This document shows, one piece after another, positions 1 through 64,000 of a stretch of DNA of 64,000 bases. The notes below the pieces were generated by a model. It worked only from the letters and a program-made list of their open reading frames with translations. It made no database searches and was not told the origin of the DNA. The DNA comes from Vitrella brassicaformis CCMP3155 (taxonomy: Eukaryota > Protista > Chromerida): assembly GCA_001179505.1 (NCBI GenBank), contig CDMY01000510.1, forward strand, positions 62,001 through 126,000. The letters run 5' to 3'. Positions within the stretch are counted from its first letter, which is position 1, and each line of letters opens with the position of its first letter. Both the position numbers and the translations under genes were made by a program.

Positions 1-482
1 AGGCAGGAGTGCGCACGAGGACGGATCGGTCTCACCGCCTCCCTCGTCTGTTGCGCGCCCCGCCCGCAGCGAAGGCGCCGCTGACAGAGGGCGGAAGAGC
101 AGCAGAGGCGGCCGAGGGCGGGGCAAGTCCAAGCCAGGCCAAAGGGGCGGGGCGCGGAGAGGGCCCGGCAGGCCGCGTACAAAGAAAGATGACGACGCTG
201 ATGGGTATGAGGCGTTGCGTGGATTTCTTGACTATGAGGGCAACGAGGAGGGCATGCTGGCGAGCTCGGGGTCGGACTCGGGAGGGGAGGGGAGGGCCAG
301 GAGGGGAAAGAAGGCGGGGGCGACCGATCCTGCGAAGGCCGAGGTGAGTCGAGAACCCAACAAGGATGTCACGCGGACACTCTAGGGAGGTGTATGTGTG
401 TGGTCAGGATCCGGTGCGTGTGTTCAAGAAGGCCCGGATGTCTTCCCACTGGAGCACATTTATCGACTCGCTCACAAGATGA
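1..482 (+). CDS. 3' end of a gene running off the window: basic RG/RGR-rich then acidic protein, function unknown
   Basis: Open frame reads ...RGRKSSRGGRGRGKSKPGQRGGARRGPGRPRTKKDDDADGYEALRGFLDYEGNEE...DPAKAE. Donor gtgagt at 344, acceptor cag at 407, last exon DPVRVFKKARMSSHWSTFIDSLTR-TGA (408-482). Confidence 0.55.
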
Positions 483-958
483 CGAGCAGCGGGGATAGGA
501 AGGATGAGTTGGTTGCAGTGCAGTGGGATCATCAGCGGCCGGCCTGTGGTTATCATATCGGGTGTGGTGTTTGGTTGGTGTATTTGTTTCTCGACAGACA
601 CGTGATGATGCATGTATTACTGGATGTGTGGACGTACAACGATGCCTGACGCGGACCACCTGATTGTGTGTACGCTAAGCCTATATTTGTGCAACTCGGT
701 GTGGTGTGGGTCGATGGGATGAGAGTCTCACGCACTCGTTAAGATTTGTCCATCCATCCATCCATCCATTCACCAGGCAGTATGCAAAGTGCCGTGTCTA
801 AATCCGCTGCTGTTGCTACACTCGCTCCTCCTCTCACTCATCCCGATTTCACCTGAGGTTCACAGCACGCAGGGACGTAACGTCTCAACCCATCCTTTCA
901 CCTCCCCTCGGCACTGATCCGCCCACCTGGTTGATGGTGATCTCCTAGGACACCTCAC

Positions 959-3109
959 TCACGCAGTCGTCGCAGCGCCGCCCGTCACGTGCCATATCTC
1001 GATCTCCTTCGCTGTGAATGTGTTGCTCGCTGCCAGCGTGCCGTCGCTGCTGGAGTTGATGGTTCCCAGATATCCTTGCGGCAGGTCGACCTTCTTGACC
1101 CAGTGATGCATGCTGCGCAGATCATCTGCCGGGCCGGGCCTGGCGAAAGCCAACCACAGGTACCCACGGCCCAAATGCAACTGCACACAAGACGGACATG
1201 TGACAACCAGTCAGTTGGTTCAGTGCCATTCATTGCAGTGACAACCGTTGTGTATACCCGCCACCCACCTTGCCACGTGAGTCCACATTGCCGGCCGTGA
1301 TGGATGCGCGCATCCATCCATCACGGCCGGCGACACTGACCCACTGTCTGGCCTCGGGGATGGGCACCTTGGTTGGCCGAGAGTATGCACCGCTGATCGA
1401 AATGAGGCAGAGGGGCAGCTTGTATTCATTGGTCTGTGTGGGGTCGGGCGGCTTGAGTTGGCCCTGGAGGAAGGCGCCGAATCGGTGTGTGTCGTCGTGG
1501 TTGACGAGGAAGAGCAGACCGCTCGCGTCGCCCACCTTGTCCACCATCGTGCCAAAATCGCCACTGTCACGAGTCGAAGTGACAGAGAAGCAGGGAAACA
1601 GAACGACGAGAGATCAGAGTCGTTTCTGCGTACCTGTAAAGGAGCTTGGGTGTGGGATTGGGCACGTCCGTCATGGCCACCACCTCGCGCGTCTCGTCGG
1701 TGTTGAGTATTGGGGAGAGGGGCCGCTGCACGTCCTCCATCTTGAGGCCGAACATCTCAACGTCAACCTGCAACCGCACACACAAAGCACAAGAATACCA
1801 ATGATGAAGCACAAGGCGACGCACATGACCACATGGACCTTGAGCTGGTCCATATCACGGGCTGTGGGGTGCCTGACAACGCTGCCAGGACGGTTCTCAA
1901 ACCGCAGTCTACGGGCAAAATCGACTACCTGAACGGTCACCAAACGACAACAAGCAGGCTCCCTGCCACATGCCCCCTCTCCCCCCTCCGCGTGTGCCCG
2001 TGTCACCCTCATGAAGTGCTCGCACGAGGTCTGGCGGATCGGCTCGTCGCCCTGCACCACCTCGCCACTGCACGCCGCACACACAGAAGAGAACGCACTG
2101 CTGCCGTCCACTCGCAGTCGACATGGTGGGCGAGTTCTGACCTAAATCGTTTGTATAGTGGGTTGCCGGGGCCGAGCTGCGATAGCGTCGCCTCGGTGGT
2201 CGACACCTTCTTGCGCAGGATGGTCACCGTCTTCACCTGGTGCTTGCTGCCGTCCTCTGCACAGATGAAGGGCCGCACCGTCTTGCCGAAGTCCTTCAGC
2301 TGCCCCGCCGCGCCGTCCAGCTCCTTCATCGCCGCGTCATAGCCCTCGATATACCTCCGGATCTTGTCCATCACGCTACCCTCCCCCTCCTTGCCCCCAT
2401 CCTTATCCCCCTCGCCCTCGTCCATCTCGGCGTCCTCTGACGGCACGTCGATATCGAGTGATGTGGTCTTCATGAAGAGTTCGTGCCAAGCGGCGAAGGA
2501 GGGGTCTCTCGCCTGGGTGTCGTCGAGCTGGATGGTCTTCTCCTGACCCTGCGCCTCCTTGCCCTCGGCGATCGAAATCTCGTCAGACAACCTTTTCGAC
2601 ACAGGTACATAATGACACGACATCCCATGCATTTCCCGCTTTCCCCTCCTTCCTTCCACTCACCAGTCTATGTAGAGTGGATCTGCATCGAGGAAGGGCC
2701 GGCCCTCCTCATCGCGCGGCAGGGCATCCACACAATACAGCAGCAGATGGGCCAAGTAGGTGTGCCGCATCTGCTCCAACAACAGCCCCTTGCGCGACAC
2801 GCCCAGCACCCGCCCGCCCACATTCAGCTCCACCTCCCCATCGATGCCGCCCGTCAGCTCCACACGCGCTCCTGTGCTCTCGATGATCTCCTTGATGGAG
2901 TGGGCTTTGCTCTGCAGCTGCTGGCGGGCGGTTCTGGCCGCGTTCTCGATTGCAAGCAGGGCCGCAATGGCTTTGTGCACCGACCTGTCGAGTGATTGGC
3001 GGCCAATACGGGGACAGGGGGGTCGCTGGTCATCGTCATACGGCTCGCCAGCAACAGCCGCAGCAGCAGCAGCAGCACCATCATTCGCTTTGCGCTTCTT
3101 GCCGAGCAT
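959..3109 (-). CDS. BTB/POZ (x2) + TLDc-like domain protein, multi-exon (paralog A)
   Basis: Exon 1 has a KCTD/T1-type BTB motif ELNVGGRVLGVSRK...DALPRDEEGRPFLDADPLYIDW. A second BTB-like segment follows (VTILRKKVSTTEATL...HFMR|VVDFARR), then a C-terminal TLDc-like region (LLYR|...LLFLVNHDDTHRFGAFL...TFTAKEIEIWHV). GT-AG introns join the ORF-track pieces in frame. It is collinear with the paralog at 60984-63109. Confidence 0.8.
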
Positions 3110-3431
3110 TTTGCGATGGATGGCCAATGGGTGAATCAACGGTACATCCTAATCGCCACACACGAAAGGCCTCGCGAGGAAAGTCGTCTCCCCCTCGGAA
3201 TGCGAGCTTGAGAAGTTGAGGGATGCGGATCTGTCCCTTTCCCTTTCGTGGCGCAATGATGTCCTTTGCGGTAGATCTCTGCTGAACATTCTCCCCTCTT
3301 CACCATCCTTCTTCACCTACCGAGTTCAATCACTACGACCACTTGACGTCCGCAGGGCGTCACTCCGGCTCGAGGGACGGTGCACGACAGCCGATGACAC
3401 AGCCAACAGCGCAGCAGCAACGAGAGTGACG

Positions 3432-6400
3432 ATGGCGACCCAAGCCGCCCATCTCGGCGAGCCAGCTTCATCGGCTGATGCTGCTGCTTCGTCTTCATCC
3501 CAGGCTGCGGCTGCCTGCGTCGTTCCAGCCATGCAGAATCCCACAGCGGCCCATCAGCCATCTGCAGCAGCCTCAGTAGCGGCGATGGACATCAACCAGG
3601 AGGGCTACGCTCCTGGTGGCGTGCGGCAGGACAGTGCGGCAGGCGGGGGGCCACCGTGGGGCTTGTGATGGAGGCCCTGCAGCTGGAGGCCCATCGGCTA
3701 CCGCTTCGACGCCCACCATGCCCCATCCACAGTCAATGTCAGCGGCCGCCACATGCCCCTCCCCCTCCCCAGCTCACCCAAATGTCCCTCCCTTCCATCA
3801 AGATGGTCTTCTGGAGCAACTGCGGCAGCTGCTGCAGAAGCGAGGCGACCCCACCAGGACATCGGCATACCATCCGGCCTATCAAGGAGTGCAGTTCTCT
3901 GTGCGCAGCGTCGATGGTGGAAACGGCGCGTATGAGGTGCTCGCAGGGCCCTTCCACGACAGCCAGGGGGAGCTGTTCGCCGCCGAGTGGGGCGTGACTC
4001 GGGACCCGAAGAAGGGCTGGCTGCTGGGCGACCTGACGCAGGTGCTGAAGCGGGTTGAGAAGGGGGGGCCGATAGCAGCGGACGAGCCCTTTGAGGTGAG
4101 GACGAGCCACCAGGGGGCCCGGCGGTATCTCATGATGAAGCCGACTGTAGATGCACCTAACGACAACCCAGCAGGTGAGAGAGAGAGGGAGGGGGAGAAA
4201 AAGGTCAAACAGCTTGTCAGTTCCCATATCTGCCATCTCTGTTGCGTGAGTCGATGCAGGCCCAGTGTCGCCCTCTCCCCCACCCCCACCCCAATCTCTC
4301 GCACACCCAAGCCACGAGGATACCTGTCCAGCCAACCACACAAACCCACAACCGCGTGGCAGCGGTCATTCAGCACGCCACAGGGCCCCCTCACGTGTCG
4401 CCAACAAGAGGGCGATCGACACGCCATCTCCCTCGCCCCCACCGGCCGCTGGTCCATCCAACCATGCCTCCCCGACCGTAGCGGTAGGTGGTCCGGGAGA
4501 CGAGAGGAACACCGTTGGGCAGCTCCTGAGGACGATACGACACAAGCAGGACCCCGGCCACTCGGCGTACTCGGCGGCCTACGAGGGCATGCAGTTTAGC
4601 GCCGAGAAGATGGCGGACGGGCGGCACTTTCTGGTCACCGGCTGGCCATCTGACAGCGATGCCGACCAGCCCCTGTGTGTGCGGGCGGCGGTGTATCGCG
4701 ACTCCAACGGGACGGCCACTGGGTGGGAGCTGTGGCGACTGACGGACATGCTCACGGCGGCGCGGGCGGGATCGGTGGAAACCGACGAGCGTTTCGAGAT
4801 CGTCACTGCTGTGGTGGCTGGCGAGGAGAGGCAAGTGGTGCAGTGGAGGGCTCCGCAGCGTGGGAAGAAGCCAGCGGTGTCGCGGCCTCCCAAACACAAG
4901 AAGCCGGCCAGCCCATGTCGTGACACAGGTGAGTGAGATCAATGACACAGACAGGGCCAATGTATGACTAGCTCCCATCTTGCTTGCTAATATGTCCCCT
5001 TGCAGGCCCTGGCGACCGTCGCAAGCGGCCCCTCTCCCGCGACCCACTCCCTCTCCCCTCCCTCGACAGCAATGGTGATGGACGTGATGGCTCCCTCAAC
5101 CAAAGCCGCCCTCCCAAGCGCCAGCGCGGCCCACACGGCCGCGGCCTCGCCAGTCGGCCTTCGGAGCACCATGGCCCACATCGAGAGCTGACGAGTCTCG
5201 ATGGGTTATGTGGCGACGAGCTGGCTCGGATGTTGATGCGGCGGACGCGGGAGGAGCAGCCGGACGACTTCCTTGCGCCAGACAGAGGAGGGTGAGTATG
5301 ACCAAGTAATTGATGGATGCTCTCATGTTGACAGTGCCATCTGTGTTTGTGTCAGGATTGGCATTTCGTGGCGGACCAACTACACTTACGAGGCCTACTT
5401 CTGGGATAGCGACGCATCGACGACCGTCGGCCTGCGTCAGTTCCCTGTCGGCTATGGCGCCTCCCGAGCGGCCATCTTCACGGCCTTCCGTGAGGCTGTC
5501 GAGTGCCGCAATGCCCTCCACCAGTCCCGTGTGGGCGATCGGGCGATGGCCATCGATCTGTCGTGGCTGCAGCAGGCACAGCAGGGGGAGGGACAGACGG
5601 ACGGCGGGATGCTTGAGGGGCAATTCGGCTGGAGCCCTCCCCCGCAGCGTCGCAAGCGCACCAAGGGGCCCAGTGACGACCCGCCCCTCGACTCCTCTCC
5701 CCCCTCCCGCCCTCCCCCGTCCATTTTTTCTCGCCTCCCGGCCCGCCCCCCCTGGGCGTCGAGAAGGTGGCGCAACAAGGGGCCGGGGTGGCCGGCAGAG
5801 GAACAGCGTCGCTCGGGCGGCACGTCAGTCTGACAGCTGTGACGACCATCATGACGGCAGCAGCTCATCGTCTCCCCAGCCACGACGGAGGCCCAAGGCA
5901 GCCAAGAGGGATGGTGTGTCGGCCCCTGCCGGTGATGTGCCATCGTCCATCTATACTCTCAATCCCGAGTGGGCCGCCGACACAGACAAGAAGACCAGCA
6001 CCAAGACCGTCATCACAAAATCCGGTGAGGAGCGCAAGAAGCGAATTCAAACGCAATCACTGACCTTTGTGTGTCCCACCAACTGCAGAGCATCAGTCGG
6101 ACGTGACGGGGGTACATTGGCATGAGGCGAGTCAGGGCTGGAGGGCATCGTGGCACGAGAGGGGCGACCCGAAGATGAAATGGAAGAACTTCTCCGTCAA
6201 AGACCATGGCTTCGACGGAGCCAAGGTGCGCTAACGCCTCCTATCGTCCCGTCTGTCTCTCTCTGAGTGTCCCACATGTGTGCCTCCGTCCGTCAGGCGT
6301 TGGCCGAGGAGCATCGTCGTGAGCTGGAGCGCACCGGACGGGCGGCGGTCAAGAAGCCATCGGAGAACCAGAGCGGCGTCAAGGGTGTCTACTACGACAA

Positions 6401-6572
6401 GGGCAGCAACTCATGGGTCGCTCAGTGGCGCGAGAGCGGCAAACAGAAGAAGAAGCCCTTCTCTGTGCGTGAGCTGGGCTATGAGGGCGCCAAGCAGGCG
6501 GCGATAGCCCACCGCCGTGCGATGGAGGGAAGGCATTACACATTCAAAGACAAGGCAGTCAAGGAAGACTGA
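3432..6572 (+). CDS. ApiAP2-type transcription factor: two N-terminal copies of an unknown domain, one divergent AP2-like and two canonical AP2 domains; the model needs two +1 frameshift corrections
   Basis: C-terminal AP2 domains: QSDVTGVHWHEASQGWRASW...KNFSVKDHGFDGAK|ALAEEHRR and QSGVKGVYYDKGSNSWVAQW...KPFSVRELGYEGAKQAAIAHRR. Divergent copy: G|IGISWRTNYTYEAYFW...QFPVGYG...AFREAVECRNAL (from ~5356). Introns 4175-4259, 4929-5005, 5292-5355 and two more near 6025-6295 keep frame. Frame switches occur near the G6 run at ~3645-3650 and the C7 run at ~5746-5752. Confidence 0.8.
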
Positions 6573-6863
6573 TCAGTGAGAGAGGCACACCTAGGTCGGA
6601 AGAGAGCTGTCCCTACTTATCCAGTGCGACTAGCCAAGGGTTGGGGGGCGTTTTTGGGCTGTGGGGCCGGAAGCGTCATGGTCTGTCTGTTTGCTGATGC
6701 ACTTGACTCACTAGTAGAGTGCAGGTCGAATTTTGACTTGGGAGACGTTCACTTTGTGCCAACCGGTCAACTATACGCAGCCCTTCACGTGCTTATCCGG
6801 GTCGCTGCACATTGACCCACGCAGTCTACAGCGTTGCGTCCATCCATCCATCGATCCACAGTC

Positions 6864-8532
6864 CTACCCTACTTTGGTCATCTGCAGTCTGTATCGTCCC
6901 CGTGACGTGCGCGAGATGTCATGAATCTCCAGCCGCCCCTTGCCCCTCACTGTGATGACGTCCCCCGCCTTGACCTCCTTGCTCGATGAACGCACCTCCT
7001 TCCAATTCACATACACCACCCCCTCCTAAATACACTCACACACACACAACCATATGGCATAACAGCATGAACACATCGCATCCATCAACCCTCCGGCATG
7101 GGCGGGGTGGACGGATGATTGGATTGACTAACCTGTTCGATCATCTTGGCCATCTTGGACCGGCTGATTCGCATGCCGCCGCTGGCCACTGCATCGAGGC
7201 GCAGCGACGCCTCAACAGACGACACCTCTTTCCTCTTGGCCTCGCCCGCCCGCAGCTCGTCAAAGGGGATCGGCTCAACGTACACATTGACCGTCCGAAC
7301 ACTAAACCAGAGACACAATCCCCACACACAATGAGGGATGCTCCTGCCTGCGGTGTTTGGCGCATGTCATGTGAACCTGGTGAGCTCCGCTTTGACGACC
7401 TCCGCCACGTCTGATTCGACGATGACCTGGGCGCCGCGCTGGCCGAGCACGAGAACGTCACCCACTCGATCTCGCTCGACGCCACTGCCAAGAATCGCAC
7501 CCAGGAAGTCGCGATGATCAGCCGGGTCGAAGAGGAAGTTTCCCTCAATAGCCAACGCCTGCATGAAGACGGGAGGCGTGTTCTTGCCAGCTGCTGCCGT
7601 TGCTTACGGTGAAGGCATCTTCGTACTCCTCTCTCCAGGCCTGATCTTCCATGACCATCTCGCTGCTGCATATAGACAAGAGAACACAGACATGTGCGAT
7701 GGTAATCGGGTAGATGCGCCATTTCTTGCCGGCCGGTGGGCTACTTGTGGAAGAAGACGCGTTGCCTCTCGGCGCCTGGGAAGCCGCCCCAGCTGTGCAA
7801 GGTGACAGCGGCGATCTTGTCAAAGGCCTCTCGGAGCACATCGACAGCCAATGGAGGAAGGAAATGAGTGCTGGTCACTCGCCACTGCCTGACACACGGA
7901 CACACACACAGGCAGACAATACGCTATGCTGCCTGTCCTTGCGCGTGTGTGGTGTTGAAACCGTACCGTGAGGCCTGTTCAGCAGCATCGAGTGCCTGCC
8001 GTGCAGGCATCGCCTCCATCCCCTTTATCTCCAGCGTCTTGAGCAGCTTGTCCCTATTACCGATGTCGCCCCTCACACGCCCCCCTGCCCTCCCTCCCCC
8101 GGCCCCTGCCGACCTCTCCTTCTTGCCGCCCTTGCCTCCCTCTGCTGCAGCAGTGCCGTCGAGCTTGGCGAGCAACTCGTCAATGTCCACATCTCTGATG
8201 CTTTTGACCTCAGTTTGTGGAAGCGCATCGACATAGGGGTTCTCGTCCGTGTAGCCCGTTTCTCCGGTGAGTTCGTCATTCAGATCAAAGCTGGCGACGT
8301 CGAAAGATGGACGGCGCTTGCGAGCGGCCCTCGCAGTGCAAGATGCTCTCCCTCTGCAACGTGCTCCAGGGAGGTTGGAGAAGCAGGGAGGAGGATGGTT
8401 GCCGAGGGGATGTGCACTTGAGCGACAGATCCGCCTCCGCTTTGTGAGTGGCAGTACATCAAGCGAGCCGCTGCTGTCTTGAATGGCCGTCACCATGAAC
8501 AGATAACTCATCAGCCCCATCAGTCCATGCAT
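6864..8532 (-). CDS. ylmH: Photosystem II S4-domain protein (YlmH/Sll1252 family), predicted plastid-targeted
   Basis: Family motifs across exons: THFLPPL...SWGGFPGAERQRV; AIEGNFLFDPADHRDFLGAILGSGVERDRVGDVLV; SSVEASLRLDAVASGGMRISRSKM; S4 domain VYVNWKEVRSSSKEVKAGDVITVRGKGRLEI. The long N-terminal extension starts with a hydrophobic signal-like stretch (MHGLMGLMSYLFMVTA). Confidence 0.9.
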
Positions 8533-8649
8533 CAGACTTCGATTTGACGTGCAAGCTTAAAGGCGAGCTCGAGGAAGGACGAGAGCTGGTCGGTTCCGAG
8601 CCGTAGTAGAAGCACTTTGAAGCGCTCTGACACAACGAACGCCTCAGGG

Positions 8650-9419
8650 ATGGGAGTTCTCGGTATGCTGCTGTGCACAAACACACATGTGGTGGCCTGA
8701 CTCAAGGCCTGACTCACATCTGGCATTGCTGCAGTGTGATTTGATTTCCAGCCACAGGCCGCTCCGCTACCGCCAAGGATCTGGCCACCAGCAAGGTGAT
8801 GACCTTCGTTCCCAACGTGCAGCCGAGTGTGCAGAGCCTCCAAGTGCAGCAGCAGATCCTGCAGCATGAGCTTGAGGCGCTGCAACAGGACTTGTCGCAG
8901 CTCCAGAAAGCAGAAAAGACCTTCACTGCCTACAGGGTGAGGCAGGGCAGCCAGTGAATGGCAGTCAGATCAGAAGGACGAGATGGAAACAGGCATGGTG
9001 ATGATGTGATGTGGTGTGTTGCGCGTTCGTTGTGTGCTGTGGTTGTTGCTTGCCCCGGCCGCCTGCAGAGCAAGATGGAGTGGCGTGTGAGGGGCGGGCG
9101 GCTGTTCTGGTGCCTCCTCCTGCTGCAGCTGCCCCTCGCACTGCTGCTGCATTTCACCACGGACCAGTGCAACGGCGAGGGCTTCCTCTCCTTCTCCCTC
9201 TGCGGCCTCCTCTGGTGGGTGCACTCCTGGAACCTCGGCGGAGTATTGTATCTACTCATGCACCGAGTGGCGCCTTACTTCGCCGATGACATCGGTAACG
9301 CGCCCCATATGGACGCGATCGCGGAGGAGCTGCAGGTTAGCCTCGACAGCCTGACCCAGAAGCTGGCGGACGCACACCAGCTGCTGGCGCAAGTGACCGC
9401 CGTGCTCGAGGGGCTGTAG
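8650..9419 (+). CDS. Small coiled-coil / two-TM membrane protein of unknown function
   Basis: MGVL|GRSATAKDL...QQQILQHELEALQQDLSQLQKAEKTFTAYR|SKMEWRVRGGRLFWCLLLLQLPLALLLHF...LCGLLWWVHSWNLGGVLYLLMH...EELQVSLDSLTQKLADAHQLL. Two GT-AG introns restore a continuous frame. Confidence 0.6.
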
Positions 9420-9869
9420 CCATACATAAATACGTTCTTTATCTACTCATGTGTAAGTAAGAGGCGTCTGTTTGTTGTTTCCGCCGCCTTCTGTCCCTCT
9501 GTGTTTCGCTTCTAATTTTCCTGGCTGCGTGCCAGCGGTTTTGCTTTACACTATATCATATCTATTTGTAGTGATGGATACCTGGCTATGGTGCAGTGTG
9601 TGTGTGTGTGTGTGTGGACGGCTGTGTACTGACTGAGTTGCTGGCGGGACTCATCGATGCCACGCCATGTGCGTGGCGAGAGACCGAACCGAATCAATCG
9701 GTGGACAAAGGTGCGGATGAAATGCGTCACTTACATGCGTGTACAGAGTCGAGTCCCAAGCTCTTACTCCCGCGCATCAAACCACCCGATGCACAAATCT
9801 CCATGGCACACACACATACATAGTCACACACTCTCTACTGTCTATCCATCCATCCATCCATGCACTCGT

Positions 9870-12130
9870 TTATCGAAACACCACATGAGAGAGCAGCCGG
9901 ATGATCTCCAAAGCAGGGTGGGTGGAAACGTCCCGCTCGCCCGCAGCCCCACCATAAGTCCATCTGCTCAGCAGTCGGTGAATGGCTGACAGCCACCGTA
10001 GGCCCTGCTCCCGCAACCATCCCATCAGCAGCAGCCATTCTGCTCTGTCTCTCTGTGTTGGTCTCCTTGCTGTATCTGCTGCAGGTGGGTCGATTTGCCA
10101 GTGGTGCAGGGCTTTCGGTGTCCATGTATGCCACATTCTGACGGGCCACGTCACTAGCTGCGGCAGCCACACGGGGAAGGGCAGCACGCGGGGCCACTGC
10201 ACCGGAAAGCTATACACACTGACCAGCACGCCATCAACAAAGAGGCGCCTAGAGAAGGTGAGCGGCGCGTAGAGGCCGCTGTTTTGTTGAGACGAGCTAA
10301 TCGGTCGAACACGCAAGACACTCGCCAATGACCATGTTGACGTCTTAGCCACATGGACGATGAGAGAATCGCCTGGCTGGACTTGCTGAGCCTCTGTTGC
10401 CCTCAGCCGCCGCCGCAGCAATACATAGACATAATGCTCGGGGGAGAGACGCAGTCTGCCGTCGTGGACATTGCTGATATTGCCGTTCTGAGTCAGATGT
10501 GATGGTGGTGAGAGCGGGCGGTAATGGATATCAATCCACGCGGGGGGCATGGCGTGAGGGGCCCTAGCGAAGACAAGGGTCTGTGTCTCTCTCGCGCAGG
10601 ATATATCCCTCCCTCCCTATTGTTGACACTGACTGACCTGTGAAGGAAAGTGACGACCTGGTCGAAGAAAGGACTGCCTGACGAGGTCATCGATAGCACC
10701 ATGTCGCCTGCACACGAAAGGTGCACCAAATGAGGAACACGCTTCACCGAGGTGTCTCTCTCTTCCATTTAGCCCCCGCACCCTCTCTTAGTTCTTCCAT
10801 TGTCTTGGCCCCTTCAGGTGTCACGACGGTGCCGTCGCGTGGAAAGCACACAGTCATCTTCTCTGCAAGTGGTAGAGTGAGACACACAGAACCAACGGGG
10901 TGAGGGGGCAACACACATCCGTGCAGGTAGGTAGGTCACGCACGTCCCGTTCCAAGTAAGCACGAGGGCTGGAATTTGAAGTCGTCTTCGTCCGGCTCGA
11001 TGTAGTAGAGAAAGGCCGACTCGACGATGCAATTTTGGGGGAACGCCGCACCCAGGACAGTGCCGGCGACGCTGCGCAGACAAAGCCGACACTAGGCATA
11101 TAGATGAGACATGCCATGGTCTGTTTGATGCCCTCTTTCAGCCGTCACTCACTCACTTTCCTTCTTTGCCCATCACGTCCTTCTTCTTCTCTTCGAATTT
11201 CTGGTCGGCTTTCATCATCTTATCCCACTTATCCCCAATCCCCCTCTCGTCCGCATACTCCCCGGCTCCGCTCTCACTCTCCGCCGACGCTCGCTGCCTC
11301 TGCAAGAGAGACACCGGTGACACGGCGGCTGAATCGGCATTCCTTGCCGCCCAGTGGTCCTGCTGTGCCAACTCGAGCAGTGGCTGCACTTCGTGGCGTG
11401 CAGGGGGTGTCGGCTGCCGCCATATAGACTGGTGGTCGTATGGATGGGGGATGGGGGGGTACAGGAGAGGCTGGCTGTCGATGGGGTACAGCACGCCAAT
11501 CACCGCAGCCTTGAGCAGGCGCTGGAAGGTGAGACATTTTCCCGCATCGCTCTCCAGAGGCAGATGCCAGAGCATCTCCTCCTCACTCGCTGACTCGACA
11601 AAGGAAGCCGTGTGCGCTCTCCCCGTATCGTTGTCATGTCTTCTCTCCTGCAATGCGGCGGTGCCGATGAATCGTCGATAGAGGGGCTGCAGCTGGGGAA
11701 AAAGGCTAGAGAGAAGAGGCAGGGGCACGCGGGTCGTCCCCTCCTCGTCTGTCTGGTCATCATCCAGCTGGCCGAACAGCGGACATCCCATCACACAGAA
11801 TGACCTCGTCGCATTGGAGGCCCTCTCGCTGCAGTCAGTGGCCGACAAACGGGACTCTTCGGTGGTCTCGTTGCGGGCGGCGCTGGTGTGTCTTTCTCTG
11901 CCGTCGGTGGTGTTGGTGCTGGTGCTGGTGCTGACTTCTGAGGCCTCCAGTCGCCCGCCGATAATTCCATCTCGTCTCCTTTGCAGCTTGTGCACGCGCA
12001 GCGGGGACGGAGCAAGAGGAGAGAGGGAAATCAAGATGCCTCTTCGCAGCGTCCTGGCGACTCGCAGGGAGGCGAGGGCACGCCCCAGACATGTGAGAAG
12101 CCATATCGCGGCCAGGGTGAAGAGGTGCAT
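9870..12130 (-). CDS. Secreted Hog-type protein: signal peptide, unknown N-terminal domain, hedgehog/intein (Hint) domain, SRR-like tail
   Basis: Five exons splice in frame: 12130-11157, 11071-10944, 10862-10782, 10707-10638, 10563-9870. Hint N-terminus CFPRDGTVVTPEGAKTMEELREG|DMVLS...VVTFLHR (Cys codon 10846-10848). Block B LRLSPEHYVYV. C-terminal GLYAPLTFSRRLFVDGVLVSVYS. Signal peptide MHLFTLAAIWLLTCLGRALA. Confidence 0.88.
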
Positions 12131-12450
12131 GTTGAACGGTTTTCACTTCACAATCTCGATTGAGGTGGCATTCGGATTTTCGACTCCACTGAGATACAGA
12201 TCTGAGGAAGGCAGCTCTCCAGCGCGAGCTTAGCCGTGGGGGCGGGAGGATCTCCTGGGGGCCGATTTGGTCGACAGCGACGCGTCCCTCCTTTTGTCTT
12301 TTCTTTTCCGCCGGACACCTGGGCGTCTCCCAGCTCTTGAGAGGACAGCTGCGAAGAGTCCTTACCGCAAAATCGCATGCGAAGGAGGTGACTTCGCGCC
12401 GGCTCCTTGTCGAAGCTGCACCAGGCTTCCACCATTGCAAATAGCCCCAG

Positions 12451-15400
12451 ATGGAGGCCCCTACCGCAGCAGAGAGAAGGTCTGACGCCCCGGATGCGTC
12501 GGACGGCAGGGCAAAGGCGCCTTCCTTTTCCTTCGTCGGCCGCCGGAAGAGCGGCCTCTTGAGCTTCTTCGTGTGCATCTGTGTGGCCCTTTTGATCGCT
12601 CCGTTGGGAACGCAAGGCGAGGACATCGACATATGGCTGAAGCCGCACAAGATATCGACGAGCCACGGCAAGTGGAGCCAGGACTTCGACCCCGACACTT
12701 ACGACTACAACATCGAGATCAGCCATCTGCATGGCACCATCACGTTCGTGATTGAGCTGGAGACCGACAAGCTCAAGGTGGGCGAGTACCCCCGCGTGCA
12801 GGTGGACGGGGGAGATGTGGACCCCTATGGTCTCATCACCGAGACCATCTTCCTCAAGATGGACAGGTAAAGGCAGAGAGGGACAGATGGGACGGGAGAG
12901 AAGTCAGTCCCCTTTCTCTTGTCCGTCGTATCGTCAGTTTGCAAACAAACACTAAGGTCGCCTTCATCAACCCCGCCACTGGCGCGGAGCTCACATACAC
13001 CTTCACGATCGACAGATCCAAGGTACGCGCACACAGACACAGGAAAGACACACTACCTGCGACAAATGTCTTGAGGTCATGTCGCTCCTTAGGCGCCTCC
13101 CCTGGTGGGCATCAGCGACGCCAAGTTCTACGACGACCAGTCCAACATGCTGTCCATCCACCCTGACATCGAATACGACATCGACAGATTCGCAGTCTAT
13201 GTCGCCGACACCACCAAACAGGGTGGGCACCGACACACAAACAGAGACACAATCCCCGGCACCATCTGCGGCACTTTCTGCGTCAGTCACGGGCAAGATT
13301 GACTGTGGCCTTGGCACGCTTCGCATCAAGGATCCCCAGGTGTCCCCTGAGTACAAGGACTGGTCCAACGGCGCCGCATACACCCTCAACAGAAACTTGA
13401 TGGCCATGAAGACCACACTCGAGGTCAGAAGCTCACATCCGGCACATCCGGCACCTCAGCTCATGTGTCCACATCTCGTGCATCCCGTCTGCACACGCAG
13501 GCCGAGTGTACCGTGACGCAGAACGGCCAGACGGCGGCGCGCCGTTTCTTCTTTGTGGTGTCAGCCGATCCGGACGCCAGCGACATCCCCAGGCCACGGA
13601 TCGCTATCGAGTCCAATGGACTCGCGTGCAACTGGGTGGGTTGGTGTAGAGGGAAGGACACACAACAAGACAGGCAGGCAGGCAGGGATGGATGGATGGA
13701 TGGCTTGATTCATGCGGGTCATCAGGATGATAAGGCCAAGGTGTTTGAGTGTCCCAATGACAAGAGCAAGCTTCGCCTGATCGCATGGAACGACCCCGCC
13801 TACCGTCTCACCCTCAAGTCTGGCAACGGGGTCAGTGAGTGAATCGATATAGACGAAAAAACATACCCTGCTCCACCCTCTTTGGCCCTTCTATGTGTGT
13901 GTCACTGCAGCAAGTCGGCGTTCGTCTGCCTGTTGGCACACCAAGCCGAGAATTCGATTCATCGCTCGGAGAGGTTGGTCAGACACACAATCAGAGTAAA
14001 GAGGCCAAGGGGAGAGAGCACACACGTGCCTGTGTGTGTTGGATACAGTTATACACCTTGAGCGTGACGGCCGGCGATACCAAGGTCGACTACAAGCTCA
14101 AATTCAGCGCGGGAGGTGCTCAGAAGAACCCGTTCGTCGCTGCTGTGGGATACACTCTCGCCGGATCCGTTGGTACGCACGTGGATATGTCTCGGTGCGT
14201 CACGGCAGCACCAGCCATCATGCCTTGTTCTTCTGTGTCTGTCTGCAGCGGCCAACGCTGTGGTGTTGACGACGGTGCTTGGAGCAGCCAACCTGCTCGG
14301 CTTCGGCGCCCCCCTGGGCGCCAGCGAGATCCTCACCAGCCTCGCATTCCTCCTGCAATTCACTGACTTCTCTGACATCTCCAAGGCAAGCGGAGAGTGA
14401 GGGACAGCGACAGAAGGAGACCGTCAATTCTCATCTGACACGCGTGCAGGGCAACACGCTGCTGAGTGCCCTGACGTACTCCACCAAGTGGGTGACGCTC
14501 TTCTGGCCCTTCCCCGACGGCGAGACCACACCCACAACCGGCCGCAGACTCTCCGCTGACCTCGAGGGCGCTGCTGGCGAGAGCGAATTTGTGGTCCTCC
14601 ACTCACTCAACCGCGCAAAGGTCACTCATTCACTCACTCATTGCTTGAATGGCCGCCACATCCCATTCCCTGTCAATCCCTAAAGACCTGTTTTCTTGTC
14701 TGCTTCTCGTCCGCCCAGGGGTGCCTGTTTGTGTGCGCTTTGCTTCTGGCGGCCTTGCTGATCATCCACTGCGTTCTGCTGCTGAAGAACCACATCCTTG
14801 ACAGGGGCCGCACCTTCCCTTACCGCTTTCGCTTCGGCAACTGGGAGAGCCGCCTGCTGTACTTCATCCTCTTCCCTTCCACTGTGGCCGCCACATACAT
14901 CATCGCTGTAAGTCTGTCTGCAGGGCACCGGAGGATTCATGAGACACTCGGCAGTATCTCTCTCTCATCGCGTTGTTGTGTCTGTTTGCTGACATGTCAG
15001 CATGAAGACAGCACCTGGTGGTGGCGTCTTGGCTGCGGTCTGATCATTCCCGCCTATTTCATCTGGGCCACCGTCTCATTCGTCATGATCTACAAACACG
15101 TACACACCACACCCTGACCTGACGCGGGCACACACACAGTGACATGCACACAGTCGTCACCCCAAGATGCATATACGCAATGATCAGGTGTTGGAGGGCA
15201 ACGTGAGGTGGCTGGTTGACCATGAGGACGAGGAGGACACCGCCGCGCACAACACCGCCCAGAACAGAAAGGCAGAGCTCGAGCTCGAGCTAGGCGGCCT
15301 GGAGCCTGACGCAAGGAGCATCAACCTCCTCAACAAGAAGAAAGGACACGTAAGCACCGACCGCTTCACCCCTTCCCGGATGTTTGCAGTCCGTTGTTGT

Positions 15401-18400
15401 CTCCTCTTGCTGTGTCAGTTCTTTGGCTGGGGCACGACGCTGTCTGAGGGTATCGGTGATGTGTCCAAGCACCTTGGCGGCCCCCTCCCCGGCTACTGGA
15501 CGGACAATGTCGTGGACCAACTCAACACGGAGCCCATGGACAGGTACATGGACAGACACACACACACATGCACAGGTAGATGTGCAGGCAATTGTGTTCT
15601 GCCCGTGCGCAGGTCGATTCTGGGCAGCTGGCTGCCGTGGAAGTGGACGAGCACCTGCGCCGACGTCTCTCCTGTGCTCATCAATCCCGACGACGGCCGG
15701 GCCCCAGCCGCCGCACCCACTGCACGTTAACCTTCTCTCTTTCTCCACGCGCATAGAAGCAGTCAGACTGATGCTCCCTGTGTCGTGTGGTGTATGCATG
15801 TGGCGCAGCGATGGGGTATACGGCTCGTGTGGTGAACGTGGTGGGTGCCCGCCACCCGGCGTACCAGTGCAACACCGCACAGATGAGGGCGAGAGGCGTG
15901 GAGCAGCTGGTCGGCAGGCACCTCGGCACCTGGCTCGAACTCATGTTCACGTGAGCATCAAGAGAGGACAGGAGACATCAGCCACCACCGGGGTGTCTTT
16001 CATTGGTGGTGTGTGGTTGGGGTGGCTCGCCAGGCCTGAGGTGCTGTGTCGTCTGCATTACGAGATTGTAGAGAACGAGTTGCGTGAGGGCGACGACCAG
16101 CCATTCGAGATACCCCTGCACGTCAGAAACGCACAGCTGCAGGTACACACACAGACCGATCGGCACGTGGAGGCACCCCACCCCCACACCCCACCCCACC
16201 ACACCCACGCGTGGCTGGCCGGATGCGTGTGTGTAGGGCCCGATGACGAGCGGCAGTCTGTGCTTCTTCTTCGACGGCGCCCGATGCCCCTACGTCCGGG
16301 TGGTCGACAGCTGGGTCAAACTCCTGTTCGGCATTCTCGTGGGCCTCGTGCTCGCATACCCCACCCTGGCCGTCACCCCAGGCGCATTCTGCACCATCGG
16401 CCTTCTCTCCATCGCAACCTTCGTCGCAATTCTTCGTGAGCACGACACACACACGGGGGAGGGGGTTTTTGGTCTGGGTGTGTGAGTCCATCCGTGTGTG
16501 GGTTTGCGTCTGCAGTGACGTCGCCGTACAGCCGTGCGCTTGAGAATTGGCTTCAATTCGGCATCTACTTCAGCATCGCTGTGTCGAGTTTCGCTTTCAT
16601 GGCGCTCTACTACCAGACCAACGAAGTCGACCCAGCCCTCTACACCATCCTCAGTGAGCGTGGAAAACGAGACACATAATCGGAGCAGGTGTGCATTGGT
16701 GTTTATTGCTTCTGTGTGTGCAGCTGTGACGATTCTGATGTGTCTGTTCCTTGGGGCCTACTCGGTGCTCCTCACCTTCATTATCTTCACTGCCGTCACA
16801 TGCCCGCCTGTCGACGAAGAGCCACGGTACCCTCCCCTCCCCCCAGCCACACACACACACGCACACACACACACACGCCCCTCCCTCCCTCCCTACTTCT
16901 CTTTCTGTGTATGTGTCAGCACATGGAGCGAGGCGAGCCACCGGGTTGAGGTCAGCATCGGAGCAGCCGACGACGGATGGCTCCTCAACATCGAGGGCTT
17001 CTCCAAGCGACCCATCAAAGAGGCTCACGTACGCACCCCACCGCACCCTCCCCGCTCTCTCTCTCTCTCACCTCTCAACACACGCACTCCTACATGGCCC
17101 GGTGTATGTATGTGTCAATCAATCGGCAGATCTGCGTGGTCAGCCGAGAGTGGGACATGGACGACTCGCCCGACGAGAACGAGCGCACCATAGCGGGCAT
17201 CACCTGCGGCAAGCCGTCGTGTTTCGGCGTGGACGGGCTTGAGCGCCCCCCACTGCCCACTGAGATACAGGTGGTGGAGAATGTGTCAGAGGACGCACTG
17301 CCCAAGCTGCAGTTCTCTGTAGACGAGTTTGTCGACGTCGCCAGCAAAGGTCCTCGAGGGTGTGGGTGGGGAAATTGGGGGGACTGAGCGTTGTATGGGT
17401 GTCTCTGTGTGTGGGGTGGATGGATGGATGGCAGGGATGGCGCGTACGCACCAGGATGTGCTACAGGGCATCGTGTCGAATCACGAGAACACACTCCCAC
17501 ACATCAGACACCTCAGTAAGGCCAACACACACACGCACCAGCCACACACACCCTCTCTGTGTCTGTGTCTGTGTCTGTGTCTGTGTGTGCAGTCGCGCAG
17601 GACATGCCAGTGCCCCTGCTGTGTCTGTATGCGCCCAACACGCTAAATGAGGACGGCGACATCACCAACCCCGAGGAGCCCAAGGCCTGCAAGAGGCCAG
17701 ACATCAAAAACACCCACTTCTACCGACACATCAACTTCTACGACCAATCGCCGTAGCAATGCAATCATCACCACGAGGGTGTGGTGTGCCTCTGTTGATC
17801 TGTGCGTGTCTTTGCTCTGCTCTTGTTTCAGCCCTGACGTTGAGAAGCTGGCATCGTGGTTTGTCCAGGATGCGTCGACTGCCGAAATGGCGCAGCAACT
17901 CGCCGTGTATGTTCACAGACAGACACAAACGTGGCCCTTTTACCAGCCTACATACACGGGCACGGGCATGTGCATGTCTGTGCATCATTCTGCTGTCCAC
18001 AGGGCGGTGATGCAGCACGTGGCCAACCGCATCCACACAGACATTGTGGTGGTCAACGTCTTTGGCATCAAGAAGATCGAACGGACACCCGAGCAGATAC
18101 AGCGAGACCGCATCCAGGAGCAGCAGGCGTAAGCCGAGCCAAGCCAAGCCAAGCCGAGACAAACACACCACACCCAGAGCAGGCCTCCATTCGTGTGTCT
18201 GTCTGTGTGTGTGTGTGCATGTGTCGATCAGTGCGCTTGAGCCTGACGAGGAGGACATTGAGGTGGTAGTTGACCAGGCCGCCCGCCCCCGGGCCATCAA
18301 GACCAAAACCAAGTACACCCTGCCCTGACCCACCCTACACATAAACAGAGAGATCGTGTAGCGTGCATCCAACCAACCTGTGTTGCGGTGTGTGTGTGTG

Positions 18401-19672
18401 TGTGTGTGTGTGTGTAGGGGCTTGTGCGGCATCGGCACGACTCGTCAGCGTCGCATCCCTACAGGTTACGGCGGACAGGAGGAGGACGAGAGCGAAGCCG
18501 AGGAGGAAGAGGATGGTATGTGTCTACACACACACACACACACACACAGACACGCACACGAGTTGTTACATGTGCGGTGGCGGTGGGTCAGATGAGCCTG
18601 ATAAGGAGGAATTGGCTGTGGCGCGTCGCATGGGTCTGCTGCCGCCCGAGCAGGCGGCCGCGGCGGCCGGAGGATACCCACTCATGCCCATCTACGCCAC
18701 ACAGGGGCCCATGCAGCAGGCTCGAAAGAAAGAAATCAAACACACACACCGGAATGATTGCAGACATATTATGGGTGCCGTGTTTCTATGTCTGACCGTG
18801 TCTGCAGGACATGTTTGGCGGCGGCCTCCCGAGCACTTACGCCACGGGCAACAACACCATGATCTTCAACAACACTCAGTCGCTAGGTACCACACACAGA
18901 CACAGACACAGACACACGCATACTCAGACACAGAAGGACGTCTCACCATGTGTGTGTGTGTGAACGTGTCCTGTGTGGTGGGTGCAGCCGGTAGTATGCC
19001 GCCTCAGATGGCTCCCTACAGCCTGGCCCAGTCGGCCCACCACCCCCAGGGACCGCCCGGCCGATTTGCAAGCGTCTTCACTCTGCCATCATACATCTGG
19101 TATCCCACCCACAACAGACGCACCCATATCCATCCATCCATTCACTCATTCTCCTGGTGTCTCAGGTCGCCCCAGAACCCGGTGCTGCAGGGCCAGACGG
19201 TGGCGCAGCCACTGCAGACACTGCAGGAGTCCGAGGAATCGCCCGCTGCTGCTGCCGCTGCTGTGCCCATCGTGCAGCCGCCGGCACCTCAGGTAAATAC
19301 ACCCACCCGCCACACCATCCACACTGGTAGAGACGTCACTCTGTGTCCATGGGGATTGATGCACTGCAGTCTATCATTGCAAGCGTCACCGCAGCTGCCG
19401 TGCAGAACTTGACTGCTGGCGAGGCCGGTGAGGGGCAGCCGGGGCTGGCCGGCGACCTGCCTGAGGACCCACTCACAGCCGCCCAGGTGCAGCAGCTGCA
19501 GCCTCAGGAGGAAGAGCCGCAGCAGCCTGCTCCAGCTGCTGCTGCCGCTGAGGAGGCCCCTGCCGCTGCTGCCGCTGCTGCTGCTGCCCCTGTTGCTACA
19601 GAGGAGGAGCAGGAGCCGGCTGGTGAGGGTCAGCCTGGCGTGGCGGGCGACCTGCCTGAGGACTCATTCTAA
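12451..19672 (+). CDS. Large multi-pass membrane protein: signal peptide, cadherin-like beta-sandwich repeats, TRP-like/FLC (PF06011-type) TM region, long Pro/Ala/Glu-rich cytosolic tail; about 30 exons
   Basis: Recessed signal FFVCICVALLIAPLGTQG. Beta-sandwich motifs FDPDTYDYNIEI and IHPDIEYDIDRFAVYV. TM-region motifs FLLQFTDF...KWVTLFWPF, GSLCFFFDG...VVDSWVKLLFGILVGL and SPYSRALENWLQFG. Exons chain via GT/GC-AG sites to a final stop at 19670-19672. Internal exon limits are approximate. Confidence 0.7.
19425..19666 (+). repeat. Duplicated coding motif GEGQPG(L/V)AGDLPED in the last exon of the large membrane protein
   Basis: ggtgaggggcagccggggctggccggcgacctgcctgaggac (~19427) recurs as ggtgagggtcagcctggcgtggcgggcgacctgcctgaggac (~19622). 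Most differences are at third codon positions, which supports coding status. Confidence 0.8.
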
Positions 19673-20219
19673 GAAGGAAGCGTACACACAGCCATATATA
19701 TTGATTCGTTTCTTGTGGTTGCCCTCCCTGCCTGGTGGTGTCTGGCTGGCTGGCGTCTGGCTGGTGCCTGAGTGTTTTTGAGAGTACGGATGCATGCGTC
19801 CATGGCTGGTGGCTGGTGGTCTGTCTGGTCTGGTTGGCTGATTGAGAGGATAGGCACAAATCGATGGATGAATGGATGGACGGACGGATGGATGGACACT
19901 GACTGACTGCCTGAGACGACAGAGCATCTTCTGAACGCTTGGAAAAGCCTGCACGGACTGGGGGTAGCAAATCCATACCATGCATCAATCCAGCATCCTC
20001 ACGCTGAGGTCACGCCATTAGACAGCCGGGATAAGCAGGGGGCCCCATCACGGGCACGACCCAGCTGGCACTCGTGCTTTGCTGCATAGCTGAATACGCA
20101 ACGGACGACAGACAAGCGCGCCACCAACCCAGTCTCTCTCTCAATCCACCGCACTATCGCAGTACCACAGGTACCAGACGGATACACCCCTCGTCCCTTC
20201 CCTCTCCTAGACATGTCTG

Positions 20220-21240
20220 TCATGGGCAATTGAGGCTGTCAGCTGTGGCCACCCCCGTGACAGCATTAGTCCCCTTGGCAATCCCGCACAGGTACTTCTG
20301 CTGATCTTTCCGCAAGAACGTCTCAGAGAAATCTGCATTCTCGATGTCGTTCTCGCCGAACGACGTGCTGCCTGTAGTATAGGCCTCAGTGACGATCGCG
20401 TCGCGAAATGAGGCTCCACGCAGATTCGCCAGCTCAAGGTTGACCAGCTTCTGTGTGATGCACAAATGCACGAACACATACAGACAGACAGCGGTTCTCC
20501 GACAAGAGAGAGCATAGGTGTGTGTGCTGTGTACCATATTGGCTCCAGTGAAGTCGGCATTAGCGAGGTCTGCGTCGAAGAACGATGCCCCCAGGAGCTT
20601 CGTCTGTGCGAAGTTGCTGTTCCTCACGACGCTTTGCTGGAACGACACACCCGACAGATCCTGCCCGCTGAAGTCACTCCCCTCCAGATTCACACCCCTG
20701 AGCACACACACACGCACCCAGGTGGACACATCAGCTATAGCCAACAGAGATGCATTCAGCCGCGTGGCGTTCCGTCCCTTTCCCTCTCCTCACCCACCTG
20801 GTGATAATGGTGGCCCGGCCCTGGTCAAGTGTCGACGCACCCCCGGCCACGACCTTAGTCTTGCCGCCTGACTGTGATGGAACGGCATCAGCCGGCAAGC
20901 CTCTCAGTGAGAACAATCCACCATTTGCATAAGAAGCAGCGGTCCGCTGAGCCGGTGCAGCATCGACACTCCGTTGCTCAGACGGCACAGCGAGACCCGG
21001 AGTGTCTATCTCCGGGGTGACGAACAAGGGAAGCAGAGAGAAGATAACGATGGGAAGAACGGACCGTTGCTGCTGCTCGTGGCGGGACCGCTGCTGATGC
21101 TGTTGCCCGTGCGAATGCAGGCGCTGCGATTGAGGCGGCTGGGGAGAGGGCAGCCGGAATGCTGTTGCGATGGATAATGAGAGATAGATCAGGAAGATCA
21201 GCACATGGGATCGTTGAGAAGCCATGTCCATTTCTGTCAC
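20220..21240 (-). CDS. Pentapeptide-repeat protein, thylakoid-lumen type, with multipartite plastid targeting
   Basis: A(D/N)LXXX repeats (NLEGSDFSGQDLSGVSFQQSVVRNSNFAQTKLLGASFFDADLANADFTGAN). C-terminus LCGIAKGTNAVTGVATADSLNCP is typical of lumenal pentapeptide proteins. The signal peptide ends SIATA-FRL (ASAF-like) and is followed by a second hydrophobic stretch VLPIVIFSLLPLFV. The start may be 21225. Confidence 0.88.
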
Positions 21241-21253
21241 ATTCGAGTCGGCG

Positions 21254-21264
21254 AGGGTTTAGGG
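21254..21264 (+). promoter_or_regulatory. Telo-box-like motif AGGGTTTAGGG upstream of RPL27
   Basis: Telomere-type repeat in the ~95-bp spacer between the divergent pentapeptide and RPL27 genes. Telo-boxes are established elements of plant ribosomal protein promoters; function here is inferred. Confidence 0.3.
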
Positions 21265-21335
21265 TCAAGCTCGCAGCCTGAAATTGCGAAACCGCTCTCT
21301 CCAAGAACTACGCTGGCGCACGCCCTCCAGCCAAA

Positions 21336-22221
21336 AGTAAGCAGATAACCCTCGAAGATCAGACAGGAAAGGCAATACAAAGACAGATCAGGACAGATCT
21401 CTCGTGGAAGACCTCTCACTGACAGAGGGAGGCCTTCGCGCGCTGTGACACACACGCACCCCACCCTGTATGCGCGGTCGCGTTTCCCTGCTTGTCTCTC
21501 TGTGTGTGTGTGTGTGTGTCCAGTGGTGAAGTTCATGAAGCCCGGCCGCATCGTGATAGTGGTCGCCGGCCGGTACGCGGGCAAGAAGGGTGTGATCCTG
21601 AAGTGCTACGACGACGGCAACAAGCCGGCGAGCCGCAACTTCGGTCACTGCCTGGTGGCGGGCATCGCCAAGAACCCCCTCAAGGTGACCACCCGGATGT
21701 CCAAGGAGAAGGTGGAGAAGCGGCTGAGGATCAAACCCTTCTTGAAGTACGTCAACTACAACCACATCATGCCCACACGGTCAGTGGCACTCAGCCACAG
21801 ATTGATTATTGACACAGGGACACAGGGAGGGAGGGAGGCAGGGGGGGAGGGAGGCAGAAAGGACAAGGGACGTCTGTCTGTGTGTGTGTGTGTGTCTGTG
21901 TGTCTGTGTGTTGTGTGATGGTGCAGGTACACGTGTCCGGCTGAGGCGTTTGGTGACGTCAAGACGCTCGAGGCGCAGGACAGGGTGGAGGCACGGAAGG
22001 CACTCAAGACCGTCATGAAGGAGAAGTAAGCACCATCAGACGCGCAGACACAGACACATAGCGAGGGAGGGAGAGAGGGCAGCTGCACATTGAGTGTCTG
22101 TTTCTGCGTATCCCTGGTTGTGTGGCTCAGGGTTGCGAAGCTGCAGGGTGCCGAGAAGGAGAAGGGCAAGATCGGCGCGGGCAAGGACTTCTCGTGGTTC
22201 AGACAAAGACTCAGATTCTAA
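21336..22221 (+). CDS. RPL27: 60S ribosomal protein L27 (eL27), 4 exons
   Basis: [32 protein letters not shown]...[45 protein letters not shown]|Y...WFRQRLRF. The start codon is inferred as A(21336)|TG(21524-25) across intron 21337-21523. Confidence 0.97.
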
Positions 22222-22521
22222 GCCGAGACAGACAGACAGCTGGATGGATGGATGGCCCACAACACAATCGAGCGAACCACCCACACCACCATCGTCTTAG
22301 CAGCTGCTGCAGGCACCGCACCGGACCCTTCTTCAGCCACCCAGCCATGTGTGTGCGGTTTTGCCTCTCTGGTGCTGTTGTTTGGCTCTCCGAGGGGCCT
22401 GCACTGCACACACGCTGGCGGGGCGGGTGGGGCGGGGGCAGGAGTCTGTGTCTGTGTGCGTGCGTGGAAGTGTGTGTGTGGGCGGAGGACTGGCGGTGAG
22501 TGGCTGTGCTGTGCTGTGTGG

Positions 22522-22618
22522 CTCTTTAATGACCTGATGGATGGCTGATTGAACGGTGAATGGAATGACTCTTTAATGACCTGATGGATGGCTGATTGAA
22601 CGGTGAATGGAATGACTC
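22522..22618. repeat. Perfect 47-bp tandem duplication
   Basis: ctctttaatgacctgatggatggctgattgaacggtgaatggaatga occurs at 22522 and 22569, followed by a partial ctc. It lies between the convergent RPL27 and phnX 3' ends. Confidence 0.95.
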
Positions 22619-22964
22619 GAGTACACTGAACCGTGTTCATGCTCACACTAGAGAGAGGCACTTGCCGCACAGCCGAGCTGGTCACTCACGGGGAGAACGT
22701 ATCTGTCCTGTGTTGTGCCGCCAACACAACACAACACAGCACAGCACAACACAACACAGCACAGCACAGCACAGCTCAGCCAGGAGTATGGGCTTACCAC
22801 ACACATCCCTACCTACAGAAGCCCGCCAGTGCACTCAGCCCATCAACAAACGCTATACACCTATCTATCCCAGGGCCCTACACAACGTACGTAATGTACA
22901 CCAACGGCACAGCCATGTCAGTCAGTGTGGTCCCGCTACAGACAAGGCCCCATCCATCATCAAA

Positions 22965-23832
22965 TCAAGGCCTCTCCTGCTTGGCCAGTCTGGCGTTGAT
23001 GTCTTCAATCACCAGGGGCACATCAGCGAGTGTGTCGACCACATAATGAGCACCAGACTCGCCAACAAGCTTGTCGCGGCTCGCCTGCAGCAACCAATCC
23101 AATGTATCTATCGGCGTGGCGGAGAGCGGGGCATCCCATCCACTCTGTCTGTCTGCGCGAGTGAGGCTGGCTACCTGCTCTCTGCGCGTCTGTTCCTCTT
23201 GTCCGAGTGCCTCCCACTGGTCGATAGAGTCCACGTCCATGTGTGTGCTGTAGCGGCTCACAGCGACCGTCCAGCATCCTGCACACGCACACACACCCAT
23301 CCATCCATCCAAAGACATGATGGGGGTAGGGTGTCCTCAGTCAGAGTATACCATACCTGCGTTCAGGCCCTCCGCAATGCCCATGACGCTGTCGTCGATT
23401 TTCACGACACTCTGCACATAGGGTATCTGCAAACAGACAGACAAACAGACAGACAGACAGTAGACGTCATGTCATGCAGCCGTGCAGTGCACGAGCCAGA
23501 CAGACACACCTGGAGGTTTCTCATGTTTTGGTAGATCATGAAAGGCTGTGTCCGCGACCCAAAGCTGCCCTCCAAGTCGTCACCCGCCACGAACGAGTCG
23601 CTCACGAACCCCTGGGTGGCCGCCTCCTTGAGCGATGCATCCAGCAGCGAACGACCCAAACCTGCACACACACACACACACACACAGAGGCCATCTTCCT
23701 TGTGCGTGTCCCCCAAGAGTTTTCGACATGCACCTACCAGTGGTGCCTGCAATCTTGCATCCCATCTTCCGGATCTTCTCGACGGCGTCGACGCACTCGG
23801 GCACCAAGGACGAATAAGCAGACACCATCTAA

Positions 23833-23864
<32 letters not shown>

Positions 23865-24450
23865 AGACACAGAGTGTCGGTGGCCAGCTGTCCGTCCCTC
23901 CCTCCCTCCCTCCCTCACTCACGTCGCTTTGTCTGCCGACAAATGCCTCATGCAGCATTTCCACATCCGCCGGGTTCGGCTCGTGGCCCCGCGCCTCCAT
24001 GAACCGACGGCGCACCTGCACGCCTCCATTGCAATGGACAGACACAACCACACACACAATCTGCTGCTCGCTCGTCGTTGGTGCGCACCTCCGGGATTTC
24101 GAGGATGGCCCGTATGTGGAAGTAGTTCTTGAGTGCAGGCGGGGCGCGGGCATCACTCATGGTGATCTGCACACCAGATGCTGCGAACACCTGCAGGCAC
24201 CCAACAGATCACAACAGACAGAGGCATGCAACGGACGAGCGGATGAAATGGGTGGGATAGGAGTGTGTTTCTGGTGCTGCTGATCTACCTCGACGAAGGC
24301 CTTGTGCACCGCGAGGCTGTAGGGGTCTGCCACCGTGCCGCTGAAGTCGAGTATCGCCATCTTGACCTTCGTGGCGTGGCATCTTGGTGCCAATCGGATC
24401 AGCTGATGGGCTCCTCTCTCCGCACACCGACGCAATGAGGCGAAAACCAT
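22965..24450 (-). CDS. phnX: Phosphonoacetaldehyde hydrolase (phosphonatase)-like HAD enzyme, multi-exon, with an Arg-rich N-terminal presequence
   Basis: HAD motif I ILDFSGTVAD; cap domain GVQITMSDARAP...HIRAIL; KIAGTTG|F; SRTQPFMIYQNM; VVKIDDSVMGIAEGLNAG..WTVAV; C-terminus SGAHYVVDTLADVPLVIEDINARL. These follow the PhnX motif order. Confidence 0.85.
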
Positions 24451-24479
24451 GATTTCGAGAGGTGACCGGTGCCTTTCGA

Positions 24480-24601
24480 GGAATGCGACAGCACGGCTCC
24501 GCCGACCTGACTGAATGGCAAACAAAACTTCTGGGACTTTCTTCAGCTCGCATTTTCCTTTGCCATTCAGTCAGGTCCATGGAGCCGTGCTGTCGCATTC
24601 C
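24480..24601. repeat. 122-bp inverted repeat (43-bp arms, 40 paired, ~36-nt loop)
   Basis: 24480-24500 ggaatgcgacagcacggctcc is the exact reverse complement of 24581-24601. 24504-24522 gacctgactgaatggcaaa is the exact reverse complement of 24559-24577. A 3x3 mismatch separates the two paired blocks. Confidence 0.95.
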
Positions 24602-24849
24602 AGACTTGTGGCATAAGCCACGAGATCTGCGCTGGAGGAGCTTCTTCGTTGAGCTAGCATCCGTCGCTCGAGATCAGCTGTTCCCGACGAAGAGAACACC
24701 TGCATAACAGCTACCGACCGATACGAGCAGACGCCTGTGACGCAGATCCACGAGCTGGTTGCTTTGGATCTCGCCTCTGTCGGTGACTCGACTGAGTGGC
24801 GAGGCGGTTCTCACTCACTCACTGCAGGCCAGGCACCACATAACATAAC

Positions 24850-25457
24850 ATGACGTCCATTCTGCAGCCGTCCATTGACCGTAAGCACAGAACACGCCAG
24901 ACGGCAGATAGATGCCATAGCAAGGAAGGATGCACACAGCCACAAACACAAACAGACCTCTGGCGTGTCGTCCATATGGCCTCTCTCTCTCTCTCTCTCT
25001 CTCTCATGACGTGTGTGTGTATGATCAGAGAGGATAGCGGTGGTGACCAACGACGGCCGGCTGTTTGTAGGGACTTTGCGTGGGTTCGACCAGACGACCA
25101 ATGTCATCCTGCAGGACGCCAGCGAGCGGGTCTACAGCCAGGATCAGGGGGTCGAGGAGATACAGCTGGGGCTATACGTCGTCAGGGGAGACAACATGTA
25201 TGTCTGTCAGCCTGGGAAGGCACCTGTGTGTGGGAGGGATGGACCTCTGTGTGTGTGTGTGTGTGTGTTGTGTGTGCAGTGCGATAATCGGTGAGATCGA
25301 TGACGTGATCGATTCCGAGATTGACCACACCACCATCAGGGCAGCGCCGCTCAAACCGGTAAGGAAGCAATGCAATGCAGACAATCGCCACACACAAGTG
25401 CATTGCGTCTTGTGTGTGTGGGTGTGGGTGTGGGTGTGTGTGCAGGTGGTGCACTGA
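24850..25457 (+). CDS. LSM8: U6 snRNA-associated Sm-like protein LSm8, 4 exons
   Basis: MTSILQPSID|QRIAVVTNDGRLFVGTLRGFDQTTNVILQDASERVYSQDQGVEEIQLGLYVVRGDNI|AIIGEIDDVIDSEIDHTTIRAAPLKP|VVH, with LSm8-diagnostic GFDQ and LGLY.VRGDN...IGEID. Confidence 0.95.
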
Positions 25458-25523
25458 TGGCTTCTGTGCAGACCCCTCCCCCCCTCCCCCCCTCCCTCCC
25501 TCCCTCCCCCCGTCCCATCCGCC

Positions 25524-25823
25524 NNNNNNNNNNNNNNNNNNNNNNNNNNNNNNNNNNNNNNNNNNNNNNNNNNNNNNNNNNNNNNNNNNNNNNNNNNNNN
25601 NNNNNNNNNNNNNNNNNNNNNNNNNNNNNNNNNNNNNNNNNNNNNNNNNNNNNNNNNNNNNNNNNNNNNNNNNNNNNNNNNNNNNNNNNNNNNNNNNNNN
25701 NNNNNNNNNNNNNNNNNNNNNNNNNNNNNNNNNNNNNNNNNNNNNNNNNNNNNNNNNNNNNNNNNNNNNNNNNNNNNNNNNNNNNNNNNNNNNNNNNNNN
25801 NNNNNNNNNNNNNNNNNNNNNNN
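25524..25823. other. Assembly gap (300 N). Equal-sized gaps at 26607-26906, 50398-50697, 51727-52026, 57392-57691 and 58582-58881
   Basis: Runs of N of uniform placeholder length, mostly abutting G- or C-rich tracts. Confidence 0.99.
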
Positions 25824-28075
25824 CCCTCCCTCCCCCCGTCCCATCCGCCCACACACCCGCCCCCCTGGCCCCCTTGGCGGCGGAGCAAGAAGCCTCTGTG
25901 TGCCCTTGCACTGCCTGCCGGTGTCTGTCGATAGTCCTGTGCTGTGTCTGTCTGTGCGTCGACTGATGGATGATGGTGCGCCCGCTTAGGTAGCTGTGAT
26001 TTGTTTGTGCAGACGGTGTGGTGTATTCGCCTGACGAACGGCCGGAAGGGTCGTGTGTGTACACGTGTGTTTGATGCCCGTTGGTGGCTTCGGCGGGCAG
26101 TTTAATGCAGCGCGTGGTTGTGGCATGTGTCCTTGTACCCTCCCTGCAGCATCCATCACCCGTCTTAGCGCTAACTACTTGAAGAAAGAAGGTGTCTTAT
26201 CAGCCGAATTTCAGACCAACAAACACTCACTCCATAAACACTGACTGCACTGACTAGACAACAACCGCACCGCGCACAGACAACACATACACCCACCCCC
26301 GGCACATCACACCACACAGACAAACAGACAGACAGACAGACAGAAGAGCACAGCACAGCCACGGTTGGATGGATGGATGGATGGATGGATGGAGGCATGG
26401 ATGGAGGAGGCATGGACTTACCAGTACTCAGTATTTACTTACCACTAGGTCTCACTGTCTCACAGTCAGTAAGCTAAGCTACACCAGACAGACAGCCCTC
26501 ACTCTCACTCAATCATCAATCAAACGCTAATGTTAAATGCTCATTGTCTTCCCCTCGCCCCCTCCCTCCCTCCCTCCCTCCCCACACACACATGAACGCA
26601 TCAACANNNNNNNNNNNNNNNNNNNNNNNNNNNNNNNNNNNNNNNNNNNNNNNNNNNNNNNNNNNNNNNNNNNNNNNNNNNNNNNNNNNNNNNNNNNNNN
26701 NNNNNNNNNNNNNNNNNNNNNNNNNNNNNNNNNNNNNNNNNNNNNNNNNNNNNNNNNNNNNNNNNNNNNNNNNNNNNNNNNNNNNNNNNNNNNNNNNNNN
26801 NNNNNNNNNNNNNNNNNNNNNNNNNNNNNNNNNNNNNNNNNNNNNNNNNNNNNNNNNNNNNNNNNNNNNNNNNNNNNNNNNNNNNNNNNNNNNNNNNNNN
26901 NNNNNNACACAAAAATAGCTACAACACTTGCTTAGACTGACACTGGCTAATGGGTGGTGGTGTTGGCTCATTGCCTCAGGGTAATGACATATGACATTGG
27001 CCGCAGGATGTCACGAAACGTGAAAGAGAAAGAGAGAGAGGGTGTGGGGTGGGGCAGGGCGGGACGCACACGCACACGCACATGTGCCCCTTTGCTTTGC
27101 TCGTGCAGGTCAGGTGTCACAAGCAGGGGCAGTGTGTGTGTGTGTGTGTGAGCGTCCCGCCAATTAGGCTGCTCGACGCAGATGGGTGTCGTGTTGTGAT
27201 GTGTGTCTATGTCTGTCTGTCTGTCTGGGGGATGGGTGGCTCATAAAACGCGACGCGCGTGGCCGTTCCAAGGAAGGGTACCTACCTATGACCTATGATG
27301 AAGATCTACACATGTGCAACACACACACACACACACCCCCACACACACACACGCAATGATTGACAGGAGATAGTATGACTGAAAACCAGTTCAACCCGTT
27401 GATGCGATCGGTATGTTTGTGTTAAGGAGGACAACGACACACACCCACCCACACCCACCCAGAGCATCATCGACAAAGGACAGGAGGAAATGGCGGACGA
27501 GTGAGGATCTCGCTGCTATTGCTACGGCTGTCTACTCGTCCACATCTCTCCCCTCCCCTCTCCCCCACACCAACACGCATCAGCATCATCCCCATGATCC
27601 CACACCCTCCGACACACACACACAAATGGATGGATGGATGGATGACCGAGAAATCAAACACGAGTGGTTCTTTGCCCCGTCTGGCCATCTCATCTCATCT
27701 CATCGGTGGGGGCAGTGCACCCCCTAGCAGTTAGTTACACACAAACACACACATGAACACACGCATCCATCCACACAGACCACAGTACACCACACCCACC
27801 TTGCCGCTATGCTACTCGCCTGTTCACAACTCACTCGTTCGTTCGTTCGTTCGTTCGTCCATCCATTCACTTCTTCAAAAACAAGTGAATGCCCGTCGGC
27901 ACACGGCACAACACGACACGACACGACACACACCATACCACATGAACACATCAAGACGCTCTCGGGCACCCATCCCAATCTATCCACACCCCTCCCAGGT
28001 TCAGAAACAGAGAAACAGTTGGTTGTCCCTCCCCTCCTCTCCGCTCCCCTCCACATGCACACGCACACGCACTGA

Positions 28076-30039
28076 CTACACCTCATGCGCCTCCATTGCC
28101 CGTGTCACCCCCAGGTTGATCGTCAGCTCAGTAGCCGCAGAGGCAGGGGGTGGGGTCGGGGGGGCCGAGGGCACCGCTGTACACGCCTCCGGCCCTGCCC
28201 CCGACGCCCCCTGCTGCTGCTGCTGCTGCTCATGGGTGGTGGTCGGCGGGTCCGGCTCGCTCGACGGCTCCTCCATGTCTACTGCGTTGTCCGCACCAGC
28301 CCTCTCCTTCTCATTATTCCTCGGTTGCGCGATGCCATTGGAGTTCTGCCTTTGCTGATTTTGCTGATTCTGCTGCTGGTTCTGGTTCTGTTCGGGGGTT
28401 GGCGGAGGCGCCCGTGTGGTGGACTTCTTCCGCCAACACATCAGCCCGCGGCAGCCGCCCCGCTTCCGCCTCCGCCACACGAAGATCCCAATGAAGGCCC
28501 CCAGGAGCAGCAGCGTCACGGCCGACAGCACAAGCGCCAACACGCGGTACAGCAGGAAGGCCCCGCGCTTCTTGCCACGCGGCTCGTCCACCCGCACCCC
28601 CGACTGTCTTGCCGAGGGGTCCGCCACCAGACGGAGAGAGTCGGGGTCGGACTGGCCGTTGCCGGCGGCGAGCGACGCGTTGGGTGGGCAGTCGGCTTCT
28701 TCCAGCTCGTTAGGGAAGCCGACGTGGAAGCGGGGCGAGCGGACCGAGCGGAAAGGGGCTGCCAGCTGCTCCACGACGACGAAAAAAGTTTGGGTCTCTG
28801 AAATGAATGCCATACAATGACGTGACGGGAGAGAGGTGTGGTGTGGTGTGGTCTGTGGCCCACACACCTCCGCAGCTGTTGGCATTGACGTATTCCTTGA
28901 GGGTGAGGTCGAGGCCGCCTTTGTTGGGCCACACCTGCGCGGTGAGGGGCTTCTCGGACGTGTCCTCGGTCACCTCCCACAGCTGCAGCAAGATTGACCC
29001 TTGGTAGCCTGCGAACACACACATACCATACATGCGAAGCGCCCACAAATTCGCGACCATCGATGCTCCCCTCTGTGTGCGGCTGGCTGTTCTCACCGCC
29101 GTCAGTGCGCCACCTAACGGGCACTCGCTGGTTGAGGGAATAAGTGGTCTCAGCAGGGGCGGTCATTCGTATGCCCCTCCGCAGCCCGCCTCCCTGGCTG
29201 ATGCCCGTCTGCACAGCCGACTTCTCATCCTCAGTCGACGGCCCCTCCCACTCCCGCGAAGGGCTGTGCACACCGGGGTAAATCTCATAGAAGTTCTTGA
29301 CCGTGCTGCCCGCAGGCTTGTCGCCACCGACACCACTGTCGCCACCATCACCACCACCACCGGCCGTCTTGCCTGCCCCTGGCTGGCCTTCCTCTCCTTC
29401 CGACGCGACGCTGTTCATGTGAATGTCGGCGTCATCGGCGTCGTCACCCTCGTGTGGTGGTGGTGGTGGTGGCTTCTTGTCGGAGGGATTCGACTCTATG
29501 CGGAAGGGTCGGGAGGTGAGCTCCTTGGACCGGCTGTTGGTCACGGGCACGCTCTTGCCGCCGTACTTTGAGAAGTCGGCGTTGGTCACAATGATGATGA
29601 ACTCGCCCTCGTCGACCGTCGCAGTCACCACGAGCTCCTCCTCGCCGTCATTGTCGCTCTCAATCCGCAGCACGTGGGGCACAAACCGGATGGCCTTGAG
29701 CAGGTCATTGCCCTCCTGCTTCTGCGCCTCCTCCGGCTCGAAGGGGAGGCGGTCCGCCCGCACCACCAGGATGGTGATCTTGTCGCCCTTGTTGAACTTG
29801 GTGGCGTCCCAGTGGATCATGAACACCGTCCCAGGCATGAGCACGTTAGAGCCGTCCCGCGCCGGCAGGTCGATGTGCACCTCTTCTGGCAGCTGAGGGG
29901 TGGGGATCTGCAGGCCCTCATCGGCAGCGGGCGCAACGCTGACGCCCTCAGAGCCTTGGCAGCGGTGGATGGGCAGCCCGGAGAGAAGCAGCCCAGTGAG
30001 GATAAGAAGGCGGCGCAAGGACAGGAGTTGAGATGTCAT
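28076..30039 (-). CDS. Type I single-pass surface protein with two Kre9/KNH-like (Ig-like beta-sandwich) extracellular domains
   Basis: Signal peptide LLILTGLLLSGLPIHRCQG. Domain 1 PGTVFMIHWD...KITILVV...GEFIIIV...SRPFRI. Domain 2 APAETTYSLNQRVPVRWRTDG|YQGSILLQLW...FFVVVEQ...SPRFHV. TM helix VLALVLSAVTLLLLGAFIGIFVW followed by stop-transfer RRRKR and a Q/P-rich tail. Confidence 0.75.
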
Positions 30040-30280
30040 GACGCACGCACGTTCGTTGGCAGGCAGAGAACCGAACGACGCTGTGTAGGCAAGTCTCTCT
30101 CGTCAGTTCAGCAGTCCTCCAGTAGCGTTAAGGCTTTGGGTGACGGGGGTGCGGGCGAGACAATGAGAGGTCAGGACGGTGGGCGGCTGTCTTTCGAGGT
30201 TGCCAGTCATCATCAAACCGGGAAGGGAGGGAGAGAGAAGACGGTTTCACGCAGTGTCCTAAGCGGCCGAAAGCTGGCAC

Positions 30281-32121
30281 ATGCGCATCGCCGCAACTTT
30301 CCCCTTGGCCCTCGCGTTTGTCTCGTCCTCAACCGCCTTCGTTACTCCGCTGACTCGGCATTGGTTGCGTCCACGAAGGAAGGCTCAGCAGATCTCGGCG
30401 CAGTCGGCTGAGATGAGTGGCGCAGAGATGAGCGACGTCAAAGATCTGGCTGTCAAAGCTGGCAGAGGTAGTCCAAACCACATGCAGTGCAGCACACGCA
30501 CGCACACTGAACAACGTGGCATTCTGTTGTGTGTTGCCCTCTACTGTGCTGTGCCTTGCAGATATCAGCGGCGCCTGGGTCTCAGCCATCGCCTACATGG
30601 GCGACCAGCTCGGCCTCTTCAGGTGGGTCAGAAGCAAGGCAACCACAGGATTTTATTCGCGCCATGCGTGTGTTGGCCTTAGGAAGCTTGCCGAGGCGCC
30701 CAACAACGGCGAGGGTCGCGGCGTGACATCCGCTGAGCTGTCAAAGAGCCTCCAGCTCAACGAGCGATACGTTCGCGAGTGGCTCCATGCAATGGTCGGC
30801 CAGCCTCACGAGTCACTTTCCTTGCAGACTGTCTGTCGGTCTGTCTCTTTGTCTGTCTGTCTGTCTGTCTGTCAGGTGGCGGCCGAGTACATCGAGTGTG
30901 AGCTGGTCGATTCCTACGTCGACAGGGGGGAGGGGACTCAAGAGGGAAAGAGGAAGTTCTTCATGACCGGGGCACAGAGAGCGGTAGGCTCAACAGGCCG
31001 GGGAAGGACCGACACACCGCACCCGGGGGATCGATGTGTATATGCGTCTGTCTGTCTGTCTGTCTGTGTGCCAGGTGTTTGCTGCCGACGAGAGCCCTTT
31101 TGCAATGAATGGCTACTTTGAGTTCACTCTGGGCTCATTTCGCAGCATCCCTGTACGCGAGCAGGAATGTTGGGAACCGCAACGGCACTGTCTATTTCTC
31201 GTTATTCTGTGTACCGTGAATCATTCAGGAGGTGATGCGGTGCTTTCGTGATGGCGGCGGGGTCCCTTTCTCGGCTCTCGGCCCCGACGTGTCGCACGGC
31301 ATCCACCGCATGCACGTGCCCCTGTTCGTGCACCAGATGCCCAGCTGGTTCGCAAACCACCCCTCGCTGCACGATAAGATGACAAGGGGCATCCGCTTTC
31401 TCGACATTGGCGTCGGCTCCGGGCTGTCGACCATCGAGCTGGTCAGCCAGTCAGTCAGCCAATTCAGCTCATGAGGGGCCGGCACACGTCTGTCGTCATG
31501 CACGTGTGTCTTCTTCTTTCTCTGTCAGGCCCGTCGGTATCCGCGCACGACCTTCGTGGGGCTCGACCCTGATGCCGTGTCAATCGAACGTGCTCGTAAG
31601 GCGGCGCCTCCGCATTTGACCAACCTGGATTTCGTCCAATCGACAATTGAAGGCCTGCCCAGCCACCCGCAGCAGGTCTTTTTCCACGGGCGGCACTCTT
31701 TTGACGCCGCCTTCTGCTTCGACGTACGTGAGCTGCCTTGTATGTGTCTGTAATGCAGCACAGACATAGAGAGTATGTGTGTTTGTCCTTCACGCAGGTG
31801 GTGCACGACCTGAAGGACCCCGTGGCTGCCCTGTCGACCATCCGGTCGCTGCTCAAGCCTGACGGCGAGCTGCTGTGGTCGGAGCCCGCCGGGTCCGTCG
31901 ACCCGGTGGAGAATCGCAGCACCAAGCGGCGCACGAGGCAGGCACTCTCGATCCTCCACTGCATGACGGTGTCCATGGCGGAGGGGGGGGAGGGGCTGGG
32001 CACTCTCATAGGTAAGGAGAGGGCGGAGCGGCTGGCGAGAGAGGCGTCGTTCAGCACTTTCCAGCTAGTTCACGACATCAGTTCTGAGGACGGTCAGTAC
32101 TTTTATCGACTGCTGCCGTGA
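30281..32121 (+). CDS. SAM-dependent methyltransferase with N-terminal wHTH (Rv2258c-like), predicted plastid-targeted
   Basis: Signal+Phe transit start MRIAATFPLALAFVSSSTA-FVTP. wHTH motifs AYMGDQLGLF and TSAELSKSLQLNERYVREWL. SAM motif I FLDIGVGSG, then FD|VVHDLKDP, LLKPDG and SILHCMTVSMAEGGEGLGTL. Confidence 0.85.
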
Positions 32122-32479
32122 CGGGCGTTTAAAGTGAGTGTAGTAAGGGGCTGCGTGTGCAGTTGATTCCCAGTTGATTCATTGATGTTTTCTATGTTGA
32201 TTGGATGGCTGTGTGGCGAGGGTCGCTGTTGGTGTGCATGTGTGAAGTTTTGTGTAATGGCCACTCATGGCTACTCATGGCTTGACTCCAAGTGTGCGAA
32301 GCAGGAAGCAACCGGGGGAGCAGCATCGTACACAAAATTTCGTTGCATGCACGGCACGGCTGTGTGTGTTTGTACGTACTGTACCTTTTGGAGGCTCTCA
32401 TTCATAGCACTAGAGCTTTACCGATCGCCCGCAGAAAAGTTTTCGTTGTGATCTGGAAATTGGCGGCTGACTCTCGAAA

Positions 32480-35325
32480 ATGGAGCAAGCAGTGTCGCCT
32501 GCCCTTTCGACTGCCCATCTCAGAAAGGTTCTCCGAAGCTGGGTGAGCCTCAATGACCATCTCGTGGCGGAGGATGCAGCGCAAGCGGCTCCGAGGACTC
32601 TGTGGGTGGCGTTCGAAACGTGAGAGAATGAGAATGGCTCAGTTTGCACTGACACATGGATGCATCTGCGATCTGCGTTGTGTGTGCTGCAGCGCTGTGG
32701 ATGAGACGAATGATGCCGTCTCCAGCAGTCTCGCTTCCAAGGCAAACTCTTAATGCAATGCTCTGCATTCTGTCTTGGTCGTTTCATCTCTTGCGTGTGC
32801 CTCTCAGCATGAAGCTGAGGAGAGCTGCCAGCTGCTTGAGTTCGCGCAGATCACGCTTCGCAACTTTCAGGCAATGGGAGGAAGACGCATAGACGGCTCA
32901 CAACCATACAACCAACTATCGGCCTCTCTTGCTTTGTTCTGCAGAAGTATCTGAGATCAAAGGGAGAACGGGGCACTCTGCGGGAAATCCAATGTGTCAA
33001 GTGGCATTCCTCTCTCATCCACATGATCGGCTGTTGCTGCAAGTACCGCACGAGGCGCAGACAGCCAACATATCGCTGCTTCTCATGGCACTCTGTCTGC
33101 GTATTCAGAGTGATAGGCGACCTCCACGCAGCCCTTGCCTTCCTCAAGACGGCCGAGACCGTGGAGGGAGAGGCGGAAGAGCTCCTCGCTTTGATGCGCA
33201 GACGCTTGGCAGAACGGCAGCCACAGCCGCGACCCACAGCATCTCCTTCCATTGAACGTTCACGGCCGTCGTCTGGCGGCCTTGCACACGGATGGAACGG
33301 CCTTGAGGCAAGGCTGGAACAAAAAGGGAGGAGTAAGAGCGACAGGCTACGGTCTGTGTCGCCTCCTGTGAGGTCGCGGAGCGGGGAAGGCAACCTTGAC
33401 AAAAATGCTGACAAGGAGACTCGGGAGCCGACATCAGGTAAGAGTTTAGATAGACCCTGGCAGATCTCCTTCACGCCTACACAACAGACAGACAAAGAAA
33501 TGGATCTTGATCAAGGGGCATATGTCATGTGAATTCATTGACTTGTTTGGCTTCTGTGCGATGAATTGCAGCCTTGATCAGCCGCTCTGTGACTCAACTT
33601 GGACTGGGTTCGGTGCTCTCTGGTCTTAACAGACACGGAGAGGCACTTACCCACGCACAACAGGTAAAGGCAAGACAATTGTCAATCCTTCAGACAGAAG
33701 AAATGTAACACATCGCTTCCTGCAGGCAGTGGATCTCGCCGAGCAAGCAGCTAAGACGCTGTGGGGCACCGCATCACAGCCACACGCAGATACAAAAGGT
33801 CTCCGAGTGCCGCTGCCTGCTGCGCCGCGCAAGTCGTTCCAAGAAGCAAGAGAAGGGCACGGCGGTCGCCCACCAACTGACCCTGGATGGGTCCTGGCTG
33901 CCTCATATCACAACCTGGCAGTCGAGCAAGAGGCCATGGTATACACTGACGTGTCGAAGGAGACACTATCGATGCTTGTGTCCTTGGTGCAGGGTCACCC
34001 GTCGCAAGCGTTGTGCAGCTTTCGCTCTGCATTGGAGGTCGTGTCAAAGGCGATGCATCAAGATGACACAAAAGCCATGGACCTCAAGAGAAGGTGCCAA
34101 GGTGCGCAAACATGTGACGCCTACGGAGGAAGGCTTGTTCGCACACTTGTGTGTCTCAGCCGCCATTGACCGATTGCTGAAAGCGCGAGAGGAAGCACTC
34201 GATAAGAAGACGCAGAAGATCGAGCGCCAGTTCTCTGAGATGCAGCGGACGGACCGCTGGAACAACAGGCGCCAAGGCACCTTTATCGATCCCGCAGCAA
34301 TCCGTCATCGCGACCAAGAAGGCCCTGTCAGATGCGCCACAAGCCCCCACCTCCCCTACGAGCCGCAAGGGACACGCCATGGGGGCGAAAACGCCCTTTC
34401 GCCACACCAACAGTCCGACCAGCCTGAACACGTTGGTGAGAGCTGCTGGGCGAGGTCCAAGACACCAGGCGAGCGAAGGGGATCGTTCGGGACGTCGCGT
34501 CTTCTGGAATCAGCGTCCACGTGGCATATCGTATCATCGGCTGTCCGTGAGATGGGTACGGGGGTGAGGTGTCAGCTGTGGGTGGAGGAGGGGCATGAAG
34601 GAGGCGTCACAGTGCACCTTCTCGCATTGGCCTCAGGTAAAAGAAAGGAACAAAAACCGCGCAGACTCTCCCCTCCCCCCATTATGCTTTCAGGTCGCCA
34701 CTGGCAGGTCCAATCGCTGAAGGCTCGTTGAGACGCATGATGGACAAATGGACGTCAAGGACAGAGGTCGGAACAACAACGCTGATTGACCCTCCGAAAC
34801 TTGATTGTGACTGCCTCCATCTCCTTCCAGCCTTCAGCAGTGTCCAGACAGGCTTTTTTGCGAGACCTACTCCACGACATCCGAGTGGACAGAGAGGACG
34901 ACGTCGATGAGCTCCTCGGCAAGCCAAGCCACGACGATTCATCCGATGCCATATTCATCGCAAGACAGAAGAGGACAATTGTTCGTGGGATCAGCAAACT
35001 CCCGAGCGAAGTGAGAGAGACGAGGCCACCCAGCAGTGCACCGAGACAGGATGGCCATCAGGCTCCGCATTTCGGTGGCCTCGATAGCTCGGCGGAGTGG
35101 CATGCAGACCGCGTCTCTGTGCGGCAGCCAGCAGAGGGAACAGTTGCCAGGGGGAGCCGGGCGGGGTCGGTTGCAATGCATGTACCTCACGGCTTTGTCA
35201 TCTCGGTGTGCGGAGAAGGGGCGAGACGTCGATCGGATGATCGTCGGTCATCGGATAATGACGTGTCGATATACGTCGATGGATGGGAAACGGGAGAGGC
35301 GATGAGGACTCCCCGAAGGCAATGA
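32480..35325 (+). CDS. TPR-repeat protein with long low-complexity C-terminus, multi-exon
   Basis: TPR-like helices LIHMIGCCCK|VIGDLHAALAFLKTAE and LAASYHNLAVEQEAM|GHPSQALCSFRSALE. The start MEQAVSPALS at 32480 connects in frame only if two GC-AG introns are used. Distal exon limits are uncertain. Confidence 0.6.
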
Positions 35326-35600
35326 GGCCGTGGTTGGAGGACTCGTTTCTTTCCACTCAATTATCATATTTTTACGTTGAGGGGCAATGAGGGCCTTGAG
35401 CGAATCTGAGAACATTGACACAGCAATCAGCGCAGAGGAGCGAGCACTGACAAATGAATAAGGTCCATGTCTCCATGTGCACTGCAACCTCCAGCCCTCA
35501 CGGCGCATACCCAGCCAGCTGTACACGGCCACAACCAGCTCGAAACATGCAGAGCAAGTATACAGCACGTCCCAACAGACATCCCTCCCTCCCTCTTAAT

Positions 35601-36451
35601 CTACGTAGCAATTCTGAGCTTGCCGCTGGCACCGAGATGAGTGCTGATTTGCCCCCCTCCCCCGCTGGGCTGGGCAGCCACAGCAGTCGTCGCGTACGCG
35701 TAGTCTTGCAGCTTCTGCGTGAATGCTGGCTTCAGCTCTCTCTCGGTGCCGTCCAGTATCTTTGACGCCATATTCTTCTTCATCACCTCCAGAGACTTGG
35801 TCAGCATCTCAGCAAACTCCTGCATGATGTCGTGAGGACATCAGCCGGGCGCGTCTCCGTGTCTGTCTGCCTGCCTGTCTGTCTGTCTGTCTGTTCTCTC
35901 TTTTCGTCCGTACATGTGCCATTTCATCCATGCGCTTCTTGAGTTCCTGTATGTGCACGTCTCTGGCCTTGATCTCCTCGTCTTTCTCACGCACCAGCTC
36001 CTTGAGCTCATGGTTGGTGAGGTCGAGCTCCTCCTTCTGCTCTGTCAGGGTGGTCTCCAGCGAGTTGATCTTGTGAATCAGCTCCTCCTGCAAGGCCTTG
36101 TACTGACGCGCCATGTCTGCCGTCACTGCATGCACAGACAGACGCACGGAGAGAAAGACGGTCTGTGAAGGGCTCTGTCTACGTGGCTGGTGTCCCCCAT
36201 CTCTAACCTGCAAAGGTGTTGTTCTTTTCGTCTTCGAAGTCCTTCTCGAGTTCCTCCACTTTGGCTCTCAGCTGGGCCTCCTCGGCCCTCACGGCCTCGC
36301 ATGCCTCCTCCTTGAGCTGCAGCTCACGCTCAAGAATCAACAGCTGGTTCTCGAGGTCAGCATTCAACTCCTCCGACGTAAGGGGAACACCCGCCGGCCC
36401 CTCGCCTTTGCCCTTCTTGCCTTTCTTCCCGCCTTTCTTCTTCGGGGCCAT
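35601..36451 (-). CDS. CCDC153: Coiled-coil protein CCDC153 / dynein regulatory complex subunit 12-like
   Basis: MAPKKKGGKKGKK basic N-terminus, then VTADMARQYKALQEELIHKINSLE and KDEEIKARDVHIQELKKRMDEMAH|EFAEML, matching my recollection of DRC12 conserved blocks. 3 exons. Confidence 0.7.
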
Positions 36452-36689
36452 CCTATCTTGCGAGAAACCCACCGCGCAGTAGCCTCCCGTGGGGTCTGGG
36501 CGTTAGGGTTTGAAGAGCTCGCACGGTGAGGGAGCATCACCCGTGTGGCCGCGTGGTGCAGGTGGTGTGTCGAGGCCAACAGCAGGGTGAGGAATCATTT
36601 ATCGAAATGCTCAAGTATTGCTGTGTGCGTTGGTCCTTCGCAGATCTGGCCTCTGTCCTCTTCTCGTCAGCCGTGTTTTGAGTGGCACC

Positions 36690-38752
36690 ATGGGAGCTTC
36701 TTCTTCTGCTGCTGCTGCGCCTCAGGCAGAGGTGAGTCAAAGCACAACAAACACACACACTCATCGATGTGTCAGAGCATCACTGACACATTCGTTCGCT
36801 GGTTTGATTGATGTTCGGTTCGTCAGGCAATGCCATCCCCGACGCCGTGCCGTTACAAAGAGGGCAGTCGTGTGCAGATGGTGACCAGCAAGCGGGAGAA
36901 GGGCAAGCAGAGGTGGGTCAAGGCCGACGTGTATCGCATTGAGGAGGGCAGTAGTGGACGGACGGCGCTTCACTTGAGGGAGGTGGGCGGACACCGGGAA
37001 GAGTTCAAAGTGCTGGTGCCGCACAACGAGACCAAGACATCACCGCATGGCCAACAGGTATACGTGACGTCCACACGTCCACTCAATCACCGCACTTGTG
37101 GGGTGGCACGCCCAGGCGCATGGCGGCTTCCGCCTCACTCACAAGAACTTAGCTGATCAGGATGATAACACAACGGTACTCACACACAGCGACACTCGTG
37201 ACGCGGCTCACTCTCATGCTGGCTGCTCTCGCTGACTCAGGCCCTTCGTGGTCTTGGCGACGACCATCTGTCTTGTGTCTTCAGCCTCATGACCCCTCGC
37301 GAGCTGTCAGCCCTCCCAACCCTCTCCAAGCAGTGGCCGCAAGTCCGCAAGGGGGCCCTTCGCCAGCAGACGCACATCGCCATCGACTCTTCTACCGAGG
37401 ACGCCCGCCAATTCTGGGACAACATGACGCCTGAGGAGGCCTTCCAGCTCGGCAAAAAGCTCGTCAACCTGACGGCCCTCACCCTCGTCCAGCCACGCCA
37501 CGAGCGCTCATGGTGTCTGCGCAGCATGATATGCATCGTGGAGGGCCATGCGGCCGGACGTCGGGAGGCGTGCGAGACGAAGGGACAGCAGCACATGTCG
37601 AAGGGATCGCTGGAGACCGTCGAATTGACTACCACCAGCACTACCACCACCAGCAACAGCTCCCCGCCCTTCCAGCTTTCTCCCCTCACCGAGCCCCCGA
37701 CCCTCCATGCCCTCAGGGCCGTATCTGGTGCCGTCCGACAGCACAGTATCCTTGCCTACAGGGGCTGACGCATGCCTGCACTCGAGAGTGTGGAGCTGTG
37801 GGGGGGTGATGCCGACGACCTGGGCCGATTAATCAGCTCGTCTCAGTCGCTGAAAGAGGTTGGGGGGCGTCGGCGGTCATGGGAGTGGTGGGCGGCTGTG
37901 TTTGAGCACTTTCCTGTCGCATCCGCCGGGCAGCCAGGGCCGCTCAGACACCTCCAGACCATCGGAGGGATCACATGGGCCCACAAGGACGAGGGACAAG
38001 TGAGGCGACTGCAGGTAGGCAACCATCACCCAGGGGAGGCCTCATCTGTCTGTGCGCACACACACGAATGACGTCATTTTCTCTTTGTTTCTTTCTAGGA
38101 TGTGCTCTCATCGCGTGGCTGCCGCAGGTCGCTGACAAGGCTCGACGTGGAGATCGCAGCATTCGAGGACCACGACACCCTCTCTGCCCTGCTTGCTGTC
38201 GACGGCTTCATCAACACATGTTGCGTCTCGCCAGACGTGCCGCTCAAGGTGACTGGTGCACCAGGTGACTTCGAGCTGTCGCTCCTCTACGCCGACGCAT
38301 TCCCCCCTCGCCCCTCGCCCTTCATCAAGACGGCCATCAAGGATGCGGCACGACAGGCGATAGCCGTGACCTACAGCCTCAGCCAGCATGACCTCACCCA
38401 CCCTCTTGACGACCCCAGCCAGGCGGCCGTCGAGATGGCATCGAGCCTCTCATTCGACAAGGCGGAGTATGTGGTGGTTTGCGATGCCATTAGCTTCGTC
38501 CCCCCACCAGGCACCCCCCCACCCACCCCCGCCATCATCAACCACCTGCAGCAGCTCCCGGGGGCGAGAGATCTGGATGTCTACAGCGCTGTGGGCGTTG
38601 CTGCTGGCCGGCTGTTGGCACAGAAGATGCCCATGCAGGTGGGGCGTGTGTGCTTTGGCGCAGCTGTCAGTGCGCAGGACAGGATCGGCGTGCTGGAGGC
38701 GCTGGGGGAGAGGGTGGCGGTGGGAAATGTCCTACGGTCAGTCTCACTCTGA
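36690..38752 (+). pseudogene. Member of a lineage-expanded F-box-like family (N-myristoylation site, small beta-barrel, F-box-like motif, repeat-like C-region) with an in-frame TGA
   Basis: MGASSS...; YKEGSRVQMV...RWVKADVYRIE; cag|ALRGLGDDHLSCVFSLMTPRELSALPTLSKQW (F-box-like). The same frame is interrupted by TGA at 37766-37768 (RG*RMPALESV) and then continues for over 300 codons across one intron. Confidence 0.6.
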
Positions 38753-38877
38753 GTCGGGTTGGCATGAATGGTGACGACCGCCTACGGTCCTTCGCTGATT
38801 TTTCCTCCTCTCCCGAGTAGCCTACTTAGCGTGAACAGATACACGCTCTGTGCTGCCGGGGCCATCGCAAGCGACTC

Positions 38878-38910
<33 letters not shown>

Positions 38911-39058
38911 TGCCTGACTGCGTGACTCTGTGTCTTTCTCTATGCAAATCGTGCAACTTGCGAATCGGTCGCCACCTCAGTTATTGATACGAAAAGCGCG
39001 CAGCGTTGTGTCGCCAGATCTCGGACGCCAGGCGACTCTGCCTGTGTCCTCGCACATC

Positions 39059-42000
39059 ATGGAGGGCAGATCAGGTTCAGACCCACCTGCATCTTCCTCA
39101 GCCAAGGTCATTGAGGTGCCGACGGTGTCGTCCTGCGCCACCAAGGTCACCACGAGCCTGGATCTGGCACTGGACAGCCGACACGACCACAGCACACTGC
39201 CTGTCATCATGGAAGAGGAGACTCTCTCGCGCCGGCTGCGCAAGTGCTGCAAGTGTGTGGTGAGTCCGTCAGTGGGTGGGGGAGGGACACACTGACTGAC
39301 GAACCAAGCAGATCGCTTTGCTTGCGACTGGGTGTGTGCAGCACGAGTCGCTTCAGATCCTCTGCTGCATACCCTCGTCCATCATCTGGAAGCGGAGGGT
39401 AAGGAAACGGCACACACGTCATCCCATCTCCCTGGGATCTTTCTGCGTGCTGTGTTGTGCTGTGTTGTGCTGTGCTGTGTTGTGTGTGGTCGGCTGGGCT
39501 GGCTCCATCTGCAGAAGATGGGTGTGAGCATGCAGAAGATGGACTTCGTCAAGAGGGAGCTGCGCACATTCGTTATCTGGAGCAGGCTGGTGGGTCTGTC
39601 CTTCCTCCCCGATGACAACAACTTTGTGCTCTGGGTCTGGCCTGTCATCATACAAGTGGGTGCCCTGCCCTGCACCACACCTCACCACACTCGCAGAAGG
39701 CCTGCAGCAAATGCTGCACGGGCTGGTTGTCCACGTGATCCATCCATCAATCAGGTGTTGCTGTGGCACACGACATTTGTCAACACGATGGGGCTGTGGT
39801 GGTCCGTCACCTACCAGCACCAGCTGCAGCACATGCAGATGGAAGCATCAGAGGCCAACGGCAGCGATGCGGTACCCATGACTGACTAATCAGAGAGGCA
39901 CGACCCACACACACACATGTTTTGCCTGCTTGTTGTGTGCTGCAGCAGCAGCAGCAGCAGCAGGAGCGTGGCGCCGCGGAGATGAGACAAGAGGAGCCGC
40001 TCGACCCTTTTGTCGTGTTCCTCTTCTTCTCAGCCTCGCTGGCGATTACCGTCTCGTACACCGTGCTGCGCATTCAGTGGTACATCGACACCATGCCATG
40101 AGGGAAGGCCGGCATCCTTTTGTCGTGACTGTGCGTGTGTGTATGGTGCAGGTATAAGAAGGGAGCGACATTCGGCCAGGTGGTGGAGTTCCACCGAGCC
40201 CGCGGCGGGCGCTTCCTGCGTCTGCTGCGTGGGCCGATCGTCGCCAGGCTTGTCATTTCGATTGTGATATGCATCGCGAGCTGGCTCCACTTCACGCTAC
40301 ACGAGTGAGTGAGTGCGGCACCATGGCATGATGAGGGATGGGCGTGGTTGCAGTGTGGTACGGCGGATCGGTCATTCTTTCGTGACTGTATATGTGTGTT
40401 GACCTGCAGGTACATTTCCAAGTGGGTGCGCGGAAAGGCTGTGGGGCAGTACATTATGCCGGGCTCGGAATGGGAGGGCCTCAACGTCTTCGTGCACGTC
40501 AATGTGACGATCTCGGCCTTCCTCGGCTACCTCGTCCAACCCATGATCGCGTGAGCACCGAATGAATGAGACCAACACACACACATGGAGACAAAAACGG
40601 GACACTCCCTGTATGTGTGTGTGTGTCTGTGTCCCACCATCGTCAGCGTGTCTGTGGCGGGTCTTTTGTCGACCATCTGCCAGATGCACACCGCGGCCGT
40701 TAACTGCCTCCTCTGGGAGCTCTCGGAGCCTGTGCGCATCCAGGAGAGGCAGCGCAAGCGGCGCATCAACAAGAAGCTCAGTGCCGGTCAGATCAGCCGC
40801 TACGACAGCTCCGAGCAGCTGCCCCTCATGAACGCCGTGACGGGGCATAGCACCAGTGGCGACCACCTGGCGATGGACGACGACCTGCGCGCGCTGAGTT
40901 CCCTGGTGCAGGGGGGCGGGGAGGGGCGTGAGGGGGCGGGGGAGGACGAAGAAGAGGCTGGCGTCACGTATACACCACAGAGAGTGGCTTACCTTATGGA
41001 TCTTCATCGCAAGTACGTCAGTCAGAAGGGTCAGAGGGAGATCTGACGGTGTTATCGTCATCTTGCTTTGTTGTCGTGTCTGTGTGTGTGTGTGTTTGTT
41101 GGGCCTGAGCCAGAATCGACTCCCTCATCACCCGCAGCAGTCGGGCGGTGCAGCTGCCGATAGCCACCATGTCGCTGCTGTACTTCATCACCTTCCTTAC
41201 TTGCGCCTTCCTCTTCGTCTTCCTACCCAAAAAAACACAAGACGTCAACATGGTCATCTGTGTCATCGGCGTCTTCATTACTGTGGGCATCTCATGCTAC
41301 TGGCTTCTGAGGGCATCCAGCCAAGTGACGGCCAAGTGCCGCAGACTCGGCGAGACAGCGTCCCTCAACCCCTGGTAGCCACCTGCACACAGGCGACCTG
41401 CATACACGGGGGCGCCCATTCTGCCGTCATTCGTCTCTCTTCCTCTTCCTCTTCCTCTGTCTCTGTGCGTTGCGTGCAGCCCCAATGCCCTGCTGCACAT
41501 CGATGTGGACGAGACGGCCTTGGCCGATGGAGAGGTCGAGGGCTTCATCCACCCCCAGACAGAGACGCCCGCCTACCGCGCGTCCATTCTGCGCGACCAC
41601 ACGATCGTCATCTCGGCCACCAATGAGCTCGCCGCCCTCCCGCCCCTCTTCCCTCCGTCTTCGCCCTCCACCAGCCCCTCGCACAGGGACAAGAACGAGC
41701 CATCGCCGGTGGTCGAGTCGCCGCTCTCCCTCACGCCACCCAAACAGAGCCGCTCGCTGTCCGAGGGAGAGGCCGTTTCCAACGGCTCGCCCACCACAGC
41801 CCCATCAGCTGCTGCCTCGTCGAGTGGCGGGCCGCCGTGTGTGATCGGCAAGCAGGATGCCGAAGTCCAGACGAGTGGAAGGGACAGAGCAGAGGACGAT
41901 GCCAGTGTGCGGCGGCCGCCGTGTGAGGACTGGCTGCAGCAGGTGATGCTGGTGCAGTTTTTCTCGAGCACCAGTAGTGGGTGGCGCGTGTATGACAGCC

Positions 42001-42101
42001 TGATCACGCCGGAGTTGCTGTCGAGGGTAGTCTACGGGAGCGTCACGATATTCGCCATCGCCATCCAGCGAGTCGTGCTGTCGTACGGCGAAGTCGTGTA
42101 G
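39059..42101 (+). CDS. Gustatory-receptor-like 7TM protein (7TMIC / GRL / DUF3537-related superfamily)
   Basis: No signal peptide. Seven hydrophobic segments: VLWVWPVIIQ|VLLWH; SLAITVSYTVL; LVISIVICIASWL; VTISAFLGYLVQPMIA|...LLSTICQMH; IATMSLLYFITFLTCAFLFVF; VICVIGVFITVGISCYWLLRASSQVTAKC; and split TM7 VQFFSSTSSGWRVYDSLITPELLSRVVYGSVTIFAIAIQ. Long acidic/Ser-Pro loops precede TM5 and TM7. Confidence 0.72.
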
Positions 42102-43332
42102 ACAGCACTTACTGTAAGACAGCTATGGATGGAGTCGGTGCGGTGGCTGCGACTGGGGGACTTTTTTTGCTCTCTGCCACCAGCCAGCTGCTGTATAGTA
42201 AAGTAAGTATTTGCTTAAGGGGTAAGGGCCGCGGTCTTTATCGATCGCGTTGTCGGTGTGGTGTGGTGTGGTGTGGGGGTCAGAGGCGGTTTTGACACAG
42301 CCGCCGTCATCTCCATGTGTGTGCGAGTGCATAGATGCTTAGGGGGGCTGGGGGGGAGGGGGAGGTAATTGGTTGAGAGCTGCGTGTGTGCGCGGCCCTG
42401 TTTGTGTCGTGCGGGCCGTCTGGCTGTCTCCTTTCTGTCTAGCCAGCCAGACGAGTGCCAGCGCTTTCCTCCCCCCCTGCTGCTGTGGCAATGATTCGGC
42501 TTCCTGCATTGCATTCAGTGCCGAGAGCTACCGTGTGATCGACCAATTCATTTTGGTGCTGTGTACCCGTGGAAGTCCAGCCGACACAGGCATGGATTTC
42601 CCTGAGTGCATGGCGCCGGGGTGGAACTGGTCAGTCAATCACTCACTCAAGAGCTCTGCTTGATGGCCTGTTTTGTTCATTTGGGCGGGCTGCGGGTGGG
42701 TGGGGTTTGGTTTCATTTGGTGTCTGCCTGCCTGCGACGTACGTGCATCCTTGTTTGAGGGCTCTGGCGACCAAGCTGGAGGGGTGGGGGCTGTGCAGTG
42801 AGTGCATTTGTGTGTGAGAGTAATGGTGTATGTGTGTGTGTGTAAGGGTAATGGAATGCTGTGTACGTGTAAGGGGCCGGGATGGGTGACGCTATTTCCT
42901 GTTTTTTCTCCTGTCCCTGCCTGCAATGGTGCGGGTGCGCTGCGCTTGGTGTGGACGAGTACGTGACGGGTACGGTACACTGACTGATTGCTGTCCCAAC
43001 GATTGATTCATCCCCATCAGCCAGGCCCCAAATCTCAAGTGACCCTTGCTCCGCTCCATTGATGGATGGAACGACACGCCCGATTGCTTGATGGATCGTC
43101 AAGTCCACGCACACGCACCCACACACACACTGAGGTGACAGACATGCAGGGTTGCAGAAGCGATAGCTGGACAATAGTCTGTCTGGCTGCAACTAGCGAA
43201 ATGACTAACACCAAAGGCTGCCGCGCCGAGCAGCGAACAAAATGCCACAGAATGCATCTCTATGGCCCTACTCACTACACATTGAGTCCATCCATCCATC
43301 CATCCGTCCACCCATCCGGCTCTCTCCATGAG

Positions 43333-44965
43333 CTAGTCTATGGTGTATATCAGAAGGTAGTCGAAGAAGACGTCTCCCTCCCCACTGACCACCTTGCCGT
43401 CGCTCCCGCCGTAGTAGCAGTCGGGCGGGCTGATTGGGTCTCCCTCAGTCCGGTAGTTGGTGATGGTCGACAGCCACACGTGGAACAGGTTTTTGGGGAT
43501 CTTCTCGTACGGCCCGTCGGGCGCACTTGGGCCCGTCTTGGCCCTGACCTCGTGGATGAGGTTTCCGTCGAGGTACCAGGCCGCCCGCTCTCTGTCAAAC
43601 CACAAGGAGAAGATGTGGTAGTTGTTGACCAGGCTGAGGCCCCGACCACCAGCGGTGTCTTCATCCTGCTCCGATGACGGCCCGCTCCTGTCTGCATCAA
43701 CTGTGGTGGTCTTCCCCTCATCTGGTCTGTCGACGTCGAGTTGTTTGCCGAACTGCCATCTGCTGCCGGTGAGCCGCTCGAGAGTCAGAGGCTGGTACTC
43801 ACTGTCGTCTCGGCCCATCCTCGGGCCGCCCCCCGACCATCTGTAGACGCCGTAGTAGAATTCGGAGCGGCCGAACGAGCCGAAGTGCTCGAAGACGTCG
43901 AACTCGCTTCTCGGCTCGTATGACATGGGGTGCAGGTTGTTGCCCCCGTCTGAGTATGACGTCCAGAAGGCCTCGTGCCACCCAGGCGTCTTGGTCATCT
44001 TGACACGTGTCTCGAAGTAACCGTACCTGCACCACACCAGAGGCCACATCAAACACAGACAGACGGACCTCAGAGAGTCGTCTCTTTCCGACCGACTGAC
44101 GATTCGCTTACTGGTATCTTCTTCTGGTGACGACCCCCCCACCCGAGAACCACGCGTAACACGTCTCGTTGATCCGGTACCTCCTTCCGCTCGGCAGCGT
44201 CACCTCTTTGGCCTTCTTGTACGCAAATGGCTTCTCGAGATACCGCAGCCGGATGACCAGCTTGCCCCTCTCCACGCTCACGTAGGACGGATCGCAGAAC
44301 GAGTTGCGGCCGCACAGCTGGTGCGGCTGCCGGTACATGAAGGTGTCAAAATCGAGGGAGCCGCCGTCAAAGCCGTCGTAGAGGGCGAACTTGAAGTGCG
44401 GCGGGAGACGCACGGCGGGGCGCGGTCTTGAGGGCAGCCAAAAGGGCGGCGAGTCGGGGACTGTTGCATTTGGCACCCACCACCACACGGGCCGTCTTGG
44501 CCGCCCCTGGCGGTCAAGTGTATCGCGCGCAGGCGAGAAGATTCCTCTTGGCACAGCCAATGGAAACTGCCTTGAATTAGGATAGCCGCCGCCTTGTTGC
44601 GCCACCAGGCCACTATCTTGAGATCTGCCGTCCTTGCTGAGGTTGAGCGGGATGATGATCCAGGCGTCGGCCTCTGCTGGCGGCGGCGGGCGGTCGATGG
44701 CGATGATAAATCCCTCAGACAAGTCGGGGGCGTCGGCAAGGGATATGCTCTGGATGTCGGTCACAATCGGCTGTGCAAAGAAGAACCTCTCGGGATCGTC
44801 ATCCTCCCGCTGCAGCCTTCGCTCGAACAAGGTGGGCCTTCCGTGCCGCTCTGACTTGGTGGCCGGAAATAAGCCTGATGGACCTCTCAGGTAAATGAAG
44901 ATCAGTGCAGAGATGAAGGTCAGTGCACAAACGGCCTCGCGGAGATGACTCTGCGCCTGCTGCAT
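43333..44965 (-). CDS. Glycoside hydrolase family 16 with N-terminal signal/anchor; single intron
   Basis: Catalytic ExDxxE motif SEFDVFEH. Also RYQ|YGYFETRVKM..TPGWHEAFW, NYHIFSLWFDRERAAWYLDG and final VFFDYLLIY. One intron at ~44027-44111. Confidence 0.9.
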
Positions 44966-45496
44966 TGGGATAGCACTGCCAGTGCATGCATGCGACCCGG
45001 TGGGCCAAACCGGGGGCGCCGGCGAGACGCGTCTCAGGTTCCGGAGAGCGCGTGTCGTCCATCTGTGTTGTCCTGCGGCCTGATGGAGGTGATCCGCCTT
45101 GTATTTTCATAGAATGAGAAACCGGGCTTGGCCGTTATGAAGCTCGCGCCACTTCCGTGAGGCTGAGGCGCTGAGCTGGGAGCTGACAGGGTGTACCGAC
45201 GTAGGCCACAGGAGCCGTATCAGGAAGCGCCACAGATCCCCATACCTTCCACGTAAGCAGCGAGCCGGCATAGACGTTAACCCGCGGGGCGGACGGGGCG
45301 TCCAGCAGGCCCTCCCTCTCTGTTGCGCGTGTGTGCTGTCAGATAAACACCGCTGTAGAGATTCCGAGATCCCGCGAAGGAAGTGAGATCGTGAAACACA
45401 TCGTGAAGGAAGATGAGAGCGGCGGGTGCGTTTGAGTGATGTGTGGGCGTGCTCAAGAGGCTGATGAGGCTTGCCGACAAACCTGAAAAGACCATC

Positions 45497-48400
45497 ATGG
45501 ACGCAGCTGACGACACCATGACCAGGTGAGCACAACGAACACCCGAACAAGACACCACACGTTGGCCCGTGACACGTGTGTGTGCTGCATGGATTGTGTC
45601 GTCTGTGTGTGTGTGCGTGTGTGTGTGTGTGTTGTGGGTACTGCAGTGTTGACACCAAGTGTGACAGCACGTCGACAGCGGCGGACACGCCGCCCGCTGC
45701 GCCGCACAAGAGCGACGACACCCCCAAGAGCTCGCTGATGCAGATATCCGAGGCCCTCGCACAGGGCAATCCGCAAGACCTGCCGCCAATTCTGCTCAAC
45801 CGACTCAAACACGCCATCCAAAAACTCAACAAGGTAAAGAACCTGGGTGTGACGATGGATGACAGACGCCACACAACTCGGGAGGGAGCGATGAACGGAC
45901 TGAACTACTTGTTGGTCTGGTCCGTCAATTTGTCTGTCTGCCAGGAGGAGGGCCGTGCCCTTCTAGCGAAGCTTGTCCCGTCCCCCGACAAGCTGCCCAG
46001 CGTGGAGAGCGTAGTGTTCGCCCCCAAGACCCCCGTACCTGCCCCTCCCCACTCCCCCACCTCCTCCGCCTCCCCTCCCCCCCCGTCGCCCCCTGGCTAT
46101 GAGGACGCGCCGCGCAGCGCGAGTCAACGGACCTGGATGACGCCGCCCCTGAGAAGTATCCAGAGCGACCTCGTGTGGCCTGCTAAGTGTGGAAGTTTGG
46201 AGCAGCTCAGTGTGCCGCGATCCTCGGCCTCCCTCGGTGACGCGCCCACCAGCACCAGCACCGGGTCTGGCTCGGAGAGCGGCCATGGCGGGAGCACTGC
46301 CAGCGGTGTGGCCAAGGGAGAAGTTGCCAGCCTACAGGCGCATCAGAAGGACGGTAAGTCAGTGAGGAATGAGTGCACCCTCCCTCCAGACACATGGGCT
46401 GATATATGCTGTCTCTCTCACGTGGATGTGATGTGTGCAGACACTGAAGAGTATCGTCACCTCCTGGAGCGCACCACGCAGTGCGTGCCCGCCCTGGTGC
46501 GGAGCCTTCCGCCACAGCTGACCGACTCGCCATCCACAGCCATCCCCCAGCAGCCCACCATCTCCACCGGGCCACTCCCGCCTCTCATGCCCCTCCCGCC
46601 ACCCCTCCCTCCCGCCATAGAGCCGCCGTCACTGCCCCCACCGCCCGAGGTGGTGCCCACCGAGCCGGCGGTCATCAAGGTGTATGCTGCCCCGGGGCAG
46701 CCTGGTGGAATGCCAAACACGAGCCAGCTCAAGGCGTGTGAGAGCGAGCTGGAGGGCGTGGCCAACGAAATGATGCAGAACGGCATGCTGCCCTCCAGAA
46801 TGGCCGTCAAGTGAGCTGACATACACAGGGTGGATGGAGGTGGGGGAGAGACGTGTGGATCGTGTGTGTGTGTGGTCGGTGCGCATTCAGGTTCAAGAAG
46901 CATTTGCGGACTCTGACGATGGAGACGACGGCCGTGCTGCGCCGCTCCGAGACCCTCAAGACGCAGAACGACACGCTCAAGAAGCTGATGCTCACGCCCA
47001 AGGAGGCCCCTCCCTCCCCCTCCCCCTCCTCACCCAGCAGCACCGGCACACCCGACCCGACACTGTCGATAGACCAGCTGCTGCGTGAGGTGGCCCTCAC
47101 CCCACCCCACGAGGCCACCGTGGCGGCGTCGCCCGTCATTCAGATGTTCAAGAGCCGGCTGCTGGAGCACATTGAGACCTACATCAACAAGCGCGAGCGA
47201 GAGCTCAAGGAGAGCGTCACAGTCATCCGGGAGAGGGACCAAGAGGTAGGTATCTGACACACAACAAACACGCCTTACACACGAGGGCGTTGAGCGGAAG
47301 AACATAGTGAGTGTGTGCCTTTGTTGTGTTCTGTGGGTGCCTGCAGGAGATGAATGTGTTGAAAGGCGAGGTGGACCGTCTGCAGGAGGAGGTCCCGCTG
47401 CTCAAGAAGACCATCGAAGCCATAGGCGACAGAGAGTGAGCCACCCACCCACCCACACACGCACACACACACACATACGTCGTCACTCATCACGCCCCAA
47501 CCCACCAGCCCACCACACTCGACCTCTCTCCCTCTCCCTCTCTCTGTGTGTGTGTGTCAGCCTCCACCGCATGGAGGATCGTGTGATGCGTGCACTGCGC
47601 GACTACCGCGACATTCGCGAAAACGACCGCAATAGGATCGAGGCCCTCGAGAAGGAGCGCAAGGAGATGGAGGAGACGCTCGAGCGGTGCAAGGTGGAGC
47701 ACCGCACCAACACCGCCAAAATCACCCAGTACTCCGACAAGGTCGCGCATCTGCAGCGGGCCGTGCGCGAGTACAAGGGGGCGGAGAAGCTCAACGCCAC
47801 CACCATGGCCGGACTCAAGATATTCACCGACGAGTGAGTGAGACAGACCTTCTTCCCAAACACTGTACAGTGGCTGCCTGGCTGTGTGTGTGTGTGATGG
47901 GTGTAGCCTGAAGGGTGCTCTGTCGAAGGTGTTGGGTGAGAAGCGTAGTCTGCAGCAGCAGCTGAGCGTCATGGAGCAGCGGCTCACGGCGTCCGAACGG
48001 GACGCTGCCATCCTGAGAGAAGAGATCAACCGGTCGGCACACCACACCACCAACCACAACCACACCGGGTGTCTGCACCCCACCCGTGCTGCACACTACA
48101 CTTGTGCGTGCGTCTGCCTGTGTGTGTGTGTGTGTGTGTGTCTGCAGTATGAAGTCATCGCCAGCCGGTGACCCCGTGTTCATCCAACGTGCTCGAAAAA
48201 GGTCGAAATAAGGTGGTGGTGCACACATGGCCACGCATAGCCATAAAAGCCGCCTGTCTGTCTGGATATGTGGCCCATCCCCCGTCAGTTTTGAGCAGGA
48301 GGTAGTCCACCGCGAGCGTATTGAGGCGCTGGAGGGCCAGCTCCGCACCCTACGCAACAACGAGAACCTGCAGAGAGCGGCCATCAAAGCCATCACCGAG

Positions 48401-48825
48401 TCGCTCCCCGCCGAGTTCCAAAAGTGAGCTGCATGAGGCCAACACACATCGGTGTCCTCTTCATCTCATCTGTCCGAGTGTGTCGGGTGGTTGGCTGGTT
48501 GCTTGCAGGCGTGATCGCGCTGTCAAGGCCCTGCAGGACGAGAAGAATGCACTCACAGAAGCGCTCAAGATGGGCAAGGTACACACACACACGCACACAC
48601 CTGCACACCAGCCACACACACAACACAGATGTGCCCATTCCACCTCCTTGGTCGCTTACTGTCTGTCAGCTTCGCGAGGAGAGCGCCCTATGTGCGTTGG
48701 AGAAGCAGACGAGCGAGGCGCAGGCACTGCGTGAGGAGCTGCATCGCATGAAGACCGTCGGGCCGCCCAACAGGACGTCGTCATCGGGATCGTCGCCCGC
48801 ATCCCTATTCCACTACCAACCGTAG
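45497..48825 (+). CDS. Pro/Ser-rich and long coiled-coil protein of unknown function, multi-exon
   Basis: MDAADDTMT start with GT donor. Heptad-rich exons (EHIETYINKRERELKESV; EALEKERKEMEETLERCK; SLQQQLSVMEQRLTASERD; ALREELHRMK). Final stop at 48823-48825. Confidence 0.7.
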
Positions 48826-51800
48826 AATAGACACGAACCGTCACAACACCGACAAGGTGAGAGGACAGCACACCTGATGGATGGATGGACAGCACGGAGG
48901 GTCGTCGTCTGTCTTGTGTTCCCACGTGGCTTCTCTCTCTCTCTCTGTGTGTTGCTGTTGGTGGTGGTGCAGGGTGGGTGGAGGTGGGTTGCCGCCTGTG
49001 TGTGTGTCATACCGACAGATGGGGCCGCCCGGCGTATGTGTGTGTGTCTGGAGAAGTGTTTTGTGTTCATAGCGAGCCGGGGAGGGCGGGCGGGCTGGCG
49101 GGCGGACAGACAGACAGGCCCAGGAGGCAAAGCGATGTAGTTGAAGGGGAGGGCTGGTTGGCAGGCAGGCAGGATGGATGGATGGATGCTGATACACTTA
49201 GCTTCCTTCCACCATTTTTATACCGACGAGAGGAGAAAATGGCTGGCCATACTGATCCTTATCCATCCATCCACCGATTCATTCATTCACTCATCACGCA
49301 TCCCACTCCACTTCCACCCACCACTCTCACTTTTCCAGCCTGTGCAGAGTGATTGAGTGTGTTGTGGTGCGTGCCAGGCCGTGGCCGGCCGGACCACATG
49401 ACATGCAAGTAGCCTTCCTCCTTTCACATAAGCCAGCAGCCAGGGCGGGCAGAAACAAAGAAAGAAATGGGCACTGTACTCCTGGATGGATGGATGGATG
49501 GATAGGGATGGACACAGCAGGACAGACAGACGAACCAAAGCGCCGAGGCGGAGGGACAGAGTGTGGGCTTGTCTCCGTGCAAGGCCCCTAGTGTGGGGAT
49601 CGGCCGGCCAGCCAACATTCCCCCTTCCCGTCGGGCCTTAATTCGATGTGGTTGATGCGTGCGTGGCTGCATGCATGAATCAAGGGATGGGCTGGGGGGT
49701 TGCGAGCCGGGAGGGGGCGGGGAAAGCAGGCAGGCAGGCAGGAAGGGTGTTTGTTTCTTATGTGAATGTCGAACGAACGAACGAACGAACGGTTTGTGGC
49801 TTATCCTTTCTCTTGTCGCTGTTGCGTGTCAGTCAGTCAGTCCGCATTTTTGTGCGATCGATTCGATTGTTTTATCCCTTATCTTATTTTCCTCCTCCTC
49901 CTTCCTCCTTCCTCCTCGTAACCTAACACAACATGTCTTTCTGGCGTCCATTGTCGTGTTTTTCGACATCTCAGTCAGTCCAGTCGGTATGTGTGTATGT
50001 GTATCTATCACTTCCTTTGCAATCCATGGTATAGATTGTATTCGATTCTTCGTCGGTTCGCTTGCGATCGATGGATGGACGGGCTGATGGGGCTTTTAAA
50101 GTCTACCGAATAAGCTAGCTAACTACTAACTAACTACTCCATCGCTCCCCTCCCCTCCCTCTTTCTGCCTACCAGAGAAGAGAGAGATCAGAAGAGAAGG
50201 GCCCCACCCCATCCTGAGATGATGATGATGATCCCGTGGGGGGAAAACACCCCTGCTGCTCTGCTGCTCAGATCGCCCACCCACTCACTCATGCGCACGC
50301 CTCATACTGACTTGACTCGCTTGCTGCGTACACACCTGGCTGGATACACACACACATTACATCACTTACACAGATGTGGTGCCTGGGGGGGGGGGGGNNN
50401 NNNNNNNNNNNNNNNNNNNNNNNNNNNNNNNNNNNNNNNNNNNNNNNNNNNNNNNNNNNNNNNNNNNNNNNNNNNNNNNNNNNNNNNNNNNNNNNNNNNN
50501 NNNNNNNNNNNNNNNNNNNNNNNNNNNNNNNNNNNNNNNNNNNNNNNNNNNNNNNNNNNNNNNNNNNNNNNNNNNNNNNNNNNNNNNNNNNNNNNNNNNN
50601 NNNNNNNNNNNNNNNNNNNNNNNNNNNNNNNNNNNNNNNNNNNNNNNNNNNNNNNNNNNNNNNNNNNNNNNNNNNNNNNNNNNNNNNNNNNNNNNNNAAG
50701 GGAGGGACGAGAGTGACTTTTCTTTGGCAAGAGAGAGGGGAGAGGGGAGAGGAAAGGTGGGAGGGAGGGAGGGAGGGGTCGACAAGCTACTACATGAGCC
50801 ACAGAGACAGAGAGGGGGCTATTTGCTACCGAACTACCCGGCGGATTATCCGACACACGCAGAGAGAGAGAGAGAGCGCCATGCATGCCCACCTTGTCCA
50901 GGTAGTGAGTGCATGCATTTACTTGCTAGCCTGCCTGCCTGCTTTCTTGCGCCGTGTGTGTGGTAGGGGAGCGATCAATCAATCAAGGGGAAGGGTGTCT
51001 GTCTGTGGTGTTTGTTCGTTGTGCTGTCGGGCACTTGTTCCTTCCTTCCTCGGTTGCCTGCCTGCGTCAGTGCTCCTTGCCTCTAAGGGGCGGGGGGCGG
51101 CATACGCAACGAACGAACAAAAGAATGATTGTATTTATGTGCACATCTTTGTATGCGTGTGCAAACCGAATGTGTGTGTTTGTGTGTGTGTGTGTGAGTA
51201 TCCATGAGTCAGTATCAACCAACCCACGTGTGTGTGGGGTGGGTGTGGGTCGAGGGTGCTGTCTGTTTGTTGGGTGTCTGTCTGTCTGTCCTTTTATCAA
51301 AACGGGCGGCCGGCCAGCAAACCCAACCCAACCCAGCTGATGCAGCAGTGTCCATGTGATGTGCTATCTTGCGTGTCCACTGACTGTCCTGTTGTGTGCA
51401 TGCTATCTTGCGTGTGATGTGATGTGCCGTGTGTGACCCATGTGATGCGTGTGCGTACTTTCGTATAGCATCCCTCCATCCATCCGGATATCCATCGTGC
51501 AGACAGACAGACTGACTATCATCCTTCTTCCTCCTCCCACCACAAGGGAGGAAGAATTTGCCTCACTGGCGGGGGGAACTCTCTTTGCTGCTGCTGTGAT
51601 GATACATGTGACCATGTGTGTGAGTACACTGCTTGCGCGCTTGATATGCTATGGTTGATAGACACCCTCACTCACTCAGTCACTACAACTGCTGCTCCTT
51701 TACGCCTGTGTGGGGCCGGGGACGGGNNNNNNNNNNNNNNNNNNNNNNNNNNNNNNNNNNNNNNNNNNNNNNNNNNNNNNNNNNNNNNNNNNNNNNNNNN

Positions 51801-52740
51801 NNNNNNNNNNNNNNNNNNNNNNNNNNNNNNNNNNNNNNNNNNNNNNNNNNNNNNNNNNNNNNNNNNNNNNNNNNNNNNNNNNNNNNNNNNNNNNNNNNNN
51901 NNNNNNNNNNNNNNNNNNNNNNNNNNNNNNNNNNNNNNNNNNNNNNNNNNNNNNNNNNNNNNNNNNNNNNNNNNNNNNNNNNNNNNNNNNNNNNNNNNNN
52001 NNNNNNNNNNNNNNNNNNNNNNNNNNTCACGGGGGTATTTGGAGTCCGTCGTATTGTTTTCTTGGTCAGAGTCAGCCACTTGACTTGTTCGTTCGTTCGC
52101 TCGGAATTCCCTCCTAATTGGTGCCGCACAGACTGGCAAGGGCAATGAAGGCAGGCAGTGCAGCAACTAAGTATACCGATAATTGGAGCGCGGGAGGCAG
52201 GCAGGCAGGGCGGGGCAGCTGCGGATGGATGGGTGAATGGATGGTCGGCTGGTTGGTCTGTATTTCAAATCGTTGAGTGAGAGAGACGGTGGGTGGGGGC
52301 GTGGGTGCGCGAGTGGAGGGTGGAATGGATGGATGGATGGATGCTGCCTTCCTGCCTGCCTGCCTGGTTGTCTGCAAAAAGAAAGACAGACCAAAAATGG
52401 CCGATCTACGCCTGCATGCTGACTGACCGACCTGCCCAATCGACAGTGACTGTCAACAACTTTATCTCTCTCGAGTGAGTCAACAGAGACAGACAACCAA
52501 GCCAACACACCAACAATGGTCCGCCCACACCAGCAGCCAGCAAGTGAACGAACAACCCTGCTAATCTACCCATTAGTCAGGCCCCTTACAGACACCACAC
52601 CATCCTCCTCTAATACGCAGCCTGGCCCGCTCGCTCACTGCTTCGACACGGCCGACTGACGCCGGCTGCCCCCACCCCCACCGCCACCGCCACTCCCTCC
52701 CCCGGTTGTCTTCCTGCTGCTGCCTGTGCCTGTGCCGGCC

Positions 52741-60948
<8,208 letters not shown>

Positions 60949-60983
60949 TTTAACCCCTCAAGCCAGAAGAACGAAAGGCTCGC

Positions 60984-61637
60984 ATGCGAGCTTTTGAGTT
61001 GAGATCGCAGAGTGCCAGCTCACAGCGCAGGATGAATAGAGATGCCATGACAGATGAGATGGATGTAGACATGAATGAATCAGACAATCAGATTGAAAAA
61101 CGGCGCACCGGCAGTCGCTCCGTGTCTGTTGAGAGCTACAGCCCTTCCTTCGACTTGTTCGTGGGCTCCGTGGCCACCTCCATCGAGGATCTGAAGCGAG
61201 GCGCCCTCTCGGCCGTCAGCCAGGCCGAAAAGGAGGCACAGCAGCTGGCGGACGACATAGACAAGATGGTGGCTGACAGGGGAGGGAGGAAGCGCGAGAG
61301 GGAGGGCATATCCGAGTATCTCCAGCTCAACGTCGGCGGTGAGTAAAGATCTAGAGAGAGGACGACAGATCTGTCACGATTGTGTCTTTTGGTGTGGCCA
61401 CTGGTGGGTTCAGGTCGTCTGCTTCAGTTCCCCTGGGAGGCTTTGTTCCACCCCGTGCTGCACCACACGCCCCTGGCGCAGCTGCTGCTGCACTTCACCG
61501 ATGCGCTGCCGCGCGATGCCGACGGCAGGCCGTTCATCGATGTGTTTGACGCTTATATCGACTGGCTCGCTGGTGGGTGGCAAACCCCTCCCTCACACGT
61601 GAAGTACACACACCGGTATGGGATGCTGCCGATGTCC

Positions 61638-61678
<41 letters not shown>

Positions 61679-63109
61679 GTGCGTGTGCAGATCAGGTGGC
61701 GATGATTCACGGCCGAATGATTGACAGGGTCGAGCTGGAGGACCAACCCGAGGCGACCGACCCGGCATTTTCGGAACCACATTCAATCCTCATGACGCAA
61801 CTGAACCTCGCTCCACCGGCAGCCACGGCCGCAGCCACGGCGGGGGACGGCAGCCGCACTCTCGAGGCGCTCAAGGAGGCCATGGACGACAAAGTTGCCC
61901 AGCTGCGGGAGGTCAAGCTGCAGTACGAGAAGCTGATGGACCTGCTCACGCCGTTCCTTCGCAGTGGTGATGAGGACGACGACACGGTGGTGAGCGTGAC
62001 GGTGCTGGGCAAGACCGTGTCGACCGTCAAGGCCACGCTCAACAGGCTGGGCCGCGAGCATCCCCTCTACAATAGATTCAACGCGTGAGCACACACTCAC
62101 AACAGACAGACAGACAGACAGACCCATGCGACCCATTCAAGCAAATATAGGTGTGTGTCTGTCTGTTGTCTGCAGGGGTGCTCTGCCGTGGAGCGGCAGC
62201 GAAGTGCGCAAGACATCGTCTGACCATTTCCGGCGCATCGTAGACTTTGCCCGGAGACAGCGGACAGCCATGGCAGGGACCGTGGTCAAATCGCCGGTGG
62301 TCAAGGTGTCGCTGATGCCCGTCATGAGGATCGACTGCGGCATGTACAACATGCGCCCGGCAGAGGTACGCGCCAACATCGCCTCGGCGAGCGAGATGGA
62401 CAAGATCGCCCGCATGACGGGCAAAGGCGACACACGCATGAGACGCCTTTACAAGTAAGGAGAGAGAGACCAGGCAGGCCAAGGAGCATAGAGAACCGTC
62501 TGTTCTGTTCTGTTCTGTTGGTGCGGTGGGTGCAGGTTGAGTCGTGACGGCAAGCTGTTCACCGACCTGCTGGGCTGCGTGGGCATGGCCAAGAGCCTGC
62601 TGCTCCTCATCCAGCACAACAAGCACCGCTTTGGGTGTTGGCTGGAGGGGCCCCTGGAGCAGCCCGACGACCCCCGAGGCGAGAAGCTGACCAAGTGTCC
62701 CATGTTCTTCGTCTCAATCAGCGGCGCCTACGACCACCCCACGCGCATCGACGTGCCGGCCAACGAGCAGCGTGTGTCGGTGGCGGGCACCGAGACGGGC
62801 GTCATGGATGCCAACGACTTGCCGCGCGCCAACATGTGCATCGCCACGGGGCGGCTGTGGATCGGCTTCGGCAGGTGGGCGCCATCGCCAGACGTCCGTA
62901 GTGTGCAGCAGTGGGTGGAGAGGGAGTTGCTGGGTACCAAGTACCGGGGCGAGATCAACCCCATGGGGAACGGCACTCTGGCGGAGGACGACAACTGCAC
63001 CGTGGACGAGATCGAGATATGGAAGGTTAGCGCCTCGTGTCTGTCAGTCCACCGTGCGCGTCTCATGTCTGTCGGTTCCTTCCCCTTTGTGCAGGTCGGC
63101 CTCGCATGA
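60984..63109 (+). CDS. BTB/POZ (x2) + TLDc-like domain protein (paralog B)
   Basis: LQLNVG|GRLL...DALPRDADGRPFIDVFDAYIDWL; VSVTVLGKTVSTVKATL...HFRRIVDFARR; LYK|...LLLIQHNKHRFGCWL...CTVDEIEIWK|VGLA. Collinear with 959-3109. The true start may be 61031 or 61047. Confidence 0.8.
61638..61677 (+). repeat. (TCTG)n microsatellite at an intron 3' end, representative of many (GT)n, (AC)n, (TCTG)n, (GGAT)n and (GGGA)n tracts in introns and intergenic DNA
   Basis: Directly visible. Other examples are (GT)n at 18388-18415 ending at an AG acceptor and (TG)n at 38880-38909. Confidence 0.95.
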
Positions 63110-63447
63110 GGGGTGCCGCCCGCCCGCTGCAGAGACCCTCGCCGCTCTCTCCCCTCTTTAGTAGTCTGTCTGTCTGTCTGGTGCGGATAGCATACGACTC
63201 TTATATGTGCGCGCTGTACGTACCTACGCCAGTGAATGAGTGTTATCGCATTTATTGGACCATTGCAATCGTGGCTTCGGTGTCCTGTATTAGTTTGTCC
63301 TGACGCTGCGTGTGGATGCATGTGTATGTGTGTGTTGCCTGACTGCATGGCTGCGTATCATTGGCTTTATGCAAATCGTGTTTGTGTACGTGTGTTCGTG
63401 TACGTGTGCGTGTGCGTGTGCGATGTGGCTGGTGGCAATAAATCAAT

Positions 63448-64000
63448 TCAATGGAAATCGACGTCTGACCCGCAGATCGACACCCAGACCCTCGCGATGC
63501 GTCTGTCTTCACTACCTCTTGGGCCTACTCTCTGGCGCGCGAGGCAGTTTACGTTCAGCGATGTAAACGGAAGTCTGAAGGCGCGAAATGGCCGCTGTTG
63601 CCGGTGCATTGCTGGGTCTGTGCGTTGCACATTCGGTGGTGTGCATCACCCCGAAAAAGGCCGACTCGAGCGGCTCTCTCCAGACCCAGCTCGATGAAGG
63701 CTACGGATGGCGGGAGCAGCAGCCCGTGGGCGGACTGCGGCAAGGCCAGCACAAGATCCGAGGCGCGACCGGCACCTTGCAACACAGAAATATCACCGGC
63801 AGATCCTTCTTTGCACAACCCATGATCGTGACGGAAAGCCGAGGCGTCTTGTCCCTCCCTGATGCAACCGACCATTCTGAAGGCTTCATCGGTGCCTTTG
63901 ACCGCCCGCCGCCTCCTCGCGCAGAAGCAGCCGCGGCACTCATCACCCCGCTCAATCGCAGCCAAGACGGCAGGCATCAAGATGAGGGCCTGACGGCCGT
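63448..64000 (-). mobile_element. Possible degenerate non-LTR retrotransposon fragment (C-terminal region, CRE/RLE-like)
   Basis: Microsatellite-free and intronless. Reads SVLQGAGRASDLVLALPQSAHGLLLPP...ELGL, then C..C...GH, then in a shifted frame NC...GPRGSEDRRIARVW. This loosely resembles the post-RT segment and Cys-His knuckle of RLE-type LINEs. No RT core is visible in the window. Confidence 0.3.

What the first reader, a model, noticed from the sequence alone, without database searches (positions are those of the whole stretch)
9870..12130. Hedgehog-type self-processing (Hint + SRR-like) protein with an unrecognised secreted N-domain
Seen: none of the ORF-track entries shows this protein whole, but five exons splice in frame. 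The product is signal peptide, ~370-aa N-domain, V|CFP Hint start, LSPEH block B, GLYAPLT..LFVDGVLVSVYS, then a Trp-rich tail (LPQLVTWPVRMW...GLRWLSAIHRLL). Established: Hog domains cleave at the N-terminal Cys, and in hedgehog the sterol-recognition region transfers cholesterol to the released N-fragment; Hog genes are known in scattered protists. Inference: the alga may release a lipid-modified secreted peptide with an N-domain I cannot assign. Block B Thr is Ser here. The Asp needed for hedgehog cholesterolysis (FMDR) is His (FLHR), so the nucleophile or chemistry may differ.
Basis: partly seen in the sequence, partly recalled or inferred. Interest (0 to 1): 0.8.

Follow-up and report, generated by a model that had tools for sequence, protein, structure and literature searches.

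The report
Vitrella Hedgehog-type self-cleaving secreted protein
This is a real five-exon gene of the coral-reef alga Vitrella brassicaformis for a secreted protein ending in a Hedgehog-type self-cutting (Hint) domain; the kind is known in protists, the protein is already in public databases, and whether it attaches a lipid is untested.

Summary
On the minus strand, five exons (12130-11157, 11071-10944, 10862-10782, 10707-10638, 10563-9870) join through four GT..AG introns of 74-85 nt. The product is letter for letter the public Vitrella brassicaformis protein CEM19201.1 / A0A0G4FVF9 (648 aa), which UniRef already names "Hint domain-containing protein".

Pfam Hint (PF01079) scores 74 bits over residues 369-536. 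The only solved-structure matches are hedgehog proteins.

Active-site residues:
- Catalytic Cys373 follows Val372.
- TxxH reads SPEH.
- The hedgehog general base Asp is His417.

The Asp-to-His change is weak evidence for different chemistry, because the Drosophila D303H mutant still cholesterylates. Loss of C143 is the bigger departure.

The 112-aa Trp-rich tail has no profile match to the sterol-recognition region, so "SRR-like" stays unproven. The N-region has no relatives, no paralogues and no confident fold.

A transcriptome ORF confirms junctions 3/4 and 4/5. It starts at Met370, so the link between the N-region and the Hint exons lacks transcript proof.

Hog proteins in alveolates were described in 2008 and HINT domains in chromerids in 2015. 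The scan found other Hog genes in this genome. This is a new member of a known kind.

The parts
9870..12130 (-). Whole coding region of the Hog gene (five exons, four introns); product = CEM19201.1 / A0A0G4FVF9, 648 aa
   Evidence: Exon coordinates solved against P0003. Identity of the protein.
11157..12130 (-). Exon 1: residues 1-324 plus 2 nt. It holds the signal-peptide-like start, a basic stretch (22-60), a Ser/Thr-rich stretch with three N-glycosylation sequons (61-110), and the bulk of the orphan N-region.
   Evidence: 329-codon open frame. Codon-position GC is 0.62/0.49/0.72, and the codon-usage score is best of six frames in every 50-codon window. Composition.
12071..12130 (-). Signal-peptide-like segment, residues 1-20 (hydrophobic core, A-L-A before Ser21)
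   Evidence: It is the only 19-residue window with Kyte-Doolittle above 1.4 in the protein. Codons. No dedicated predictor was available.
11072..11156 (-). Intron 1 (85 nt, GT..AG, in-frame stop if retained)
10944..11071 (-). Exon 2: residues 325-367, the C-terminal end of the N-fragment, with Cys339 and Cys362
10863..10943 (-). Intron 2 (81 nt, GT..AG). If retained it reads R-A-stop, about 26 codons upstream of Met370. This junction lacks transcript proof.
   Evidence: The MMETSP ORF P0002 starts at Met370 and is flagged complete.
10782..10862 (-). Exon 3: residues 368-394. It holds the scissile bond Val372|Cys373 (codons 10851-10846) and the start of the Hint module.
10708..10781 (-). Intron 3 (74 nt, GT..AG), junction confirmed by transcript ORF
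10638..10707 (-). Exon 4: residues 395-417, including His417 (codon 10642-10640) at the place of hedgehog general base Asp46/Asp303
10564..10637 (-). Intron 4 (74 nt, GT..AG), junction confirmed by transcript ORF
10209..10563 (-). Exon 5, Hint part: residues 418-536. It holds Ser458-x-x-His461 (block B), GLYAPLT, and S-V534-Y-S in place of SCYA.
   Evidence: PF01079 at 37.4 bits for this exon alone. Alignments to SHH and 1AT0. Codons.
9870..10208 (-). Exon 5, tail: residues 537-648 plus the stop. It is 112 aa with 10 Trp and no transmembrane segment. It has an amphipathic stretch 597-620 containing G605-L-R-W-L-S610. It is a candidate adduct/sterol-recognition region.
   Evidence: Composition and hydrophobic moment. 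Low-confidence helices. No profile or PDB match. The Atlas model aligns to Hh models up to residue 577 or 609.

Best explanation
The locus is a single Vitrella brassicaformis gene for a secretory-pathway Hog protein. It has a signal peptide, a lineage-specific N-region of about 350 aa with no detectable relatives, a hedgehog-type Hint module (373-536) and a 112-aa Trp-rich C-terminal extension.

Likely mechanism, inferred from the family: in the ER, Cys373 attacks the Val372 carbonyl (N-to-S acyl shift), helped by Ser458/His461. The resulting thioester is resolved by a nucleophile, which releases the N-fragment (about residues 21-372). The nucleophile could be a sterol or another lipid held by the C-terminal extension and activated by His417, or simply water.

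My odds:
- Genuine Hog-family Hint module: about 0.95.
- The five-exon model is the main mRNA: about 0.7.
- The protein self-cleaves at V372|C373: about 0.6.
- The released fragment carries a sterol: about 0.2-0.25.

Shown here: gene structure, family membership and the identity of the active-site residues. Inferred: cleavage, nucleophile and localisation.
For: Family membership:
- PF01079 scores 74.2 bits over residues 369-536, with collinear exon-wise hits.
- The only PDB sequence matches are hedgehog proteins. The best is 6TYY, the D303H mutant, aligned Cys-to-Cys and FMHR to FLHR.
- In the ESM Atlas the nearest clusters by features are all PF01079 (haptophyte, rotifer and chordate IHH; 0.95-0.96). 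The Atlas model of residues 366-577/609 aligns to IHH and arthropod Hh at TM 0.58-0.59.

Gene model:
- The exons are identical to the public Augustus model, which was built with RNA-seq intron hints (PMC4501334).
- The transcript ORF P0002 confirms junctions 3/4 and 4/5 and the C-terminus.
- Coding statistics favour the annotated frame in exon 1.

Secretory features: the signal-peptide-like start is the only strongly hydrophobic segment, and four N-x-S/T sequons lie in residues 73-167.

Literature:
- D303H keeps cholesterolysis and widens sterol tolerance (PMC9163320 section 11).
- The proto-apicomplexan lineage had sterol biosynthesis, which was lost on the way to apicomplexans (PMC4501334).
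- Protist Hogs have the same build of signal peptide, lineage-specific N-domain and Hog (PMC2362128).
Against: [quoted passage not shown]
- The residue before the catalytic Cys is Val, not the Gly of Hh.
- The tail has no detectable sequence similarity to the SRR.
- Structure predictions without an alignment were poor (pLDDT 39.6 and 40.5).
- The only assembled transcript ORF begins at Met370 and is flagged complete. That implies an in-frame stop upstream in that transcript, meaning intron 2 was retained or the 5' end lies inside it.
- No exon 1 ORF from any transcriptome turned up among 1.84 billion representatives.
- No reads could be laid.
Confidence: 0.6

Rival explanations
1. Self-cleavage without lipid transfer, or no cleavage at all. 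The Hint module has lost the SCYA cysteine and has Val at position -1. It would then either hydrolyse the thioester slowly, giving plain proteolytic maturation, or act as a non-catalytic domain. The tail would be an unrelated membrane-associating or interaction segment, not a sterol-recognition region.
For: - V534 sits at the C143 position, and C143A/D abolish Hh processing in cells (PMC12054796).
- There is no profile match of the tail to the SRR.
Against: - Cys373, His461 and the block-B Ser are all retained, as is a His at the general-base position that is catalytically competent in Drosophila Hh (PMC9163320).
- Replacement of the motif J cysteine is common in protist, moss and red-algal Hogs that otherwise keep the domain (PMC2362128).
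- The tail has length, position and a G-L-R-W-L-S element at about the same spacing as the HWY hinge of human SHH: 74 versus 71 residues after the SCYA position (PMC7906309).
Confidence: 0.3
2. The annotated model merges two expression units. The main Hint-containing mRNA would start in or retain intron 2, so that exons 1-2 give a separate secreted protein of about 369 aa ending R-A-stop. The Hint part, if translated from Met370, would have no signal peptide and no cargo.
For: - MMETSP ORF P0002 equals residues 370-648 and is flagged 'complete'.
- Retained intron 2 gives an in-frame stop about 26 codons upstream of Met370.
- No transcript-derived ORF for exon 1 was found in the representative library.
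Against: - Intron 2 has canonical GT..AG ends and the same size class as the two confirmed introns, and the frame is preserved across it.
- The public model was built with strand-specific RNA-seq intron hints (PMC4501334).
- A Hint module preceded by only three residues and lacking a signal peptide would have nothing to release.
- Short-read transcriptome assemblies often keep small introns or break contigs (general knowledge).
- My reading of the 'complete' flag is an inference about the ORF caller.
Confidence: 0.2
3. The N-terminus is a bipartite plastid-targeting leader (signal peptide plus transit-peptide-like stretch) rather than a plain secretion signal. The protein would then act in the plastid or periplastid compartments.
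For: Residues 22-60 are 23% Arg with net charge +9, have no acidic residue before Asp54, and are rich in Ser/Pro/Leu. This pattern is typical of transit peptides of complex plastids (general knowledge).
Against: - There is no Phe at the predicted +1 position.
- Four N-glycosylation sequons follow.
- No known Hog protein is plastidial.
- No targeting predictor could be run.
Confidence: 0.08
4. The Hint module is an intein, a bacterial-type BIL/Hint_2 domain or a Vint domain rather than a hedgehog-type Hog.
For: Weak sub-threshold hit to Hint_2 (PF13403) at 21.9 bits against a cut-off of 28.4.
Against: - PF01079 scores 74 bits and is the best family. No intein or Vint family is reported.
- All PDB hits are hedgehog.
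- 21 of the 30 feature hits in the Atlas fall in the PF01079 family set, which takes all the top ranks; the Vint-bearing clusters appear only from rank 20.
- There is no downstream extein with a nucleophile, and the protein simply ends after the tail.
Confidence: 0.02

Closest known systems
C-terminal autoprocessing domain of animal Hedgehog (HhC; PDB 1AT0, 6TYY, full-length SHH 7E2I)
   Same: - Same Pfam family (PF01079).
- The module starts with Cys-Phe, has the block-B His and the G-x-YAPLT motif, and ends with S-x-Y-[SA].
- A C-terminal extension of about 100 aa follows.
- The precursor starts with a signal peptide.
   Different: - There is no HH_signal N-domain.
- Val, not Gly, precedes the Cys, and Thr is replaced by Ser in TxxH.
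- The general base is His417 instead of Asp, as in the engineered D303H.
- The SCYA cysteine is Val.
- A roughly 17-aa insertion lies before block B.
- The tail does not match the SRR part of the profile.
Protist Hog proteins of Burglin 2008 (PMC2362128), especially the Cryptosporidium and dinoflagellate Hogs
   Same: - Alveolate lineage.
- Same build: signal peptide, lineage-specific N-region without known domains, then a Hog domain.
- The motif J cysteine is often replaced.
- Two cysteines lie shortly upstream of the Hint start, as described for the Cryptosporidium pair.
   Different: - The N-region is much longer: about 350 aa, against about 100 conserved residues in Cryptosporidium.
Nematode hedgehog-related proteins (warthog, groundhog, quahog) with Hint plus ARR
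   Same: A Hog domain fused to non-Hedge secreted N-domains. The C-terminal region diverges from the SRR, so the adduct is unknown (PMC2362128).
   Different: The N-domains are unrelated (no Wart or Ground match), and the lineage is different.
Vitrella Sushi-array/Hog gene family
   Same: Same genome, and a hedgehog-type Hint domain at the C-terminus of a secreted protein.
   Different: - Those are giant proteins with about 20-22 Sushi repeats.
- This one is small, with an orphan N-region.
- No paralogue of either part was detectable in the genome by six-frame search, except one weak Hint-like locus on another scaffold.
Glomeromycotan GIN1 (AIG1 GTPase fused to Hog)
   Same: A non-animal Hog. 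The Atlas model aligns to this cluster at TM 0.56.
   Different: GIN1 lacks a signal peptide and carries a GTPase N-domain (PMC2362128).
Inteins
   Same: The Hint fold and the N-terminal Cys nucleophile for the acyl shift.
   Different: There is no C-extein, no terminal Asn plus +1 nucleophile, no homing endonuclease, and no intein family hit.

Membership tests
Hedgehog-type Hint module (Pfam PF01079) / Hog domain | Profile match above the curated cut-off | tested here: met
   74.2 bits against 29.7, residues 369-536, profile 9-161 of 213. Exon-wise collinear hits.
Hedgehog-type Hint module (Pfam PF01079) / Hog domain | Catalytic Cys as first residue of the module (motif A, C-F) | tested here: met
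   Cys373 aligns with Cys1 of 1AT0 and 6TYY and with Cys198 of SHH.
Hedgehog-type Hint module (Pfam PF01079) / Hog domain | Block B T-x-x-H | tested here: met
   S458-P-E-H461 aligns with T-P-A-H of 1AT0. The His is kept and Thr is conservatively replaced by Ser.
Hedgehog-type Hint module (Pfam PF01079) / Hog domain | General base Asp (D46 / D303) that activates the sterol hydroxyl | tested here: not met
   His417 in F-L-H-R aligns with Asp of F-M-D-R (1AT0) and with His of the D303H mutant 6TYY. The swap is functional in Drosophila Hh (PMC9163320).
Hedgehog-type Hint module (Pfam PF01079) / Hog domain | Motif J S-C-Y-A cysteine (C143) | tested here: not met
   S-V534-Y-S aligns with S-C-Y-A of SHH. 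Replacement by Ser, Thr or Asp is reported in other non-animal Hogs (PMC2362128).
Hedgehog-type Hint module (Pfam PF01079) / Hog domain | Sterol/adduct recognition region after the Hint fold (helix-loop-helix, motifs K and L, HWY hinge) | tested here: inconclusive
   For:
- A 112-aa extension is present.
- It is predicted helical, at low confidence.
- G-L-R-W-L-S lies 74 residues after the SCYA position, against 71 in human SHH (PMC7906309).
- The Atlas model aligns to Hh models up to residue 577 or 609.

Against: profile positions 162-213 are unmatched, and the tail alone hits nothing.
Hedgehog-type Hint module (Pfam PF01079) / Hog domain | Secretory precursor: signal peptide plus N-terminal cargo fused directly to the Hint Cys | tested here: met
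   Hydrophobic N-terminus with A-x-A before Ser21, a cargo of about 350 aa, and frame continuity through exons 1-3. No dedicated signal-peptide predictor was available. The exon 2/3 junction lacks transcript proof.
Hedgehog-type Hint module (Pfam PF01079) / Hog domain | Autocatalytic cleavage at the X|Cys bond, with or without adduct transfer | not testable with these tools
   Needs protein biochemistry.
Animal Hedgehog proper | N-terminal HH_signal (Hedge) domain, PF01085 | tested here: not met
   No Pfam family in residues 22-370 even at E up to 10.
Inteins | C-terminal splice junction (His-Asn followed by a Cys/Ser/Thr of a C-extein) and an intein family match | tested here: not met
   No intein family or intein structure was matched. 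The sequence after the Hint fold is the tail, and then the protein ends.
Vint domain proteins | Match to Vint (PF14623) with upstream VWA/Vwaint | tested here: not met
   No Vint hit in the protein or in the genome scan.

The most novel reading that the evidence does not exclude
Vitrella may use a natural 'general-base-swapped' Hog (His417 instead of Asp) that also lacks the C143 branched-intermediate cysteine. With it the alga would ester-link one of its own sterols, or a non-sterol lipid, to an orphan secreted protein. That would be a working example of protein sterylation outside animals, running on the simpler linear-thioester route. It would also be a natural counterpart of the engineered D303H enzyme with its widened sterol tolerance.
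Probability: 0.15. Interest if true: 0.7.

Novelty: new member of a known kind. Interest (0 to 1): 0.3.

Why it matters
Whether Hog domains outside animals attach sterols, or anything else, to their cargo is still unknown. It bears on how Hedgehog lipidation arose. This protein is a compact candidate for that test, at 648 aa and apparently intact, unlike several giant Sushi-Hog copies in the same genome.

It also combines two informative natural substitutions. One is His at the general-base position, shown by mutagenesis to work in Drosophila Hh. The other is Val at the C143 position, shown to be needed in animal Hh.

On present evidence, though, it is an ordinary member of the protist Hog class. 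It is already deposited and domain-annotated. Its N-fragment has no recognisable function.

Tried and rejected
RNA evidence
No reads were laid and read laying was not used.

Relatives of the N-region
- Pfam found nothing and PDB sequences gave only noise.
- The search of 1.84 billion representatives gave one hit, P0001, at E 4.7e-4. The score came from four repeats of an uncharacterised module in a WD40 protein. Pfam does not call that module CUB, so I treat it as uninformative.
- The ESM Atlas, the own genome and metagenome contigs all gave nothing.

Relatives of the Hog part
- Word-index protein searches returned only the protein's own cluster.
- Metagenome contigs gave none.
- I therefore could not build an alignment. 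Both AlphaFold jobs ran on single sequences and gave unusable models (pLDDT 39.6 and 40.5), so I ran no fold search.

Other dead ends
- Tail against the SRR: no hit to hedgehog chains or to Pfam.
- I did not type Hedgehog or Cryptosporidium sequences from memory for a direct tail or N-domain alignment, because no reference existed. That comparison is left out.
- Two weak own-genome hits to the tail (scaffolds C153, C386) sit beside microsatellite-like DNA. I rejected them as chance or repeat-derived.
- P0004, a 47-aa Logan member of the same cluster, is not encoded in the window and was ignored.
- The bacterial promoter/terminator scan is irrelevant for this eukaryote.

Handling of the spliced model
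- No self-joined sequence was sent to any search or fold tool.
- Joining was done only inside local scripts, to check string identity with the stored public protein.
- Whole-protein searches used that stored protein id.
Full report
**What is there**

The window comes from Vitrella brassicaformis. The protein found here is deposited as CEM19201.1 [Vitrella brassicaformis CCMP3155].

The finding lies on the minus strand. I solved the exon borders by matching the DNA against the stored public protein P0003.

| Part | Window coordinates | Length | Note |
|---|---|---|---|
| Exon 1 | 12130-11157 | 974 nt | |
| Intron 1 | 11156-11072 | 85 nt | GT..AG, in-frame stop if retained |
| Exon 2 | 11071-10944 | 128 nt | |
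| Intron 2 | 10943-10863 | 81 nt | GT..AG, in-frame stop if retained |
| Exon 3 | 10862-10782 | 81 nt | |
| Intron 3 | 10781-10708 | 74 nt | GT..AG, in-frame stop if retained |
| Exon 4 | 10707-10638 | 70 nt | |
| Intron 4 | 10637-10564 | 74 nt | GT..AG |
| Exon 5 | 10563-9870 | 694 nt | stop included |

The 1947-nt coding sequence translates exactly to P0003. P0003 is CEM19201.1 / UniRef A0A0G4FVF9, 648 aa, named "Hint domain-containing protein".

That model came from Augustus with strand-specific RNA-seq intron hints (PMC4501334, Gene prediction section).

**How I handled the spliced model**

Searches were run exon by exon by reference. Whole-protein work used the stored public protein id that the listing of cluster members returned. 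Exons were joined only inside local scripts, to test string identity with that protein.

**Is exon 1 coding?**

- The open frame is 329 codons long.
- Codon-position GC is 0.62/0.49/0.72. This is the same pattern as the homology-confirmed exon 5, at 0.62/0.50/0.64.
- I trained a codon-usage score on the other long open frames of the window. It is highest in the annotated frame, out of six, for every exon. It is also highest among the three sense-strand frames scored for each of the six 50-codon windows of exon 1.
- The training set is noisy, so this is supporting evidence and not proof.

**Transcript evidence**

The word search with exon 5 returned one protein, P0002. It is a 279-aa ORF from an MMETSP transcriptome assembly, 100% identical.

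- P0002 equals residues 370-648 of P0003. It confirms junctions 3/4 and 4/5 and the C-terminus.
- It starts at Met370, three residues before the catalytic Cys, and is flagged "complete".
- As I understand the ORF caller, that flag implies an in-frame stop upstream in that contig. This is an inference.
- Retained intron 2 would supply such a stop, reading R-A-stop about 26 codons upstream.
- No transcript-derived ORF for exon 1 appeared in the search of 1.84 billion representatives.
- Junctions 1/2 and 2/3 therefore rest on the public model, canonical sites, frame continuity and coding statistics.

I put the one-gene model at about 0.7.

**The Hint module**

- Exon by exon, three pieces hit Pfam Hint PF01079 collinearly: profile 7-36 at 11.8 bits, 35-61 at 15.9 bits, and 77-161 at 37.4 bits.
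- The stored whole protein scores 74.2 bits (E 1.4e-20) over residues 369-536, against a cut-off of 29.7. Hint_2 is sub-threshold at 21.9 bits. No intein or Vint family is reported.
- Against all PDB sequences, the only hits for residues 366-648 are hedgehog proteins: 6TYY, 7E2I chain G, 1AT0 and 6TD6.
- In the ESM Atlas the three nearest clusters by features are all PF01079: haptophyte, rotifer and chordate Indian hedgehog, at 0.95-0.96, and 21 of the 30 feature hits fall in that family set.
- The Atlas's own model of residues 366-577 (or 366-609) aligns to Indian hedgehog, arthropod Hedgehog and the fungal AIG1-Hint cluster at TM 0.56-0.59 by the query.

Membership in the hedgehog-type Hint family is secure.

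**Active-site residues (alignments, positions)**

| Drosophila/human Hh | Vitrella protein | Comment |
|---|---|---|
| Cys1 | Cys373 | preceded by Val372, where Hh has Gly |
| F-M-D-R, general base Asp46/303 | F-L-H417-R | best PDB hit is 6TYY, the engineered D303H mutant |
| T-x-x-H | S458-P-E-H461 | conservative Thr to Ser |

Two published results set the weight of these changes.

- D303H preserves the structure (RMSD 0.4 Å), the pKa and the cholesterolysis efficiency. It also raises activity on coprostanol and epicoprostanol (PMC9163320, section 11). D46H also processes in human cells (PMC12054796, Fig. 1C legend). His417 is therefore compatible with sterol transfer and does not by itself point to different chemistry.
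- C143 is reported to form a branched thioester intermediate. C143A and C143D abolish Hh processing in mammalian cells (PMC12054796). Val534 is thus the more serious departure.
- Burglin found the motif J cysteine replaced by Ser, Thr or Asp in many alveolate, moss and red-algal Hogs (PMC2362128, section 9). Loss of this Cys is therefore normal for non-animal Hogs.

**The tail (residues 537-648)**

- It is 112 aa long, with 10 Trp and net charge +6. It has no transmembrane-grade hydrophobic window. It has a strongly amphipathic stretch at 597-620.
- The profile match stops at position 161 of 213, where the Hint fold ends. The tail alone hits no Pfam family and no hedgehog chain.
- The single-sequence AlphaFold model is poor, with mean pLDDT 39.6. 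It draws three helices in the tail, and the second reaches pLDDT 63-68.
- For human SHH, PMC7906309 gives the SRR as V366-S462, with helix 1 at W372-L390, a dispensable loop, helix 2 at I432-L447 and a conserved HWY hinge that includes Y435 and S436.
- In Vitrella the first Trp lies 7 residues after the SCYA-equivalent position, against 9 in SHH. A G-L-R-W-L-S element lies 74 residues after it, against 71 for the HWY Trp.
- This is suggestive, but I defined the motif after seeing the sequence. I had no referenced Hedgehog sequence for a formal tail alignment, so that step is left out.

Verdict on the tail: it is an adduct-recognition-region candidate, and SRR homology is unproven.

**The N-region (about residues 21-372)**

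Layout:

| Residues | Character |
|---|---|
| 1-20 | signal-peptide-like start |
| 22-60 | basic, acid-poor stretch (23% Arg, net +9) |
| 61-110 | Ser/Thr-rich, with three N-x-S/T sequons |
| 111-260 | Leu/Pro/Gln-rich core |
| 261-330 | charged Ala/Lys/Glu/Gly stretch |
| 331-372 | aromatic segment from exon 2, with Cys339 and Cys362 |

It has no match in any of these:

- Pfam.
- PDB sequences.
- The own genome, for paralogues.
- The ESM Atlas.
- Metagenome contigs.
- 1.84 billion representatives. The one marginal hit is inflated by repeats and matches an uncharacterised module.

The AlphaFold single-sequence model is unusable, at pLDDT 40.5. The Atlas model of the whole protein has pLDDT 0.46.

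One caveat applies. P0003 sits in a 90% cluster whose representative is the 279-aa P0002. N-regions of other full-length relatives could be hidden in the same way.

The N-region is an orphan, probably largely disordered in its first third, and its function cannot be assigned.

**What is already known**

- Burglin (2008) described Hog proteins in ciliates, dinoflagellates and Cryptosporidium. They have signal peptides and lineage-specific upstream regions (PMC2362128).
- No paper in the library cites this accession.
- Earlier notes of this scan report a Vitrella family of giant Sushi-repeat proteins ending in hedgehog-type Hint domains.
- My six-frame scans found only this locus above the cut-off, plus one weak Hint-like locus on another scaffold (G000:C337:87394-87549). 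That locus scores 20.6 bits, has block B reading L-S-P-S-H, and shows 33% identity over 90 aa to this protein. The present gene is therefore a distinct, small member.

**Verdict**

The most likely function is a secretory Hog protein that cleaves itself at Val372|Cys373 and releases an orphan N-fragment. Whether a sterol or other lipid is attached is open. I give sterol transfer about 0.2-0.25.

This is a new member of a known kind, of modest interest. Its main value is as a compact, apparently intact test case for adduct transfer by non-animal Hog domains. It carries a natural Asp-to-His general base and lacks C143.

Noticed in passing
G000:C337:87394-87549 (+), locus L010 about 1160-2200: A second, much more divergent Hint-like locus in the same genome. 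PF01079 scores 20.6-21.6 bits. Block B reads L-S-P-S-H, again Ser instead of Thr. It shows 33% identity over 90 aa to this protein, and the pieces lie in different frames, so it is probably intron-split. I did not determine whether it belongs to the Sushi-Hog family noted earlier in the scan.
   Followed up: partly
window 12451-12870 (+): A divergently oriented neighbour gene starts about 320 bp upstream of the Hog gene's ATG. Its first exon encodes a hydrophobic segment followed by a weak Cadherin-like beta-sandwich match (PF12733, E 0.013, below the cut-off). It may be another secretory or surface protein sharing a bidirectional promoter region.
   Followed up: partly
window 9844-9861 and 9596-9617: Microsatellites lie just downstream of the stop codon: (ATCC)n within 30 bp of the stop and (GT)n further on. 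Two weak own-genome hits to the last 40-60 residues of the tail (scaffolds C153 and C386) lie beside similar repeat-like DNA. They look repeat-derived rather than paralogous.
   Followed up: partly
protein cluster of P0002: The 90% cluster is represented by the 279-aa transcriptome ORF, not by the 648-aa genome protein. It also holds an unrelated-looking 47-aa Logan peptide (P0004) that is not encoded in the window. As a result, searches limited by representative or by length cannot see the N-region of the full protein.
   Followed up: partly
window 25524-25823, 26607-26906, 50398-50697, 51727-52026, 57392-57691, 58582-58881: Six runs of exactly 300 N each. They could be scaffold gaps or stretches withheld by the operators. 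None is near the finding.
   Followed up: no
P0003 residues 22-60 (window about 11951-12067, minus strand): A very basic, acid-free, Ser/Pro/Leu-rich stretch lies directly after the signal-peptide-like segment. It resembles the transit-peptide half of a bipartite plastid-targeting leader. No predictor was available.
   Followed up: no

What the first reader, a model, noticed from the sequence alone, without database searches (positions are those of the whole stretch)
39059..42101. Insect odorant/gustatory-receptor-like 7TM ion channel candidate with a large loop insertion
Seen: 7 TM segments, no signal peptide, C..H at the end of TM4, long IL2, A..VT.KC after TM6, and a split TM7 (F......GWRV...ITPELL....VTIFAIAIQ). 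Established: this arrangement characterises the 7TMIC superfamily (insect ORs/GRs, plant DUF3537, and unicellular GRLs including reported chromerid members). Inference: this could be a ligand-gated chemosensory channel in a unicellular alga. A roughly 150-aa Ser/Pro-rich insert between TM6 and TM7 is much longer than the short IL3 of insect receptors and could be a phospho-regulatory module.
Basis: partly seen in the sequence, partly recalled or inferred. Interest (0 to 1): 0.75.

Follow-up and report, generated by a model that had tools for sequence, protein, structure and literature searches.

The report
Known Vitrella gustatory-receptor-like gene VbraGRL3
The gene is real, transcribed and does belong to the insect odorant/gustatory-receptor channel superfamily, but it is letter for letter VbraGRL3 of Vitrella brassicaformis, published in 2020 and structurally compared with Orco in 2023, so nothing about the call is new.

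Summary
Window 39059-42101 (+) holds a 10-exon, GT-AG gene. Its 730-aa product is identical to CEM19221.1 / UniProt A0A0G4FWI7 of Vitrella brassicaformis CCMP3155. The window DNA matches assembly GCA_001179505.1, contig CDMY01000510.1, exactly.

Tests run here agree:
- Pfam 7tm_7 passes its gathering score (29.7 against 26.6 bits).
- The ESM Atlas model of this protein matches plant DUF3537 models (TM 0.72 over 368 residues); every other match scores 0.22 or less.
- Hydropathy and the positive-inside rule fit an N-in 7TM topology.
- Spliced contigs in three public runs show seven introns directly and imply the other two, so the gene is transcribed.

The long Ser/Pro-rich loop between TM6 and TM7 is real: 168 aa between the VTAKC and LVQ landmarks. 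Paralogs VbraGRL4 and VbraGRL5 have it too (144 and 212 aa), and the 2020 paper already notes a long IL3 in all DUF3537 proteins. A roughly 60-aa extra stretch in IL2 is specific to GRL3. Channel function and phospho-regulation remain inference.

Other first-reader notes in this genome flag 7TMIC-like genes on other DNA. Verdict: call supported, already known, low interest.

The parts
39059..39259 (+). Exon 1 (aa 1-67): start codon and hydrophilic N-terminus with the Cys-rich KCCKCV stretch
   Evidence: Donor GTGAGT. The joint 39258->39341 appears in spliced contigs of runs X1, X6 and X7.
39342..39398 (+). Exon 2, a 57-nt mini-exon (aa 68-86, HESLQILCCIPSSIIWKRR)
   Evidence: Missed in my first model. 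Present in the published sequence. Both flanking joints are seen in X1, X6 and X7. AG/GT boundaries.
39515..39655 (+). Exon 3 (aa 87-133): amphipathic pre-TM1 stretch and the start of TM1
39755..39871 (+). Exon 4 (aa 134-172): end of TM1 and the start of extracellular loop 1
   Evidence: Joint 39655->39755.
39946..40079 (+). Exon 5 (aa 173-217): CAG-repeat poly-Q, then TM2 with the conserved YTVLRxQW
   Evidence: Intron 4 is implied by the coordinates of record 6 in X6; the repeat itself was skipped by the reads tool.
40152..40304 (+). Exon 6 (aa 217-268): intracellular loop 1 and TM3
   Evidence: Joints 40078->40151 and 40304->40410.
40410..40550 (+). Exon 7 (aa 268-315): extracellular loop 2 and the start of TM4
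40647..41012 (+). Exon 8 (aa 315-437): rest of the long TM4 (ICQMH) and IL2, including an acidic/Gly-rich stretch of about 60 aa that is absent from GRL4 and GRL5
   Evidence: IL2 proxy 109 aa against 49 and 45.
41114..41374 (+). Exon 9 (aa 437-524): TM5, TM6 and the VTAKCRRL motif. This is the core of the Pfam 7tm_7 match, which covers residues 424-518 (window 40972-41357).
   Evidence: Acceptor at 41114 is confirmed by the joint 41012->41114 in X1 and X6. 7tm_7 scores 29.7 bits. This exon's query (window:41139-41372) found only GRL3, GRL5 and GRL4 among 1.84 billion representatives.
41480..42101 (+). Exon 10 (aa 524-730 plus stop): the Ser/Pro-rich IL3 (aa 513-671, window 41340-41921), then TM7a/TM7b (41922-42080) with TIFAIAIQR (42045-42071)
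   Evidence: essentially no secondary structure over 522-671: one 6-residue helix, 557-562; block pLDDT about 23-39. Joint 41373->41479 in X1, X6 and X7.

Best explanation
This is the nuclear gene for VbraGRL3 (CEM19221.1, UniProt A0A0G4FWI7) of the chromerid alga Vitrella brassicaformis CCMP3155. [quoted passage not shown]

Shown:
- identity to the published protein;
- the 10-exon structure and transcription;
- a significant 7tm_7 profile match;
- a predicted fold that matches DUF3537, and Orco in the literature.

Inferred by homology only:
- The N-terminus is cytoplasmic.
- The protein assembles as a tetramer. The cytoplasmic extensions of TM4-6 and TM7a would form an anchor domain, and TM7b (TxxAxxxQR) would line a cation pore.
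- An unknown ligand opens the pore.
- The long disordered IL2 and IL3 loops face the cytoplasm, where they could take regulatory inputs.
For: Identity:
- The spliced product from the window equals P0001 exactly.
- P0001 is CEM19221.1 / A0A0G4FWI7 by exact look-up.
- The window DNA is identical over 23,043 nt to GCA_001179505.1 CDMY01000510.1:91059-114101, where the gene is called at the same ends.
- CEM19221.1 is listed as VbraGRL3, with this sequence printed.

Family:
- Pfam 7tm_7: E 5.4e-7, 29.7 bits against a cut-off of 26.6; residues 424-518 match profile positions 211-305 of 370, the expected TM5-TM6 region.
- The Atlas's own model (pTM 0.58) best matches a plant DUF3537 cluster: TM 0.72 by target, 368 residues aligned, query 93-728; all other rows score 0.22 or less.
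- Language-model features lie nearest DUF3537 (0.94) and 7tm_7/GUR clusters (0.92-0.94).

Topology:
- Seven hydropathy peaks.
- Intracellular loops of 32, 126 and 204 aa against extracellular loops of 51, 39 and 6 aa.
- K+R near the TM ends: 18 inside against 9 outside.
- Published Philius prediction: N-in, 7TM.

Expression:
- GT..AG joints for the introns appear in contigs of three runs from three studies.
- One 3492-nt contig spans the whole mRNA.
Against: - No unicellular GRL has been shown to conduct ions. The 2023 paper says function is unknown in most cases.
- Only 2 of the 4 positions of the animal TM7 motif are kept (T713 and Q720).
- The published TOPCONS consensus for this protein gives 4 TMs with the N-terminus outside.
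- My own AlphaFold2 run, with a 3-sequence alignment, was poor (pLDDT 41.6, pTM 0.30).
- Foldseek on that model gave only non-significant matches, although six of the top eight were insect OR or Orco chains (E 1.6-4.4).
- Sequence searches against PDB chains found no Or or Gr.
- No Pfam DUF3537 hit at E up to 10.
Confidence: 0.9

Rival explanations
1. It has the 7TMIC fold but is not a ligand-gated channel. Like the structurally similar PHTF proteins, it would have another membrane role, such as scaffold, transporter or organelle protein. The long loops would then be interaction platforms rather than gating regulators.
For: - Function is unknown for all unicellular GRLs.
- The TM7 motif is only half conserved.
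- The loops and N-terminus make up about 45% of the protein.
- The clade looks very narrow: only Vitrella GRL3, GRL4 and GRL5 were recovered with the TM5-TM6 query.
Against: - Every 7TMIC tested functionally so far (insect Ors and Grs) is a cation channel; this is established knowledge and is the framing of PMC9998090.
- TM7b residues T, A, Q and R are invariant across GRL3, GRL4 and GRL5, as expected for a pore or subunit-interface helix.
Confidence: 0.3
2. It is a GPCR-like or otherwise unrelated N-out multipass protein, and its resemblance to Ors and Grs is chance.
For: - The published TOPCONS consensus gives the N-terminus outside with 4 TMs.
- No significant PDB sequence hit.
- My own AF2 model is of low confidence.
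Against: - The 7tm_7 match is above Pfam's curated cut-off and falls at the right profile positions.
- There is no GPCR family hit at E up to 10.
- The Atlas structural match to DUF3537 is TM 0.72, against 0.22 or less for everything else.
- The positive-inside count favours N-in.
Confidence: 0.03
3. The gene model is an annotation artefact: a chance chain of ORFs in GC-rich DNA.
For: Many overlapping ORFs occur on both strands of this roughly 59% GC region.
Against: - All nine introns are GT..AG.
- Seven of them are seen directly as joints in spliced contigs from three studies, and the other two are implied by the coordinates of one contig.
- The product has paralogs with 25-32% identity and many invariant columns.
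Confidence: 0.01

Closest known systems
VbraGRL3 (CEM19221.1, A0A0G4FWI7), Benton et al. 2020 eLife 9:e62507; Benton & Himmel 2023 eLife 12:e85537
   Same: Identical 730-aa sequence, the same genome assembly and the same gene ends.
   Different: Nothing differs.
VbraGRL4 (CEM01650.1) and VbraGRL5 (CEM10760.1), paralogs
   Same: 25-32% identity. Shared motifs: YTVLRxQW, ICxxH, VTAKCxRL, LVQ[YF]..WRVY and TxxAxxxQR. Long IL3 of 144 and 212 aa.
   Different: GRL3 has a shorter N-terminus, a poly-Q stretch in extracellular loop 1, an IL2 about 60 aa longer, and a more Ser/Pro-rich IL3 (32% S+T+P against 20-23%).
Plant DUF3537 proteins (Pfam PF12056)
   Same: Best structural match of the Atlas model (TM 0.72 over 368 residues). 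Feature score 0.94. A long IL3 is noted for all DUF3537 proteins.
   Different: No PF12056 sequence hit at E up to 10. GRL3 is about 300 aa longer.
Insect Orco, Ors and Grs (Pfam 7tm_6 / 7tm_7; for example Orco 6C70)
   Different: About 14% identity. IL3 is around 170-200 aa instead of short. Only T and Q of the TYhhhhhQF motif are kept. There are no functional data.

Membership tests
7TMIC superfamily (Or/Gr/GRL/DUF3537) | Significant profile similarity to a known Gr/GRL/DUF3537 family | tested here: met
   Pfam 7tm_7 PF08395: E 5.4e-7, 29.7 bits against a gathering score of 26.6; residues 424-518 match profile positions 211-305 of 370. The single exon alone gave only E 0.024.
7TMIC superfamily (Or/Gr/GRL/DUF3537) | Seven TM helices with an intracellular N-terminus | tested here: inconclusive
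   Seven hydropathy peaks. The K+R count is 18 inside against 9 outside for the N-in model. Published Philius gives N-in 7TM, but the TOPCONS consensus gives 4 TMs with N out.
7TMIC superfamily (Or/Gr/GRL/DUF3537) | Intracellular loops longer than extracellular loops | tested here: met
   IL1, IL2 and IL3 are 32, 126 and 204 aa; EL1, EL2 and EL3 are 51, 39 and 6 aa, using the Philius-like TM boundaries.
7TMIC superfamily (Or/Gr/GRL/DUF3537) | Length of about 350-500 aa (criterion ii of Benton et al. 2020) | tested here: not met
   The protein is 730 aa. The excess lies in the N-terminus, IL2 and IL3. The authors accepted it regardless ('most or all' criteria).
7TMIC superfamily (Or/Gr/GRL/DUF3537) | TM7 motif (T/S)Yhhhhh(Q/K/E)(F/L/M) | tested here: inconclusive
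   TIFAIAIQR keeps T713 and Q720, which is 2 of 4 positions. The paper calls the motif diagnostic but not definitive, and reports two conserved positions for most VbraGRLs.
7TMIC superfamily (Or/Gr/GRL/DUF3537) | Orco-like fold: characteristic TM packing, long TM4-6 anchor, split TM7 | tested here: met
7TMIC superfamily (Or/Gr/GRL/DUF3537) | Tetrameric ligand-gated cation channel activity | not testable with these tools
   This needs electrophysiology or cryo-EM. No unicellular GRL has been tested.
Animal GRL genes | [quoted passage not shown] | tested here: inconclusive
   The last intron (41375-41479) lies just after TM6, 207 codons before the stop. The final exon encodes IL3 and all of TM7. 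The paper says intron positions are not conserved between kingdoms. Animal intron positions were not measured here.
Plant DUF3537 (PF12056) | Match to the PF12056 profile | tested here: not met
   No PF12056 row at E up to 10. The resemblance is in structure, features and the long IL3 only.
GPCRs (7TM, N-out) | Extracellular N-terminus and a match to a GPCR family profile | tested here: not met
   No GPCR Pfam family at E up to 10. The positive-inside count favours N-in.

The most novel reading that the evidence does not exclude
The disordered cytoplasmic loops of the GRL3-6 clade may be lineage-specific regulatory modules that control gating or trafficking of a protist 7TMIC channel, by phosphorylation or calmodulin-type binding. 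The loops are the 144-212-aa IL3 and, in GRL3 only, an extra stretch of about 60 aa in IL2 after a basic segment, RIQERQRKRRINKK. This would resemble the regulation reported for the longer IL2 of Orco. The clade may also be confined to Vitrella.
Probability: 0.15. Interest if true: 0.35.

Novelty: already known. Interest (0 to 1): 0.1.

Why it matters
Unicellular GRLs matter for one question: whether the insect chemoreceptor channel fold dates back to the last common eukaryotic ancestor. This gene is one of the six Vitrella sequences on which that published argument already rests.

Re-finding it shows that the first-stage reader can recognise a 7TMIC from raw spliced DNA. It adds no new biology beyond small annotations: transcript support for the introns, and loop-length comparisons. 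What remains open is functional: whether any protist GRL conducts ions, and what gates it.

Tried and rejected
- **First gene model.** My 9-exon, 703-aa model was wrong in two places. It missed the 57-nt exon 2 and used the acceptor at 41138 instead of 41114. It was corrected from the published sequence, the paralog alignment and the spliced contigs.
- **Per-exon Pfam scan.** It gave only a sub-threshold 7tm_7 hint (E 0.024).
- **Three word-index protein searches.** They returned only the protein itself and missed even the known paralogs. They say nothing about relatives.
- **PDB sequence searches.** The single exon, the full protein and the 3-sequence profile gave only chance hits.
- **JGI metagenome scan with the paralog alignment.** 68 pattern matches, none confirmed.
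- **AlphaFold2 with a 3-sequence alignment.** It gave pLDDT 41.6, unusable for a fold claim. Foldseek on it had no significant match.
- **Joined spliced model.** It was never typed into or sent to a search tool. It was built only inside local scripts, to check the reading frame, to run local hydropathy and composition counts and to test equality with the database protein. Searches were made exon by exon by reference, and then with the database protein P0001 that a tool returned.

Full report
**What is there.** The window is GC-rich (about 59%) eukaryotic DNA with short GT-AG introns. Between 39059 and 42101 on the + strand I built a spliced model by hand. My first version had 9 exons and 703 aa. 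The corrected version has 10 exons and 730 aa:
- 39059-39259
- 39342-39398
- 39515-39655
- 39755-39871
- 39946-40079
- 40152-40304
- 40410-40550
- 40647-41012
- 41114-41374
- 41480-42101

All nine introns are 72-116 nt and GT..AG.

**How the spliced model was handled.** The joined sequence was never typed or sent to a search tool. It was built only inside local scripts, for frame checks, for local hydropathy and composition counts and to test identity with a database protein.

**Identity.** A full-text search led to Benton et al. 2020 (eLife, PMC7746228). Its Table 1 lists six Vitrella brassicaformis candidate GRLs. Its supplementary file prints VbraGRL3 = CEM19221.1, 730 aa. That sequence starts MEGRSGSDPPASSSAKVIEV and ends FAIAIQRVVLSYGEVV.

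- An exhaustive HMMER search with the TM5-TM6 exon (window:41139-41372) returned a 730-aa protein, P0001, at 100% identity.
- My spliced product equals P0001 exactly.
- An exact look-up names P0001 as CEM19221.1 / UniRef100_A0A0G4FWI7, Vitrella brassicaformis CCMP3155.
- The gene is called with the same ends on GCA_001179505.1 contig CDMY01000510.1.
- 23,043 nt of that contig are identical to window 29059-52101.

The finding is therefore the published VbraGRL3 gene.

**Is it transcribed, and is the model right?** Contigs of three public runs from three studies (X1, X6, X7) carry the spliced form. Joints with GT..AG ends are listed for introns 1, 2, 3, 5, 6, 8 and 9. Introns 4 and 7 follow from the coordinates of one 3492-nt contig in X6 that spans the whole mRNA. 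Run X8 carries unspliced, genomic pieces. This confirms the 57-nt mini-exon and the 41114 acceptor, and shows that the gene is expressed. Contigs cannot give expression level or transcript ends.

**Is it a 7TMIC?**

Tests run here:
1. The full-length protein matches Pfam 7tm_7 at E 5.4e-7 and 29.7 bits, above the curated cut-off of 26.6. Residues 424-518 align to profile positions 211-305 of 370, which is the end of IL2 through TM6. The single exon alone reached only E 0.024.
2. The ESM Atlas holds this sequence, with a model of pTM 0.58. Its best structural neighbour is a plant DUF3537 cluster, with TM 0.72 normalised by the target and 368 residues aligned across query 93-728. Every other row scores 0.22 or less. 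By language-model features, the nearest named clusters are DUF3537 (0.94) and arthropod or nematode 7tm_7/GUR clusters (0.92-0.94).
3. Hydropathy gives seven strong peaks. With TM boundaries 123-141, 193-212, 245-263, 303-325, 452-473, 480-502 and 707-724, the intracellular loops are 32, 126 and 204 aa and the extracellular loops are 51, 39 and 6 aa. K+R within 15 aa of the TM ends is 18 inside against 9 outside.

Literature for this same accession:
- The published Philius prediction is N-in with 7 TMs, but the TOPCONS consensus is 4 TMs with N out. Sequence-based topology prediction is therefore not unanimous.

The TM7 motif is TIFAIAIQR. It keeps 2 of the 4 animal positions, as the paper says for most VbraGRLs.

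My own AlphaFold2 run had only three sequences to align and failed (pLDDT 41.6, pTM 0.30). Its secondary structure still shows very long helices at the TM4, TM5, TM6 and TM7 positions: 288-360, 425-472, 481-521 and 672-729. Foldseek on that model gave no significant match, although six of the top eight rows were insect OR or Orco chains (E 1.6-4.4). I count this as a hint only.

**The loop.** Between the conserved VTAKC (after TM6) and LVQF (start of TM7a) lie 168 residues. Of these, 32% are Ser, Thr or Pro. There are seven [ST]P sites, one RSLS site and essentially no predicted structure (one 6-residue helix only). The loop is real, but it is not special to this gene:
- VbraGRL5 has 212 residues there and VbraGRL4 has 144, with little sequence conservation.
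- The 2020 paper already remarks on the long IL3 of all DUF3537 proteins and the long IL2 of green-algal members.

What is specific to GRL3 is an IL2 about 60 aa longer than in GRL4 and GRL5 (109 against 49 and 45 by landmark distance). That extra stretch is acidic and Gly-rich and follows a basic stretch, RIQERQRKRRINKK. A regulatory role for either loop is inference by analogy with Orco's IL2.

**Relatives.**
- The 78-aa TM5-TM6 query found only three representatives among 1.84 billion: GRL3, GRL5 and a GRL4 fragment.
- That fragment (P0003) is identical to residues 272-720 of VbraGRL4. It sits as one uninterrupted ORF on a 2072-nt JGI contig, so it probably comes from a transcript assembly.
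- The three word-index searches returned only the query itself and missed known paralogs, so they are uninformative.
- A JGI metagenome scan found nothing.
- With such a short exhaustive query, restriction of the clade to Vitrella is not established.

**Mechanism.**
- Shown: identity, gene structure, transcription, family-level sequence match and predicted fold.
- Inferred from the insect structures described in the cited papers: a tetramer whose subunits contact through the cytoplasmic extensions of TM4-6 and TM7a. TM7b would line a cation pore; its residues T713, A716, Q720 and R721 are invariant among GRL3, GRL4 and GRL5. The ligand is unknown.

I put family membership at about 0.9 and channel function at about 0.5. 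No unicellular GRL has been tested.

**Verdict.** Novelty is 'already known' and interest is low. Two other first-reader notes in this genome describe 7TMIC-like genes on other DNA. I did not test them.

Noticed in passing
window 39481-39488, 39906-39917, 40135-40142, 40575-40584, 40614-40625, 41081-41094: Five of the nine introns (2, 4, 5, 7 and 8) carry short CA or TG dinucleotide tracts; intron 7 has an AC tract followed by a TG tract. The bins around 39428-39534 and 41033-41139 show much higher summed contig depth, with many loose ends, so these tracts are repeated elsewhere in the genome or transcriptome. A first-reader note on this window (s1-227166) raises complementary intronic microsatellites.
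   Followed up: partly
window 39946-39963: A (CAG)6 repeat at the start of exon 5 encodes QQQQQQ in the predicted extracellular loop 1. It is absent from paralogs GRL4 and GRL5. The reads tool skipped this repeat.
   Followed up: no
window 43333-44965 (-): The convergent downstream gene is annotated as a 515-aa product. One of its ORFs hits Glyco_hydro_16 (E 9.5e-7, 28.9 bits against a cut-off of 22). The 3492-nt X6 contig runs about 1.1 kb past 42200. Either the GRL3 3' UTR is long, or the assembler merged the two convergent transcripts.
   Followed up: no
L001 282-1631 (JGI sample 3300017148, contig Ga0186167_105170): A 2072-nt JGI contig encodes, as one uninterrupted ORF, a protein identical to residues 272-720 of VbraGRL4 (CEM01650.1). 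It is probably a transcript assembly, which suggests that GRL4 is also expressed.
   Followed up: partly
window 36690-38752 (+) and 45464-48825 (+): The flanking annotated genes (522-aa and 761-aa products) have no Pfam family on record, and none was found in the ORFs I scanned.
   Followed up: no
window 39236-39259 and 39342-39398: The cytoplasmic N-terminus has clustered cysteines (KCCKCV, then LCCIPSS in the mini-exon). These are possible palmitoylation sites. This is inference from the sequence only.
   Followed up: no
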